The notes beneath the pieces were generated by a model. That model was not told the origin of the DNA. It did no database searches and worked only from the letters and a program-made list of their open reading frames with translations. From assembly GCA_965216465.1 (NCBI GenBank), contig CBDCFW010000005.1, positions 640,001 to 704,000 on the forward strand: a stretch of DNA of 64,000 nucleotides. The letters are read 5' to 3'. Shown here piece after piece: positions 1-64,000 of the stretch. The first letter of the stretch is position 1, and every line of letters begins with the position of its first letter. The DNA comes from Bacteroidia bacterium. Lineage in GTDB: Bacteria; Bacteroidota; Bacteroidia; NS11-12g; UBA9320. The translations under genes and the position numbers were made by a program.

Positions 1-3000
1 TGCTCGGGACAAGAATCTAAGACAATTGTTTCTAAACTTCCTCCTGAGAATTCTTCTACCCTCTCTGGACATAAGCTCTGCGGCAATAGCAACATGCTTA
101 GCTATAGCATTGACACTTCGGGAATCGATTCTTTTATTTGGAGGATTAACAACAGTTACAACCGGTACGGAACGAGCGGAATTGAACGATTTGACGATGA
201 AGGCCAGCATTTTGTTCAAGTGTTTATGCGAGGGAGCAATGGCTGTTCAATTACCTACAAGGACACTATATATCGGTCAAATCCTAATATTACGGGTACG
301 AAAGACACCGGAGGCTGTGTACCTTATACTTTAGATCCTTGGATACAAGTAAATGGTATGTATCCAATTGACTCCCTAATCTGGTATCTAGACGATTTCG
401 GAATGGGAACGTCTGTAAGTCCTCAACCTCCAACCGTTTCCGTATCAGACACAGGAAACCACTACCTCACCTTCACAATAATTGATTCGATCGGATGCCG
501 CCATAATCAATCTTGGCAGATCGGAGGAGGATATTTACCAACGGCCTCATACACGGTTGAGAAAGACACGGTTTGCAACGGAGAGATTCTTAAATTTTCA
601 AATACATCAACTCTTCCAAATAAACCAACAGAATTCTATTGGTCTATGGGTGGCGTTGAGGGAAACACAAAAGAATGGTCACCTAAAATTGAGCATTACC
701 CTAACCGCTACAATTTAACCCATGTTGCTTCTCATTATGGATGCAATGACACCATTACAGATTCTCAAAAAATTCTTGTACTTGGGCCTTATGTTCAAAT
801 GGTTTTGCGATCCGATTCCTGCATATCAAGTTACAAACAAGTAGAAGGTATAATTATCGATGCAGATTCATTTAATTTTTACCTGAACAATGTGTATCAC
901 AGCAATGACACTATTTTCAAACATAGCTTCAAGAATAATGACAGACTTAAGTTAAAAGCACATAACAACGCAACGCAATGTACCGATTCAATAGAACGAC
1001 TCATTCCTGTATCAAGCAATGCACAATTGGATTGGGAAGTGCTTGCAGGAGAATGTGCTCCCGTTGATATTGAAGTTATACGCAAGGATGAAAATCTCGA
1101 CTCAATAAAGTGGTTTATTAACGATATTGACATGCAGCACAATCTACCCAAACTAGTAACCTCGATGCGATCTGGAGGGGAAGTTAATATCAAGCTAAAG
1201 GGATTTGCTGGTGAAGGCTGTGATCTCACTTTAGACACCACAATTAGAGTACAAGGACCAAAGCAAAAAATATCTATTGGTCAAACCTTCGGCTGTCTTC
1301 CTAAAACCTTTACACTAGTTGATAGTTTTTGGTCATCAACTACCGACCGAGTTTGGATTGTTGATGGCGATACGATTTCAAGCAAGGGAATAACAACCAC
1401 TTACACACTGCAAGGAGTAAAGGATCCCGATAACAAGATTGTTTCTGTAATTGCTTTGGCAAAGGAAGACAGCTGTTCAGCTTTACGACAATACAACTAT
1501 CTGATCCCCGGAATTTCGTTTAAGAGTACAGTGAGCGACAGTATAATTTCTTGTGATCAATCGTTGTATAAATTTAACATTTCGCCTGATGATGATGAAT
1601 TGAATAAGGTGGCCAATTATTCAATCTCTTATAAGGGATCAACTGAAACAAATTCTACCGGAAATTTCCAAAAAATATTGGTCATGGACGGGCAAACTGA
1701 TACGGTATATCTCTCAGTTAGTGATAAAGATGGATGTATTAAAACCCAAAGTCTAGTTTTCTCAAGACCAAAACCAGCCTTAAAAGTAGCCTTTACCTCA
1801 TCGCAGCCACATTCAAATTGTCCCCCGCTGTTTGTTGAGTTTAAAGATGCATCGCAATCGCAATTTGGCGATATCGTTGACCGCAAATGGAAAATAAATG
1901 ACGAACCATTTTCTGCTCTGGAATTTCCATCGCGGTTGTTTTCAACTCCAGGATACTTTGATGTGTCGCTTGTTGTGACTGATGAGCGAGGCTGCAACGA
2001 CTCGCTGACCTTAGACTCATTTGTGCAGATAAAAGGAGAAAAAGTAATTGCTGATTTTGGAGCTGAGTCAACGTGCCTTGGAACCGCTATAACGTGCAAA
2101 CTTAAAGATGGGAATGCTGCAAACTTAGAATGGGATATGGGCGATGGAAGCGTGATAGCAGGTGACTCCATAACGTACACCTATACTGATGCAGGTTCTT
2201 ATCGTATTCAATTGCTCGTGTCGGACTCAAACCAATGCAAGTATCCGATAATAAACGAAGAATTAACTATTGTTCACACCAATCCAAGTGCAGAATTCAC
2301 AGCTATAAATCAATGTGCGAATGATATAATCACCTTGATCAACAATTCTACTTCCGACACTACAATAGACGATAAATATTGGAAAATTGACCAGTTGAGT
2401 TTGCCTCAAAATTCTGATACAATAAAACATCCTACAGAAGCCAAAGATTTAAATGTTCAATTGCATGTCAGCGACGCAAATGGATGCATCGACAGCATCC
2501 AAGAAAACGTGAAAATCTATGACCTACTGGCAGATTTAAAGATTGATAAAAGCTTCTATTGTTTACATGACACTATCAAGGTAAGTGATATTTCAGTATC
2601 TGACACGGGTATATCGTCATTTAGCTATTTCGTTAATGGCAATCTAATGAGCGAAAAGAAAAACCCGAATCTTGCCATTTTATTCGAAGGTGAACATGAG
2701 CTATTCTTGGTAATTGAAGACGAATCAGGTTGTATCGATACGTCTGTAACCACAACTTTACAAATCGCAGGACCCAACCAGAAATCGGCAGTGGAAATTG
2801 TAAATGCCAGCTTTGTAGATCATAATATGATTCGAGTAGAAATCAGTAGTGCAGACCCCACCTACTTTCATAGCTATCAGCTATTTGATGATAATGCAAC
2901 ATTAATTGCTGAGGAATACAATAGACTAACTAATGAGTTTACTATTCAAACTGAAAGCGACAACCGAAAAGCACATTGTTTTAAAGCAGCAATAAACAAT

Positions 3001-4131
3001 GGATGTAATGCTCTAGATATTGGTAATGCTTCACCTCATTGTACCGTTCATACCATGGGAGAGTCAACTTCCATGTCTAAAACGCTAACATGGACCCCTT
3101 ATCAAGGATGGCCAGTTAAATCATATACGATTTTTAGGCAGAATAACACGAACTGGGATGAACTTGGAAATGTGGTAGGTAATGAACTTCTTTTTATCGA
3201 CTCTAATCTTACAAATTGCGATGCAAAAGATGTTTACCGCGTTTTAGCCTTAGGTTTTAACGGAGAATACTCTCTTAGCGATAGCGTTCATATACGGCCA
3301 CGTATCGACAAGCTTCCCAACAAGCCAATAATTCAGAATATAAGTGTGGTCGACGACCATCAGATTGAATTGAAAATAGACTCTAATTCGACTCATCCAC
3401 TTTCTATTTCGTATTATATAATAAACCGCAAGTTTCTTGGAACTGAAACAGAAACGCAACGTCAATTTGCAACTGTTCTTGACTATGAAGTTAATACCCA
3501 AAAAGGATCATACCACTATACGGTTGAGCAAATAGACCAATGTCTTCAGCAAAGTGAGCACTCTGCCGAAGCTCGTAGCATTTACTTAACTGTTTCTAAT
3601 GATAATTCAACTTCATACCCTGTGCTTAAGTGGAATCGCAACAACTTATGGGGTGGTGAGTTTAGTCATTATTCTATATACAAGACTGTAAGCGGAATTG
3701 AATTTGAAATTGACAAAATTTACAATGAGTTTGATACAACTTACATTGACAACGCAATTGATTTAGCCTGTGCGACAACCACTTGTTACACCATCGAAGC
3801 TCATTCAAAAAATGGTAAGTGGGAAAGTAGGTCCAACACAAACTGCGGTGGAACTTATTCTACGCTTTATGTGCCAAATGGAATTACCGCCAATGGAGAC
3901 CTATTAAATGATCACTTTCAGCCTAGAGGGCTTTTCATTGAAAACTACCAGCTTACCATTTACAATAGATGGGGAGAACAAGTATTTAAAACCAATGAAT
4001 GCATGGGCAGTTGGAATTGCATGATTGACAATCAACCGGCACCTGCAGGTACTTACTTCTATTCTATCTTTGCAATTGGAGCCGATGGTATTAGACATCA
4101 CTCCAATGGAAGTTTGAATTTGATTCGATAG
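1..4131 (+). CDS. Large PKD/Ig-repeat surface protein with T9SS type B (gliding-motility-associated, CHU_C-like) C-terminal domain; 5' end lies outside the window
   Basis: Frame 1 is open from base 1 (CSGQESKTIV...). PKD motifs (FSNTS..FYW, WDMGDG..YTYTDAGSY). C-terminus LYVPNGITANGDLLNDHF..LTIYNRWGEQVF..PAGTYFY is a typical type B CTD. Confidence 0.9.
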   Translation, partial: CSGQESKTIVSKLPPENSSTLSGHKLCGNSNMLSYSIDTSGIDSFIWRINNSYNRYGTSGIERFDDEGQHFVQVFMRGSNGCSITYKDTIYRSNPNITGTKDTGGCVPYTLDPWIQVNGMYPIDSLIWYLDDFGMGTSVSPQPPTVSVSDTGNHYLTFTIIDSIGCRHNQSWQIGGGYLPTASYTVEKDTVCNGEILKFSNTSTLPNKPTEFYWSMGGVEGNTKEWSPKIEHYPNRYNLTHVASHYGCNDTITDSQKILVLGPYVQMVLRSDSCISSYKQVEGIIIDADSFNFYLNNVYHSNDTIFKHSFKNNDRLKLKAHNNATQCTDSIERLIPVSSNAQLDWEVLAGECAPVDIEVIRKDENLDSIKWFINDIDMQHNLPKLVTSMRSGGEVNIKLKGFAGEGCDLTLDTTIRVQGPKQKISIGQTFGCLPKTFTLVDSFWSSTTDRVWIVDGDTISSKGITTTYTLQGVKDPDNKIVSVIALAKEDSCSALRQYNYLIPGISFKSTVSDSIISCDQSLYKFNISPDDDELNKVANYSISYKGSTETNSTGNFQKILVMDGQTDTVYLSVSDKDGCIKTQSLVFSRPKPALKVAFTSSQPHSNCPPLFVEFKDASQSQFGDIVDRKWKINDEPFSALEFPSRLFSTPGYFDVSLVVTDERGCNDSLTLDSFVQIKGEKVIADFGAESTCLGTAITCKLKDGNAANLEWDMGDGSVIAGDSITYTYTDAGSYRIQLLVSDSNQCKYPIINEELTIVHTNPSAEFTAINQCANDIITLINNSTSDTTIDDKYWKIDQLSLPQNSDTIKHPTEAKDLNVQLHVSDANGCIDSIQENVKIYDLLADLKIDKSFYCLHDTIKVSDISVSDTGISSFSYFVNGNLMSEKKNPNLAILFEGEHELFLVIEDESGCIDTSVTTTLQIAGPNQKSAVEIVNASFVDHNMIRVEISSADPTYFHSYQLFDDNATLIAEEYNRLTNEFTIQTESDNRKAHCFKAAINNGCNALDIGNASPHCTVHTMGESTSMSKTLTWTPYQGWPVKSYTIFRQNNTNWDELGNVVGNELLFIDSNLTNCDAKDVYRVLALGFNGEYSLSDSVHIRPRIDKLPNKPIIQNISVVDDHQIELKIDSNSTHPLSISYYIINRKFLGTETETQRQFATVLDYEVNTQKGSYHYTVEQIDQCLQQSEHSAEARSIYLTVSNDNSTSYPVLKWNRNNLWGGEFSHYSIYKTVSGIEFEIDKIYNEFDTTYIDNAIDLACATTTCYTIEAHSKNGKWESRSNTNCGGTYSTLYVPNGITANGDLLNDHFQPRGLFIENYQLTIYNRWGEQVFKTNECMGSWNCMIDNQPAPAGTYFYSIFAIGADGIRHHSNGSLNLIR

Positions 4132-4153
4132 CAACGCCTTGGTGTAGTAACCT

Positions 4154-5155
4154 TTACTTAATCTGTAAAACCACAGGACTAGCCTCTACATTGCTTCCTT
4201 CTATTCTTTTCGAATCGTCATCCTCATGATCTACTAAAATTTCTGTAAACATGATCATATCTCTCGACTTAGAATTTTCAATAAGCTTCTTCATTTTTTT
4301 GGTAAGCTGATGACCTTTACCCTCAAGTTCCGTTCGGACACCTTCATACGAAACATGTGTAAACTTGAATGACGTGACCCTATATTTTAAGCTGTAGGGG
4401 AAAGATGATTCTAAATACGCTAAAAGACTTGTACTATTAGCTCTTGCAACAGCCTTAGCGACGGGTGCCCCTGTGTTCATTATTCCTCCGAGTTGAACAT
4501 TGGGACTGGGTAATTTCCTCACTCTAAACATCTGTGACCCCACTAATCGAGTCATCCCGTCCTTTTTTACAGCCGCCGAAATTTTAACCTGCCGGGTGGA
4601 GCCATCTACATAGGCGTTATATCGACCGCTTCCCAAAGAGTCTAAGCGTAACCCTTCGGTGGCGTGTAAAATGATGTCTTCACTACCTGAAACATAAATA
4701 CTCATTGGATTTGAAATACCTTCATACAACACATTCATCTCAACAGGAACAATATCAACATATGGTCTTTGCACTTCATAACGAATCTCGAAAGGAAACT
4801 GCTGGTATCCATTGGCGGTAGGAACACGTGCATATCCATTTTTTACTCGAGTGCCAATCCTATATCCGGCTTCATTGAAGTATGCTTTACCTTGCTTGGT
4901 TTCTAATTCTTGGCCTTCAACAAAATATTGAATGTTATCCGTCTTTCCTACGGCAGCTAAAAAGATTTCGGCTTCGTATTGATCCCCTTGATGAATCAAA
5001 GATTTTGTTGGATTAACTACAGCCTTTAATTCATAAAATTTGTATTCCTTATTTTGCTCATTGCTTGCACTTTTTTTAGGAGAGTGACAGGAGATTAAGC
5101 CAAATATAACTGCGAATAGTATTCCTTGCCTGAATTGAAATTTTAGGTTTTCCAT
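4154..5155 (-). CDS. GldM/PorM-like periplasmic-domain protein with a lipoprotein signal (lacks the TM and D1 regions)
   Basis: GDQYEAEIFLAA, FPFEIRYEV, MNVLYEGISNPMSIYVSG and FRVRKLPSP match GldM/PorM D2-D4 motifs. N-terminus has a hydrophobic stretch ending LISC. Confidence 0.8.
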   Translation of the reverse strand: MENLKFQFRQGILFAVIFGLISCHSPKKSASNEQNKEYKFYELKAVVNPTKSLIHQGDQYEAEIFLAAVGKTDNIQYFVEGQELETKQGKAYFNEAGYRIGTRVKNGYARVPTANGYQQFPFEIRYEVQRPYVDIVPVEMNVLYEGISNPMSIYVSGSEDIILHATEGLRLDSLGSGRYNAYVDGSTRQVKISAAVKKDGMTRLVGSQMFRVRKLPSPNVQLGGIMNTGAPVAKAVARANSTSLLAYLESSFPYSLKYRVTSFKFTHVSYEGVRTELEGKGHQLTKKMKKLIENSKSRDMIMFTEILVDHEDDDSKRIEGSNVEASPVVLQIK

Positions 5156-5246
5156 ACGGGAATATACAGATAATTGTATAACGAGTTAGCAAAGTAAATT
5201 GAGAGTTTATGACTATATTTGGATTCAATCCCTAAATATTATCACT

Positions 5247-6071
5247 ATGAAGCATTTAATACTATCAGCAAGTAAAATTCTATTTTTTTCTTCAGTTCTG
5301 CTCTTTGTTACTTTGTTAGGTTGCAAAGACGATTCGCCTACGCCAACATCCCCACCTGATCAAGAAACGGAAGAGCCAGAAGACATTCCTAAAAATTCAT
5401 TGCAAAGTGTTGAAGTTCCAAATGCTTGGAAAACAGATGTGTTTTATCGCAACGGAAAAATTTCTGGTTTTGCCTCATTTGGAGACACTTTATCTGCAAC
5501 TCATGAAAACGATCTACTAACGAAGTTTGAATCACAACAACAAGAAATAACCATCAAATACGACGGCAACGATAGAATTACAGAAAGCGTTTGGACTAGT
5601 GCACCCAACATTTACAGATATGTCTATGAATATGTAGGTTCAAGTGATCAAGCATCTAAAGTTTCATTTTATAGAACATATAGGGAAGACAACAAATGGG
5701 TAGAAAAATTGAATGTGGAAATGAGCAATGTGCAATATAATAGCGAAGGTGGACTTGTTTCTTGTGACCGCGTTTACTACGACTATGGAAACGACAAAAC
5801 ATATAACGATGCGTTTACATTTGAACTAAGTGACAAACCCAACATGCTATTTGGCAACATCCTGTATTTGACCTATCCGCAATTTACTTATGGTTTGGCA
5901 AATCTTGGTAAATTTAGCAAACAATACGTGACCGGTTACACCTTTGGAGCTCAAAGTTCAGGAGAGGACTTCGTTTACGAATATGACAAAGACTACCCAG
6001 ATTACATTACTAAGTTCATTCGTCACCCAAACTCAAGTCCTACAGAGCGAATTTACACTTGGAATAGATAA
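5247..6071 (+). CDS. Hypothetical lipoprotein with beta-hairpin (YD-like/DUF4595-like) repeats
   Basis: ATG at 5247 gives MKHLIL..LLGC lipobox followed by KDD and a Pro-rich linker, then recurring YEY/YD motifs. Confidence 0.7.
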   Translation: MKHLILSASKILFFSSVLLFVTLLGCKDDSPTPTSPPDQETEEPEDIPKNSLQSVEVPNAWKTDVFYRNGKISGFASFGDTLSATHENDLLTKFESQQQEITIKYDGNDRITESVWTSAPNIYRYVYEYVGSSDQASKVSFYRTYREDNKWVEKLNVEMSNVQYNSEGGLVSCDRVYYDYGNDKTYNDAFTFELSDKPNMLFGNILYLTYPQFTYGLANLGKFSKQYVTGYTFGAQSSGEDFVYEYDKDYPDYITKFIRHPNSSPTERIYTWNR

Positions 6072-6148
6072 AGGCCGTTTAAATGTAACTTTAAATACGC
6101 TAAGATAGTTTTATAGCTGCTCTGCTTCATGCAAATTAGACTTAATGC

Positions 6149-9100
6149 CTATTGCAGCTTAACCACCTTAGCAGTATGAATAGAACCATCTCCACTTAAA
6201 ACAATGTAATAAACTCCTGCAGATTCAGGTAAATCAACGGTTATTTCCTTACCACTTACAGATTCCCGATTCCAGAGTTTACCATCTGTTGAATAAATGC
6301 TGATCCTGGCATTTACGACTGGTTCATTTAAAATTACTTGAACATTACTCCTAGTTGGATTTGGAATTAGCTTTAAATCTCCTTTTGAAAACTCTGAAAT
6401 GTTATTTTGTGTAATTGCCATACATTCAGACGTATCCTTGCACCCAAGCCGTGAAACTATAACTGCAACTTTGCGATTAAACGGAGGGATGATTGAGCGA
6501 TTGTTTTCATTCGCAATTATGTGGTCACGATCGCAGTCGTACCATTCGTAAGGACCAATGGTATCTGCCGAAACTAATTTATTATCATCACGGCTAATGC
6601 CCGGATCTATCTTAACAATGGTCAAATTTATATGTACAAATGAATCGCAGCCATAGATAGATTGGAATGTATCCCAATAAGGCCCGCTTTCTGTCGTAAC
6701 CCGACCCGTATTAAAGGTATATTCGTTGCAAGCAAAGCGACCAACATACGATCTAGGCTCTTCGTGAATTGTAAGGTGGTACCGGACCACACTATCACAC
6801 ATGTCTCCTCGGCTAAAATTTTCATCATATGTCCCACTTTTGTAATACACCTTTCCAGTCGCAGATGTATATTGTACGCAACCAGTGTCAATCACTACAT
6901 TTAATGGAGCAGAATCCACTTGTAGGTTGAGCTGCCATTTTGATAAAAAGGTATCACAGCCTATATATGTTGTATCTACATCTACAAAGCTGCCAGAGGT
7001 AGAATACACAGTTCCACTCCTAGAGATATAAGGACCACACGATGAAATTGGATGCACAATATCATAGGATCTGGACTTGCAAGTTTCGTTCGGAAATATG
7101 CACAATGCCTGATTCGGTTCAAACGACGAAAGAATTGAAGGTCTATGTTTTGGAGGAATTTCTACAACGTGTCCCCAGTTTACCCATTCATTTTTGTTTG
7201 CATATTCATTGTGCTCCGAATAGGCGGTTACGTAAAATCCTTTCGGGTGCTTGGCCAAATGATGTGCAGTTACATTTCTTGGCGTCTCATTGTAGTCATC
7301 ATTCATTCCATTCAGCATAATTTTATAAAGTACTCCTGAAGTATCGTAATGACCAACAAAGTAATCTTGATGAGCCTCAGTATGCGGCAACATATTGACT
7401 ACAATGGAATCACCATTCGTGCTGGTAAAAATTGACGGTGTGTTAATGTTTCTATAATTCATGCATTTTGCTAAAACATATAGATCTTGTTCGCCATCTA
7501 GAATAATGTCACGCGTATAGCCGAAATAATTATCCATTCTTCGTGTCCCTTCTATCCATTCAACCATTCCGTTTGTATTTATCTTCATCACAAAATACTT
7601 TCCTTTATACGCTAAAGTTGTTGAACCGTCTGCGTTCTCAAAGGCGAATCGATATAGCGTATGATAGGCGTCATTGTGTCCAACAATATAAGTTGCACCG
7701 GTTTTACTCGTAGCGCTTTGTGTTGCATATGTTGTAGTTGACCTAACCGTGTTAGGAGCTAAATGATCACCAAGGGTGTAACCTCTTGTAATCCATTGTG
7801 ACACACCTAAACTATCCACTTTTTGAACAAAAAACATGCTTAGAGAATACTCGCCATTCACTCTGAACGAAATGGTATCCTTAGATCCTCCAGGAGGGTC
7901 TGTCGTCATCAGGGTATAACGAGAAACTCCTGTGATGTATACATTCTTATTTTGATCAAATCCGAGTCTTGTAAATGAAATGCTATTGTTGTGAAGAGGA
8001 ATTTCAAATGTTCGTGACCATTTGTAGTTACCATCTTTGTCAAATTTTATCATTATAAAATTATCATTGAGGTCAAAATTGGGAACAAAGCTCCCAATTG
8101 AATCTCCATTTTTTTCGATGACGATTCCCAAATCTACATAGTGTGGGTTAAAACCTCCAATGCAATACACATTTCCATCGTGATCGGTATGTATTTCGCC
8201 TCCCGTAAACACCTTCAGATGACGTGCATTCAGGTGGTATTTCAGTTCTCCATCGGCATTGAGCTTGACATAGAAGCAATTGGTTTGAAGTTCATATTCA
8301 TCTCCTCGGCTATCTTCAACTTTTGTTAGTGCCGTTAAAAGAACGTCTCTATTTACATCTTCGCTTAAAGTTGCTTGGTGAGCAGCTCCGCCTGTTGAGT
8401 AGGTAATGGGTGTTCGAGTTCGCTGAACAACCCACTTCAAAACTCCTAGACTATCGAACCTGGCAACATAACCATCTACAGAGCGTGTACTGCTATAGTC
8501 ATTGCCATTTCGAGATTGAAAAATAGGGTTATCAGGATGTGCTCCATCAATGAGTGTTCCTCCGAGTTTTGAAGGGACCATGTAGTTGTGCGAATACCTG
8601 AAGTATTGGGTATCGTAGCCCATAATCATCGTTGACCAGCTTGGGTTGTTTGCTACGCTACTATTGTTATAGATGTCAGTTAAACTAAGCTCTACACTAT
8701 CTGTACATCCATCATCTGACCAAGCAACCAATTTGACATTTACATTGGAAGGCGACGAATATATTGACTGAGACTCCAGTCCGGCAGATTGGTACCAACT
8801 TGGACTTGGATTGTACGACCACAAATTGTTTTGTGCATCGATACTTTTATCGAAAAACCGAGCCGTATCTCCTTCATAAACATTTATCGATTGAGGGTGA
8901 ATCTTAGCTTTGGTCTTTTCTACGGTAACCATTTCTGAATGAGTTAGCACTGCAGAACAATTCGCTATATGATGGCGAGCCTTTATAAAATAGTCACCAG
9001 ACGCACTAATCGTTGGAGAAATAAAAGCATCAGGTGATCCAGAACCTTCAAGTTCCTCTCCATCTCCGTGTAAATAAGGATGAAGAGAATATATCATTTC

Positions 9101-10411
9101 ACTTTCGGTACTATCCATATTTACAGTAACCTGCTCTTGTTGACAAAGTATTGTATCCGAAAAACTAAACAAAATCGATTTATCTGGCGGAGTAACTGAA
9201 ATATAGGACCTAATCGCGGTATCCCTTTCTCCATCAGCATTTTGTCCTACTAACATTAGCTCATATGTGCCTGGGGTTGGAAACGATTTCGAAATGGTTT
9301 TACAACCACTTCCTGCACTTATCCCATCAATATACCACCAACAGCTACTAGCGGTACCATAGCTTCCTGTTAAGTTAAGATTACTGTTTGTACACTTACC
9401 TCTTGGCGTAGTGATATTCATGTTTAAAAGAGTTGGTCCATTTACCGTATCAGCACGTAATATTACGCCATTGGTGGCACAAGCATAGAGGGTGTCTTGG
9501 TCTGCAGCAAACCCATAGACTTCATAACCAATCGATGCTGGCATTTTTTCAACGAACGTCTGGTCTGATGGACCACTTCTATAAACTCCATTTGAAGTGC
9601 CCACAAAAATGAAATTTTTATAACTAAAGATGCACTTCGCATTGAGTGAATCAACATCAAAATTTGGCCTCTCAGTAAAATAGGAATTGAAGTATTCACT
9701 GTAGGAGTTTCCAGTAATACGTAACCTACTTGAAGTCCCTCTAATAGCCCCGGTCATACCTGACTCAACTCCTTTATGCTGACTAAATGTATGAGTAGTT
9801 GAAACTATCTTATCAAGCACCAAATATTCTGAACTGACCAGAACCAAGTACCGCTGTGAAGAGTAACTATATTCTGCGACATCTTTAAAATCATATGTAT
9901 AAGGACTTGTTATCGTTTCGTATGAAGATGTGTCGAAGCTTACAATTAATCCATCATCCCCTGCAGCAACAAATTTTCCTAGAACGCTATGAAAGGTCAC
10001 CGCATTTAATTTACTATTAATAGGCCCCTGATATATCTCCTTGGCCGACCAATTTTTCATGTCGACCATTAGGATAACGGCTTTATTGTTCACTGTATCC
10101 TCTCCACAAATAAGAGCCTTATCTTTTGCCTTAAAAGAATGTGTTGCACAACCCGAAAATTGCGTTCTTTTCTTGAGTTGTTCAAGTTGGGTGTTATTCT
10201 GAATTTGAAGAGTATTCCAATCATTTTGACTATAGCCTCCATTTTCAGTATAGTAGATTCCCTTTTCTCCTACTACAATTCCTTTAGAACCAATAAAAAG
10301 AATGCCCTTAAAGTTGTCGCCGATACCTGTTTGAGTTGCACTCCATTGTGAAAACACAAGTGAAGGCTGGAATAAAATTAGGCTGAAAAATATAAGTTTG
10401 ATTGTTTTCAT
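6149..10411 (-). CDS. T9SS type A secreted protein: N-terminal propeller, PKD domains, SBBP-like propeller, Cys-x(n)-CDS repeats
   Basis: Signal peptide ending SQ. Repeated (F/I)xKxDxxGxxxW SBBP-like motifs. C-terminus LIPNPTRSNVQV..IYSTDGK..AGVYYI..KVVKLQ. Confidence 0.85.
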   Translation of the reverse strand: MKTIKLIFFSLILFQPSLVFSQWSATQTGIGDNFKGILFIGSKGIVVGEKGIYYTENGGYSQNDWNTLQIQNNTQLEQLKKRTQFSGCATHSFKAKDKALICGEDTVNNKAVILMVDMKNWSAKEIYQGPINSKLNAVTFHSVLGKFVAAGDDGLIVSFDTSSYETITSPYTYDFKDVAEYSYSSQRYLVLVSSEYLVLDKIVSTTHTFSQHKGVESGMTGAIRGTSSRLRITGNSYSEYFNSYFTERPNFDVDSLNAKCIFSYKNFIFVGTSNGVYRSGPSDQTFVEKMPASIGYEVYGFAADQDTLYACATNGVILRADTVNGPTLLNMNITTPRGKCTNSNLNLTGSYGTASSCWWYIDGISAGSGCKTISKSFPTPGTYELMLVGQNADGERDTAIRSYISVTPPDKSILFSFSDTILCQQEQVTVNMDSTESEMIYSLHPYLHGDGEELEGSGSPDAFISPTISASGDYFIKARHHIANCSAVLTHSEMVTVEKTKAKIHPQSINVYEGDTARFFDKSIDAQNNLWSYNPSPSWYQSAGLESQSIYSSPSNVNVKLVAWSDDGCTDSVELSLTDIYNNSSVANNPSWSTMIMGYDTQYFRYSHNYMVPSKLGGTLIDGAHPDNPIFQSRNGNDYSSTRSVDGYVARFDSLGVLKWVVQRTRTPITYSTGGAAHQATLSEDVNRDVLLTALTKVEDSRGDEYELQTNCFYVKLNADGELKYHLNARHLKVFTGGEIHTDHDGNVYCIGGFNPHYVDLGIVIEKNGDSIGSFVPNFDLNDNFIMIKFDKDGNYKWSRTFEIPLHNNSISFTRLGFDQNKNVYITGVSRYTLMTTDPPGGSKDTISFRVNGEYSLSMFFVQKVDSLGVSQWITRGYTLGDHLAPNTVRSTTTYATQSATSKTGATYIVGHNDAYHTLYRFAFENADGSTTLAYKGKYFVMKINTNGMVEWIEGTRRMDNYFGYTRDIILDGEQDLYVLAKCMNYRNINTPSIFTSTNGDSIVVNMLPHTEAHQDYFVGHYDTSGVLYKIMLNGMNDDYNETPRNVTAHHLAKHPKGFYVTAYSEHNEYANKNEWVNWGHVVEIPPKHRPSILSSFEPNQALCIFPNETCKSRSYDIVHPISSCGPYISRSGTVYSTSGSFVDVDTTYIGCDTFLSKWQLNLQVDSAPLNVVIDTGCVQYTSATGKVYYKSGTYDENFSRGDMCDSVVRYHLTIHEEPRSYVGRFACNEYTFNTGRVTTESGPYWDTFQSIYGCDSFVHINLTIVKIDPGISRDDNKLVSADTIGPYEWYDCDRDHIIANENNRSIIPPFNRKVAVIVSRLGCKDTSECMAITQNNISEFSKGDLKLIPNPTRSNVQVILNEPVVNARISIYSTDGKLWNRESVSGKEITVDLPESAGVYYIVLSGDGSIHTAKVVKLQ

Positions 10412-10574
10412 ATGGGAAGATTAGCAGTGAACGCAATATACTGCATATTAGTAAATTTCGCCATACCATAAATTGGTTTGCTTCTTGATTGCTTGAATTA
10501 AGGCTAATATTAGGACATTAATACCTTTTATGGTTTAGATAACTCGGTTACTTCATTGGAATTCATTTCATTTG

Positions 10575-11147
10575 CTAACACCTATTTGGTCTTCGCTTTT
10601 CCCATTTGGAAGAAGGAAATACAATCTTACCTCGAACAGTAAAACCATGACCAAACTGATTCTGTTCGCCAGAAAGCTTAAAAGAATAGTTGTACAGCAA
10701 ATCCAGATAAATAAAATTTAAGCCGACAGCAGGTCTGAGATAGCTCGATTGCTCAGTCAGCTCATAGATGCCCTCTCCTCTTACCGTAAATGAGAAGGGA
10801 GGAAAAACAAACAAGCTGTATTCATAAAACCCTTTAACTGCCTGAAGATTATCTCCTTTTTTAAATGCTTGTTCATAGCCCACCCCCCATGTATTCAATT
10901 GTATAACGGTTGGACCACCTGAAACAAAATAGCGAGCGTACGTTCTTCCAATATTGGCATCTAAGGCATTTTGTGAGCTAAAGTTGTATCCCACTGCAGT
11001 ATACCATGTATTACCCCAAGCCTTATTATTGACCTCGTTCTCAACTATTATATAACTGCTATCACTGTGTTGATCCATTGAGTCAGTTTGTGCATAGGAA
11101 GAAATGCAAAACGCAAGAAACACAGCGAAAAAGACTACAAAACGCAT
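10575..11147 (-). CDS. Hypothetical secreted, probable outer-membrane beta-barrel protein
   Basis: Signal peptide ending YAQ. Alternating aromatic/Gly beta-strand pattern. Confidence 0.6.
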   Translation of the reverse strand: MRFVVFFAVFLAFCISSYAQTDSMDQHSDSSYIIVENEVNNKAWGNTWYTAVGYNFSSQNALDANIGRTYARYFVSGGPTVIQLNTWGVGYEQAFKKGDNLQAVKGFYEYSLFVFPPFSFTVRGEGIYELTEQSSYLRPAVGLNFIYLDLLYNYSFKLSGEQNQFGHGFTVRGKIVFPSSKWEKRRPNRC

Positions 11148-11244
11148 ATCAATTCAACGAATATACAGAGTTGCAAGTATGTGGCCTGAACAGATCGGCG
11201 CTGTAAGCCAAGCACTAAACCAACAACCGAATCGTTATTCTGTC

Positions 11245-11628
11245 ATGAACCGTTCACACGTTTTGCTGATTGTTTCGATTCTTCTAGTATCTTGTTTCTC
11301 TAACCAAAATAATGATAATCAGGAGCATGAGAACAAAGTGCACCGAACTCAAACCTGGCTAAATCAAGATGTAAATGGTTTTAGCATTATTGAAATCTTC
11401 GCCGATTCGACAGCGAAAGTTCAATTGGCAATTGATCGCCATGAGCACAACGAGCCCTATTATTTCTATAGTGGAGAAGGCAAGATTGGATTGTACGAAA
11501 ATGCAAATGTCGACTTTTGGATTAAGACTCCCGAATTTAGATTTGACTTCCGCTTGTCGGGTGATACTTTATTTGAGATTTCGAAAATGGGTGTTAATCG
11601 GGTTTACGAATTAGGTTCAGATGACTGA
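11245..11628 (+). CDS. Hypothetical lipoprotein
   Basis: ATG at 11245 gives MNRSHVLLIVSILLVSC lipobox and removes the overlap with the divergent gene. Confidence 0.65.
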   Translation: MNRSHVLLIVSILLVSCFSNQNNDNQEHENKVHRTQTWLNQDVNGFSIIEIFADSTAKVQLAIDRHEHNEPYYFYSGEGKIGLYENANVDFWIKTPEFRFDFRLSGDTLFEISKMGVNRVYELGSDD

Positions 11629-11661
11629 CACACAAAATAGTCTCATTGCTAATGCGATATT

Positions 11662-13125
11662 TTACTCAACCACGACTTTCAAATAACTCAATTTAGCATC
11701 TCCCAGCTTTAAAAAATATGTGCCTGGAGATAGCTCCCTTACATTTATACTATTACTCGTTCCATTTAGGGAACCACTTATAATCACTTGACCGAGATAA
11801 TTCAACATGGAGTAACTTATATTTTCGTCTATTCCTAGTACCGACAAAACATCTTTAGCAGGGATGGGGTACAACGACAACTCATTTTGAGGTGAAACTG
11901 GATTTGTAGATAGTGCTTCATCAAGGCTAAAAACTTTGACCTGTCCGGCTTCTGCACCACCATCATCATTTCCAAAAGCTCCAATTGCCAACTTATTTCC
12001 GTCTGCCGAAAGACTCAAAGCGGATCCGAAATAATTATAGGATGACGATCCATCAAGTGTTTTACCAAGCTGAAGCCACACTCCCAAATTCTTACGATAA
12101 ATCTTAACCCTGCCTGCGTCTGGTCCGTCGCTGTCAGAGAACCATGCTCCGCAAGCTAATATCGAGCCATCAGCAGAGAGCGAAATAGCCATGCCAAAAT
12201 TATCCTGACTGGCTTCTCCAAGTATAGGAGACCCTATTGGTAACCAATCTCCAGATTTATACTCAAACACTCTTACGTTACCTGCATTATCTGCGAAAGC
12301 AATATCATGACCTGGTGCCCCAACAGCCAATGTTTTCCCGTCTGCTGAAAGCGAAACAGAGGCACCAAAATGATCGACAGGGGCTTGACCAATTATATCC
12401 ATACCTATTTGTGACCACGAGCCTGAATTGTATTCAAATACTCTAACATGACCCGACTCACTTCCATTATCTTGACTAAAATCTGCCCCAATTGCAACAA
12501 TTGAGCCGTCTGAAGAAAGCGAAACGGAATTTCCGCTTTGATCCCCAAGATTTTCGCCATCTATATCGTTTCCAATCTGTTCCCACTTTCCAGAATTGAA
12601 CTGAAAAACTCTCACATGGCCCGAGTTCTGACCATTGCCGTCATTTTCATTTGCCCCAATAGCAATTATATTTCCATCTTCTGATAAATCAAGTGCAGTA
12701 CCAAACAAATCCCCGCTACCTTCTCCTTCAATATTGGCTCCCACTTGTACCCAATCTCCAGATTCAAGTTTAAAGACTCTTACCAATCCGGTACTGTCTG
12801 TGTCGGGAAAATTTGATCCAATGGCAACTGTTGTTCCGTCGTTTGAAAGTGCAATAGACTTCCCACTATTCTCACCCGGATCTACACCAACAATACTGCT
12901 TCCTATCTGGGCCCAGGTATTGTTATCAAGACCATAGATATAAACTGAGCCTTGAGCATTATCATCATAAGCACCAACAGCCAGAGTTTCTCCATCGCCT
13001 GATAGTGCAACTGGCCAACCAAATTCCTCACCACTTGATCCATTTAAATTGGCTCCAAGTTGAGTTTGAGCGATAGAAGTAGTGGAAAAAAATAAAAGAA
13101 GGGTAAAAAGGGGTAAAGGTCTCAT
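11662..13125 (-). CDS. FG-GAP repeat beta-propeller protein with T9SS type A CTD
   Basis: Seven repeats of FGxxvxLSxDGxxLAvGA..G.V.V(F/Y). C-terminus LYPIPAKDVL..LSPGTYFLK. Confidence 0.9.
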   Translation of the reverse strand: MRPLPLFTLLLFFSTTSIAQTQLGANLNGSSGEEFGWPVALSGDGETLAVGAYDDNAQGSVYIYGLDNNTWAQIGSSIVGVDPGENSGKSIALSNDGTTVAIGSNFPDTDSTGLVRVFKLESGDWVQVGANIEGEGSGDLFGTALDLSEDGNIIAIGANENDGNGQNSGHVRVFQFNSGKWEQIGNDIDGENLGDQSGNSVSLSSDGSIVAIGADFSQDNGSESGHVRVFEYNSGSWSQIGMDIIGQAPVDHFGASVSLSADGKTLAVGAPGHDIAFADNAGNVRVFEYKSGDWLPIGSPILGEASQDNFGMAISLSADGSILACGAWFSDSDGPDAGRVKIYRKNLGVWLQLGKTLDGSSSYNYFGSALSLSADGNKLAIGAFGNDDGGAEAGQVKVFSLDEALSTNPVSPQNELSLYPIPAKDVLSVLGIDENISYSMLNYLGQVIISGSLNGTSNSINVRELSPGTYFLKLGDAKLSYLKVVVE

Positions 13126-13342
13126 CCCCCTAATTTACATTATTTTTAGCAGTATAGAAAAAATAGCTTCTCAATTCCGTCAAATAACAATATAAAATTG
13201 GGTAAATCTTCATTTTCATAATTCTGCATTATGACTCATAAAATGCAGATAGCGAGAATCATAGAGCATGTCACTTGCACGCTCGATTCAAAGTTGCCCT
13301 CGTTAAAATTTAAATACCTTAAATTAGATGCGACCAAAAATT

Positions 13343-14431
13343 ATGAAAAAGCTTTCCCTCATTTTAATTTTATGTGTTCTAGTATTCTCGGCAAAAGCTC
13401 AATTGAATGCTAGCCACCATCAAAAAATTGACAGCCTAGTTCAAGACCTCTATAATCAAGGAAAATTGCATGGTGGGATATTGATTGCTGAAGGCGAAAA
13501 GGTAATCTATCAATCAGCTTATGGACTAGCTGACAAGAATTTAGGCATTGCCAATTCAACAAACACAAGATTCGTAATCAACAGTATGGGCAAAATGTTT
13601 ACTGCCATTCTTACACTGCAGCTAGTAGAAGATGATTCTATTGCCCTTGAAGATCCTATTTCCAAACATCTTCCATGGTTTAAACATCCTAGAGCTAACG
13701 AAATTACAATTCATCACCTTCTATCCCACCGATCCGGATTGAAAGGATATTTCTTAGAGCAAATTGAAGGACGACTTAATTTTTTCGTTAGTCAACGTGA
13801 AGTTCTTGAAAGTATGGCCAAGCAAGAGTTGAATTTTGATCCGGGCTCAGGTTTCGATTATAGCAATACGGGTTACCTGCTTTTGGGAGAAATAATAATG
13901 AAATACCGTCATGACGACTATTACGCTATTCAGCAAAACCGAATCTTCTCTCCTCTTGGCATGACGAGTACATACAATTCAACCTCCATATATGGACCTG
14001 GCAGTCCAGTTTACTATTCTAGTGACGGCAGTGCTTTTCTTCCATTTCCTCATAACAATTACAAAGGCGATGGAGGTGCAAAATCGAGTTTAGCAGACTT
14101 ACATCGTTTTATGCAAGCAGTAGGAAGTGAAAAATTACTTAAGAAAGAAAGTTGGGATGTTATGTTCGAACAGCATTCTTTACCCAGCGAGGCTACCCGA
14201 CCGTTTGGAGCTCACTTTTTCCCTTATGGATACGGATGCAGCAGTGTTGACTTGCCTTACAACTCTGAAAATGACGAACATGCAGTATTTCATGGCGGAG
14301 CGGGTTATGGTTCTTCGAATGTTATGATTAGATACCCGTCAAAAAACCGAATTATCATTGTTTGGAACAATAAGTTCGTCAATCCCATGCCCGAAGGCTT
14401 GCTAAAATTTCTTGCTTCAATTAGTGATTAA
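13343..14431 (+). CDS. Serine hydrolase, beta-lactamase class C/PBP-like family, secreted
   Basis: SxxK (SMGK), LLSHRSG, YSN and HGG motifs. Signal peptide MKKL..AKAQ. Confidence 0.9.
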   Translation: MKKLSLILILCVLVFSAKAQLNASHHQKIDSLVQDLYNQGKLHGGILIAEGEKVIYQSAYGLADKNLGIANSTNTRFVINSMGKMFTAILTLQLVEDDSIALEDPISKHLPWFKHPRANEITIHHLLSHRSGLKGYFLEQIEGRLNFFVSQREVLESMAKQELNFDPGSGFDYSNTGYLLLGEIIMKYRHDDYYAIQQNRIFSPLGMTSTYNSTSIYGPGSPVYYSSDGSAFLPFPHNNYKGDGGAKSSLADLHRFMQAVGSEKLLKKESWDVMFEQHSLPSEATRPFGAHFFPYGYGCSSVDLPYNSENDEHAVFHGGAGYGSSNVMIRYPSKNRIIIVWNNKFVNPMPEGLLKFLASISD

Positions 14432-14528
14432 GCTAAGCATATTTAGTGAGGTGCATTGACCGACTTCATAAAATTTTTAGTGCCATTGGCAAAATTCTAC
14501 TCCAAAGCTTTAACGGTATTGAGTATTT

Positions 14529-16286
14529 TTGATTATGCTTTTGAAAGCTTTACGGCTAGCTCTATTTCTTGTTTTTTGTGCTGCAATTAACTCAGTACAA
14601 GCTCAATTCATTCTATTTAACGCCGAAGAAAGCGAATACAATGTTCAGTACGAGATAGCATCAAACTCCACTGTTTATGTATTGCACGGATCCAAAGTAT
14701 CTAAAACAACAGACAACGGTAACAGTTGGCGAGAGCTTATGAACTTTGGCAACATCGCCTTAGGCATCCATTTTATTGCACCAGACACCGGTTGGGTTTG
14801 TGGAGGTTCATTGTCTCATGGTTACATCTACCGCACCTTTGATGGTGGAGCCACCTGGACAAAAACCAGCACTCATGGAATTCAAATCTATGACATTCAC
14901 TTTCTCGACACTTTGAGCGGATACTACGTTGGCAACTTTCCTTCCCATGGATCACATTCAGTCAGAAAAACTATCGACGGTGGGAAGTCATGGACAATAT
15001 CTAAATCGGGTGGTGATTATCTGAGATCAATACATGCTTTTGACACTTCATTGGCTTGGGCGATTGGAGACAATGGTAATATATACAGAACTGCAAATGG
15101 AGGAAAAACATGGGAAAAGGGCGAATCTGATGTCGTTCATTTCAAATCTGGATTTGCCACATCTCCTGACTCAATATGGGCGGTTGGATCTCATTTTTAT
15201 GGTAAGTGCTACCTATCTACAGATAGTGGGAAAACTTATCAAAGACAAAATCTTCCAACCTTGGCAGGGCTAAAAACAATATTCTTTTCATCACCTGACA
15301 CTGGGTTTATCACCGGTGATTTCAATACCTATATCACAACGACAGACGCCGGAAAAACTTGGAAGCATGTGAACAGTATGGGGCCTCAAAATCACCTAAA
15401 CGTAGAGGACCTAACAAGCAGTCTTGCTTATGTCGGAGACAGAGCTCGCTTCACTGCAGTACAGGTCATTGATTCAAACTTAGTATACATAAATGCAAGT
15501 ACAACCTTGTTTAAAAGTGTTGATGGAGGAAGTACCTGGACTAAGGATAAATATACTGGTGGTCAAATCTATGCTTTTCAGCATCCATCATCAAGTCATG
15601 GTTACATCGCACATATTAATTGGAAGACAGGTTACTTAAATCGAACATCAGACAGTGGTGAATCATGGACGATAGACACCTTACCACATATAGGCTTTAG
15701 AGATTTAGCGTTTATCAATCAAAATAACGGATGGGCAATTTGCAGAGGTGCAAGTCAAAATACATCTGAAATACATATGACCGAAGATGCCGGAGTAACA
15801 TGGCAAAAACAGCTTGAGGCTCGTGACAACATCATGAGCATCCAGTATTATTCGGATAAGATTGCATGGGCCTGTGGTCATAATGGTTGTATTTACAGAA
15901 CGATTAACGGCGGAAAAGATTGGGAAAGAATGATCACTAAAACAAGTTGCCATTTCAAGGCTATTTACGCAGTTTCAAAACGAAAAATTTTTGCAGTGGG
16001 CAACTATTCTTATGGTGAATGTTACCTGTCTAAAAATGGCGGAGAAACATGGGAAAAAGTACAGATTCCAACCTTAGCACACCTCACAGCGGTCAAATTC
16101 TTAAACAAGTCTGAAGGCGTTATAATTGGGGATAAAGGAGTTGTTTTAAGAACAATAAATGGAGGGAAATCCTGGACCAAGTACGAGACAAATACTGAAG
16201 CCAAACTGAACGACATGCACATCTTCGAAGACAGATCTGTTTTGGTTGTTGGAGATAAAAAGACGATTCTCAGAATAAAGTTCTAA
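14529..16286 (+). CDS. BNR/Asp-box (Ycf48-like) double beta-propeller secreted protein
   Basis: Many (S/T)xD(G/A)GxTW Asp-boxes. Signal peptide ending VQAQ. Confidence 0.85.
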   Translation: MIMLLKALRLALFLVFCAAINSVQAQFILFNAEESEYNVQYEIASNSTVYVLHGSKVSKTTDNGNSWRELMNFGNIALGIHFIAPDTGWVCGGSLSHGYIYRTFDGGATWTKTSTHGIQIYDIHFLDTLSGYYVGNFPSHGSHSVRKTIDGGKSWTISKSGGDYLRSIHAFDTSLAWAIGDNGNIYRTANGGKTWEKGESDVVHFKSGFATSPDSIWAVGSHFYGKCYLSTDSGKTYQRQNLPTLAGLKTIFFSSPDTGFITGDFNTYITTTDAGKTWKHVNSMGPQNHLNVEDLTSSLAYVGDRARFTAVQVIDSNLVYINASTTLFKSVDGGSTWTKDKYTGGQIYAFQHPSSSHGYIAHINWKTGYLNRTSDSGESWTIDTLPHIGFRDLAFINQNNGWAICRGASQNTSEIHMTEDAGVTWQKQLEARDNIMSIQYYSDKIAWACGHNGCIYRTINGGKDWERMITKTSCHFKAIYAVSKRKIFAVGNYSYGECYLSKNGGETWEKVQIPTLAHLTAVKFLNKSEGVIIGDKGVVLRTINGGKSWTKYETNTEAKLNDMHIFEDRSVLVVGDKKTILRIKF

Positions 16287-16406
16287 CCACATAACGGTGC
16301 ACTTTTTCTACTTTTTGATTTGATTAACCTAACAACACACCCATTATTGACATTTTGAATTCCACATATATTGTTGTATTTTGGCTAACCAAAAAATAGA
16401 ACGAAT

Positions 16407-16754
16407 ATGTGTAATTGTAATTGTCGAGTAATTGGAATTTCTGATGCCGAGGGTAAGAGACCCACTAAAAGCCGTAATGGTCAGCTAGAAGGGGATCAGT
16501 TGTTTGCCTATCATATCAAGTGCTTGAAATCTTGCAAGGGAAGAGCAGAACCTGCTATTTTCACTGCCTGGGGAAAAACTCCCAATGAAGCCCGAAAAAG
16601 CAACTTAGCACGACAGCGATGCAAAACTTTGAGAGATAGCTTAAAGGCTAAATTAAAAAGTAAAAAAATGAAGCCAGGACCAAAAAAAGACAAATTTGAT
16701 TCCAAACATAACCTTGGTATGGCAGGTGTATATAGAAAGCTAAATAGAATGTAA
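16407..16754 (+). CDS. Small, very basic, Cys-containing hypothetical protein
   Basis: 115-aa ORF filling an intergenic gap, with an A-rich leader before the ATG. No family recognised. Confidence 0.5.
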   Translation: MCNCNCRVIGISDAEGKRPTKSRNGQLEGDQLFAYHIKCLKSCKGRAEPAIFTAWGKTPNEARKSNLARQRCKTLRDSLKAKLKSKKMKPGPKKDKFDSKHNLGMAGVYRKLNRM

Positions 16755-16844
16755 TTCTTTAAGCAAGTCCTACATCTGATTCTCTCGAGTAACCAAACTA
16801 ATTCTCCTCTTCTCTCAACGTGAATAGTAGTGATTCACCTATTT

Positions 16845-17312
16845 CTACTCATGCAATTTGATTAATGATTTGCTACCGTGCAGATAAGTACATGGATCTA
16901 CAGAAGTGCTATTTTTTAAAGGACTAATCAAGAATCCCATTAGGCTTCCTAAAAAAGCCAAGATTAATATAGCCAATGACTCCTTCAGAAGTGGATCCCA
17001 CAAATGAGGAAGCCACTCCGATGCAATGTGCTCAATGTAGTCATAGAAAAATGCCAAAACAATAGTCAACAGTGAAAAAAGGCTGACAAGCAATGCTGAT
17101 GCCTTCTTCTTTTTTCTAAGCTTATTGAGGAAAGAATAATAAAATAGTACAGAACATACTACTGCGACTAGACTGTTTACACCAAGAAAGAAAAACATGG
17201 CCTGTAAGGCATTGCTTAGTGCTGAACCTTGATCAGCAAAAGCAAATTGAGGAAATAAAATAACAATCAGCATAAACAGGCTTGGTATACATATTTTATA
17301 AACAGTGCTCAT
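16845..17312 (-). CDS. Hypothetical membrane protein
   Basis: Signal-like N-terminus plus three hydrophobic helices. Confidence 0.6.
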   Translation of the reverse strand: MSTVYKICIPSLFMLIVILFPQFAFADQGSALSNALQAMFFFLGVNSLVAVVCSVLFYYSFLNKLRKKKKASALLVSLFSLLTIVLAFFYDYIEHIASEWLPHLWDPLLKESLAILILAFLGSLMGFLISPLKNSTSVDPCTYLHGSKSLIKLHE

Positions 17313-17468
17313 ATTTCAGCGGCAAGATTTTTTCAAAATATTTGAAAACCATACCAAATCTACGAATTAAACCGTGTTCTCCTTAAACATCAGCCTGAAG
17401 TAATATTGCTTTCAATTTTAGAAATGACATGCAATTTCAATCCAAACCCCTAATATTTGCATACCGCC

Positions 17469-18905
17469 ATGAGCGAAGCCAACGAAATACAGACACCTGA
17501 ACAGCCAAAACAAAAGCGTCCAAAAAAAATATGGAAGGCTTTAGGCGATGCAATTCGCGGCACTTCAGAAGACTACACCAAAATTAGTTTAAAGCGAGCA
17601 ATCTTTTTATTAGCCGTCCCTATGATTTTGGAGCTTGTAATGGAATCTACGTTTGCTGTTGTTGACATCTACTTTGTTGGTCAACTAGGACCTTCTGCGG
17701 TAGCAACAGTGGGACTAACAGAAACTTATCTCTACATTTTGTATTCTATAGCCATGGGACTGTCAATGGGAGTTACAGCTATTGTTGCACGCAGAATTGG
17801 GGAGAAAGAAAAACAAAAAGCAACTAAGACTGCAGCTCAAGCTATTCTCCTTTCCATCCTCGTATCACTACCGTTTGCAATTGGAGGAATTTTCTTCTCC
17901 AAAGAGCTATTGGCTCTCATGGGTGGAGATCAATGGAGCATTGACCACGGCTACAAATACACCCAATGGATGTTAGGAGGCAATGGAATTATTGTTCTGC
18001 TTTTTGTAATCAATGCAATCTTTCGGGGTGCCGGAGATGCGGCAATTGCGATGCGGGTACTCTGGATTGCAAACGGCTTTAATCTTTTGCTTGACCCATT
18101 GTTAATTTTCGGATGGGGACCTGTTCCTGCCTTTGGTATTGAAGGTGCGGCTATGGCTACTAATATTGGGCGAGGAATTGGCGTCGTTTCACAACTTTGG
18201 ATTCTGGCAAAAGGCGGAAAACACATTCAACTGAAGTTGTCACAACTGAAATTTCATGGTAAGATTCTGCTCAACATTATTAAAACTTCGCTAGGAGGAA
18301 TTGGTCAAATGATTATTGCCATGACTTCTTGGATCTTCCTCATGCGAATACTTTCAGATATTGGAAGTGAGGCTGTTGCAGGAGCAACGATCACATTGAG
18401 ACTGATGATGTTCACTTTGATGCCTGCTTGGGGTCTATCGAATGCCGCAGCTACGTTAGTAGGTCAGAATTTGGGTGCAGGAATGCCTGATAGAGCTGAG
18501 CAATCCGTTTGGAAAATTGGGTTCTACAATATGGTCTTTTTAGTTGCAGTGTCGTTCATTTACTACTTCTTCAATGAAGACCTCGTAGGCATGTTTACTG
18601 AAGATCAAAGAGTGATTCAAATTGGAGGCGAATGGATGCAGATATTGGCGTATTCGTACTTCATTTATGGTTGGTGGATGGTATCGGTGCAAGCCTTTAA
18701 TGGTGCAGGAGATACCCGAACACCTACATGGATAAACGTGATCTTCTTTTGGATGATTCAAATTCCAGTGGCCTACTACCTAGCAATTAATCAAGGATGG
18801 GAGCATTCAGGTGTTTTCTGGGCAGTATTTATTTCAGAAACGCTGGTAGGATTATTTACGCTTTGGATGTTCAGCAGAGGCGGATGGAAGAAGGTTGAGG
18901 TGTAA
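17469..18905 (+). CDS. MATE family efflux transporter
   Basis: About 12 TM segments. AVVDIYFVGQLG, RGAGDA, VGQNLGAG and NGAGDTRTP MATE motifs. Confidence 0.95.
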   Translation: MSEANEIQTPEQPKQKRPKKIWKALGDAIRGTSEDYTKISLKRAIFLLAVPMILELVMESTFAVVDIYFVGQLGPSAVATVGLTETYLYILYSIAMGLSMGVTAIVARRIGEKEKQKATKTAAQAILLSILVSLPFAIGGIFFSKELLALMGGDQWSIDHGYKYTQWMLGGNGIIVLLFVINAIFRGAGDAAIAMRVLWIANGFNLLLDPLLIFGWGPVPAFGIEGAAMATNIGRGIGVVSQLWILAKGGKHIQLKLSQLKFHGKILLNIIKTSLGGIGQMIIAMTSWIFLMRILSDIGSEAVAGATITLRLMMFTLMPAWGLSNAAATLVGQNLGAGMPDRAEQSVWKIGFYNMVFLVAVSFIYYFFNEDLVGMFTEDQRVIQIGGEWMQILAYSYFIYGWWMVSVQAFNGAGDTRTPTWINVIFFWMIQIPVAYYLAINQGWEHSGVFWAVFISETLVGLFTLWMFSRGGWKKVEV

Positions 18906-18965
18906 GAATTATAATATTAAAAAGGGCCATACCAATCTACAGAATAAAGAGCTCCACTAACAAGT

Positions 18966-20276
18966 CTAACTAATTGATAATAAGGTCGATTGTATGGATT
19001 TAGTTTTATTTAGATCTACGCCTACTTGCCTAGCATATTTTAACCAGTTGGAAACAGCTTCATTCACCTCAGTTATAATCTCTGTAGGTCTTTTAACATT
19101 AACCAGTTCTGCCACAGCTAAAAAATCGTTCATTTCAAAGTCTTTTCTTTTTCCATTTATACTTAATGCGTGTTGACTTACCCACTTACTTCCTGGGCGA
19201 TATGCATGGCAAATATCGTAGGCTGGGGCTAGCTCCCATCGTCCTCCTTGCTTCAAAATGAATGAAAAGTTCTTTGTGTGATCATCACAATTGCGGCTCA
19301 AAACATTGAAAACCATTCTTCGAAACATCTGTTCTGCTTCGGCATAACTTAGTCTTAGTTCTCGCATGGTTTGAAAGAGCTGTTCGTAACTAAAACTCGT
19401 TACCTCATTAAAATCAAAATGCTTTAAGGCACAAAAGGTTTGAACATGATGCTTGACATTATCTTCGTAACGGTCAAATCGTTTGGTCATAAAGTGTGCT
19501 CTTCCATTCTCTTCGAGCAATTCGCAGTCTGACATGTGAATACCTGCAGCTTGGGCCATGTGATAATAAGCCATTTCAACACGGCCATATCCATTCGTGT
19601 CACCAAGTTGAACATCGCTTACTCCATCTAACTTAATTAGCCAATGTTCAAAGCCCTTAGGAACATTCGACTGTCCGGACCTTACTTCACCGGTTTTCTT
19701 GTTATAGGCAATAACCGCCTTGGGTCGAGCACCCCCAGCTGACGTTCCAATTGTAATAATCTCTTTTATAGCTGCAGCTTCTTCCTCTATGTTGATATTA
19801 AACTCTTCACGTTGATTGAGCATTTGGCTAGCTATCTGAACTAAGCCGTCGAGTTCGACTTGAAATGTTCTTTTTCTTTGGTTGATCAGAACAGGGTCAA
19901 ATTCAAGGGCTCCCATAGCCCTTGACCCTATAAAACAAAGTTTTTCTATTGGATTTACAGAGTCTGAACTTCTGCCTATTTGAGCAAGCCAAACATCAAT
20001 TAGTTGATTTCCATACTTGTCAGGCAATGCATCAGCAAGAAGTCCAGGCAAGCCCTTAAATGTGTCATATTCACTGTTTCGATCTGCTCTAAGTTCGGGA
20101 AATGAAAAGATCTTTTGTCCGCCATCGATGGGCATCTTAATCGGAGAAAGATCCCATCCCCTAGCCAAAAATTTTTCGTCATATTCAAATGTGCCTACAT
20201 GCCGTTCCTCATCCCAAGCGACAGCACCTACCACAACTCCCCATATTTTAACAAATGCAGAAGTTACCATTCCCAA
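18966..20276 (-). CDS. hipA: HipA-family Ser/Thr kinase toxin with fused N-terminal coupling domain
   Basis: DALPDKYG, SAGGARPK (P-loop), WLIKLD, RFDR, NCDDHTKNFSF and LAPAYD motifs. Confidence 0.95.
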   Translation of the reverse strand: MGMVTSAFVKIWGVVVGAVAWDEERHVGTFEYDEKFLARGWDLSPIKMPIDGGQKIFSFPELRADRNSEYDTFKGLPGLLADALPDKYGNQLIDVWLAQIGRSSDSVNPIEKLCFIGSRAMGALEFDPVLINQRKRTFQVELDGLVQIASQMLNQREEFNINIEEEAAAIKEIITIGTSAGGARPKAVIAYNKKTGEVRSGQSNVPKGFEHWLIKLDGVSDVQLGDTNGYGRVEMAYYHMAQAAGIHMSDCELLEENGRAHFMTKRFDRYEDNVKHHVQTFCALKHFDFNEVTSFSYEQLFQTMRELRLSYAEAEQMFRRMVFNVLSRNCDDHTKNFSFILKQGGRWELAPAYDICHAYRPGSKWVSQHALSINGKRKDFEMNDFLAVAELVNVKRPTEIITEVNEAVSNWLKYARQVGVDLNKTKSIQSTLLSIS

Positions 20277-20620
20277 TCATTACTCTTTTCGCTGCTTGAC
20301 TTTTTGCGCGAACTAGCACGCTTTCGCTGGTCTCGTTCTAACTTGGCTATTGCAATTGGACTCACTTGCTTTTTAATTTCAAATGGCTCCAGTACGTGAA
20401 AAAGATCCAACACCCTCAATACTTGCAATAAGCTAGTGAGTGCTACGGTCTCTCCTCTTTCAAGTAAACTTAAGGTTGATCGACTTATATTGGCTCTTTT
20501 GGCAACCTCGCTTTGCGACAAATTCTTTTTCAACCTGCTATCTTGAACAAAACTTCCTATAGCTTCGACAATGGCACTATCACTCATCGAATACCATTTT
20601 TTGTATGACTTTTCATTCAT
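20264..20620 (-). CDS. hipB: XRE/HTH antitoxin (HipB-like), overlapping the hipA start
   Basis: RLKKNLSQSEVAKRANISRSTLSLLERGE HTH. Basic tail ending in W. Directly upstream of hipA. Confidence 0.85.
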   Translation of the reverse strand: MNEKSYKKWYSMSDSAIVEAIGSFVQDSRLKKNLSQSEVAKRANISRSTLSLLERGETVALTSLLQVLRVLDLFHVLEPFEIKKQVSPIAIAKLERDQRKRASSRKKSSSEKSNDWEW

Positions 20621-20800
20621 TATAGTAATATTTTAAAGTTAATGCATTACTTACCATACGAATATACAATTTTATTATTAAATAACACATATAATGACTG
20701 ACTTCTCATTCGTAATTACTACTTTTTATATTTTTTAAATGATTTTTCATACATTTATTAATTTATAACTTATTATAATCTAAGAGAAATCAGCTCAACC

Positions 20801-20808
20801 TATATTTG
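20801..20808 (+). promoter_or_regulatory. Bacteroidetes -7 promoter box TATATTTG
   Basis: Exact TAnnTTTG match 8 nt before the ATG at 20817. Confidence 0.6.
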
Positions 20809-20816
20809 AAACATAA

Positions 20817-21566
20817 ATGCTAAGAACTGTAATTGTCATATCACTATGCTTACTCCTTTCCTGCAACGCACCTATAACTTCGAGGCATTACAAACTGAAT
20901 AACTACAGTTGGAATGATTTAAAACGCTACCAACTTAGGGGCCCTGTAAAAAGCTTTAAAGAAACACATTACAGTGTATTTCTTGGCGACACAACTGTTG
21001 CATATAACCCTCACTTCTACAATTTTGACAAAAATGGTTTAAGGCTAAACTATTTCGTGTTTTACGACAGCACTCCTACGCTCCACACACAATTTAAACA
21101 TGTAATTAAAGATGGTTTGCTCTTAAAATCTTATCAGGTAGATGACTGCAATTCTAACTTCCAATATCGCTATTCGAACAACAGGTTAGACAGCTTGTTT
21201 TTCTATATAGCAGATGACGACACCAGTGCATTGGTTGAATGTTCCATTTACGCGTACGATAGTGATTCAAGAATCACCGAAATCAAGCAAATATCAGACA
21301 CAAACCTAACCTTTGTTCATTTTGTTAGAGACTCTTTAGACCGGTTGGTACGTGAGGAATGGCGTGGACACAACCCATCTAATCGTGGGTTTAATGAATA
21401 TGGCGATATGATTTATTATGCAAGAACATTTGATAATGGCCTGTACGATTCAACCCAATACATTTTCACCTACGACAGTGTTGGCAATTGGGTTTCTAAG
21501 CGTTCATTGCGCCTAGGTCAGCAAGAATCCTCCTTTTGGACCATTCGTGAATTTGTGTACTGGTAA
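20817..21566 (+). CDS. Hypothetical lipoprotein with YD-like repeats
   Basis: LLLSC lipobox. LRGPVKS..E and YDSVGNW motifs typical of Bacteroidetes YD-like lipoproteins. Confidence 0.7.
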   Translation: MLRTVIVISLCLLLSCNAPITSRHYKLNNYSWNDLKRYQLRGPVKSFKETHYSVFLGDTTVAYNPHFYNFDKNGLRLNYFVFYDSTPTLHTQFKHVIKDGLLLKSYQVDDCNSNFQYRYSNNRLDSLFFYIADDDTSALVECSIYAYDSDSRITEIKQISDTNLTFVHFVRDSLDRLVREEWRGHNPSNRGFNEYGDMIYYARTFDNGLYDSTQYIFTYDSVGNWVSKRSLRLGQQESSFWTIREFVYW

Positions 21567-21626
21567 GACGCCTTTTAAAATTCTCGAATTGCTGCAATTA
21601 GTATCCACATCCGGTGGGCACTTTAT

Positions 21627-22577
21627 CTAAACACTCACAACCACCTTCCCCTTCGTTCTCATATTTTCAATGTAGGAAATTGCATCGGGCAAATCTTCAA
21701 AAGGATATGTCTTCTCTATAAAGGGTTTGATTTGTCCTTCTTGCGTCCAACTTGCAAGTTTTTGAAGATCTTTAACCTTACATTTTTGAGTGAATGATTT
21801 GATATCAAACTTCGATAAGCTACCTCTTATCATGGTGGTCATCATATTCGACATGGTGGTAAATCCAATTAAAATACCTCTTCCCTTTGGAGCTAGCAAT
21901 CGTTTAAAGTCTTTGAAGTTCATATTGCCATGGGTGTCAAGAATTAAGTCATATTGACCGTTGTGTTCATGAATAGACTCCTGCTGGTAATTGATTACAT
22001 GGTCTGCACCTAGCGATCGAGCAAAATCAACTTTACCGCCACTGCATACTGCAGTTACATCTGCTCCCATGGCTTTGGCAATTTGAACAGCAAAATGGCC
22101 TACTCCCCCTGTCGATCCGTTAACAAGTACGTGTTCTCCCACTTGAAGTTTGCCGTTTTCCTCCAAACCTTGAAGTGCAGTCATAGCTGCTATACCTAAA
22201 CAAGCTGCATCTTCATAACTGACATTTTCTGGAATACGAGCGATGTTCTCAACTGACACGGCATGTTGTTCAGCAAAGCTTCCTTGAAATGATTCTCCAA
22301 AAACACGATCACCAACTTTATATTGAGCTACTTCACTTCCTACTTCTAGAACTTCACCTGAAAAGTCAGCTCCTAAGATAGGATTCTTTGGACGCATCAG
22401 TCCTGTACTAAACCGTACAAAAAAGGGTGAAGCACGCATTACATGCCAATCAGCCGGGTTAACTGAAACAGCTTTGACTTCAATTAAAACTTCATTCGGT
22501 TTAATTGTTGGTTGAGGCCAATCTACCAACTCAAAATTTGTTGAACTTCCATAACTTTTGAGGATGTGTGCTTTCAT
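21627..22577 (-). CDS. NAD(P)-dependent medium-chain dehydrogenase/quinone oxidoreductase (zinc-independent MDR)
   Basis: SVNPADW, GADFSGEV, NGSTGGVG and GKVVV motifs. Likely start MKAHI at 22577. Confidence 0.9.
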   Translation of the reverse strand: MKAHILKSYGSSTNFELVDWPQPTIKPNEVLIEVKAVSVNPADWHVMRASPFFVRFSTGLMRPKNPILGADFSGEVLEVGSEVAQYKVGDRVFGESFQGSFAEQHAVSVENIARIPENVSYEDAACLGIAAMTALQGLEENGKLQVGEHVLVNGSTGGVGHFAVQIAKAMGADVTAVCSGGKVDFARSLGADHVINYQQESIHEHNGQYDLILDTHGNMNFKDFKRLLAPKGRGILIGFTTMSNMMTTMIRGSLSKFDIKSFTQKCKVKDLQKLASWTQEGQIKPFIEKTYPFEDLPDAISYIENMRTKGKVVVSV

Positions 22578-22781
22578 TGGGTGAAAGATCAAGTGTGATC
22601 AAGTGTGGAACAAATCTTATTGACCAACTCTTTTACCAACTCGATAGAACTTCCACCTAATTTATTTGTACTTGCAACCAACTTCAATGACAACTGAACT
22701 TTCTATAAGAATTGGAGGAAGTGGTTCACTTGGTAGCCTTTCTATGTTGCTTAATTTCCCTATACTATATATTATTGCTCT

Positions 22782-23360
22782 ATGAAAATCTTTAGACCCC
22801 TATTACGTATTTCCCTTATTCTACTATTCTTAGTTGCTGTTACTGCATTTCAATCAAATGAAGAATATATTGAAGGAATTTACCCTACCCATCTATCCTA
22901 TAAAAATAAAAAAGTTAAAGATGTGGGTACGTCACTTTATTCAGGAAAGAAGCAGGTTGGATTTAAGCTCAATGGCAAAAAAACCAAGTATACGGCTTCT
23001 GATATATGGGGTTATGCATATGAAGGTGAGGACTATCGATTCATGGAGGATAAATTGAGCTATGTGATTCTAATTCCTGCTGAGAATGAGAGGCAAATTG
23101 CTTGGTACTTGTGGTGGAGCAACAATATCCATCGCAATGATTCTGGGGATGTTACTGGAATTACTGTCAATGGTGGGCAGTGGAAGGGTTATTTATCAAG
23201 AGGATCAGATGGTCAAGGCGTCACTTTCAACTCTAAAAATTTAATTAGCTTAATGAAGGACCGCCCAAAAATTGTCGCCGCTTACAAGAAAGACAAGGAA
23301 CATTATTATGTAAAAACCTTAAAGTACGTGACACTCTATAACGAAAGTTTTAAAGACTAA
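22782..23360 (+). CDS. Hypothetical secreted protein
   Basis: N-terminal signal-like segment and IWGY motif. No family recognised. Confidence 0.6.
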   Translation: MKIFRPLLRISLILLFLVAVTAFQSNEEYIEGIYPTHLSYKNKKVKDVGTSLYSGKKQVGFKLNGKKTKYTASDIWGYAYEGEDYRFMEDKLSYVILIPAENERQIAWYLWWSNNIHRNDSGDVTGITVNGGQWKGYLSRGSDGQGVTFNSKNLISLMKDRPKIVAAYKKDKEHYYVKTLKYVTLYNESFKD

Positions 23361-23548
23361 TCAGCTCAAACCCCAGCAAACTCCTCAATACTAACTTGTG
23401 GCTTACCTAGATGACCCCAAGTTTTCTTTGAAACTTGCTCTTCCTTTTGCTGCTCAACATAGGATAGCATATGCTCCATATAGTCTTCATACTCTATGCT
23501 CGGCAAACCAATGTGTCTGACTGTTTCATACTATTGTTCTTCAAATTT

Positions 23549-24097
23549 CTAAAATAAGTATGTTATTGTGATGCTAGTCCAACTATTACTTAATCTATTC
23601 CACTTCGAACTGTTTGAGATATTTCTAAACCCAGCATTATATGCTGCACCTAACTGAATATTATTGGTTATTTGATATCCGACAGCTACAGGAACTCCAT
23701 AGTCGTCGTTCTTCAACTCTTCTTTGTCTAGATTTTCTCCCTCTGCAACCAATAAAATATCGGCAAATATGCCCGTCGCTACACTTAATTTTTCGTTGAC
23801 TTTATACTTTATCATAATTGGCATATTTAGATAGCCAAGTTCAATTTCTGACACATTCTCATTTCGCTCTTCTCCACGTTGAGAGTACAAGAAGTTAGAC
23901 TGCAACGAGTACTTGTCTGAGAATTTCCAATCCCAATAGAGTCCTCCTGTAAAGCCTGTTAATCTACTACCATTGTATTGTGAAATTGACGAAGAACTAA
24001 CCCCTGCCATAATTCCAAAGACATTCTGTTTTGCTTCTACCTGTGCAAATACTTGGGATGAAACAAGCATGATAAATATGATAACTGTTTTTTTCAC
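23549..24097 (-). CDS. PorT-like/porin-family outer-membrane beta-barrel
   Basis: FGIMAG, LYSQRG and YLNMPIMIKY motifs. C-terminal YLF beta-signal. Confidence 0.85.
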   Translation of the reverse strand: MKKTVIIFIMLVSSQVFAQVEAKQNVFGIMAGVSSSSISQYNGSRLTGFTGGLYWDWKFSDKYSLQSNFLYSQRGEERNENVSEIELGYLNMPIMIKYKVNEKLSVATGIFADILLVAEGENLDKEELKNDDYGVPVAVGYQITNNIQLGAAYNAGFRNISNSSKWNRLSNSWTSITITYLF

Positions 24098-24331
24098 TCT
24101 CTGATGCTTAAAAAATCACCTTTGGATGTACTCAGTTTGGTCATATACGAAAACAACAAAACACAGTTTTCCTCAGAGAGCTTATATTTAGATTTAAGTT
24201 GTTGTCGGATCGAACTCATATAAAACCCAAAGATAAGTCAAGACTTTTAGTGTTTCTTTTGTTTTAAGGGAGTACAAAAGCATCAACTCTATAATTGATA
24301 AGCTTGTTGAGCGGCTGTAAAGTAATAGATT

Positions 24332-24742
24332 TTAAGAACGAATATTCACTGCCTTAAGTCCTTTCTCAGACTTTTCAACGTCGAACTCAACTTTTTGACC
24401 TTTTTCTACCGGACTTTTCGCATCCGAAATGTGAAAATATAAGTCTCCCAACTTTCCACTTGCCTTAATAAACCCGAACCCTTTTTCTTGATCTAAGAAT
24501 TTAACATAGCCTTTGTAAACTCGGCCTTCAGATTTTTTGGTGTTACTGAGTTCGATCAATTGATCTGCATCGGCTTCTATCGTTTCTGGTTTGGTTTCAG
24601 TGAAATTTCCGTACGCATCAACATACATAATTACTTCTGATTGTTTACCCTCTGCACGACGTTCTGCCTTGCGTTGTTCTTTTTCTTTCTTTTTTTGAGC
24701 TTTTTTCTTTTCTCGCTCCTTTTTGCTAAAACTATCTGCCAT
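24332..24742 (-). CDS. Cold-shock domain protein with Bacteroidetes Lys/Glu-rich N-terminal extension
   Basis: MADSFSKKEREKKK..YVDAYGN N-terminus. KGFGFI (RNP1) and LYFH (RNP2). Confidence 0.9.
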   Translation of the reverse strand: MADSFSKKEREKKKAQKKKEKEQRKAERRAEGKQSEVIMYVDAYGNFTETKPETIEADADQLIELSNTKKSEGRVYKGYVKFLDQEKGFGFIKASGKLGDLYFHISDAKSPVEKGQKVEFDVEKSEKGLKAVNIRS

Positions 24743-24789
24743 ATAACAATATGACATGGCCAACAGATGTTGACCATGCCAAAATTTAA

Positions 24790-24981
24790 TTAAATCTTCT
24801 TTACGTTCGTAGCGTTTGGGCCTTTCTTTCCTTCTTCCACCTCAAACTCCACGCGATCGTTCTCATAAACATCTTGAGTAAGACCACTTTGATGAACGAA
24901 GATGTCTTTACCTCCATTATCAGGTTTAATAAATCCAAACCCTTTGGTCTGGTCAAAAAATTTAACAGTTCCTATTTCCAT
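24790..24981 (-). CDS. Cold-shock protein (CspA family), 63 aa
   Basis: MEIGTVKFFDQTKGFGFI..DIFVHQSG..GKKGPNATNV. True start is the ATG at 24981. Confidence 0.95.
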   Translation of the reverse strand: MEIGTVKFFDQTKGFGFIKPDNGGKDIFVHQSGLTQDVYENDRVEFEVEEGKKGPNATNVKKI

Positions 24982-25460
24982 TAATTGAATAAAATTATAT
25001 TGTCTTAAATCGGTAAGACAAAGTGTGTAATAAAAGTTATGGATCCGATCACCCCATTCGGAAATCATTCTAGACCCTGAATTCCCATTCTTGAATTCAG
25101 TAGAATTGTTTCCCTTTAGCTAAAATTTAGGATTGAACATCCGAGGTGACGGAGGACAACAGAATGAATTCCTGCTAAACGTGAACAATAATAGCAATAT
25201 TAATCCATCTCTCTAGGTTTGACCGAAAAGAAATGGTCTTAAGTGTGCCGATGCTACTTCGATTTTATTCAAAGTAAAGGTTACAAGGGGCTAAGTAAGT
25301 AGGATAAAGCGACGCTTATTAACTGATTGTGTGCTAAAAATCTCCTTTATAATAATTATTGTGATCACTTTTTTACGAATCGTTAATCTCCCTATTATTT
25401 ATAAGGTATTTGATTGCTTTAGACCAAATTCTTTTAATTTGATTCATATACATTTGAAAC

Positions 25461-25961
25461 ATGGACATACTGAAATTTGCAACCGACTGGGCTAAAGCTG
25501 AGGTCTTTTCTTCTAAATTTTTCATTTTGGCTGGAGTTTTATTTCTATTAGCATCAGCCGGATTCTGGCAACTGGGCAAGACAGAGTTCGCCAAGGCCTA
25601 TATCGTACCCACCTTGGTAGCCGGAATACTAATTTTAGCTGTAGGTACAGGCATATTTTATGCCAATAAAACAAGAGTAACCAGTTTTGTTGAGGCCTAC
25701 AATAAAGATTCTGTAGAGTTTGTTAAATCTGAAATAGAAAGAACAGAAAAATCATTAAACGAGTATCGAACCATTGTGTTTAAGGTAATTCCGTTCATTA
25801 TCTTAATAGCCTCAATGCTCATAGTTTTATTGAACCAACCTGGATGGAGGGCCGCATGTATCACCATCATTGCGATGATGATTGTGATTATGCTCGTTGA
25901 CAGTAATGCAAATGCAAGGTTGCAAGAATACCGAGCCCAACTCGACCAAGTCATCGAATAA
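25461..25961 (+). CDS. Conserved hypothetical 4-TM membrane protein
   Basis: Four hydrophobic helices and a well-formed ORF. Confidence 0.7.
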   Translation: MDILKFATDWAKAEVFSSKFFILAGVLFLLASAGFWQLGKTEFAKAYIVPTLVAGILILAVGTGIFYANKTRVTSFVEAYNKDSVEFVKSEIERTEKSLNEYRTIVFKVIPFIILIASMLIVLLNQPGWRAACITIIAMMIVIMLVDSNANARLQEYRAQLDQVIE

Positions 25962-26001
25962 CTAAACATAACTTTTAAAACGTTATGCCGTTATACATAA
26001 G

Positions 26002-26925
26002 ATGAGGCTGATTGCATCTATCTTATTACTTATCTCTTATACCCTTGCTCAATCGCAGCAAGTTGATTCATTATATTGGAATGGAGAAAAGCACTATACT
26101 ACAAACAGTATCAACGACTTAAGGTCGGTTATCACAAACCAAACAAATCTTCCTGAAGGCAAATGGATTCTGTTAAACCGAGACAGCGTACCCTTGTATA
26201 AATGGAATGTAAAAGATGGAAATGTTCACGGGTATTTTTACGAATACTCCGGAACCAAGGTTTGCAACACCGGTCAGTATTCAAATGATTCTTTATGGAG
26301 CTTTCTAGGTCCTAAACGAACGGAAGATTTTAAGATTGGCAAATGGACAGAGTGCCTATCAACCTTTGATTCTAACGGAGTAAGATCTGGTGCAGAAGTT
26401 TATTATGACAAGTGGTATACCTGCTATGTTTCTGACCGAGTAACATTGTTAATTGATAGCATCGAAGGTCGCGGAACAATAGAGTCAAAGTTTCTTGGGC
26501 CGTTTGGAGCTCCTTCCGAAATTTATCAAGCCGCCGATACACTTAACACGCTCCTTCAACTCGATGAACAAATCCACTTGATGCAGTGTGCAGACAACGC
26601 TCTGAAATTTTATCTATTTAATGACATTCTTAAACAAAATGAGTACGAAGCCAAAAAGCTATTGTTGGCACATGCAAACGATTCAAGCTTAGTCTCTTTA
26701 CATCAAACCTGTGTGATGTACAACTCTAAACTCAACGCTATTCTCTTTGAGCGATATGCATACTTCATTCATAGAAAGTATGCCTTGGGTGGGAACATCA
26801 TTTTGGCTGGCGAACTCTATCCATTTCCAGAGAAAAATAAGAAGGTTTGGAAACAAAAAAGAAAAGAGTTAATTGAGCTTGCTAAAACCAACAAAATAGA
26901 TACTTCAAGCTTGGATTTCCTGTAA
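26002..26925 (+). CDS. Hypothetical secreted protein
   Basis: Signal peptide ending AQSQ. MORN-variant-like GxW/HGYFYEY segments. Confidence 0.6.
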   Translation: MRLIASILLLISYTLAQSQQVDSLYWNGEKHYTTNSINDLRSVITNQTNLPEGKWILLNRDSVPLYKWNVKDGNVHGYFYEYSGTKVCNTGQYSNDSLWSFLGPKRTEDFKIGKWTECLSTFDSNGVRSGAEVYYDKWYTCYVSDRVTLLIDSIEGRGTIESKFLGPFGAPSEIYQAADTLNTLLQLDEQIHLMQCADNALKFYLFNDILKQNEYEAKKLLLAHANDSSLVSLHQTCVMYNSKLNAILFERYAYFIHRKYALGGNIILAGELYPFPEKNKKVWKQKRKELIELAKTNKIDTSSLDFL

Positions 26926-26992
26926 GTAGAGTATTTGAAGGGTCCCTAATTTTTCGATTGTCGAACGAATCTAAAAAATTTGTCCAAAAGCA

Positions 26993-27642
26993 ATGACAGA
27001 GAGAAGAATTGATTGGCTGTATCACAGCCTAAGTTTAATTGTAGTTTTCATAGGCATCACAGCTGGATTTGTGCTGCAAAATAGGAAGGATGCAAAAGCA
27101 GATAGACTCCAGGAGAAAAGATACTTTGAGGTTTTGTGACTGAAATGGAGCAGGACGCAGAAAGTCTTCAAGACTATATCACAAATGACAGCACATGGTT
27201 CAAAGCCCAATACCCCAAAATCATATTGCTTGCAAAAGATTCGTTAAGTGAGGATTCAGCAATTGCACTCGTACAATCTATGCTTATGTTCTCAGAATTT
27301 AAGCCTCACAATGGAACATACACCAATATTATTAACTCAGGAGATCTAGGATTAATTCATGATTATCAGATTAGGGAACATGTGGTTGATTACTACAAAA
27401 CTACCACTGACTATCAACTTATAGATGAATACTTTCACAAGTTCAATACCGAAACTTTGATGCCCTATTTAGTTGAACACTATGATATTGTGTTAAATCA
27501 GTTTGCGAACCCAAACGGACACAAAGATCATCGTTTTAAAAATGTAGCGGTTGGATTTATGGCTTATAAACAACAGCGGTATGAAGGATTTTCTGAACTT
27601 TTAGAAGTCTGTGAGAAGACGTTATCCGTTTTAAAAGAATGA
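26993..27642 (+). pseudogene. DUF6090-like membrane-anchored protein broken by a 1-nt deletion near 27128-27131 (or a sequencing error)
   Basis: ATG 26993 gives MTERRIDWLYHSLSLIVVFIGITAGFVLQN..EKRYFEVL* (stop 27137-39). One extra G after GAG restores EKRYFEGFVTEMEQD, in frame with ORF 27136..27642 (TYTNIINSGDLGLI motif). Confidence 0.75.
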
Positions 27643-27654
27643 AAGATTCAAACA

Positions 27655-30600
27655 CTACCCATGTATTTGAGCTAGTATGGTCGGGTCTTTTATCTTATCA
27701 TCGTTTGAAAGCATACGCATCTTCGAAATAATTTCCGCAGACTTGGGATCGTCATCAACAAAAGGCAAAAATACTCGACCTCGATGTTGGCTGTGTACTG
27801 GAATAATTGATAAATGCAATCCTTGCTTTTGAATTAACCCACTGCCTAAATGAATACTGTAACTCCCTAGTTTGCCATCAATCTTGATATGCCTATCCGT
27901 AAACTCAACATTATTTAATTTAAATAATCTGGCACTTTCTTTAGCCAACACGGCACGCATTTCCATGCTCGAATGACTTGCTTCTGGATCAACAGCACCC
28001 ACATGGGCCACACTAACAACCAAGTCTATATCGCGCATCACCTCACTAAAAATTAAGGGGTCTACATCCTCAAGTTTTAAAGGTTTACCTAGTTTTTGAT
28101 CATAGAACTCAACAGTTTCAAGCGTTGGTGATTCAATTTCTGAAGGTGAGAACCAATCAGCCATGGAGTAAACCGTGGCCATAATTTTCTTGTTGTGATA
28201 GACCTTTTGTAAGCCTTCTTCGTAGCTTACCGTCCAAGCCCTAGAACGCAACAAAGCTACCGTCTTTTTAGCCTGTACTTGATGCCCTTGATAGCGATTT
28301 GATGCATTGCCACTTTCTTGCTCATTTTCAGTAATTAAATATAGCTCCCGGAAAATCTGCTTGAAAGGTTGCACCAATCGTTTTTCAAAAGCATGACGTT
28401 GATACAGATCCCACGATACCGAACGGTATAAATGCACCGGGTGTGCAATTATCAATTTATCTACCTCCGTTAAAGATAATGGCTTATTCTCCAGGTCTTC
28501 AACACGCTGATTGACCCAATACCCTGCTTGTCCAGATTCGGGGTGAAACAAAACCAACTTACTCAGCATGGCTTTCACCACCGGATGTGTCATCAGCTTG
28601 GCTATCTCAATTACGGTAAACTGATCACCATTCAGCATGGCATTTTCGAGTGACTTTCGCGTTCTATTGTACTGCTTTCTGAGATAGGTTTTATTCTTCT
28701 TAAGTTTCTCTAAATCTTTATCCTTTTTATACTTGGCTGGTATAGATTTTTGCTTCTTATCACCTTTTTGAACTAAGATCTCAGCTTTACCAAGGTCATC
28801 TACACGAAGCTCAAAAGTCACATCATCTTTCTTTAGCACCGAAGCTGCCATAATCTCCTCCATCGCCTTGGTTTCCATAGCCCAAGAAAATCGTGTGCGA
28901 TCAGCGTAACCTGCATTTCGAGCAAGATTATCAAGCGAGATTTCTACTGCTTTAGCTTCACTTTCTCTTCGCTGAGCACCAAACTGTTTGCTTTCAACTA
29001 AAAATGTTTGAAGTAAATCGTAACGCTTCAACACATCTTTTTCAGGATTACTTTTACTTAGTGAAATTAGCCCAAGAGCCTTAACATAATCTTTGTCTCT
29101 TTTCTCCTTAACCTTCTTTAAGGTCTCAGTAATTTTCACTTCGCCTAACATTACACTTGAGTACAATTTCACTTGTCGATGAGCGTTTCCGTCTGATATA
29201 TACTTTGCAGCATTGTGCAATACGGTCCAGTTTTTCTTTCCAATTGCACCGTAAGCCTCATGGAACCAATTGATATCTAATGCTCCATTTTCAAAATCTT
29301 GACTTTCGATTTGCGAGTAGCGTGCTACAATAGTTTCTTTTTCCGAGTTCATATAATCAGAAGCATGGGCATGAAACCACCAAACCGCTTTTTCGAGGGA
29401 TTTAATTTTTAAAAGCTCGCCTACGGGTTCTGCCCATTGTGGACAGTACATTGCTAGCTCAAGCCAGCGTTTACTCGTTATCTTTGATTGCTTTGCCTCA
29501 CGAATAAAATCTCCAACATCCTCATTTTCAGCCATTACAGATTTTTTCACCATTTGGCTAAACATATCTTTTGCCGACTTATCTCCACGGTAATAATACC
29601 CTCTACTAAAAGTATCTTTTCCAAGTCTATTTAGCATCTCGATGAGGTACTGAACTCCTTCTATACTATTCAAGCTAGACACATAATTGGTAGCTTCAGT
29701 AGCTACATCACCTCTTTTTAGCTCAATATCGAGCCATGTCTTTTTTTAGCGGTTCATACAAGTTTTTTTGATGCAATGTGAGAGTGGCTTCAGATCTGTT
29801 TGCTCTTCCTTCAAACTCATTCAAAACCGAATCGTCGATTAATGCCTGATAAAGCAGATCATCGTCGGAAATTAAACCTTCTTTGTGCAACGCTAGGGTA
29901 ACCCAGCTTGGCGGCATTTGTTCTGATCCGTGATAGTAACTACTTTGAGGTCTACGAACAGCCATTTCATTTACATTTAGCAGTTTTTTACGATGGCGTT
30001 GATCTACAAAGTACAAATAGCGTTTGAGGTCCCAATAGCGTTTCAACTTAGGAAGATCGTTTTTAATTTCTGTTAATCCGCTTGGGCTCGTGGGTAGATT
30101 TGACTCTAGAAAAACTGCCCAAGACATTTTCTCATTGTCCCATCCATATTCAATTGTAGTTCTCTTTAACCGGTCATCGGCATGAGCAATTGCAGATTCT
30201 AATAAATCGACATTAAACCTTGCCATTGTATTATGGTCGGCAAAGGCGTTATAAACAAAGGTCAATAGACTATCTACTCTGTTTTTCAAACTATTCCAGT
30301 AGTAGGCATTACGAGCAGGAATCTTTAACCCACTGATGGTGGGCACAAACCTTGACAAAAGCGTGCGATAATATTTCCGCTGATCTGATCCTGAATGCAT
30401 TTCATTGATATAGTGGATGGCCATAGACAATTCGAAATCGTTGAGTTTTGAATTTCGATACCATTCTTGCCATACCTCTGGCAGTGGTAACAATTCAAAC
30501 ACTTCTTCAGGTTCTAAGTTTTCAATCTTGTTGTGGCGAAGATGAAATCCATCTCCAATTAATGTTGTCTCTGTAGAACCATCCCAGCCTTCGTAAGTAT

Positions 30601-32686
30601 ATTCATGATTTTTATGCTTTTCAATAAGGTCAATTAACCCATTCACCTCTTTTTTTATCTTTTTTGAATCAATCAATTCACCAAACAGAAAAGCTGGATT
30701 GAAACTCTCCATCAATTTGCCAAACAAGCCAGGTTTTTTACTCTTAAAAGGGTCAGAAATGGTTATCAGTGGACTAAGATTGGCATAGTCAATTACTCCA
30801 TAACCATTTGCAAAGTTTTTGTTCGATTTCTTCTTTACTACAAGTTTATCAAGGTAGATTTGCTCGTTCTCTCCAAAGTTTTTATGTGTGTCAATGTAGG
30901 CTATCGCTTGCTGCTCCACATAACTTGACATCTTGTTTGCACTTTTTAGTTGAGTAAGGATTTCGAGTCCACCCATGCGTTGATTAATGTTTCCAGACTC
31001 AAGCAATGCAGTAGAACAATATTTAATACTGCTATCTCCCTGTTTTAACATGAGATTCAGGGTATCCCGCCTTACATCTTTACCCTTACGGGTGAGTAAT
31101 CCTATTAGCACATCGAGATCTTCCTCTTCGACGCGAGTCAAATGATAAAGAACATTAAACGCTGTGGACCGAACGGTCTCATTTCGATCTTTCAATGCCT
31201 GCCAAACCAACTTTTTTTTCCATGTATTAGATGGTATGTGAATTGATTTAAATTTCCTATCGTTCGCATAGCGCAACGACCAAACGTTGTGGTCTGGAAA
31301 TATCTTTCTAATGTAAGACTCACGCACTTCGGACGGTATAGATGCTAATTCTGCACTCATTTCTTCAAGTTGCTTATCATTGGCATGTTGAACCGCGATT
31401 TGGTAGAAATAATCTGACTTGATTTTATAATCTATCCATGAAAATCCGCTTCCTGTTACCTGCTTTCCTGCTTTAGGAACGCTGGTAGCTATATCTATGA
31501 GCTGACCAACAAGTTCCTGTTTCCAGCTGCTTTTAGGAATAAGTTGAACAATGAGGTAGTCCAGCTCTAAATCTTTGCCAATATTCTCTACCATCCAGTC
31601 GAGTAGAACGGTATTGGTTCTACCTGTTCTTTGCATGAAGTAGCAGGCTATAATCTTTTTCTCTCGACTAGCATTCTGAATTAAATCGATGGCCTTTAAA
31701 TTGGCCTCGTCTACATTTAAAATTCCCATGCTCCATAAAGCGATATACACTTCGAGATTATCATTGCTCTGTAAAGCCTTTATAGCATCTTTTTGAGACA
31801 ACATAAAATTAAGTGCCAACTCCAGACAACGTTTCACGGTCGCTTTTTTAGGTGCCTCCCAATGAAAACCAAACCATTCATCTATCTCCATAATTACTGA
31901 ACTAAATCGTTGAAGGTCATTATCCAGTATAACTTTCATGAAATAAGCAAGAGCTTTTGGTGAAGCTTCTTTCAGGTTTGCTATTATGGTTTGACGAAGT
32001 CCCTCTTGGCGCTGTGCAGCTAATAAAAGTTTAGCAACCATTTCCCAAGCGTCTTTACGATCACTTAGAATTAATCCTTCAATTAAGTCACTGCAAACCC
32101 CGCCAATTTCATCCTCCCCATCGAGAATGTTGCTAATTCGGTCAAACAAAACTTTATCTCCTTTTTTAAGGGCAATACCAATTACGCGAGACAATATTCC
32201 AGTGCTGAACTCCTGGTAAACGGAATAACGAATAATTTCATCTAACGGAAGCTTATAGGGGAAAATTTCTCCTCTATTAAAAAGGTCATATAGAAAAGAA
32301 AGTTTTTTGGTGGTGTACGTGTCTGAGGGTTTACTTCTAAAAGGTCGTTTGTAATAATCGTTCTGGTAAGGGCCCAGATTCATCTCGTCCCACAAATCAG
32401 CAATATGAATTCCGATATTAGGGCCGTAAAGTTTAGCGGCCAATGATTTTCCTTGACTGCTTTTCCATGGGTTAAACTTTGGGTCATTACCAAAATTCAA
32501 TTTGTACATCTCCAGGGCATACTCATCATTGTACCCATAATATCCATCATCAGTACGAGTTAAATTGCCCGTTAATATTTTACCTAAAGTAATGTACTTG
32601 CTTGATAAGGTCGCAAGACTAGACGTTCGAAATTTAGGAAGTTTACTTTCTGCTATTATTTTTTCTGCTTGTTCTATAGGTATCAT
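27655..32686 (-). CDS. Giant helical-repeat DUF4132-type (MolR/YehI-related) protein, about 1676 aa, split into two ORFs by one extra A in an A7 run (29741-29747)
   Basis: Upstream ORF ends LYEPLKKDMARY*. The +1 frame continues KTWLDIELKRGDVATEA into ORF 27655..29682. Motifs LLLAAQRQEGLRQ, FGAQRRESE, AHPVHL, QPFKQIFRELY, FSEVMRDIDLVVSVAH and YSIHLGSG. Confidence 0.8.
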
Positions 32687-33108
32687 AATCTCCAGCGGGT
32701 TCCGGTTAAAAATGTGAGGCGTATAAATGTTATTTCTGACTCGGGTTGCAGTGTAATATTTGAATCCAAAGTAATTTCTTCATCATCTAAAAAAATGGCA
32801 AAAAGGCCATCTTTATGGGCTAGTAATGCAGCTTCAAGTGCTGTATCAGCATCAGCTTTTTGATCGTTAAAAATTGCCCCAAATGACACTTTTCCCATTT
32901 CGGCTTGATCTTGAATTTCCGATGGAAGTAAAAAACCTGACACAAAAGGCTCATCTCGTTTCTTGTTGAAGCGCACTACTTCGGACCGAATGCAAGCTTC
33001 TACTAAATCAGCACCAGTACGAATTGCAAGGTCTGTTTCTAGCTGCACGGTATAAATCTTTTTCTTACCTAGCCTCTTTAGATGTAAAGTATGTCTAACC
33101 ACAGTCAA
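32683..33108 (-). CDS. Small partner of the DUF4132 protein; predicted MoaD/ThiS/ubiquitin-like beta-grasp fold with a helical insertion
   Basis: ATGA overlap with the giant gene. C-terminal DGLFAIFLDDEEITLDSNITLQPESEITFIRLTFLTG parallels MoaD/ThiS C-termini. Confidence 0.65.
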   Translation of the reverse strand: MTVVRHTLHLKRLGKKKIYTVQLETDLAIRTGADLVEACIRSEVVRFNKKRDEPFVSGFLLPSEIQDQAEMGKVSFGAIFNDQKADADTALEAALLAHKDGLFAIFLDDEEITLDSNITLQPESEITFIRLTFLTGTRWRL

Positions 33109-33186
33109 AATGATTGAGTCTGCAATTTAATCATCTCTTGATAGAGATAAAATATGAAGTACAAAAAGTTTAGTTAAGCAAAAATC

Positions 33187-33651
33187 TTACTCCACCGACA
33201 AATTCAGCGGCATGCCATACGTTGATCTTACTGGTCGATCTCGTGCCTTTGCTGGAGTCCACATTCCCGAAGTTGATTGTATTACTCGAATTGCTTCATC
33301 TTCAATTCCATAACCGATTGGCTTTGAAGCGGTTCGTACATTGGAAACAGAACCATCTTTATTTACGGTCCATTCTAATTTTACAACCCCTCCCACGCCT
33401 GCAATAACCGCGGTGTCAGGATACTCAAAATTCTCGGCTATGTACAGCTGCAATCCGGAATGTCCATTTGGATTAAATTTGGCTTTCACCTCAATTTGAA
33501 ACATCTCAAAAACTTCTTCGTCAGCCTCAACTTCGTCTCGATCTATATACTTCAAATCAATCTCTTGCGAGTCATCTGTATCAGCAGAATCGGTTTGTGA
33601 AAAGCTATGAAATGAGAACAGGAGAAGTGAAAGAGTTATAAAATAGTTCAT
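33187..33651 (-). CDS. TonB C-terminal domain protein
   Basis: YPDTA..GVGGVVKLEWTVNKDGSVSNV..EAIRVI..WTPAK. Confidence 0.85.
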   Translation of the reverse strand: MNYFITLSLLLFSFHSFSQTDSADTDDSQEIDLKYIDRDEVEADEEVFEMFQIEVKAKFNPNGHSGLQLYIAENFEYPDTAVIAGVGGVVKLEWTVNKDGSVSNVRTASKPIGYGIEDEAIRVIQSTSGMWTPAKARDRPVRSTYGMPLNLSVE

Positions 33652-33721
33652 GACTCAAATATAGCGAAGAAGAATCGAAGTCTCTTTTAGAACTCATTTG
33701 CATACATTTGTTTGTATCAAA

Positions 33722-34453
33722 ATGCGAACACTGGTATTACTGCTACTCTTTTCTGTATTTGTTGGATGTACTTCTCACAATCCTAAAAAATTAGATTTTG
33801 TTCAGACGAACACATTAGAACTGCACGATAGTAGTTCAAATCGAGACATTGACGTTGAGACCTACTTTGTTGACACCAGCAGACATGAAGGCCTTGTTAT
33901 TCTTAATGCAGGATATGGATGCAGCAACACTGAGTACAGTTATATTACGAAGCTTTTTGCTCAAGAAGGTTATCTTGTTGCTGCTATTCATCACGAGGCT
34001 GAACATGACCCTCCTCTTCCGATAGGAGATAGCATCTACGACAAAAGATTACCTTTCTGGCAACAAGGCGTATCGACTATTCAATTTGTTAAGTCATATT
34101 TTCAGCTTAAACAACACTCATTCCAGAAAGCAATACTTGTTGGGCACTCGAACGGAGGTGACATTGCTGCCCTCTATGCTACACTGTATTCAAATGAAGT
34201 TCAAGCACTTATCACTCTAGATCACCGTCGTGTTCCTCTCCCGCTCAACAGAGATTTTAAAACGTTATCGTTTCGAGGCTATGATTTTCCTGCGGATGAT
34301 GGTGTGATTCCCAATCCCGACCAATGTGAGGAATACAACATTTCCCTTTATTCTTTAGATAGTGTTGGCCACAACTTTATGCGTGATAATGGAAGTCGTA
34401 AAATGAAGAGAGAGGTTATAGCAGAGATTTCAAAACTTCTTGAATTTCAATAG
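33722..34453 (+). CDS. Alpha/beta hydrolase lipoprotein
   Basis: FVGC lipobox. GHSNGG nucleophile elbow. Candidate Asp (ADD) and His (GHN). Confidence 0.85.
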   Translation: MRTLVLLLLFSVFVGCTSHNPKKLDFVQTNTLELHDSSSNRDIDVETYFVDTSRHEGLVILNAGYGCSNTEYSYITKLFAQEGYLVAAIHHEAEHDPPLPIGDSIYDKRLPFWQQGVSTIQFVKSYFQLKQHSFQKAILVGHSNGGDIAALYATLYSNEVQALITLDHRRVPLPLNRDFKTLSFRGYDFPADDGVIPNPDQCEEYNISLYSLDSVGHNFMRDNGSRKMKREVIAEISKLLEFQ

Positions 34454-34462
34454 TCTTCTCTC

Positions 34463-35584
34463 CTACTTCCACCACTCGTTTTGCGTAACCGATATGGTGT
34501 CTAATGCAATCACCTCACCAATAACCGGAGTAATGCAATCAATTGCCAATCTTTCGGCTTCAGCAGTACTTCTTTTTACCGGGTCATTCCAATCGTGCAT
34601 GGCCAAAGTGAAAGCTCCCCAATGGATAGGCATCATTACTTTAGCCTGCACATCCTTGGCTGCTTTGACAGATTCTTCCGGCATCATATGAATTTGATCC
34701 CAATTTTCATTGTATTGACCACACTCCATTAACGTGATATCAAACGGTCCATATTTATTTCCAATTTCCTCAAAATGAGGCCCATAACCACTATCTCCAC
34801 TAAAGAATATTTTGGTATTACTACCTTTTAACACCCACGACCCCCATAAGGTAGTATTGTTGTTGCCAATCTTTCTTCCCGAAAAGTGACGTGCGGGGGT
34901 AAATGCTATATCTATAGTCTCTAGCTTAGCTTCATCCCACCAATTAAACTCTTTTATACGATCTTCAGATACGCCCCATTTTTTTAAATGTGCACCAACT
35001 CCAAGAGGAACATAAAACATTTTCGTTTTAGCATTCAACTGCTTAATTGAACCATAGTCTAGATGATCGTAATGGTCATGCGAAATAATAATTAAATCGA
35101 CTTCTTGAAGTTCCTCGATCTCGACCGGTAATTCTTTTGAATATCTGCTTGCTCCTAAGGCGGGATGCGGTGCAGGTGTATTACCCAACATGGGGTCAAT
35201 CAAAATGGTCTTTTCATTCATTTTCAAGAGAAAAGCAGAATGTCCATACCACATAATTTGATCTGTGTTAGCACTATTCCAAGAAGCAGTATCAAGATCT
35301 TGCGTAGGAAGTTCTGATTGGGGAGACTTGTTAGGATTTCCTTTGATATACAGTTTCATCATCCTAACCATTGAACTCCAACTATAGTCTATAGAAGTCG
35401 GAATTAAGTTCTGAAATGTTCCATCAGCATAGTGGCCTGAATTTTCATATTTTACTACATCTTCTTTACTATGACTTCCACCAAACTGCGGAGCTGTATT
35501 CATATAAACAATGGTGAAAACAACTAAGGTTAGAAGTACAATTCCAAGTGTTATCATGGTTTTTTTAATTATTCTTTTAAACAT
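34463..35584 (-). CDS. MBL-fold metallohydrolase (NAPE-PLD/RomA-like)
   Basis: WYGHSA, SHDHYDHLD, PARHFSGR, FSGDSGY and PIHWG motifs. Confidence 0.9.
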   Translation of the reverse strand: MFKRIIKKTMITLGIVLLTLVVFTIVYMNTAPQFGGSHSKEDVVKYENSGHYADGTFQNLIPTSIDYSWSSMVRMMKLYIKGNPNKSPQSELPTQDLDTASWNSANTDQIMWYGHSAFLLKMNEKTILIDPMLGNTPAPHPALGASRYSKELPVEIEELQEVDLIIISHDHYDHLDYGSIKQLNAKTKMFYVPLGVGAHLKKWGVSEDRIKEFNWWDEAKLETIDIAFTPARHFSGRKIGNNNTTLWGSWVLKGSNTKIFFSGDSGYGPHFEEIGNKYGPFDITLMECGQYNENWDQIHMMPEESVKAAKDVQAKVMMPIHWGAFTLAMHDWNDPVKRSTAEAERLAIDCITPVIGEVIALDTISVTQNEWWK

Positions 35585-35585
35585 C

Positions 35586-36506
35586 TTAATTCAACAAGTT
35601 AGACCTATAATCATTGGGAGTTAATCCGGTTTTTTTCTTGAAAAGTCGACTGAAATAATGCGGGTAATTAAAACCTAGATCATAAGCTATTTCGCTGATG
35701 GTATCTTCACTATTTAACAACGATGTTTTTGCAAGGTTGATCACATGATCGTCGATGTGATCTTTAGTTGTCATCCCGGTCTCTTTGCGCAAAAGGTCGC
35801 TTAGATAATTGGTCGACAAATTCACTTGCTCAGCAAAATACTCTGGAGTTGGTGTTCCAAACTCTAGCTGCTTGTTCGACTTATAATACTCTTTAATCTT
35901 TGCTTCAACTTGACTAATTACATCTGAATGTGCATTAGTGCGGGTAATAAACTGGCGCTCATAAAATCTACGCGAGTAGTTTAAAAACAACTGTAAACTT
36001 GAAACCAAAACTTCTTGACTGTGCTTATCAATGTTTTCATTAAGCTCACCTTGAATTTGTTCGGCAATGCCAATCATTGTACGCTCTTCTTTCTCTGAAA
36101 GGTGTAAGGCTTCGTGCACATCGTAGCTGAAAAATGTATAATCATCAATTCTTCTGCCCAGTTCAAAGTTTCTAATCAAGTCTGGGTGAAACACCATCAT
36201 AAAGCCATAAGTGCTTTTCTGATAGGGGCCAGAAGTTGAAAACACTTGTTTGGGTGCTATGAACTGCAATACTCCTTCTTCAAAATCGAATTTGTTTCGT
36301 CCATATTGCATACCGCAATTCCCATCCTTCATAAAGATGGTATAGAGTTCTGAAACCACTTTAACATCCTCAAAAGCTTCAATATCCAGTTGATCTATTT
36401 GTTGAATATCGATTACGCCAATTAAAGGGTGTTTGGGCTTATCCCAACCAAACATTTTAAACAGTTGTGAGATGGATTCTACGCGAATGATGTTGTTCTC
36501 TTTCAT
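35586..36506 (-). CDS. AraC-family transcriptional regulator
   Basis: FHPDL, YDVHEALHLSEKE and NYLSDLLRKETG..ISEIAYDLGFNYPHYFSRLFKKKTG. Start at ATG 36506, just downstream of TACCTTTG (36522-36529). Confidence 0.92.
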   Translation of the reverse strand: MKENNIIRVESISQLFKMFGWDKPKHPLIGVIDIQQIDQLDIEAFEDVKVVSELYTIFMKDGNCGMQYGRNKFDFEEGVLQFIAPKQVFSTSGPYQKSTYGFMMVFHPDLIRNFELGRRIDDYTFFSYDVHEALHLSEKEERTMIGIAEQIQGELNENIDKHSQEVLVSSLQLFLNYSRRFYERQFITRTNAHSDVISQVEAKIKEYYKSNKQLEFGTPTPEYFAEQVNLSTNYLSDLLRKETGMTTKDHIDDHVINLAKTSLLNSEDTISEIAYDLGFNYPHYFSRLFKKKTGLTPNDYRSNLLN

Positions 36507-36685
36507 GCTCCTTTGTTGAGACAAAGGTAGAGTTCCGAATGTTATAGAGATAACACAAATTACAGATGGTTGAACACAATTACCTTGTGAGGCCTATTTA
36601 AGTTCGCTGCGTTAAGGGGTCAAACAACCATGGTAAGAGAGACACAACTGGCACTTAAGTACCTTTTATAACGAAATCATAGCAC

Positions 36686-36739
36686 AAAAAAAATACTCCT
36701 CTCAATGATCAGGGTTAACTGATATTGAGAAGAGTATTT
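36686..36739 (-). terminator. Intrinsic terminator of the T9SS gene 36794..39292
   Basis: Imperfect inverted repeat aaatactc.tctcaat.atcag / ctgat attgaga.gagtattt with a poly-U run on the minus strand. Confidence 0.75.
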
Positions 36740-36793
36740 GACTTTACCCGATTAATCAGGTTTAGTTAATAGCCTATACTATTCTATCAATAG

Positions 36794-39292
36794 TTAGTCT
36801 ACTTGCAATAGCATCGTTTTAGCAGAATACTTGCTGCTTATTCTTAAGGTGTATAAACCAGCTCTAACTTCGTTAGTAGTCGCTTCACATGATCCAACTC
36901 CGTTCCAAGTGCTGATGATAGTTCCTTTCATGTCGATTAACTCAACAGTAATTTCATCGTCACTTTCAGTAGTTTTCACTACGAAGTTTCCTCTTGTTGG
37001 GTTTGGATATACAATTACATCAAGCTCGCTCTCCATCTCAACAGCTACAACGTTTGAGTAAGAGTACTGACCGTCAAAGTCAATTTGCTTAATTCTGTAG
37101 TATACATTTCCGCTTTGAGGTGCATTTGCATCAAGGAATCCGTACTTCAAGATTGATACTGAGTTACCAGCTCCAAGAACTTCACCAATTTTAGTGAATT
37201 CTTCACCGTTAACCATTCTTTCAACTTCGAACAATTCGTTGTTTACCTCAGTAGCTGTACTCCATTCTACAAGTACATTACCGTTATCAAGTCCTTTAGC
37301 TTTTACATTAACAAACTCAACAGGAACCTGACCAATCCACCAGTATCTAAGAGTTGCTGGAGTTTCATCAGTTAAACATGCGTTATCAGTAATAGTATAA
37401 GAAACTTGTACCTCATCGTCTGCATACACTTCGAATGACATTAATGACTGATCGAAGTTGTTAATAGTATAAGGTAACATCGCAGCAGTGATGTGAGTAC
37501 CGTTATAGTACAATTCGTTACTATCGTTAAGTGCAAGACCAGTAATTGTAATGCTGTCTAAAGTTGCATTTTGGTTTCCATCTTCGTTATCAGTTGAAGC
37601 AAAGTCATCTGTAGTTCCAAATCCGTGTCCAAATCCAACAGTTACAGTACCACCGTAAACTGGCTTAGCAATTTGGAAGTCTCCACCTGAAGTTTCAGGA
37701 CGTTTGTTGATTCCAAAGTTTGCGTTAGAAATATCTGTGTTCGTGATTGTAATTGTAAGTGATCCGTTTGGACTTCCGTCGTCACCAGCAGCTGCACCAA
37801 TGTTTTCACCAGTGAACGCCCAGTTAGTTGGTAGTCCAGCACTGTTTCCAGTAGATCCAATTGAAGGAGCTGAAGTCATAACAATTGCAGTATAAGTTCC
37901 TGCTAAGTGACATCCTAGGTCATATGAACCGCTACCATCTACTGAAGTAACAGCAACAACTTCATCGCTTCCGTTAACTAATACAGTATACAATTGGTTT
38001 CCGTCAGCAGATCCAATTCCAGTACCACTAACCAATGTGTTGTGGCAAAGTCCGTCAGCGTCGTTAAAGATATTACCTGTAACAGCGTTACCAATAACTA
38101 CTGTAGCTGTGTCGTATTGCGTACAACCTGTTCTTGGGCTGTAAGTATATTCTACTAAATAAGTACCGTTTGCGTTCGCACCCGCAGATAATTCTCCAGT
38201 TGAAGAGTTAACAGTAACGTGTCCGTTGTTAGGTGAAAGTAGAGTAAAAGTTCCTCCGTCAGTATGAGATGGACCATTGTTAGTTGCACTATAGCTTGCA
38301 CCAGCACATAACAGACTTCCGTAATCGATCATCGCTTGACCAACGTTTAATTCTAGTTGGTAAGGTTGAGTTAAATCTTTAAGCGTTGCAGTAGGTGAAC
38401 TTGAAGCTTTAGTTTTTAAGAACATAGTCTCAAAGAATAAGCTAGTACAAGGATCAGCAACAATAGACCCGTTGATTACTTCAGTTAAGTTAATTGCGAT
38501 TTCCACAAATTGCTTAGTAGTATACGTTGTGTCTCCAAATGCACCATAAGGTACATCTACCGTTCCGTTACTTGAAACACCAAATGCGTTTCCTGAAGGA
38601 ATAGTAAAAGCTTGCCAATCGTAGCCACAAGATGCACCTGCATCAGCTACCCATCGGTAGAAGTAAATGCTGTCAACAACACCACCATTGGTGTACTCAA
38701 CAGTAATTAAAATGTCTCCAACTGTTCTACCACAATCAGTTGCTGCTGTGGTAAATGATCCAGATGAAGATCCAGAAGGTGCTACTGCTTCTAGCTTTTC
38801 TTGTAAAAATTCAAAGTCAAGGTAGCTTGTACCGTTAACCGATGCACGGTCAGCGGCCACAACAGCCCAAAGGTCACCTGTAGTCGCCTCAGCAATGTGA
38901 ATGTTTGTGTTGTTTACATCATTCTTTGCTGGCACACTTCCAGTTCCCCAACTCCAAGTTGTAGGGTCCTCGTTAAATTTTGCACCTCCACTGAAAACAT
39001 CGTCGTTCGATGAATTTCCCCACGCATCTGTAGTGTGGAAGTTTAATTCGTAAGCCTTTGCAACACCGTTATCATAAATTAGATAGCCACTGTCGTTACC
39101 ATTTGTTTGGCTTCCTCTAGACCAGTCACCTGCTGTAGAAGATTGTCTTTCAACGTAGCCATCAATGTTAAATGGCAGACCAATCGAATTTAACGACGGA
39201 GTGGTTGTTGATTGTGCAAAGATTAAATTTGGAAAGATTGTTGACGTTAGGATCATGCCTATACTCGTCAAACCAAGTAATAAGTTCTTCAT
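36794..39292 (-). CDS. T9SS type A secreted surface protein (unrecognised N-terminal domain, SdrD/Ig-like middle)
   Basis: Signal peptide ending FAQ. VPVEF..WSTATEVNN..FEVER..YYRIKQIDFDG..VYPNP CTD. Confidence 0.85.
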   Translation of the reverse strand: MKNLLLGLTSIGMILTSTIFPNLIFAQSTTTPSLNSIGLPFNIDGYVERQSSTAGDWSRGSQTNGNDSGYLIYDNGVAKAYELNFHTTDAWGNSSNDDVFSGGAKFNEDPTTWSWGTGSVPAKNDVNNTNIHIAEATTGDLWAVVAADRASVNGTSYLDFEFLQEKLEAVAPSGSSSGSFTTAATDCGRTVGDILITVEYTNGGVVDSIYFYRWVADAGASCGYDWQAFTIPSGNAFGVSSNGTVDVPYGAFGDTTYTTKQFVEIAINLTEVINGSIVADPCTSLFFETMFLKTKASSSPTATLKDLTQPYQLELNVGQAMIDYGSLLCAGASYSATNNGPSHTDGGTFTLLSPNNGHVTVNSSTGELSAGANANGTYLVEYTYSPRTGCTQYDTATVVIGNAVTGNIFNDADGLCHNTLVSGTGIGSADGNQLYTVLVNGSDEVVAVTSVDGSGSYDLGCHLAGTYTAIVMTSAPSIGSTGNSAGLPTNWAFTGENIGAAAGDDGSPNGSLTITITNTDISNANFGINKRPETSGGDFQIAKPVYGGTVTVGFGHGFGTTDDFASTDNEDGNQNATLDSITITGLALNDSNELYYNGTHITAAMLPYTINNFDQSLMSFEVYADDEVQVSYTITDNACLTDETPATLRYWWIGQVPVEFVNVKAKGLDNGNVLVEWSTATEVNNELFEVERMVNGEEFTKIGEVLGAGNSVSILKYGFLDANAPQSGNVYYRIKQIDFDGQYSYSNVVAVEMESELDVIVYPNPTRGNFVVKTTESDDEITVELIDMKGTIISTWNGVGSCEATTNEVRAGLYTLRISSKYSAKTMLLQVD

Positions 39293-39357
39293 ATAAATAA
39301 ATTAATAGGTTATTAAAAAAGTTAAATACTAATCGGTGGTCCTTCGATCACCGAGTA

Positions 39358-39390
39358 CAAAGGTAGAATAATTGATCGCTCGAATTCAAA
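39358..39390 (-). promoter_or_regulatory. Consensus Bacteroidetes sigma-A promoter TTTG-N21-TACCTTTG
   Basis: -33 TTTG (forward caaa 39387-39390) and -7 TACCTTTG (39358-39365), 21-nt spacer. Confidence 0.75.
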
Positions 39391-39653
39391 TAATTCAACA
39401 AGATTTCTGAAATATACCACCAGACATAATTCATAACTATTTAACTTTTAAGTATTTACGATTTTTTCTACCCCCACGGGGGTATATGGTGATTTTTACT
39501 TAAAACAAGCGTATTTTGAAACATCTCTAAAATCTCCTGGACTACTTTTTGAGTAGAATTTAGAGCTAAAAACACCTGCTTTGAGCGTTAATTTTAGCCA
39601 TCAAAATTTTAGATGTTACTAAGATATTTGATTAAAATCTGTTTAATAAGTTG

Positions 39654-40373
39654 CTAATCCCATCCTCCTGAGAATCTTCCTAGCTCATCCCATTGTCCAT
39701 TGTAGTACTCAAAACCAGTACTAATAATTAAAGAGCCACCTCTGTTTTTCTTGTCCATTCTGAAGTCTACGTCATAATTTAGGCTGACATATGCTAAGCG
39801 TAAACTATCTCCAGTGTTATTCCACGCTGTTACTGAACTTCCTAGAGGCAATAAGGGACAGTACACCAATTCTCCCTTTTCTTGATTGCTGTATTGAACA
39901 CCTTGTATTGTAAATGATTCGGTAATGCTAATCCCAGTGTCAGAGTGAACCTGAAACTTTTCTTTGTTTTCATGTTTATAGAATTGGAAGGTATCTAACC
40001 CATTGCTCCGTACTAGTGTTAATACAATATCAAGTTCCGAAAAACCAGAATTTAATTCTGACACACCACAGAAGTTTTGCGTTATACGTTCTTCAATTCT
40101 GTTATCTCCTTGTTGCTCTGTAAATATTGAATCTCGGGCTTTCGTCAGATTCTCAACCATAGAACGGGTCCATGATTCTAGTGTTTTTACATCAGCACTG
40201 TCCTCTTCAAGATATTGGAGTTCGGGCAGGGTATAGTCGTGATTCGATCCAAAAAACTCGGAGTCAAATTCTTCTTGAAATGAAGGAGGCTCTGAATCTG
40301 AGCACGAAGACCCTATTATTACTAAAAACAAAACTGCTAGTAACTTAATGTGTATATACTCTCTTATTTTCAT
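39654..40373 (-). CDS. Hypothetical acidic lipoprotein
   Basis: GSSC lipobox followed by SDSE. Confidence 0.7.
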   Translation of the reverse strand: MKIREYIHIKLLAVLFLVIIGSSCSDSEPPSFQEEFDSEFFGSNHDYTLPELQYLEEDSADVKTLESWTRSMVENLTKARDSIFTEQQGDNRIEERITQNFCGVSELNSGFSELDIVLTLVRSNGLDTFQFYKHENKEKFQVHSDTGISITESFTIQGVQYSNQEKGELVYCPLLPLGSSVTAWNNTGDSLRLAYVSLNYDVDFRMDKKNRGGSLIISTGFEYYNGQWDELGRFSGGWD

Positions 40374-40467
40374 AATGTTGATTTATAATTTTAGCAAGCG
40401 ACGTTAAATGAGGCTTGCAATTTAACATGGTTCAAAGAAAGTACATGGTTCATTTAACGATGCGGAG

Positions 40468-40498
40468 CATCGTAACAGATGATTGAACTATTGTAACA
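40468..40498 (-). promoter_or_regulatory. Tandem 21-bp-period operator TGTTACAATAGTTCAATCATCTGTTACGATG (AraC/HTCS type)
   Basis: 26/31 identical to 52519..52549. Starts 62 nt before the TTTG at 40436-40433. Confidence 0.75.
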
Positions 40499-40576
40499 AC
40501 TACCAAATCTGAAAGTTCCGAAGATCAAAAAGTTTTACTGCACAATACACCGCTAATCAGCCCAATTTAATAGGGT

Positions 40577-40613
40577 TGTTACAATTGTCCAAGTATTTGA
40601 AATGATAGTCCAA
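40577..40613 (+). promoter_or_regulatory. Tandem operator TGTTACAATTGTCCAA-N5-TGAAATGATAGTCCAA
   Basis: Same motif family as 40468 and 52519. Starts 62 nt before the TTTG at 40639. Confidence 0.7.
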
Positions 40614-40650
40614 AAGCTACTTCTTGTATTGCATGAGCTTTGAAGTAATT

Positions 40651-43600
40651 ATGAAAAAGCAAGCAATTAGCATCATTATTCTATGTACCGTACTATGCAT
40701 ATTTAGTTCATCCAAAGCACAACAAACCGAAAGTCAGTCAAGTTGGGAAAAACAAAACATGAGTGTTCAAGTTGCTCAACTAGAATATCACATTACGTTC
40801 GACCACAAAACTTCAACCTTACAATCGCCAAATAGAGCCCAAGGTTTAAGAAGTCGCTATTTACCAAATCAATGGATCATAGAAAGTCGAAATCCAAATC
40901 AACCCAATCGAATAAAAGCGGATATAAAATTTCTGGGTGTTGAATCGGACTTGGAAATTTTAAGCAGCGAAACGGAACCGAATCTAATAACAGACAAGAA
41001 TGCACTTGTTCAAGACTACGGCTCATATCAGATTGAGTATAACAATTCTCCTGAAGGTATAAAGCAGTCAATTGTTGTGCAACAAGACCCGAGCAGTGAA
41101 GATCAACTGAAATTTCACTTTTCTCTTGAAGGGCTAACTGCGAGGTTTAGTGAAGAAGTTCTGCATTTCTATGATGAGAATGGAAGTTTAAGACTAAGCT
41201 ACGATGAGCTCATTGCTTTTGATGCAGTTGGTAGAACTCTACCCTTAAAGCTGGAGTTGTCTGATAACAATTGGATTATTACGGTTTCAGAACAAGGTTG
41301 CACTTATCCAGTTACTTTAGACCCAACCATAAAAAATGCCGATATCTCATGGAGTGCTCATTCAGTTTCAGATAGTATGAAAACAGGCTTTGGTGCAAGC
41401 CTTAATTCCTATTATGGCTCTTACTGTGGTGCTCCTTTCTTTGACAATGGTCAGTTTAATGAGGGAGTAATTCTTAATGTAGGTGGTACTTCACCATCAA
41501 TTTACCTTCAATCTGACCATTCAGGAGCTTTATTTGGTTCAAGCATGAGCTATGGGTCCGTAAATGGCGATTCTTATGATGACCTTCTGGTAGGCGCACC
41601 TGGATACTCCAACGGCCAAGCCAGCGAGGGAGCAATGTACCTTTACTATGGGCTTGGCTTGGGATATTATTTTTGGGTTCCGTATTATGACAATTCAAAA
41701 CTAGATATTATAGAATCCAATAAAGACAGTGCACAACTTGGCAGTTCTGTTCATGTACTCAAAGATTTTGATGGAGATGGATATGGAGAAATTGTAGGAG
41801 GTGCACCAAAATACACAAATGGTCAGAATGACGAAGGAGCAGTATATTTTATGTATGGTGACAGCTCTGGTGTTGACACTTCAAGAATAAAAATTTTAGA
41901 ATCAAACAAAGCCAAGTCAAACTATGGTTATTCACTCACCTCAGCAGATTTCAACTATGACGGTTTTTCAGAGCTTATTGTGGGTGCTCCAAACTATGAG
42001 AACGGACAACTTGAAGAAGGAGGTGTTTTTGTATACTACGGTTCATCGTCTGGACTTAATGCTACATCGTTTACTTTATTAGAATCAAATAGGCTTCGAT
42101 CAAACTTTGGAAAAAGCATCGCCAACGGCCATGATATAAATGGTGATGGTTATGAAGATCTTCTCATCGGATCTCCGTCCTACTCACACCTAAACAGTGG
42201 CAATTGGATTGAAGGAGGTGGGGTATTTATTTTTTACGGTGGTGTAAATGGATTTAGTGTTTCAAACAGCGACACACTACTTTCTGATGACTACAATTTA
42301 AGATTTGGGGATGTTGTAGAGGGACTTGGAGATAGAAACTATGATGGTTATGCAGAAATTGCAGTTTTACAAAAAGGTAAAAGTTGGCCTTACTATAGTT
42401 TACAACATCTCACCAAGATTTCCATCTACAAGGGCTCGCAAACGGGACCAGACACTTCGAATATCAACGAAATCAATCATCCCTATGCGTTCAATATTGA
42501 ATTTAGCACATGGCAACTTTTAGTAGCATCTCAAAATGATACCAACTCCGCATATAACACTATTTATTTCTACAACTTTAACAATAAAGGTGATGTTAGA
42601 TCCCATTATTCTCAAGTCTTCTGGAACTCCGAGAATCACAACTTTAATTGTAGTGCAATTGGAGATGTAGATGGTGACAATAATCAAGATATAATGGTTT
42701 ATATGTCATACTACGATTTTGATATTTATGGTAAAAATCATATTCACTTGGGGTCAGACAAGGGTTTTCGAGAGTACTCAGATTGGATGCAATACACCTA
42801 CAATGTAGGAAACTACAAGTATGAAAAGGCAGGTGATGTAAATGGAGACTCATTAGATGACATGCTATTTATTGATCCCGGTCTGGTTGGAATTGTAGAT
42901 GATTACAAAAGTCACATGATAAGAGGCGTCGCATACCATACTAGCTTCTTATCTCACACAACTTTGGCATCGAAAGCCGGTGACGTGAATGGAGATGGAT
43001 ACGACGACATAATTATTGCTGGTGACGGATTAAGATTATACACCGGTAGTTCCAACGGCATCGACACCACCTACACGAATTGGATCAAAGACCACAATAA
43101 AGTTTACCAACACCTTGAGTTTATGGGCGACCTCAACCACGATGGGTTTGACGATATCGCTGCGTTGGTTTTAGATACCGCATCAAACGAAAATGAGTTG
43201 TATTTTTATTTGGGTCATGCAGGTGGTATAGATAAAACAAAACGCATTTTGTTCTATAAAGATTCAACCAAACAAATCACAGACATTTCTCTGGTCGGTG
43301 ACCTCAATAATGATAATCTACTTGATTTGGCTATTGGATTTACTGACACATTGAGCAACGAAGAAGTTTGGGTCTGCTATGGCGATTCTGCAGGATATGA
43401 CTCAGCATTCAAAACACTAGTACGTCCCAACATGAGCTCAACCTCCTTTGCTAAAGCAATTTCTCATGTCGATGTTAATGAGGATGGGATCGCTGACCTA
43501 GCCATTGGAGCTCCTGACTATGATGCTCAAGGCGAGGTTTTTGTTTATCTTGGGTCAAACGGCGAACTTGAAGAACATCCAGACTTCAAACTCGTTAAAA

Positions 43601-44922
43601 AAACGGGTATTGCTCCTATGGCTTCAGACTTTAAAAATTATGGAAGTTCACTTGATAATATAGATTCCAGCGGATTAATTATCAATGACGATAGTGCATT
43701 GGTTTACGGCAATTATTTTGCACCAAATCCACGAGGAGTTGCCAACGTTTTGAGATTTCAGAAAGATGACTTATCGTCAATATCCTCGGCTAGTAACACT
43801 ACAATTATTCAAGGCTGTGACAGTATTGTATACCATAATACAACTTATTTCAGAGACACTATATTCTGGTTAACCAAAGACACTTTTTATGATGTGATAG
43901 GCTTAGAAGTTGTAATGCTTAAAATTATTCATTCTAAAATAACGCACATTGACACCTCGGTGTGTGAGCTTTTTGTCACGGAAACTGGAGTAGAGTTCAC
44001 ATCTTCAGGAATTTTTGAGCAGACTTTCCAAACTTCATCTGGCTGCGACAGTATAGTATATATACACATTAACATTCTTCAGTCTGATGACTCACTAATT
44101 TCAGTTGAGGCATGTGAATTATATGTTTCAAATACTGGAAAAATATGGAGAAGTTCAGGAATCTACTCCGACTCCTTTATTAACATACTAGGTTGTGATA
44201 GCATAGTGAATTATAATCTCACCATCAGAAAAAGCACGTTATCCGAACAATCATTAACAGCTTGTGCTGAAGTTAAATTACATAACGGAGCAACGGTAAC
44301 GAATTCAGGAACTTATGCCGATACGCTTTTGAGTAAATGGGGGTGTGATAGCATCATTGTTCAACATGTAACCATCCATAAGCTAGACCGAACCGTACCT
44401 CCCTCATCGCTAACCACGAGACAAGGAAAAAACGCTCATTTTATAGTCAAAACAGATAGCTTAGCTGAGTCTATTCAATGGCAGTCTAACTTAGGATTTG
44501 GATTCGACGACCTATTCGACGCTGGTCAATACGATGGAGTAAACACAGACTCTCTTACGGTAATGAAAACCACTTATGGGAACAATAGGCAAGTGTTTCG
44601 ATGTATCGTTTCGAAACAATCATGCAAAGACACCACTCAGGTTGCAATTCTACACGTGGTTAGTGGTGCGGGAATAGAAAGCCTTCATGATTTCAGCAAG
44701 GTTACGGTATACCCCAACCCTACACAAAACAGGTTTTTCATTATGGGGCTCGATAAAAAAGAAATTGAACGATTGATTTTAATTGACACCTACAGCAAAT
44801 CTTATGAAGTTTCTATTCATGACAATTTAAGCATTGAACTGCCTAACGCTGCGGGGATGTATGTTTTGAGAATTAAACTTCACAGTGGCGAGGAAATGAA
44901 TTTTAGGGTTTTGAAAATTTAG
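40651..44922 (+). CDS. FG-GAP (integrin-alpha-like) repeat protein with GCDS repeats, Ig domain and T9SS type A CTD
   Basis: Many D(V/F/L)NGDGYxDxxxGAP Ca-binding loops. VYPNP..AGMYVL CTD. Start MKKQ at 40651. Confidence 0.9.
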   Translation: MKKQAISIIILCTVLCIFSSSKAQQTESQSSWEKQNMSVQVAQLEYHITFDHKTSTLQSPNRAQGLRSRYLPNQWIIESRNPNQPNRIKADIKFLGVESDLEILSSETEPNLITDKNALVQDYGSYQIEYNNSPEGIKQSIVVQQDPSSEDQLKFHFSLEGLTARFSEEVLHFYDENGSLRLSYDELIAFDAVGRTLPLKLELSDNNWIITVSEQGCTYPVTLDPTIKNADISWSAHSVSDSMKTGFGASLNSYYGSYCGAPFFDNGQFNEGVILNVGGTSPSIYLQSDHSGALFGSSMSYGSVNGDSYDDLLVGAPGYSNGQASEGAMYLYYGLGLGYYFWVPYYDNSKLDIIESNKDSAQLGSSVHVLKDFDGDGYGEIVGGAPKYTNGQNDEGAVYFMYGDSSGVDTSRIKILESNKAKSNYGYSLTSADFNYDGFSELIVGAPNYENGQLEEGGVFVYYGSSSGLNATSFTLLESNRLRSNFGKSIANGHDINGDGYEDLLIGSPSYSHLNSGNWIEGGGVFIFYGGVNGFSVSNSDTLLSDDYNLRFGDVVEGLGDRNYDGYAEIAVLQKGKSWPYYSLQHLTKISIYKGSQTGPDTSNINEINHPYAFNIEFSTWQLLVASQNDTNSAYNTIYFYNFNNKGDVRSHYSQVFWNSENHNFNCSAIGDVDGDNNQDIMVYMSYYDFDIYGKNHIHLGSDKGFREYSDWMQYTYNVGNYKYEKAGDVNGDSLDDMLFIDPGLVGIVDDYKSHMIRGVAYHTSFLSHTTLASKAGDVNGDGYDDIIIAGDGLRLYTGSSNGIDTTYTNWIKDHNKVYQHLEFMGDLNHDGFDDIAALVLDTASNENELYFYLGHAGGIDKTKRILFYKDSTKQITDISLVGDLNNDNLLDLAIGFTDTLSNEEVWVCYGDSAGYDSAFKTLVRPNMSSTSFAKAISHVDVNEDGIADLAIGAPDYDAQGEVFVYLGSNGELEEHPDFKLVKKTGIAPMASDFKNYGSSLDNIDSSGLIINDDSALVYGNYFAPNPRGVANVLRFQKDDLSSISSASNTTIIQGCDSIVYHNTTYFRDTIFWLTKDTFYDVIGLEVVMLKIIHSKITHIDTSVCELFVTETGVEFTSSGIFEQTFQTSSGCDSIVYIHINILQSDDSLISVEACELYVSNTGKIWRSSGIYSDSFINILGCDSIVNYNLTIRKSTLSEQSLTACAEVKLHNGATVTNSGTYADTLLSKWGCDSIIVQHVTIHKLDRTVPPSSLTTRQGKNAHFIVKTDSLAESIQWQSNLGFGFDDLFDAGQYDGVNTDSLTVMKTTYGNNRQVFRCIVSKQSCKDTTQVAILHVVSGAGIESLHDFSKVTVYPNPTQNRFFIMGLDKKEIERLILIDTYSKSYEVSIHDNLSIELPNAAGMYVLRIKLHSGEEMNFRVLKI

Positions 44923-44956
44923 TTTAGGCTAATGATGATAAGCATATGCCTTAAAC

Positions 44957-45685
44957 TTAAGCACCATTCTTAGTAATCTTATAAAATTGATATAAGCCGA
45001 TGGCAGCAAAGAAATGCTTCAAACTGTGTCCGCTCATTACGTTTAACGCATCATGTATTTGCACATCATAGGTTTCTGCCACTTTAGCAAGAACATACCA
45101 AGCCAGCAATACCCAAAAAGGTTTAGGCGAGATTCCCGTTGATTTTTGTGTGAGCAGAATAACGGGGATTGAAACCATTGGAAAAAACTGAACCAACACA
45201 TACGGTCGGAGGTCGCCTAATGCAACCCAGTGTATGATAGAGTATAGTCCTACAACCAAAAGGATAAACAACATCATTTTATCTTGTTTAACTCCTAAGA
45301 AATCTCTTAATAGAACTGAAAATAAGGTCATAAAACAGATGGTCATTGGAAGGCGATCCCAAATGAGCGTTTCATTTGTAGGAGCCCAGTGATAGTAGCC
45401 CGAACCTAACCCAACCAATGCGATACCACTATAGAGGAAAACCACATGCAAGCTACCAACCTTAGACGCCTTGTAGCTCCTAAGCCCTAGAATCCCAATT
45501 AAAATGAAGGGTAAATTACTCATCACATTCCAGAAGTTTGGCATGCCCCAAATACTTCCTTCATCACTAAAATTATGATAAGATTGTTCTTGAGCAATTG
45601 GGCCATGAATAAAAAGACCAATAACAATACTTATGAAAAACACAAGCATTAGAATTTTCCCAACTTGTTGTTTGCGAAGGTTCAT
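44957..45685 (-). CDS. Ceramidase-like (alkaline phytoceramidase/CREST) membrane hydrolase
   Basis: YHNFSD, NVMSNLPF, GSGYYH, WDRLPM and SGHSLKH motifs. Confidence 0.85.
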   Translation of the reverse strand: MNLRKQQVGKILMLVFFISIVIGLFIHGPIAQEQSYHNFSDEGSIWGMPNFWNVMSNLPFILIGILGLRSYKASKVGSLHVVFLYSGIALVGLGSGYYHWAPTNETLIWDRLPMTICFMTLFSVLLRDFLGVKQDKMMLFILLVVGLYSIIHWVALGDLRPYVLVQFFPMVSIPVILLTQKSTGISPKPFWVLLAWYVLAKVAETYDVQIHDALNVMSGHSLKHFFAAIGLYQFYKITKNGA

Positions 45686-45784
45686 TTGATCAGATGTTAG
45701 TGACCAAATTTAGGGATTTTCTGTGATTAGATGATGTTCCCGAACGTACTAGGCTTCATTTATTCTGTCAATCTGCGTCCCTAA

Positions 45785-46354
45785 CTAATGCAAGATGCTT
45801 GATATTGAAGATTGCAAATTTGGAAGCACTTCAGCTTCAAACCATTCATTTCGTTTAAGCCAAATGTTGTTTCTTGGTGAAGGATGTGGTAATGGAATAA
45901 ATTTAGGAAGATATTCTGTATAGCTTCTCACAGTATCAGTGAGTGTTCTTTTTTTATCGGTCAAATAATAGTTCATGGCATAACTGCCAACAAGAAGTGT
46001 CAATTCAACGTTTGGCATCTTATCCAATAATTTTTGATGCCAAAGTGGGGCACATTCGGGGCGAGGTGCCAGATCACCTGATCTACCTCGACCCGGATAA
46101 CAAAACCCCATAGGTACCAATGCAATTAGTTCTTCATTGTAGAATTCTTGAGAAGAAACCCCCATCCACTCCCTCAACCTTTTTCCGCTGGCATCATCCC
46201 AAGGAATTCCTGATTCATGAACTTTGCTTCCTGGTGCCTGGCCTATAATTACTATCTTACTTTTGGGATGTGCACTTAGCACCGGATTTGTACCGTTGCT
46301 AAGAAATACTTCACACACCTTGCAACTCCTAATTTCAGAAAGCAATTTTTCCAT
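45785..46354 (-). CDS. Uracil-DNA glycosylase superfamily protein
   Basis: CxxC, IGQAPG, PMGFCYPG, PRPECAP and LPHPSPRN motifs. Confidence 0.9.
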   Translation of the reverse strand: MEKLLSEIRSCKVCEVFLSNGTNPVLSAHPKSKIVIIGQAPGSKVHESGIPWDDASGKRLREWMGVSSQEFYNEELIALVPMGFCYPGRGRSGDLAPRPECAPLWHQKLLDKMPNVELTLLVGSYAMNYYLTDKKRTLTDTVRSYTEYLPKFIPLPHPSPRNNIWLKRNEWFEAEVLPNLQSSISSILH

Positions 46355-46411
46355 ATTTATAATTACGATTTCAAGTCTAAAACTGACAGGAAACCAGCTC
46401 GAAACTAGCTC

Positions 46412-46843
46412 CTAACCTTGGTTCTTTTGCAATTCTGTATGAATGTACTTAAGTCCTAGTCCCATTGGAACTAAAAAAATTCCCAAAGCAATTAAAGCTG
46501 AAACTAGAGCCGAAGTCTCTCCCACCAAATTAACCAGTAAAGGAATATAATATCCCTTCCAAGCCAATAAGGCAATATCGAAAATCGAGATTAGTAAAAA
46601 CAGGTGATACAGGGTCTTTAGCATGATCAGATCCTTGCTCACTAAAGCTCTAATCAATACAATTCCAAACGCCAAATGACGCACAGCAAAAAACTGTATC
46701 GGGAAATCTGCTTCACCTCCTCCTAGACTTGGCCAAGGAAGATCTGGCCTAAAAATGCTCATCAACCCAAAGAGTACAACATTGCTTAAAATTAGTAAAG
46801 CAGTTAACCCTACAAACCAGGTTGCCAATTTTTGAACTCTCAT
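46412..46843 (-). CDS. 4-TM membrane protein (DUF4267-like)
   Basis: FAVRHLAFG..D motif. Overlaps the SRPBCC stop by 4 nt. Confidence 0.6.
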   Translation of the reverse strand: MRVQKLATWFVGLTALLILSNVVLFGLMSIFRPDLPWPSLGGGEADFPIQFFAVRHLAFGIVLIRALVSKDLIMLKTLYHLFLLISIFDIALLAWKGYYIPLLVNLVGETSALVSALIALGIFLVPMGLGLKYIHTELQKNQG

Positions 46844-47340
46844 TTTAAACTTCTTTTTAATTTACGTGGATGCACTTCGCCAGTTTCGACATAGTGCTTA
46901 AGTTCTTCTAGCTGTTCTTGAAAGCCCTTATTTAAACCTGCTTTCAACACAGGATACAATAACTTACCGGCAGTTTTAAGATTTAAATCAGAATCCATTA
47001 CCACTTCAGTTGAATTCTCATCAATTGCAGTAAGCGTATAAGTAGCATTGTTCTGTTCAATTGGAATTTTACCGTTTCGAGGAACAACATGAATTCCAAG
47101 CTTCATATTTTCTGGGTCGAAACAAGTAATGGTTTCATCAGCAATCGGCCCATTATCGCTTTCTGTTAGATTACAATAACGTCCGACCATTTCAGCTCCT
47201 TCAATGGTCTCACCATCTTTCTTTTCTGATGACGATACTACCGCTGACATCCACTCTCCTGCTTTGTCAAAATCTTCAGCCAATACAGACCATACTGCTT
47301 TAGCTGGTTTTTCGATTGTAATTTTTCTTTGTACTTTCAT
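46840..47340 (-). CDS. SRPBCC/polyketide cyclase (START-like) protein
   Basis: ITIEKPAKAVWSVL..W and LEELKHYVETG. Start ATG 47340 lies downstream of the -7 box GACCTTTG (47361-47368). Confidence 0.85.
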   Translation of the reverse strand: MKVQRKITIEKPAKAVWSVLAEDFDKAGEWMSAVVSSSEKKDGETIEGAEMVGRYCNLTESDNGPIADETITCFDPENMKLGIHVVPRNGKIPIEQNNATYTLTAIDENSTEVVMDSDLNLKTAGKLLYPVLKAGLNKGFQEQLEELKHYVETGEVHPRKLKRSLK

Positions 47341-47388
47341 TTTCTTAAGTTTTGTTAGTACAAAGGTCAATACAGCCACTAGCTCCTA

Positions 47389-47426
47389 TTTGGCAGAAAA
47401 GACCAAAAATTTGGAGAATAAGTTCA
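47389..47426 (-). promoter_or_regulatory. Probable binding site of the adjacent AraC: TGAACTTATTCTCCAAA-N4-TGGTCTTTTCTGCCAAA
   Basis: 21-bp-period direct repeat starting 62 nt before the TTTG at 47364. Confidence 0.6.
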
Positions 47427-47427
47427 C

Positions 47428-48273
47428 CTAAGCTGAGGATCTATATTCTGAAGGACTTAATCCAACTAGATTATGAAATGTTTTTGAGAAATGGCTTAAA
47501 TCATTAAAGCCGACATCATATGCAATTTCAGATACATTAAATGTAGAAGACTGCAACAGGAATTTGGCCCGCTCTACCCTCCTACCTATGATGTACTGAT
47601 TTGGACTCTGACCAAAAACTTCTTTAAATTTTCGTTTAAAACTCGATAAGCTCAGCCCAGCAAGATGAGCGAGATCTGGCAACTGCAAATCTTCATACAA
47701 ATTTGCTTCAACCACTTCAGTTAAAGCATAATTATTCTTGATAAAGAGAGATCCTAAAATCCTATGGATATTGCCACTATTGTCAAGACTTACCAAGAGT
47801 TGAATGAGTTCTCTTACCTTTAATCGAATCACCTCTTCAGAAACCATTTCTTGATGATCAAAATATTGTCTTAAACTTTGGATATAGAGGTCAATCATTT
47901 CATTTTTCTTGACCACTTCAATGGGATCTGTCTCTTGGAAGTTCGAGGTAAAAACAGCTGGAAGATTTTGCCCGTAGATTTGGGTTAGCACCTCAGGAAT
48001 AATTCTGATAATAATTACTTCAGACTGACTGCCATCGTCATTCTCGTAATGCTGATTGATAAAAGATTCACTTTTCATCAAAAAACTGTCGCCGGTTTTG
48101 ACTATTGCTTGTCCTTTGGGTACGTTGAGCTTTGAATATCCCTTAACCACAAAAACAAAGCGTGCCTCATTAACCATATCTTCGCCTGCTTTAAATGGAG
48201 GACTAAAAACCGCACGACCAATTACCGTCTCTTCACCAAGTTTAAAATCGATCCGTTGAAAAGGTTTTGCCAT
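47428..48273 (-). CDS. AraC-family regulator (ExsA-like N-terminal domain)
   Basis: LAHLAGLSLSSFKRKF..VSEIAYDVGFNDLSHFSKTF. TATATTTG (48279-86) lies 5 nt before ATG 48273. Confidence 0.92.
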   Translation of the reverse strand: MAKPFQRIDFKLGEETVIGRAVFSPPFKAGEDMVNEARFVFVVKGYSKLNVPKGQAIVKTGDSFLMKSESFINQHYENDDGSQSEVIIIRIIPEVLTQIYGQNLPAVFTSNFQETDPIEVVKKNEMIDLYIQSLRQYFDHQEMVSEEVIRLKVRELIQLLVSLDNSGNIHRILGSLFIKNNYALTEVVEANLYEDLQLPDLAHLAGLSLSSFKRKFKEVFGQSPNQYIIGRRVERAKFLLQSSTFNVSEIAYDVGFNDLSHFSKTFHNLVGLSPSEYRSSA

Positions 48274-48434
48274 TAAGACAAATATAGAAATCTGCATTAG
48301 AGTGACATTAACAGCTAAGATTCAGAAAGTAGGGTTTAAGTTACTAGAAATGCAGAATCCACTTATTATCAATTCGATGCGTTATCTTAGAGCCGTGAAA
48401 ACAAGATGGGTCCATTATAGAACCTATTCTTAGC

Positions 48435-51400
48435 ATGCGAAAATCAGTCTTATACATACACCTAATATACACCTTTGCATTAAGCATCATCTTTTGCCTT
48501 CAGTCTTATGGGCAGATGAAAGGTTTAAGTGCTGAAAATATCACATTTGATTCTGGGAAAAAGTTAAGCCATACGCAAAACATCGTAGAAGACGAAACTG
48601 GTTTATTGTGGATTGGGCGATGGACCGGTGCCTCTTTTGAACTCGACATCGAGCAAGATGCCATAGTAACATTCGACGGCCACCGTGTTGAATCACCAAG
48701 TGAAGACTTTCTAAGGATGTTGGGAAACAGTCATCATTTATTAGGAAAAACAACCGAAGGGCAGCTGATTTTTGGTGGAGATGACATCAAATTTGTTGAC
48801 CCAATTAAGCGTGTAGTAGAACAAAAGTTTACCTTAAAAGACACCCGCTTGTTGAACCTGTATGGTAGAGGAAAAATCGCGGAGTTGATTCAGTATGAAA
48901 AAGAAATTTGGGCGGTACTAATCTACAAATCTGTTCCAGCAAGTCGAAAAATGATGCTTCTAAAAAGTAACAGCGACAACGAGCTAGAAAAGGTTGCGAT
49001 TCTTGACTCCAATTACCCAATGATCAAGCAACGTACAGGCCAATCTCAAAACTACATTTATTATGTTGATGGCAAAAAAGTCATGATTCTTGACAAGTCT
49101 AATCATGAGCTAGATTCAGTTGCCATTACATTATCAGATAACGAAGAAATTCAAGATTTAGAGTATGACGAATACGACAACATCTTTATAAAAATTGGTA
49201 ATCAAGAGTACGGTCATTATGGGCATATAGACACAAGCTTTAAACTCTTAAAACTGAATCTTAGAACGCATAGTAAAGAGTATTTCCAAATCCCAAGAAT
49301 TGACGGTTTGAGTTCTACTGCAGAGGTGCTACGTGAAAAGAACTATTTATGGATCTATGGCGACGATTTCAGATTGTTCCAATACGACATTGAAAGCAAG
49401 CAAATTGTTTCGCTCAGAGAACCGCTACTTACAAGTTTGCCTGAGCACCAGGAATACACCAACCCTATCTTCCATATTTACAGAGACCGATCAGGTGCTT
49501 ATTGGGCAGGCGGTTTGAACGGACTGATTCGATTTACCCTTCGTCCAGAACACATAAAAACCTTAATGACTGGAAAGAATGCAAATGAAGAATGCTTAGG
49601 AGAATTTTGCTCGTTACGGGGTATGTGCAAAGACAATAAAGGTAACATATACCTCAGTTATGAGAATGGCATTAAAAAACTTGATGCAATCACGTATGAA
49701 TCAACTGAGTTGAACTTAAAGCTATCGGCGAAAGAAAAGCTTGGGGCTTTTGACATTTCTTACTTTGATGGAAAGATTTTTTGGTTGGATAAAATTATCG
49801 ACCCAGTTACCGGTGAAGCTAAAATTCTATTTCCTAATAAGACGTCTCCTCGCTTTGTACATACCCTAGACACGATAAATGAGGTGTTGTGGCTAATGGA
49901 GAACGGCAACTTAAATAGCATTTACAAGTACGATTTAAAAAATCAGATATCGAGCAAAATCGCCTTAAACCTATTTCAGCATTCGGAGGGGTATTATGAA
50001 GTTCACAATCTTCAATATAATCATGAAAAAAACACCATTGTTCTATGCACCAAACCGTTTCTTGGGATTATCGATACTACAGGAAAAGTTTTAGAAGACT
50101 ACACCTTGGTCATTGGTTCAAATCGTTTTGGAGGACCAGCCATGTACATGGAAAACGCTTCAAAACTTTGGAGTATTAGCAATCTTGTTCATGGTCTACG
50201 TGAAATAAATCTATCTACACATGAAGTTAAAACTTACCCATTTCAAGATGTGACGGAAAAGGAGTTGGAAAAAGCTACGGTGTTTTTTATTCAACGGTTT
50301 GGCGAAGACCTCTATTTAGGAACTGCCCAAGGATTGGCCATTTTTGAAGGTCCTTCCGGTCCTCTTCGTTTTTTTGAAGAGGATTGGTTCTCAATTGATT
50401 TCGAATTTAATCGCAGTTCAAATTTTGCTAACAATAAAAACTTAATGGTTGGCACAACGCGTGGTTTGCTCATTTTTAATCCCGAAATCAGCAAAAAGCA
50501 ATTTAATCAAGAACATAATAATCGTGTTAATTTAAGAAGTCTATCCTATCAAGACGAGGCTAAAGGGACCGTCAAGTTTGGACCAGAACAATTGATAGAA
50601 CAGCAAATAACATTGCCCCCAAGTCAACGCATGTTTAGCCTTAATGTTTCCGTTTCTGAGTATCTAAACAGAAGAAACTTAAGATATAGCCATTGGTTAG
50701 AAGGTTTTGAAGAAGATTATTCTTCTCTTAGTTCTGAAGCAAACATCACATACTCCTATCTACCTCCAGGCAGGTATAAACTCCATATCAAAGGTGGAAC
50801 AACTCATTTTTCGAGGGAAAACAGTGAGGTAATTCTTCATATTTATGTGCAAGAGTATTGGTACAAATCGGGATTAGCTTATTTAAGCTACGGGCTAATC
50901 TTAAGTCTGCTAGTTTGGCTTGGCTATCGATTCAATCTGAGAAGACATAAAGAACGAAATGAAGCCGAAAATCTTAGAAAACTTGATGAGTTCAAGAGTG
51001 AATTTTTTACAAATATCACGCATGAGTTTAGAACTCCTCTAACCGTTATATTAGGTGCAGCAGGTGAGTTGAACCAAGGAAGCAATGAACAATCGGTGAT
51101 CCAAAGAAATGGCAAACGTCTTCTAAATTTGATTAATGAGATTCTCAACTTGTCTAAACTTGAATCGGGAAAATTGAAACTATTACTAGTGCAAATTGAC
51201 ATCGTTTCTTACCTCAAGCATCATGTAAACCTGTATCACTCGTTCGCTGCAACAAAGGGGCAAAGTATTGAATTCAAATCGAATTTATCGGAGTTTTATG
51301 TCGACGTAGATCAGTCTAAGTTACAAACAGTATTGGAGAATTTAATATCAAATGCAGTGAAGTTTGGCCCTAGAGATTCAACAATTAGAGTAGAATTGAC

Positions 51401-52484
51401 TTGCAGTTCAGATGAAGTACGCATTGATGTCAGTGATGAAGGTCCAGGAATTGAAGAAAAAGACATTGATCGAATCTTCGACAAATTTTACCAGGCGAAT
51501 ACAGGGCAGATGGACCTTGGCAGTGGAATTGGACTTGCAACCTGTGCTCAGCTTATGAAATTGATGAAAGGAGACATTGCTTATACCGACAAAGACAGAG
51601 GTAGCACTTTCTCAATTTACTTCCCTGCTGTGCACGAAGCAACAATTGCTGACTGGCAAACGACATCCGATTTCAATTTTCTGGGAAGTCATTCTGAGGT
51701 TGAAAGTGAAGAAGAAAACAATACAAGATTTGAGCATACTGTCTTGGTGGTTGAAGATTCTGAAGACATTTTAAACTATGTAGTTCGATGTTTAAAAGGC
51801 TTTTATAATGTGGAGACAGCGGTAAATGGAGAACTGGGTGTCGCCAAGGCCGCTGAAATTGTTCCCGACATAATAATAAGTGATGTAATGATGCCAATAA
51901 AAGACGGATATCAATTATGCGCAGAAGTAAAAGCCAACATTGGCACTTCTCATATCCCAGTGGTTATGTTAACAGCAAAAACTGATTTTGAGTCGAAGAT
52001 GAAGGGTTTACATGAAGGTGCAGATGCCTATTTGAGTAAACCATTCGAAAAAGACGAATTACTGCTCACACTTAAGAACCTAATCGATCACAGAACCAGA
52101 CTACAGCAATTTTATACCAGTAATGTTGAAGTTCAAGCGCCGAAGAAAGAAAAAGAACATCAGTTTATACTTCAAGTAAAGCAGGCTCTTTTCGAGAACC
52201 TGGATAATGAAGACCTTAGCATAAACCAATTGTGCGAAGAGCTTCATGTGAGTCGAATGCAACTGCATCGAAAACTAAAAGCGTTATGTGGTATGTCAAC
52301 AACCGAATTTGTGCAACATTATAAAATTGAAGCCGCGGTCGAGTTGCTTGAGCAAGAAGAACTCAACATTTCCGAGGTATCGTATCGGGTGGGCTATTCA
52401 GACCCATCGTATTTCACTCGTGTTTTTACTAAAATTAAAGGAATATCGCCTACAGAATTCAGGAAATCAGCACAAAAACAATAG
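48435..52484 (+). CDS. Hybrid two-component system (propeller sensor, Y_Y_Y, TM, histidine kinase, receiver, AraC HTH)
   Basis: YLPPGRY, FTNITHEFRTPLT (H-box), NLISNAVKF, GSGIGL, VVED..DVMMP..KPF and a C-terminal AraC HTH. Confidence 0.95.
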   Translation: MRKSVLYIHLIYTFALSIIFCLQSYGQMKGLSAENITFDSGKKLSHTQNIVEDETGLLWIGRWTGASFELDIEQDAIVTFDGHRVESPSEDFLRMLGNSHHLLGKTTEGQLIFGGDDIKFVDPIKRVVEQKFTLKDTRLLNLYGRGKIAELIQYEKEIWAVLIYKSVPASRKMMLLKSNSDNELEKVAILDSNYPMIKQRTGQSQNYIYYVDGKKVMILDKSNHELDSVAITLSDNEEIQDLEYDEYDNIFIKIGNQEYGHYGHIDTSFKLLKLNLRTHSKEYFQIPRIDGLSSTAEVLREKNYLWIYGDDFRLFQYDIESKQIVSLREPLLTSLPEHQEYTNPIFHIYRDRSGAYWAGGLNGLIRFTLRPEHIKTLMTGKNANEECLGEFCSLRGMCKDNKGNIYLSYENGIKKLDAITYESTELNLKLSAKEKLGAFDISYFDGKIFWLDKIIDPVTGEAKILFPNKTSPRFVHTLDTINEVLWLMENGNLNSIYKYDLKNQISSKIALNLFQHSEGYYEVHNLQYNHEKNTIVLCTKPFLGIIDTTGKVLEDYTLVIGSNRFGGPAMYMENASKLWSISNLVHGLREINLSTHEVKTYPFQDVTEKELEKATVFFIQRFGEDLYLGTAQGLAIFEGPSGPLRFFEEDWFSIDFEFNRSSNFANNKNLMVGTTRGLLIFNPEISKKQFNQEHNNRVNLRSLSYQDEAKGTVKFGPEQLIEQQITLPPSQRMFSLNVSVSEYLNRRNLRYSHWLEGFEEDYSSLSSEANITYSYLPPGRYKLHIKGGTTHFSRENSEVILHIYVQEYWYKSGLAYLSYGLILSLLVWLGYRFNLRRHKERNEAENLRKLDEFKSEFFTNITHEFRTPLTVILGAAGELNQGSNEQSVIQRNGKRLLNLINEILNLSKLESGKLKLLLVQIDIVSYLKHHVNLYHSFAATKGQSIEFKSNLSEFYVDVDQSKLQTVLENLISNAVKFGPRDSTIRVELTCSSDEVRIDVSDEGPGIEEKDIDRIFDKFYQANTGQMDLGSGIGLATCAQLMKLMKGDIAYTDKDRGSTFSIYFPAVHEATIADWQTTSDFNFLGSHSEVESEEENNTRFEHTVLVVEDSEDILNYVVRCLKGFYNVETAVNGELGVAKAAEIVPDIIISDVMMPIKDGYQLCAEVKANIGTSHIPVVMLTAKTDFESKMKGLHEGADAYLSKPFEKDELLLTLKNLIDHRTRLQQFYTSNVEVQAPKKEKEHQFILQVKQALFENLDNEDLSINQLCEELHVSRMQLHRKLKALCGMSTTEFVQHYKIEAAVELLEQEELNISEVSYRVGYSDPSYFTRVFTKIKGISPTEFRKSAQKQ

Positions 52485-52518
52485 TGTAACCTTCTGATTA
52501 TATGGAATTTATTAGGCA

Positions 52519-52549
52519 TGTTACAATAATCCAATCATCAGATACAATG
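52519..52549 (+). promoter_or_regulatory. Tandem operator TGTTACAATAATCCAATCATCAGATACAATG directly after the HTCS gene
   Basis: 21-bp period. Starts 62 nt before the TTTG at 52581. Near-identical copy at 40468..40498(-). Confidence 0.75.
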
Positions 52550-52588
52550 TTAAAAGTATAACATGCTAAGATTAAGGTCCTTTGAAGT

Positions 52589-54013
52589 ATGAAAAAATTC
52601 TTATACATCATTGCACTGGTATTATTTACCCTTTCGTACACGTCAAGCACCGCTCAAATTAGCAGCGGTTTAGAATTCAAATTGCAAAAGCTCATGGACG
52701 ACGCTGCTGAAGCCGGGAACGATGGCTTAGGAGCAGCAATTATATTTCCTGACGGCTGTACATGGGAATCGACCAGCGGAAATGCATTCCCTAACCAGGA
52801 AGTTTCTCCTTCTCTCAGATGGGATTTTGCTAGCAACGCTAAGATGATGACAGCGGTTGTGTTGCTTCAAATGCATGAAGAAGGCAAATTGAGCATTTAT
52901 GATTCAATAGGAACTTACATTAATTCGCTTGATTATCAATATTTAGACGGATCTCAAACGTTGCATCAATTTATGACTCACACTACGAATGTAACTAACT
53001 CGTATACCCCAGACCCAAGGTCTGCTCTTTGGGACAGCATCTGGGCAGATCGCTCAAAAATTTGGGACCCCGCTGAATCGATTAAAGCACCTTTCGCTCA
53101 ACCGACAACTCCTAATCCTAATCGAGTGCATCGTTATATTGGACATAATAACTACATTTTTCTTGGCGAAGTAATTAAGGCAGTTAGCAGCAATACACTT
53201 CAGGATGAATTCGACGAACGTCTTTTTACACCATTTGGACTTAGTAGAACGAGCTTGGCAACAAATGGGTTTAGCATGGACTCCCTGAACGGCGTGTACA
53301 ACGACAATAATTCAGTTGGTGGCTGGAATCACAATTCGTATCTTAGCTCAAAAGGGGCTTCCGGTGCTTTAATATCTTCACCAATGGATATTGCTCAATT
53401 CCTATGGGCCTTGCATCATGGTGACATCATTTCAGATTCTAGTCTAGCAATAATGACAACGATTACGCCAGGAGCACCAACCTATGCACCTGGAATGTGC
53501 TTATCATACCTTGCTTCATACTATGGTGCCGGCTCTAATGTTTTGTTTGCCTCTAAACAAAATTCGAATGACACGATAATAGCTTATGGTCATGGCGGGA
53601 TTGGACTTGGCGTAGCTTCATCATTTTACATCAAAAGTCTTGATCTATCTTTTGTATTAATCAATAATGATTTTAAGTCACTAGGCCGAAGTACAAAGTT
53701 GTATACCGATATGATTTGCTTGCTAATGGAAGAGATTGAAAATGACCCATGTGGCTTAGCTAGTATAGAACAAGTTGCTCTAAGCATAGGCATCAGTCCA
53801 AATCCTGGAACAACGCAAATCAGCATCAACTTGCCACAAACAATAAACTCAGGAACGATTGAAGTTTATAATACTACAGGAGTTCAAATTCATTCGGCGA
53901 ATATTTCGCGTAGCCAAGTTGAGTTTGACATGGTTGAGGCAGCAACCGGCACTTATTACATTAGAATTTCATCGCCTAATGAACAAATAATCAAACGCTG
54001 GATTAAACTCTAG
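52589..54013 (+). CDS. Serine hydrolase (PBP/beta-lactamase-like) with T9SS type A CTD
   Basis: SNAK (SxxK) and GHGG motifs. C-terminus ISPNP..VYNTTGV..GTYYIRI..WIKL. Confidence 0.85.
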   Translation: MKKFLYIIALVLFTLSYTSSTAQISSGLEFKLQKLMDDAAEAGNDGLGAAIIFPDGCTWESTSGNAFPNQEVSPSLRWDFASNAKMMTAVVLLQMHEEGKLSIYDSIGTYINSLDYQYLDGSQTLHQFMTHTTNVTNSYTPDPRSALWDSIWADRSKIWDPAESIKAPFAQPTTPNPNRVHRYIGHNNYIFLGEVIKAVSSNTLQDEFDERLFTPFGLSRTSLATNGFSMDSLNGVYNDNNSVGGWNHNSYLSSKGASGALISSPMDIAQFLWALHHGDIISDSSLAIMTTITPGAPTYAPGMCLSYLASYYGAGSNVLFASKQNSNDTIIAYGHGGIGLGVASSFYIKSLDLSFVLINNDFKSLGRSTKLYTDMICLLMEEIENDPCGLASIEQVALSIGISPNPGTTQISINLPQTINSGTIEVYNTTGVQIHSANISRSQVEFDMVEAATGTYYIRISSPNEQIIKRWIKL

Positions 54014-54023
54014 CATGTAAAGT

Positions 54024-54063
54024 TTAGTTCCTGTTTAGAAAATTTGATCTGAACAGGAACTAA
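54024..54063 (+). terminator. Stem-loop after the serine hydrolase, probable terminator
   Basis: ttagttcctgtttaga / tctgaacaggaactaa inverted repeat followed by cttatttt. Confidence 0.65.
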
Positions 54064-54085
54064 CTTATTTACTATTATTGTGCTG

Positions 54086-54304
54086 ATGAAGCCAGCAGAA
54101 TTACGAAGCAAAATCTGGAAATTAAGATACAATGGACTAAAAGATTATTTGGCCTACTTAAAAGACCAACATAACAATCATACCGAAGGAGATCTCAAAA
54201 AAGATTATAGAGACTATATTGAAATGGAGATAGAGCGAACCGAACGCTTTATGAACAAAGCCGAGTCGAAGATCAAATCATATAATCCGACGACTTTCAA
54301 ATAG
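54086..54304 (+). CDS. Small helical hypothetical protein
   Basis: Protein-like charged heptad pattern. Fills the gap between flanking genes. Confidence 0.5.
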   Translation: MKPAELRSKIWKLRYNGLKDYLAYLKDQHNNHTEGDLKKDYRDYIEMEIERTERFMNKAESKIKSYNPTTFK

Positions 54305-54311
54305 GTAATCT

Positions 54312-55028
54312 TTAAGCTTCCCTATTATATATAACTGGCAATTCTCCTTTCCATTTTTGCCAAGAATCTTCACCCTTCAATAAATCAGCCATAAAATGTG
54401 CTACATTAATGCGGCTAGTTTTTCCCGCATTAAATATTGGATCTCGAGTAGGAGAATAGTGTACATCATAGGCTGACACCTCATTTTTATCAACCAATCC
54501 ATCAGGCCGTACTATCGCCCAATCAATATTAGGATGCTCTGCACCGATCGTATATTGCAAATATTCTGCAGCCTGCTCATTGTCTGTATGAGGTGGGAGT
54601 ATCAACCTCAGTAACCCAACTACCAGTTTATGACCAAAGTTTACCTTCTCATTCCGTTTTTTATTGCGGTTTCCACTTGTATTCATCAAAACAAAACGCG
54701 TAGTTAAATTTTGGTCTGCATTGGTGCAAAGCTTAATTACTGCATCGCGAACCAACTTTCTCGGTTTACCATATACCCCTTTAAAACTCAAATTATGTCC
54801 AAGGCAAACACCTATAGCCTCACAACCGGTCAAGCAATCTTTGAGGTCAGTATCGCTCATTTCAAGCAAGCTGGCTTGAATCGTTTTAAGATTTGTATGT
54901 GCCCGTAAGTCGTCAGGAATTCTATCTTTCGATCGAGCAACAGTTACCACTTGGTGTCCTGAATCAAGCAATTGTCTTAACAAAAGTGAACCGGTTGCAC
55001 CTGTAGAGCCTGCAAGAAATACTTTCAT
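54312..55028 (-). CDS. NAD(P)H-binding atypical SDR (biliverdin reductase B-like)
   Basis: LAGSTGATG, WAIVRP and SRINVAHFM motifs. Confidence 0.9.
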   Translation of the reverse strand: MKVFLAGSTGATGSLLLRQLLDSGHQVVTVARSKDRIPDDLRAHTNLKTIQASLLEMSDTDLKDCLTGCEAIGVCLGHNLSFKGVYGKPRKLVRDAVIKLCTNADQNLTTRFVLMNTSGNRNKKRNEKVNFGHKLVVGLLRLILPPHTDNEQAAEYLQYTIGAEHPNIDWAIVRPDGLVDKNEVSAYDVHYSPTRDPIFNAGKTSRINVAHFMADLLKGEDSWQKWKGELPVIYNREA

Positions 55029-55132
55029 AGGGGCAAGCTAATGCCAAATAAAAATCTAAAGCTAGAATATCGACGGTACCATCTTATTGATCGTTGGATT
55101 AATTCAGATCGAGTATATTTGGAAGACTAGCC

Positions 55133-56755
55133 TTGAGTCGACCAAATCAAATAAACCTAAAACTATCTCACGACGCACTTCATTGGGGAGTAGATACATT
55201 CCGTAATAAAATGACGGAGCAATATGATAGACTCAAACTCTACTTAGTTAATCAAATTGGAGATCCGTCTTATACAATCCCAGAGTCAACCAGCATCAGC
55301 ATAGTTGACAGGGAAAGCTTTGCTGAGTCTGTGGCAAAAAAACTAAAATCGACTTCGTTTGAGGGAGAAATTTCGACGAACATCTTGGAGCGATTCCTGG
55401 CTAGCAAAGGTCAATCCTACGTTGACCTTATCGAACTTTACCATCCCAATTCAAAAGCTGTACAAATTCCCGATATCGTGGCTACACCAAAGACTGGTCA
55501 AGACCTACAACTGCTCTTAAAATTTTGCCACAAAAACAACATAGTATTGACACCTTTGGGCGGTGCTACCAATGTTGTTAATGCATTCAGTAAAGGAGAT
55601 GAAAACCGAGAATGGTTAGTAGCGAACCTATCTAAGCTCAACAAGTTAATCTCGATTGATCAAGAAAATGGTTTGGTCATCTTACAAGCGGGAATTACAG
55701 GATCAAATATCATCAACTTACTAAATCCATTGGGTTATACAATTGGTCATTACCCCCAGTCGATAATGCATTCAACCCTAGGCGGTTGGCTAAGTACACT
55801 AAGTAGCGGACAGGAGTCAAACTTTTATGGTTCAATTTCAACCATATGCACAGGCTTGAAAGTGCTAACGCCATCAGGTATTCTTCAGTTCAGTCACCGT
55901 GAGACAAGCGCTGAAGGACCCGATTTAAAAACGATGTTTTTAGGTGCTGAAGGAACACTTGGAATAATTGAAGAGGCAACACTTAAGATACACAAAAACA
56001 GAGGTTCAACAAGATGGATTGAAGCCATATTCCCTGATTTCAAATCCGGAATTGAAGCGGTTAAGCTTTTAAAAGAAGAACATCTTACTCCCGACATTTT
56101 CAGGCTACAAGATTTAAATGAAGTAGTCTTGTACAATAGCTTAGAACAAGAGAAACGTTCAGAACATGTAAAAGCTAAGTTATGCTATTTCGGTAAAAGT
56201 GAAATTTTAACTGCAAAACACCAGCTGGTAAGCAAATGTCTGAAAGAATTGGCATCGTCTGTAACCACCGTGGATGTTGAAAGCACTTGGCAACAAAGCC
56301 GATTTGCGTTACCCTATCTTCGTGATTTCCTTTTAGAGGATGGCTATTTCATTGAAACTTTCGAATGCGAAGTTCTTTTTACCAAATGTGCTTATCTGCA
56401 CGAATCCATTCATAATCAATGCCAGGATTATTGGCAAAAACACAATGAAAAAGGAATTGTTCTTTGTCACGTCTCCCACATTCATCACACAACATGTGGA
56501 ATATATTTTACCGTAATTTCATTGCGTAACACAAATTCACCACGGGAACAATGGAAAGCAATTAGCGATATTTTTCTAGCAGCGTTTGACTTTTACGGAA
56601 CATCGATTACACACCATCACTCACTAGGAAACCGGCACAAAGAGATGTACCTTAAGAGAATGGGAACTGTGCAGTATAATTTGTTATATCAGATAAAAGA
56701 GCAACTAGACCCAAACAACATTTTGAACCCTGGGCTTCTAAATAAAGAAGAATGA
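55133..56755 (+). CDS. Alkylglycerone-phosphate synthase-like FAD oxidoreductase (VAO family)
   Basis: PLGGATNV, GHYPQS..STLGGW..SSGQES..YG, GPDL..GAEGTLGII, CHVSH, THHH.LG and DPNNILNPG. TATATTTG at 55114-21. Confidence 0.85.
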   Translation: MSRPNQINLKLSHDALHWGVDTFRNKMTEQYDRLKLYLVNQIGDPSYTIPESTSISIVDRESFAESVAKKLKSTSFEGEISTNILERFLASKGQSYVDLIELYHPNSKAVQIPDIVATPKTGQDLQLLLKFCHKNNIVLTPLGGATNVVNAFSKGDENREWLVANLSKLNKLISIDQENGLVILQAGITGSNIINLLNPLGYTIGHYPQSIMHSTLGGWLSTLSSGQESNFYGSISTICTGLKVLTPSGILQFSHRETSAEGPDLKTMFLGAEGTLGIIEEATLKIHKNRGSTRWIEAIFPDFKSGIEAVKLLKEEHLTPDIFRLQDLNEVVLYNSLEQEKRSEHVKAKLCYFGKSEILTAKHQLVSKCLKELASSVTTVDVESTWQQSRFALPYLRDFLLEDGYFIETFECEVLFTKCAYLHESIHNQCQDYWQKHNEKGIVLCHVSHIHHTTCGIYFTVISLRNTNSPREQWKAISDIFLAAFDFYGTSITHHHSLGNRHKEMYLKRMGTVQYNLLYQIKEQLDPNNILNPGLLNKEE

Positions 56756-58248
56756 GCACTTTACGAAAACAAGAATTAATTGATGCTCAAAAAAACACGT
56801 TTGACATACTTATAATTGGTGGAGGAATAACTGGCGCTGGGGTTTTGCTCGAAAGTTGTAGATTGGGGCACTCAAGCTTTCTGGTTGAAATGAGCGATTT
56901 TTCAGCAGGGTCGAGCAGCAGGTCTTCGCGCATGATTCATGGTGGTGTGCGCTATCTTAAGTATGGAAGAATAAGTGCTGTGCTTAAATCACTAAGAGAT
57001 CGATCTGAAGTTAAAGCAACTTTTCCAAACATTGTAAAGTTGCAACCGATTCTAATGTGTGTTTATCACTCGCCAATCAGGCTAACATTGCTTCATTTGT
57101 TCATAAGCATATATACCTGGTTAAGTCCAAAGAAAGACAGGTTCATCGCCAAAAAGTTAGCTACTAATGAAGTTTTAGACCTTCACCCTAATTTGGAGCG
57201 ACAAAATTTGGTCGGAGGTGTTCTATATCGCGATGGTTTAGCCAATGATACAGATTTAGTTATGGCTACATTATTGAAAGCTCAAAACCACGGTGCACAA
57301 TTCTTCAATTATCTAGAAGCACAAGAATTTAGGCATGAGGATCAGCACATATTTGTTAGCTGCCAAGATCATGAAACAGGCAACGTTCTAAATTTTAAAA
57401 CCAAATGCATCATTAACGCTACTGGTGTTTGGACCGACCTTTCATTAAAGAAATTTGGATTGGGTTCTACACCCATATTGCAGCCAAGTAAAGGCACACA
57501 TGTCTTAGTTTCAAAGAACATAATTGACCTTAAATCAAGCTTGATATTTAAAGACAATAAGGCTCAAAGGTATCTTTATGCTTTTAGTTGGAATGAAGAT
57601 TTAAGTGCGATTGGTACGACAGACCAGCTCCATGAAGATGAAAAAAACCGAGTGATAGGAAGCAAAGAAGAGGTAGATTATATTCTTGATAGTTATAATG
57701 CCTTAACTAAAAACAATTTATCCGTCTCTGATATTGTGGCTATTTATGCAGGACTTCGTCCTCTCTTAAATCAAAACAGCAAAAACCCTATTTCTGCATC
57801 CAGAGATTACAAAGTCTGGTCGCCCAAAGAGCGAGTAACCTTTATAGCTGGAGGAAAACTAACCTCTTTCTTAAGAATGGCTAGAACTTGTTTAAGTAAA
57901 GCTAGGTCAAATGGTTGGATATCGCCATCAAATCAGTCGACTCAAAGCGAAAAAATTCAATGGGAAATTGTTCGAGATGAATTGATTCTGTCCAAGTGCT
58001 CGGAAGAAAGTATTAAATCACATTGGCAAGCACTTAAGCTATGCCATCTTGAAGATCTATTTACGCACCGAACTGATATCACTTATCAAATGACAACATA
58101 TGACAGCAAATATGTTGACAGTATAATACAGCTTATTGCAGAAATGAACAACAATAGTGTGGAATGGATTGAAAAAGAAAAGCTTCGCTACAAAAATCAT
58201 TGGCAACAATTTCATCCTTCCTTTTTACACAAAAATTTATCAATATGA
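56752..58248 (+). CDS. glpD: FAD-dependent glycerol-3-phosphate dehydrogenase/oxidase-like protein
   Basis: GGGITG, SSRSSRMIHGGVRYL, KGTH, IGTTD, YAGLRPL, SRD and GGKLT. ATGA overlap with the upstream gene. Confidence 0.85.
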   Translation: MSTLRKQELIDAQKNTFDILIIGGGITGAGVLLESCRLGHSSFLVEMSDFSAGSSSRSSRMIHGGVRYLKYGRISAVLKSLRDRSEVKATFPNIVKLQPILMCVYHSPIRLTLLHLFISIYTWLSPKKDRFIAKKLATNEVLDLHPNLERQNLVGGVLYRDGLANDTDLVMATLLKAQNHGAQFFNYLEAQEFRHEDQHIFVSCQDHETGNVLNFKTKCIINATGVWTDLSLKKFGLGSTPILQPSKGTHVLVSKNIIDLKSSLIFKDNKAQRYLYAFSWNEDLSAIGTTDQLHEDEKNRVIGSKEEVDYILDSYNALTKNNLSVSDIVAIYAGLRPLLNQNSKNPISASRDYKVWSPKERVTFIAGGKLTSFLRMARTCLSKARSNGWISPSNQSTQSEKIQWEIVRDELILSKCSEESIKSHWQALKLCHLEDLFTHRTDITYQMTTYDSKYVDSIIQLIAEMNNNSVEWIEKEKLRYKNHWQQFHPSFLHKNLSI

Positions 58249-59168
58249 AAAAGGTCTCGTTTATAATTCATGGAAATATTAACTCAAAAAGTCGAATAGA
58301 AGCGACTATAAGAGAAAACTGCTCAGGTCACTCGATTAAATATGATATTTACTATACCGAACATGAAAATCATGGCACAACCCTAGCATCTCAAGAATCA
58401 AAAAAGGGGGTTGACGCTATTGTTTCAGTTGGTGGAGATGGTAGTTTAAATGACGTGATGAACGGCATTATGTTGGCACATGAGGAAGTTGGTTTGCTCG
58501 AGCTGCCTATACTTGCCTGTTGGCCAAAAGGATCTGGAAACGACTTTGTTCGTTCGGCAAAAACACCAAACAAATTAACTGAAATCTTAAACTTAATCAA
58601 CCAACATGCAACTCAGAATATTGATGTTAAGCGGCTAAGCTTCACCAATCGTAAAGGGGAAGATGAAAAAAGATGGTCGATGAACATAACTGACATAGGT
58701 ATGGGAGGTAAAGTAGTTGAACGCATGAATAAATATCCTCGATGGTTACCTTCTAAATTAAGGTATCAAATGGCCATATTTACTACGCTACTGACCTATA
58801 AACATCAAAAGGTGACTATTGAATCTGATGTGATTAACGAAGAAGCCGAAATTATGAACATTGCAATCTGCAACGGTCAATACTTCGGAGCAGGTTTGTG
58901 CATAGCCCCAGATGCAAAGCTGAACGATGGGATTCTAAATCTTGTGGTCATTAAGAAAATAGGTGTTTTAGACTACATAAAAGAGCTAGGAAATCTCAAG
59001 AAAAGCATTAAACTAGACCACCCAGAAGTAAGTTTCCACGAGATCAGAAAGCTTACGTTAAATCCCAAATTGCCTTTGCCAATTGATATGGATGGCGAAT
59101 TTATTGGATACACTCCACTTACAGTAGAGGTGGAAGAGCAAAAAATAAAATTTCTTTCGTCAAGGTGA
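58245..59168 (+). CDS. Diacylglycerol/sphingosine kinase family lipid kinase (YegS/DgkB-like)
   Basis: VGGDGSLNDV, PKGSGNDF, NGQYFGAG, DG.L and DMDGE. Start ATG 58245 overlaps the glpD stop (ATGA). Confidence 0.9.
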   Translation: MKKVSFIIHGNINSKSRIEATIRENCSGHSIKYDIYYTEHENHGTTLASQESKKGVDAIVSVGGDGSLNDVMNGIMLAHEEVGLLELPILACWPKGSGNDFVRSAKTPNKLTEILNLINQHATQNIDVKRLSFTNRKGEDEKRWSMNITDIGMGGKVVERMNKYPRWLPSKLRYQMAIFTTLLTYKHQKVTIESDVINEEAEIMNIAICNGQYFGAGLCIAPDAKLNDGILNLVVIKKIGVLDYIKELGNLKKSIKLDHPEVSFHEIRKLTLNPKLPLPIDMDGEFIGYTPLTVEVEEQKIKFLSSR

Positions 59169-59203
59169 CCTTTCAAACTTATAATTTCAATGCAATTAGA
59201 ACG

Positions 59204-59581
59204 CTATGCCACAACGTAAAAGAGAGACGTTCCTACCACTCCAAACAAAACCGCAAACAATATCATCCTTCGTGCTTTGGCCATATCTTTTTTGTGCATT
59301 TCATTCAACTCGACAGAAGATGTCGTTCCTACATCTCCAAAATTAAAAATACCCTTCATTCCAAAGTAAACACAAAACTTGTTATACCATTGTTGTATTC
59401 CAATACCAAATGCGGATAATGGAACAACTAATAGCAATCTCCATAATTTATCGGCTCCTGTAACCAACAAAACGGTTGCTAGAATAATTGAAATACTGGC
59501 CATTAAAACAGCGTTGTTTCTCCTAACTTTAATTTCATCTCGTCCAATATTGCAAGTTCCTGGAATGTAGTTCGGTTCCAT
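59204..59581 (-). CDS. Conserved hypothetical membrane protein
   Basis: YIPGTCNIG..E...RR and FCVYFG..G.FNFG motifs. Three TM segments. Confidence 0.7.
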   Translation of the reverse strand: MEPNYIPGTCNIGRDEIKVRRNNAVLMASISIILATVLLVTGADKLWRLLLVVPLSAFGIGIQQWYNKFCVYFGMKGIFNFGDVGTTSSVELNEMHKKDMAKARRMILFAVLFGVVGTSLFYVVA

Positions 59582-59737
59582 ATGTTTATCTATAACGTTC
59601 GGCTCTTAATTTGGTTCGTAAAGATAGTCAGTCGGAACCAATCAGCAACCCTCAACTTGCACCACTTATAAGCCTTACAATAACAATGATCTCCTTTTTT
59701 TTCGCTATACTTGAGAACACCAACTTAATTATTAATC

Positions 59738-60163
59738 ATGGAAATAACAATCAATTACATGGCAGTGGGGATTGCCGTAATCGCTAATTTTATCCTAGGA
59801 TGGCTATGGTATGGACCTCTTTTTGGAAAGGCTTGGGCCGGAGAAATGGGAATGGACATTAACGAAAAACCAGCTACTGGCGAGATGGCCAAGGGCATGA
59901 TTTTTATGGTTATTGGGAACTTTTTAATGGCCTATGTGCTAGCACATAACATTTTCGTTTGGGGATTGGTAGATGGTATGGAAGAAAATTCAGCTGTTAC
60001 TGTTTCATTAATGACCGCATTTTTTACCTGGCTAGGATTCTACGTGCCAACGCATTTAGGTGCTACCACGTGGGAGAAAAAATCATGGAAATTAACCATC
60101 ATTAATCTAGCTTATCACTTTGCAACACTGTTCGTTGCGGCAATGATCATCACATCGATGTAA
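59738..60163 (+). CDS. DUF1761 family membrane protein
   Basis: INYMAV..FILGWLWYGPLFGKAW and IN.AY motifs. Confidence 0.85.
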   Translation: MEITINYMAVGIAVIANFILGWLWYGPLFGKAWAGEMGMDINEKPATGEMAKGMIFMVIGNFLMAYVLAHNIFVWGLVDGMEENSAVTVSLMTAFFTWLGFYVPTHLGATTWEKKSWKLTIINLAYHFATLFVAAMIITSM

Positions 60164-60169
60164 GATCTA

Positions 60170-60206
60170 AAAGAGGAATCTGGTTCAAAATCAGATTCCT
60201 TTTTTT
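60170..60206 (+). terminator. Intrinsic terminator
   Basis: aggaatctg / cagattcct stem followed by a T-run, just after the DUF1761 stop. Confidence 0.8.
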
Positions 60207-60528
60207 AATTCGTTCAGTTCTCGGTAAGATTTATACACAAAGCAAGGTTCGAATTCTGCTTTGCCAAGAGCCTAAAGTAGTGGCTAATCGCACGCGTAGG
60301 TTATATAAACATTTTTACTTAGGCCTAGTATACATTTAGGGTATTTTTCGGAAGTATAGTCATTTGTCTAACTTCTGCTTGGATTGTCATCTTCAGCTTC
60401 AATCATGTTCTTCTAAGCCTAAAAAAACAAGGTATTCTAAGATTGAGCCAAATTTCCAAACAAGTGGTCTTTTTTCACAAATTCAAGCTGTATTGTACTT
60501 CTACGTTTGCAGTATAAATTATAACACA

Positions 60529-60870
60529 ATGAGTAAAAAAAATAAACCAGCACAGTTACGCGTAATCTTCATCTTAAACGCATTAATGATGATTCTACCC
60601 TTTGTCTTTTATTCTGTAATCACCTCAAAAGAAATCACACTTGGTGGCTTAGACCCCATGTGGATGATTTACACTGGTATTGCCTACATTGTTAGTTTTG
60701 CCTTGTTAGTCTATTCAATTTTGAATGCAAAACTGATGCTTTTTAGAGCATTATTTGTGGTTAACATACTTATTGCTATCCCGGCCAAAGCTTGGATTGG
60801 AGTGGGTGTTGCGGTTATTTCAATGGCATTGTCATTTCATAATAAAGTAGTAGGTTACTTTAGTAAGTAG
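60529..60870 (+). CDS. Hypothetical 4-TM membrane protein
   Basis: Start MSKKNK at ATG 60529. Hydrophobic helices. Confidence 0.65.
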   Translation: MSKKNKPAQLRVIFILNALMMILPFVFYSVITSKEITLGGLDPMWMIYTGIAYIVSFALLVYSILNAKLMLFRALFVVNILIAIPAKAWIGVGVAVISMALSFHNKVVGYFSK

Positions 60871-60931
60871 TGATGTAAGAGCTTAGTAATTCTTCCTTGC
60901 ATTACTTATCTGTTTTCGCTAACTTGGCAAG

Positions 60932-61336
60932 ATGAAAAATCTAGCATACCTATCTTTTCTGATAATCTTTATTACTGCCTGTGGTGACAAGACTACTACC
61001 ACACCTGAAGCTGAAAAAGAAACTCCTAAAGGCAATCTAATTGAGTTTGTTGTAGACTCTGAAGTGGCGTGCGAAGTCCACATGATTGTAAATAGACCAG
61101 GCGATTCTGAGTTGTATTATGAAACGGCAGATTCTCCAGGAGATTTTAGAGACAGCACCCATATTGAGCTGCAAGACATGGACGAGATCACGTTAATAGC
61201 AGGTCCTTCTAAGGTGGATGGTAATTATCATATGATAAAAAACTTTATTTACATAGATGGATCAAAAGAGAAGGAAGTTTGGTTAAACTGCAATGGCAAC
61301 TTGAAGAACAATATAACCTTTGTCTACCGCGAGTAA
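60932..61336 (+). CDS. Hypothetical lipoprotein
   Basis: ITAC lipobox. Confidence 0.7.
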   Translation: MKNLAYLSFLIIFITACGDKTTTTPEAEKETPKGNLIEFVVDSEVACEVHMIVNRPGDSELYYETADSPGDFRDSTHIELQDMDEITLIAGPSKVDGNYHMIKNFIYIDGSKEKEVWLNCNGNLKNNITFVYRE

Positions 61337-61358
61337 GCCATCTTGCAAACCCTTCTCA

Positions 61359-61892
61359 ATGCTTTATCTTTTTATAATACTTTCATTTTTAAGTTGTAAT
61401 GAAAAGAAATCCCACAAAAGCAGCGATGACGTCAAGCAAAGTTCAACAATTAAATGCGACGATTTTGGCTGTGAGGGACAATACAAAGGACCTGAATTTA
61501 TAAACGGAGATGATATAGCCCATCAATTCTCGAACAAGATGTCGGCAAAAGTCGGTGACCAACTTAAAAAGTTATACGCTCAAAAGAAATTTGTAAAAGT
61601 AGACTTCAATAAGCTAACCATGTACACCGAGGGCATGGGCACGGGCAATGTTATTTACAGCTTGAATATTCCATTTGAAGAAGTAAACACAGCTTGTGAA
61701 GCTTTCACGTCATTTGATCATGTCGGAGGTTGGAATCACAGTCCTGCGTTAGAGGCACGTAAAAAGCAATTGAGCAAGGCACTTTTAGCTGGCGATAGCT
61801 TAGACATTAGCTCGCTTAAAACTACACCAGAAGGATTGCAGGAATATTGGATCCAATGGAGACATAAGCAGGTTCAAGCATCTTGTAATTAA
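61359..61892 (+). CDS. Hypothetical lipoprotein
   Basis: FLSC lipobox after ATG 61359. Conserved-looking DIAHQFSN, FDHVGGW and EYWIQW segments. Confidence 0.7.
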   Translation: MLYLFIILSFLSCNEKKSHKSSDDVKQSSTIKCDDFGCEGQYKGPEFINGDDIAHQFSNKMSAKVGDQLKKLYAQKKFVKVDFNKLTMYTEGMGTGNVIYSLNIPFEEVNTACEAFTSFDHVGGWNHSPALEARKKQLSKALLAGDSLDISSLKTTPEGLQEYWIQWRHKQVQASCN

Positions 61893-61914
61893 GCTTTTAA
61901 CTTTGCCTTGATTT

Positions 61915-62487
61915 ATGAATCATCGTCATTTCAAAATTTATAAACCTACAGGCTACCTCTCGCAATTTGTAAATAATCAGAACAGAAGACGAAATAAAAA
62001 ACTGCTTAGCGAACTGGGTGATTTCCCTGAAGGAACAATGTCTGTTGGTAGGCTAGACGAAAAGTCTGAAGGTCTATTGCTTTTAACTACGGATGGTCGT
62101 CTGAGCAACAAAGTACTCTCTAAGAAAGTTGAAAAGGAATATTGGGTACAGGTAGAAGGAATTGTAAGTCCAACATCCATTTCAAAACTTGAAGCTGGTG
62201 TCGAGATTACCATTAATAAAAAGAAGTACACCACTCTTCCAGCCAAAGCCTATAGCATAAATCCAGCACCTGCAGTTTCTCCTCCTCCACGGGGAGAACG
62301 CGATATTCACAAAGAAACAAGTTGGATTTCAATAACTATTTGCGAAGGAAAGTACAGGCAAGTACGTAGAATGACAGCAGCCCTAGGTCATCCTACCCTT
62401 CGCTTAATTCGGGTACGCGTAGGGAACGAGAAAATTGACGATTTAGTTCCAGGAGAGTTTGTGGAAGTGTCAGATTACAAGCTTTAA
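61915..62487 (+). CDS. RsuA/RluE-family pseudouridine synthase (no S4 domain)
   Basis: YKPTGYLSQF, GRLD (catalytic Asp), SEGLLLLT, EGKYRQVRRM and PTLRLIR. Confidence 0.92.
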   Translation: MNHRHFKIYKPTGYLSQFVNNQNRRRNKKLLSELGDFPEGTMSVGRLDEKSEGLLLLTTDGRLSNKVLSKKVEKEYWVQVEGIVSPTSISKLEAGVEITINKKKYTTLPAKAYSINPAPAVSPPPRGERDIHKETSWISITICEGKYRQVRRMTAALGHPTLRLIRVRVGNEKIDDLVPGEFVEVSDYKL

Positions 62488-62498
62488 TCTAAATGAAA

Positions 62499-62885
62499 TC
62501 AGCGTACTCTTAAATGGATGAGTACAAAATCTTCGGCCCACGCCGTGCCTGTACCCTCCCATCTCATACTATCACCAATCATCTCTACCTTCCAATAACT
62601 ATCATCTTCTTCACCCGCATCGCTATCTAAAAATAGCACATTCTTTTGGTAGGTATAAGCACCTTCATTTGTCCCAAATGGACGTCCAGAAGTTTGAAAC
62701 CTGCCGTTCTCTTTGAACTCAATCATTCGTTCATTATTTGGATTGTGTTCTGCAGATACATCTTGACCGCTTTGAATTACGTTTGCCATTTTCCAAACAC
62801 CGACTAACTCATTCTTCGGTTGATTACAGGAAAGCAACGAAGAAGTCAACAGTAAACCTGTTATAAGAATAATTGATTTATTCAT
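62499..62885 (-). CDS. Lipocalin-like lipoprotein
   Basis: LLSC lipobox. LVGVW (GxW) motif and EFKENGRF. Confidence 0.7.
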   Translation of the reverse strand: MNKSIILITGLLLTSSLLSCNQPKNELVGVWKMANVIQSGQDVSAEHNPNNERMIEFKENGRFQTSGRPFGTNEGAYTYQKNVLFLDSDAGEEDDSYWKVEMIGDSMRWEGTGTAWAEDFVLIHLRVR

Positions 62886-62988
62886 GGTGTAAACCTAAGA
62901 CTTTTATAGCAACAACAACAGACCTTCCTAAAACAGAATTAAGCAGTGCTAAATTCAATGGTAACTTTTGTTAGTTTCGCCCGTCTAA

Positions 62989-63783
62989 ATGAACAAGATG
63001 ACCCGATCAATTATACTCTTCACACTCGTACTTATATTTTCTTGCAAGCCAATGATTAGGGTTACTGACTATGTTGAATTCGACATCTACTCGTATAAAA
63101 AAGATGGCAATGAATATGGTGCCGCGATGCCAAAAATTAAGGATAGTACATTACTTCACCCCTACGAGCGACGGTTTGAATATCTGTTGCTAAATACGCC
63201 CAAGATTCATCAACCTGAAAGCTACGACGAGCGCAAAAAACTCTTCGAACTTTACCCAGACACTGCTGCTCTTGCAGAAGAATATGCTCAAATACTGACA
63301 CAAGACAAAGATTTGAATTCCTACTTTTTTCAGGCTATTCGCCCGCTAATTTATGAGGATGTTGAACCCTCCCTTACCTATTCTGAGTCTGAGGTCATGG
63401 AAGTAGCTTCAAAATTCTTTTACTGTGATAAGGTTAATCCAGACACCTCAATACAGTTTCATATTTGCATTGGTCTTAACGGAGTTCAAGAAGCAAACTG
63501 GGATAAGGACTACCGATTGGTTGAAGCATTTTGTTACGAAGCAATATTTACCGATTTTGATAACGACACCTCTCAACTGATATCTAAGTTTGCAGCTGAA
63601 TTAAACCAAGTTAACAAAGCTTTTAAACCGATGATCACCTCTTTTAACCAACATTTAAATGACGTTAAATTGGAGATGTTTTCAAGAATGAAGAACGAAA
63701 TCGCTCTCAAACTGGTTCTTTCCACATACTTTGCTAATAATCAGGAAAATCTAGCATTTATGGTACCAGATTGGACCGACTAA
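62989..63783 (+). CDS. Hypothetical lipoprotein
   Basis: IFSC lipobox. Conserved-looking RRFEYL, ASKFFY, HICIGLNG and EAFCYEAI segments. Confidence 0.7.
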   Translation: MNKMTRSIILFTLVLIFSCKPMIRVTDYVEFDIYSYKKDGNEYGAAMPKIKDSTLLHPYERRFEYLLLNTPKIHQPESYDERKKLFELYPDTAALAEEYAQILTQDKDLNSYFFQAIRPLIYEDVEPSLTYSESEVMEVASKFFYCDKVNPDTSIQFHICIGLNGVQEANWDKDYRLVEAFCYEAIFTDFDNDTSQLISKFAAELNQVNKAFKPMITSFNQHLNDVKLEMFSRMKNEIALKLVLSTYFANNQENLAFMVPDWTD

Positions 63784-63834
63784 CACTCCTCACAACCTCA
63801 CTTTCTCTCAATTTTTTGCTATATTGAGCGAATC

Positions 63835-64000
63835 ATGAAAAAAGTGATAGTACTAACCTTAATGCTCACTGCCCCATGGTTGAGCTTTTCTCAAAATGCT
63901 TTGTGCTTTGATGGATCAGACGACGGTGTAAACTGCGGAACTAACTCCTCTCACAATGTAGGGAATACGTCGTTCTCCCTTGAGGCTTGGATTTATCCAA
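63835..64000 (+). CDS. N-terminal part of a secreted LamG/concanavalin-like domain protein (runs out of the window)
   Basis: MKKVIVL..FSQNALCFDGSDDGV..FSLEAWIYP has the LamG signature AL.FDG.DD and F(T/S).EAW. Not in the supplied ORF track. Confidence 0.75.
   Translation, partial: MKKVIVLTLMLTAPWLSFSQNALCFDGSDDGVNCGTNSSHNVGNTSFSLEAWIYP

Follow-up and report, generated by a model that had tools for sequence, protein, structure and literature searches.

In the MoaD-MoaE and ThiS-ThiF/ThiG systems, a small beta-grasp protein with a C-terminal Gly-Gly inserts its tail into a larger partner, and in the bacterial ubiquitination-like operons a ubiquitin-like protein (Ubl) is encoded with E1, E2 and JAB/DUB components. 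DUF4132 proteins are represented in E. coli by MolR and YehI, and molR is listed among the LexA-regulated genes (PMC6590174). In Deinococcus radiodurans, the drA0165-drA0166 operon, for which an RDRM at position -83 is described, is strongly up-regulated upon depletion of DdrO, and mitomycin C raises the level of the tagged product DRA0166-V5 in a manner that depends on IrrE (PMC8533742). The product of DR_A0165 increases after gamma rays and H2O2, its deletion leads to higher H2O2 resistance, and a complemented strain overexpressing it is less H2O2-resistant than the wild type (PMC9650054). Co-immunoprecipitation with DR_A0165 recovered 157 proteins, also with a C-terminally tagged bait, and the account given of this experiment reports binding of Trx1 and does not name DR_A0166 as an interactor (PMC9650054). 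As presented in that work, DR_A0165 is a Deinococcus-only small peptide acting via thioredoxin, with no link drawn to DUF4132, and its statement that no RDRM was found upstream of DR_A0165 (PMC9650054) contradicts the RDRM reported in PMC8533742. However, the family to which DR_A0165 belongs is in fact widespread and is not limited to Deinococcus. Here, we describe a related pair of genes in a stretch of 64,000 nucleotides from a Bacteroidia bacterium (contig CBDCFW010000005.1), which is referred to as the window. We consider it roughly 60% probable that this pair forms one complex, in which a Ubl-like subunit sits on a DUF4132-DUF7737 module, that this complex is linked to stress, and that the copy in the window has probably been inactivated.

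The small gene is located on the minus strand at 32683-33108 and, as noted in the preliminary description, it is an open reading frame of 141 aa starting from TTG (33108); the protein database holds a 139-aa form (P0001), which starts from a GTG (33102) two codons inside the TTG start. Its stop codon overlaps the start of the large gene by ATGA (32683-32686, minus strand; TTA-TGA versus ATG-ATA). However, the translational coupling that was read from this overlap is not a general trait, as the ATGA is peculiar to the window's locus, and at other loci the genes are separated by a gap of 4-76 nt or their order is reversed. The small-protein family, which comprises 640 representative clusters (E<=1e-3), is widespread but unannotated, with no match in Pfam, NCBIfam or PADLOC. 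Its conserved features are an N-terminal LKRLGKKK, the G72-K73 loop, D100-G101 and a C-terminal RLTFLTG, which is followed in the window by the tail TRWRL. The protein was earlier also taken to be a beta-grasp, and for its AF2 model (pLDDT 83.9, pTM 0.72) the top fold matches in the PDB are nearly all of the ubiquitin-like beta-grasp type (E about 0.02-0.09, probability 0.66-0.97, TM about 0.5 on the target), including ubiquitin, ISG15, UBL domains, the Ras-binding domain of PI3K and MoaD (1fm0_D). In a viral structure library, many ubiquitin-family proteins are likewise among the best matches, mixed with unnamed proteins. The character of the best matches thus agrees with the claim, but none in either of the two libraries reaches E <= 0.001, and the fold resemblance suggests that the small protein is a ubiquitin-like beta-grasp.

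The large gene, described earlier as one gene of ~1676 aa, consists in the window of two ORFs of 987 aa and 675 aa, which are in different frames. Its 5' part (29723-32686, minus strand) is the 987-aa ORF, which matches positions 33-896 of the DUF5724 profile and whose final five codons (DMARY-stop) are out of frame. The 3' part in the shifted frame (27655-29740, minus strand) carries the end of DUF5724 followed by DUF4132 and DUF7737, and the ORF listed for it (27655-29682) begins at an internal GTG and encodes 675 aa. When aligned with ten intact homologues, the sequence changes frame at ...NLYEPLKK / TWLDIELKRGD, viz. at a run of seven A (A7) on the coding strand (29741-29747, minus strand). 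With one A fewer in this run, a single frame of 1676 aa continues as in the homologues, and the gene, when read through, encodes a DUF5724-DUF4132-DUF7737 protein. The DUF5724 region (28876-32488, minus strand) is interrupted by the frame change; the model of its end part (residues 1-280 of the 675-aa piece) contains helices only, and the HEAT-type matches of this region are weak only. The assignment of the downstream protein to DUF4132 was correct, this domain being found at 28234-28758 on the minus strand (residues 309-483 of the 675-aa piece; E 2e-46), and it includes QPFKQIFRELY. It is on the DUF7737 domain (27664-27966, minus strand; residues 573-673 of the same piece) that the small protein is predicted to dock with its C-terminal strand and tail. 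The motifs pointed out earlier (QPFKQxxRELY, SEVMRDxD and HLGSG) are present in the translation as QPFKQIFRELY, SEVMRDID and HLGSG, with most residues invariant or nearly so in 68 homologues. No recognisable structural relative of the C-terminal module was found in structure searches.

In 60 of 72 related loci the large gene is one ORF of 1584-1696 aa, and it is also broken at one other locus (L064). Because the extra A splits the large gene, the module in the window was probably inactivated recently, and the locus probably represents a recent pseudogene of accessory nature; possibly, it has been switched off. An unlikely alternative is that the large gene is intact or expressed, the A7 being phase-variable, bypassed by transcriptional slippage or simply an error of the assembly, or that the 675-aa ORF works alone like the short forms of ~860 aa. 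The lesion is single and lies in a homopolymer, the window's copy has kept all 24 residues that are invariant in the 3' part, natural short DUF4132-DUF7737 proteins (835-869 aa) have a small partner of their own, and binding of the small protein is predicted for the 675-aa piece. However, the A7 is seen without an indel in contigs of two studies. One of these contigs is from run X1, possibly the run behind the assembly, and the other, the only one from the second study, is from run X5 and measures 151 nt at a depth of 2. Further, a -1 slip on the run leads to a stop (...KKRHGSILS-stop), and therefore only a +1 event would restore the frame. A run of seven A is also short for efficient slippage, and the tail of the small protein likewise departs from its clade, its length of 5 residues being seen in 3/149 members.

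A sample of 401 genomes of the phylum contains the small protein at 11 places, distributed over 10 genomes, and DUF7737 matches above the cut-off fall in exactly these 10 genomes and 11 places, in each case on the contig that carries the small gene. DUF4132 is present at 12 places in these 401 genomes, 11 of which are those of the small gene, and a full DUF5724 match occurs in 7 genomes, with the small gene in 7/7. The large gene adjoins the small gene on the same strand in 64 of the 72 loci fetched with the small protein (small-then-large in 18 and large-then-small in 46), and in 4/4 further DUF7737 genomes of the window's own family the small gene is directly upstream. Based on this strict co-occurrence and adjacency, it is clear that the two genes constitute a genuine two-gene system, as was proposed. 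However, the partner specificity tracks DUF7737 and not DUF4132 as such. The small gene lacks a large gene within 8 kb in 7/72 loci, and in 4 of the 5 exception genomes checked (those of four of these seven loci and of L032) the large gene is located elsewhere. No small gene is detectable beside the plasmid-borne DUF4132-DUF7737 gene of Chondrinema. A conserved third partner (E1, E2, JAB or any other gene) is not seen among the 72 loci, and the commonest neighbour beyond the pair is present in only 25 of them, all from related flavobacterial genera. In accordance with the preliminary description, the window contains no E1 or JAB gene; the ThiF-type E1 genes of this genome are found only on another contig and Prok-JAB has no match anywhere in the genome.

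The occurrence of the pair is patchy, as it is absent from all 27 further genomes of the window's genus and present in 4 of 38 from other genera of the family. This distribution (10/401 in the phylum), the breakage of the large gene in the window and in L064, and a weak PADLOC match to HEAT-ARM_XIII (E 3.3e-05, 65 residues only) would fit an anti-phage defence or conflict module, a possibility which was raised earlier but which we regard as most improbable. Neither the small protein nor the DUF4132-DUF7737 part has a match in PADLOC, the genes around the pair in the window encode a TonB_C protein, hydrolases and an AraC regulator, and the recurrent neighbours elsewhere (GNAT, DUF1444, LRR, SIMPL, response regulator) are not typical of defence islands. 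Further, 11 of 11 plasmid records with a large-protein match are predicted to be non-mobilizable. No signal of defence-island enrichment is thus seen in PADLOC or in the neighbours of the window's pair and of the 72 loci.

A role of a different kind is suggested by D. radiodurans, in which a 134-aa gene matches the small-protein family profile (hhalign probability 99.85%, E 1e-30) and lies 2 nt upstream of a gene for a 1626-aa DUF5724-DUF4132-DUF7737 protein with 39.7% identity over 99% of the 3' part. Based on their position, these genes were assigned to DR_A0165 (SEP068184) and DR_A0166. Because this orthologous operon is induced under the conditions noted above, it suggests that the module is part of a response to DNA damage or oxidative stress; in the Bacteroidota, such a role may be supposed by analogy.

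Modelling of the pair as a complex, which the preliminary description had proposed, gave for the small protein and the 675-aa piece ipSAE values of 0.77, 0.74 and 0.71 (median 0.74), as compared to 0.00 for the best of 3 controls, with at least 92% of contacts common to the three runs and a partner pLDDT of at least 80. This score is the model's own confidence, and in the calibration of the tool its mark is reached by 58/80 solved complexes and 2/110 mismatched pairs; as own alignments were used, these counts apply only approximately to the present pair. These results support binding of the small protein to the DUF4132-DUF7737 module. About 200 contacts make up the predicted interface, which lies over the large protein's most conserved surface and includes the QPFKQIFRELY motif; in the model, the small protein is also contacted by VDPEAS and SQHRG, two flexible loops that are conserved. 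The interface holds 10/11 conserved positions of the small protein within 65 of 141 residues (hypergeometric p 0.002), and 31/127 conserved positions of the large protein are among its 71 interface positions of 675 (p 2.5e-7; p 0.0016 when restricted to residues 400-675), an enrichment that is not fully independent because the model's alignments also carry the conservation signal.

A large interface on the most conserved surface could also be that of a regulatory plug, with the small protein blocking the large protein's active site and being released or degraded under stress in a toxin-antitoxin or zymogen-like manner. In favour of this are the operon arrangement, in which the gene order varies, and the stress induction of the orthologue (PMC8533742, PMC9650054), but this explanation appears quite unlikely, as in D. 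radiodurans deletion of the small gene raises H2O2 resistance and the complemented strain overexpressing it is less resistant than the wild type, which is the opposite of antitoxin loss (PMC9650054). Further, small genes are retained as orphans in genomes that have the large gene at another place, and in PADLOC there is no match for either the small protein or the DUF4132-DUF7737 piece, the N-terminal piece giving only the weak HEAT-ARM match (E 3.3e-05). In the complex of Ubl-like subunit and DUF4132-DUF7737 module that we favour, the large subunit (~1670 aa) would have a long helical stretch, DUF5724, ahead of an alpha/beta module of DUF4132 and DUF7737, on which the small subunit, a putative ubiquitin-like beta-grasp protein of ~140 aa, would dock. 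A conserved composite site would be formed on the large protein, to which the small protein would contribute its invariant Gly-Lys loop, the N-terminal LKRLGKKK strand and the C-terminal strand with a free tail, and the large protein its RELY motif, the SEVMRDxD helix and the VDPEAS and SQHRG loops. We infer that the tail may enter a pocket of the large protein, by a logic akin to the insertion of the MoaD/ThiS tail into a large partner.

The C-terminal Gly, earlier described as masked by a variable tail, is present in 148/149 family members aligned, and it is replaced by Lys in four Capnocytophaga copies. The variable masking tail, however, is rejected, as the tail length is fixed at three residues in 128/149, which share a G-x-hydrophobic-aromatic end with W as the last residue in 107 of them, and TRWRL in the window is an outlier. 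In contrast, 11/11 relatives read from the Deinococcus and short-form branches (L076-L079, L080, L081, L083, L084-L087) end in GG-stop. The C-terminus lies exactly at the profile end in 128/156 members and two residues earlier in 12, and extensions reach up to 115 aa at the N-terminus and at most 12 aa at the C-terminus. These features could be interpreted as activation of the Gly (by adenylation, thiocarboxylation or ligation to targets) by DUF4132-DUF7737 acting as a non-canonical activating enzyme, the G-x-h-W tail being first cut off, and this would be consistent with the conserved Gly, the free C-terminus, the ubiquitin-like fold matches, the failure to find a fused form (weak evidence), the many invariant His, Asp, Glu, Arg and Ser residues of the partner together with its two loops, and the 157 proteins recovered in Deinococcus (PMC9650054). 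ThiS is also the Pfam family most often grazed, although by only 6/120 members (best E 0.045, below threshold). However, we consider such chemistry doubtful: no E1, E2, JAB or other enzyme is linked, no nucleotide-binding or ligase fold is detectable in the partner, an hhalign comparison of the family with D. radiodurans ThiS gives no match, and the Capnocytophaga copies have Lys in place of Gly. Further, a tail of conserved length ending in Trp is like a docking motif and not a disposable propeptide, and the C-terminally tagged bait, which should block conjugation, also recovered 157 proteins (PMC9650054). Nothing pointing to the suggested tail processing or conjugation was found.

The small protein resembles MoaD and ThiS in its beta-grasp-like model, for which MoaD is among the fold matches, in the GG ends of related branches, and in the predicted placement of its C-terminal strand and tail on a partner. 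It differs from them in lacking a significant sequence match to either, in its insert of ~35 residues with an invariant Gly-Lys, and in the G-x-h-W end of most family members in place of GG; further, no E1-like adenylyltransferase is linked to the pair, and the large partner is unrelated to MoaE, ThiG and ThiF. As in the bacterial ubiquitination-like operons, a Ubl would be encoded beside its machinery, but E1, E2 and JAB are neither linked nor conserved here, and the sole conserved partner is the DUF4132-DUF7737 protein. The kinship to MolR/YehI suggested earlier is limited to DUF4132, as YehI, unlike the window's large protein, has neither DUF5724 nor DUF7737 and no small partner; the small gene adjoining yehI, yehK, is unrelated to the small-protein family (hhalign probability 0.1%; no profile match in L074), and the neighbours at the E. 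coli yeh locus are WGR, MoxR, VWA and SWIM. However, the presence of molR in the LexA regulon parallels the control of the Deinococcus operon by DdrO. Of these systems, DR_A0165/DR_A0166 is the orthologous pair: although DR_A0165 ends in Gly-Gly-stop, whereas the window's small protein ends in G-T-R-W-R-L, and DR_A0166 is intact whereas the window's large gene is frameshifted, the two pairs have the same DUF5724-DUF4132-DUF7737 architecture and the same small-then-large gene order.

The small gene of the pair (32683-33108, minus strand) is an ORF of 141 aa beginning with TTG, its stop codon overlaps the ATG of the large gene as ATGA, and the protein-database entry corresponds to a 139-aa form that begins at a GTG two codons further in. 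Pfam, NCBIfam and PADLOC all gave zero matches for its product. When 1.84 billion cluster representatives were searched exhaustively with HMMER, it was placed in a family of 640 clusters at E ≤ 0.001 (199 at E ≤ 1e-10), nearly all of the best 150 matches being 135-145 aa long, and in an alignment of 120 members G72 and D100 are invariant and conservation is 90% or more at K11, V40, V44, K73, F76, G101, F106, L134 and G136. The association of this protein with a giant DUF4132 protein, proposed in the preliminary description from a single locus, is supported as a partnership. In 72 loci obtained by scanning one genome per species with the small protein (7-row alignment; mostly Flavobacteriaceae, Sphingobacterium, Chitinophaga, Saprospiraceae and Capnocytophaga, plus two gammaproteobacterial MAGs), the large gene adjoins the small gene on the same strand in 64. 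The large gene comes first in 46 loci (one cut by a contig end, and one, locus L064, with a frameshifted large gene) and the small gene first in 18 (two cut by a contig end), the gaps in the latter being 4-76 nt except for 324 nt, by the called start, at one locus (L072); 60 loci have the large gene as one ORF, 1584-1696 aa long. At seven loci no large gene lies within 8 kb, and a further one, from Croceitalea dokdonensis (L032), has a DUF7737 remnant only. When five of these exception genomes were searched whole, four were found to carry a DUF4132 gene of ~1670 aa elsewhere, two of the four with tandem copies, and the C. dokdonensis genome had none. The remnant in C. dokdonensis (L032:7401-7844, residues 609-674 matched) lies upstream of a seemingly intact small gene, and this locus looks to be decaying. 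No third gene is conserved in the 72 loci: the commonest other neighbour families (GNAT, DUF1444, an LRR protein, SIMPL, a response regulator and unannotated small proteins recur) reach at most 25 of the 72, all in related flavobacterial genera.

The same pairing is seen in 401 genomes sampled evenly across the phylum, in which the small protein is present in 10 genomes at 11 places, DUF7737 scores above its cut-off in exactly those 10 genomes and 11 places, on the same contigs, and DUF4132 occurs at 12 places, 11 of them coinciding with the small protein. Full DUF5724 is found in 7 genomes, with the small gene adjacent in all, and the remaining small genes lie directly upstream of proteins of ~860 aa which contain DUF4132 and DUF7737 and lack DUF5724. 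This short-form layout is also that of all four DUF7737-positive genomes of the window's own family. Due to the pairing being retained in proteins without DUF5724, the constant partner of the small protein is the DUF4132-DUF7737 module and not the helical DUF5724 region. One exception is a plasmid-borne gene for an 804-aa DUF4132-DUF7737 protein in Chondrinema litorale (L082:3888-6302), which has no detectable small gene alongside. The 89-aa ORF preceding it resembles a membrane protein, and both genes of the pair are present on a different plasmid of this organism (H1/H4). A search for fusions of the small protein among proteins of 248-2000 aa found none, which is weak evidence. A full-text literature search, with most subscription journals outside its coverage, returned no description of the pairing, no work on a partner of DUF4132, and no literature on DUF5724 or DUF7737.

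In the window, the small gene, the ATGA overlap and the DUF4132 domain of the preliminary description are all real, but the giant gene is broken, and what had been read as one protein is encoded by a 5' ORF of 987 aa (29723-32686, minus strand) and a 3' ORF of 675 aa (27655-29682, minus strand) in a different frame. The match to DUF5724 (PF18991), above its gathering score, is split by the frame change, the 5' ORF covering profile positions 33-896 and the 3' ORF positions 947-1214; DUF4132 (PF13569; E 2.1e-46, 158.6 bits against a cut-off of 27, residues 309-483) and DUF7737 (PF24879; E 1.9e-33, 115 bits against a cut-off of 27, residues 573-673) are both above their gathering scores in the 675-aa piece. 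Translation of the three frames and alignment with ten intact homologues place the switch at ...NLYEPLKK / TWLDIELKRGD, at a run of seven A residues (A7; 29741-29747, minus strand), and when one A is removed from this run a single frame of 1676 aa, the length originally quoted, is obtained. The alternatives, in which the run is an error or varies in phase, or the gene remains functional as two pieces, are together improbable. In searches of public contigs with 29300-30200, the A7 sequence is present without an indel in a 13-kb contig of sequencing run X1, which is possibly the source of the assembly, and again in run X5, which belongs to another study and covers the site with a 151-nt contig of depth 2 (29646-29796). 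No RNA run was among the sequencing runs listed. Further, the usual frameshift at a run of A residues is a -1 slip, and in this case a -1 slip leads into a stop, so that it could not restore the frame. Because of the A7 run in contigs of two runs and the lack of a -1 rescue, the large gene is taken as truly broken in the population. The window's copy retains all of the invariant residues and differs by the one frame-breaking insertion and an unusual, longer tail on the small protein, a combination which fits a recent inactivation. Promoter and terminator scans of 27300-33500 gave site numbers not above those in shuffles. The window's own locus is probably dead, and its value is therefore that of a pointer to the family. 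The orthologous large gene of Winogradskyella psychrotolerans RS-3 (L064:2788-7793) is also interrupted, its frame being lost past about residue 697 with an adjoining ORF of 923 aa; this is either a second, independent broken copy in the 62 loci covering the gene in full, or a draft-assembly error.

Matches to DUF7737 came from none of the 27 other genomes in the window's genus and from 4 of 38 genomes of other genera in its family, all of these being short forms, and a 701-nt DNA probe around the break matched only the window's own genome, with no match in 40 relatives. The long form is therefore an accessory gene here, plausibly acquired horizontally. An anti-phage role, raised as one option for the pair, is not supported: PADLOC-DB 2.0 gave zero matches for the small protein or the 3' part and a single 65-residue HEAT-ARM_XIII match in the 5' part (E 3.3e-5), and nothing around the pair is indicative of a defence island, the window neighbours being a TonB_C protein, an alpha/beta hydrolase, a metallo-beta-lactamase-fold protein and an AraC regulator. 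Elsewhere in the window, to judge from the translations, two adjacent genes at 24332-25068 (minus strand) appear to encode cold-shock-domain-like products with a GFGFI motif, one with an N-terminal extension rich in lysine and glutamate, and 36794-39292 (minus strand) encodes a secreted-looking protein of 832 aa whose C-terminal segment resembles a type IX secretion sorting domain.

At the C-terminus, an end motif of the form [RK]-h-x-h-h-x-G is present in 149 of 156 small proteins, and its glycine, predicted in the preliminary description to be conserved, is kept in 148 of the 149. However, the tail which follows is not of the variable, masking kind that was envisaged: it is exactly three residues long in 128 of the 149, ending in W in 107 of these, F in 13 and Y in 4. 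A one-residue tail is seen in 11 of the 149 (Gly in five of these), and the five-residue TRWRL tail of the window's protein has a length common to three of 149. Against the family profile, 128 of the 156 proteins terminate exactly at the profile end and 12 two residues short of it, and C-terminal extensions do not exceed 12 residues, as against N-terminal extensions of up to 115. All 11 of the more distant relatives whose sequences were read (two from Deinococcus, eight Bacteroidota partners of short forms and one from Novosphingobium) end in Gly-Gly-stop. Based on these counts, two C-terminal states exist in the family, viz. GG-stop and G-x-h-W-stop. Both the two states and the free end at a fixed register, which judging from the aligned sequences is under selection, constitute the strongest point favouring the idea that this is a ubiquitin-like protein (Ubl). 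In Capnocytophaga (L024, L058, L065-L068) and in genomes G441 and G443, linkage between the small and the large gene is lost, two DUF4132 genes of ~1600 aa lie in tandem elsewhere, and at four of these loci the conserved glycine is replaced and the protein ends in ...TFLAKAPW.

Assignment to the ubiquitin-like class was judged on a beta-beta-alpha-beta-beta-(alpha)-beta grasp topology together with significant structural similarity to known members. The AlphaFold2 model of the small protein (pLDDT 83.9, pTM 0.72) has the element order b-b-a-[insert]-a-b-b-b, the insert (residues 53-86) and the tail being of lower confidence. Foldseek gave zero matches at E ≤ 0.001, the best in two libraries having E 0.02-0.09. 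The top PDB matches (E 0.03-0.09) are nearly all ubiquitin-like beta-grasp proteins, viz. ubiquitin, ISG15, UBL domains, PI3K Ras-binding domains and MoaD (1fm0_D), with TM-scores of ~0.5 on the target and, due to the insert, only ~0.3 on the query. Many ubiquitin-family proteins, interspersed with unnamed ones, are also among the top matches in a viral structure library; an ESM Atlas search returned unnamed clusters only, and the family profile found nothing below E 0.08 among solved structures. In a Pfam scan at E ≤ 1, ThiS was the family most often grazed by the members (6 of 120, best E 0.045, below threshold). The modelled protein thus likely has a beta-grasp fold, short of proof. The Ubl idea thus gains a likely fold and is strengthened by the GG ends of related branches, but lacks a fold match at E ≤ 0.001.

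DUF4132 proteins (MolR, historically named 'molybdate regulator', YehI and their relatives) are widespread and often giant, and to our knowledge no biochemical function is known for them. In the model of the 675-aa piece (pLDDT 85.1), the first ~280 residues are all-helical, and pLDDT drops below 50 only in the conserved loops 564-569 and 631-636. Its Foldseek matches in the PDB are weak helical-repeat ones of the exportin type (best CRM1, E 0.19), and HEAT matches in the 5' part fall below Pfam thresholds. Sequence and profile searches of solved structures revealed no relative of the alpha/beta DUF4132-DUF7737 part (no match below E 0.08), and residues 400-675 had no usable named match in the ESM Atlas. 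A 68-row alignment of the 3' part (23-66% identity to the window's protein) contains the invariant polar residues H414, Q438, Q442, R445, E446, Y448, E547, R550, D551, D553, D565, R576, H611 and S614, which suggest a putative catalytic or ligand-binding site.

Modelling of the complex, which had been put forward as a check, gave a positive outcome. The 675-aa 3' part was folded together with the small protein. With the 68-row and 120-member alignments, respectively, ipSAE was 0.77, 0.74 and 0.71 in three runs as against 0.00 in each of three controls, with at least 92% of the contacts common to all runs and a partner pLDDT of at least 80; in the calibration of the tool, which is only approximate here because of the use of our own alignments, 58 of 80 solved complexes attained this mark, as did 2 of 110 mismatched pairs. 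In the large protein the predicted interface is formed by residues 415-452 (the end of DUF4132, with the RELY motif), 549-587 (SEVMRDxD through VDPEAS) and 625-672 (DUF7737), and the two low-confidence loops border it. In the small protein it comprises residues 10-18 (LKRLGKKK), 57-85 (the insert, with G72-K73), 89-111 and 127-138, the last being the C-terminal strand and tail, which would lie on residues 639-653 of the large piece. The tightest predicted contacts are those of K73 and V74 with 446-449. Ten of 11 conserved small-protein positions (p 0.002) and 31 of 127 conserved large-piece positions (p 2.5e-7 over 675 residues, p 0.0016 in residues 400-675) fall within the predicted interface. 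However, this enrichment should not be interpreted as independent proof, as conservation also feeds the model, and ipSAE is a confidence of the model and not a measurement.

Orthologues of the pair are found in Deinococcus. A tblastn search of a plasmid collection led to a 412-kb replicon of D. radiodurans, filed as a plasmid, where a hypothetical gene of 134 aa lies between trxC and a DUF5724-DUF4132-DUF7737 gene of 1626 aa, 2 nt upstream of the latter. The 134-aa protein matches the small-family profile with an hhalign probability of 99.85%; by position these genes are DR_A0165 and DR_A0166, and D. ficus has the same pair. The D. radiodurans genes (L080:9916-16019) lie just past trxC and also near modA and a thiS-thiG-thiD-thiE-thiC cluster, probably a coincidence, though a notable one given the old 'molybdate regulator' name of MolR and the ThiS-like features of the small protein. 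According to PMC8533742, the drA0165-drA0166 operon is strongly up upon DdrO depletion, a radiation/desiccation response motif (RDRM) lies at -83 of it, and tagged DRA0166 increases after mitomycin C in an IrrE-dependent manner. PMC9650054 describes the DR_A0165 product, named SEP068184, as increasing after gamma irradiation and H2O2; its deletion gives higher H2O2 resistance and the complemented, overexpressing strain is below wild type, co-immunoprecipitation recovers 157 proteins, and there is a pull-down with the thioredoxin DR_A0164. That paper states that no RDRM is upstream of DR_A0165, whereas PMC8533742 reports one. It also says that SEP068184 is confined to Deinococcus, a claim which, as worded there, is contradicted by the 640 clusters of the family. 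In E. coli, molR is listed among the LexA-regulated SOS genes in PMC6590174, and thus DUF4132 loci are DNA-damage-induced in two distant phyla. By analogy, such a role may extend to the window's Bacteroidota genome.

Based on these results, we favour, at a probability of roughly 0.6, the reading that the small protein is an obligate Ubl-like subunit docked, tail included, on the DUF4132-DUF7737 module of a stress-response protein, and that the pair is pseudogenised in this genome. If instead this module were a new enzyme acting on the C-terminal glycine of its own Ubl, then DNA damage or oxidative stress would turn on an E1/E2-independent system for Ubl activation, sulfur transfer by a carrier, or tagging, in which GG-ended small proteins would be ready for use and G-x-h-W-ended ones would be processed or auto-inhibited; we consider this possibility an unlikely one. 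The DUF7737-bearing branch of DUF4132 travels with a likely ubiquitin-fold protein having a GG or a fixed G-x-h-W end, and a conserved site built jointly by the pair is predicted. The pairing provides a first concrete and testable handle on the DUF4132 family, members of which belong to the DNA-damage regulons of E. coli and Deinococcus, and the spread of the small family corrects the view of DR_A0165, as published in PMC9650054, as a Deinococcus-specific small peptide.

E. coli YehI contains DUF4132 only, and its neighbour YehK, tried as a homologue of the small protein, was ruled out (hhalign probability 0.1%). In loci of the MolR/Yeh type, DUF4132 has a WGR N-terminus with MoxR, VWA and SWIM neighbours, and none of these four was found in the window's scanned proteins or neighbours; PMC7159879 (Kaur et al. 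2020) has no mention of MolR, YehI, WGR, DUF4132, YehQ or SWIM. ThiS/MoaD and ubiquitin-like conjugation systems have a linked E1-like adenylyltransferase (ThiF/MoeB), plus an E2 and a JAB protein for conjugation, whereas the window's pair has no linked E1 or JAB. ThiF matches of the window's genome are confined to another contig (C6), none being linked to the pair, Prok-JAB has zero matches anywhere in that genome, and ThiF/MoeB- or JAB-type families are absent from the recurrent neighbours in the 72 loci. The window's small protein matched zero Pfam families, the ThiS/MoaD profile (PF02597) included, and hhalign of its family against D. radiodurans ThiS gave a probability of 0.5%. Further, ThiS and MoaD end in a free Gly-Gly whereas the window's small protein ends in G-T-R-W-R-L; however, a free Gly-Gly end in the style of ThiS/MoaD is found in the Deinococcus and short-form branches of the family, in 11 of the 11 members read.
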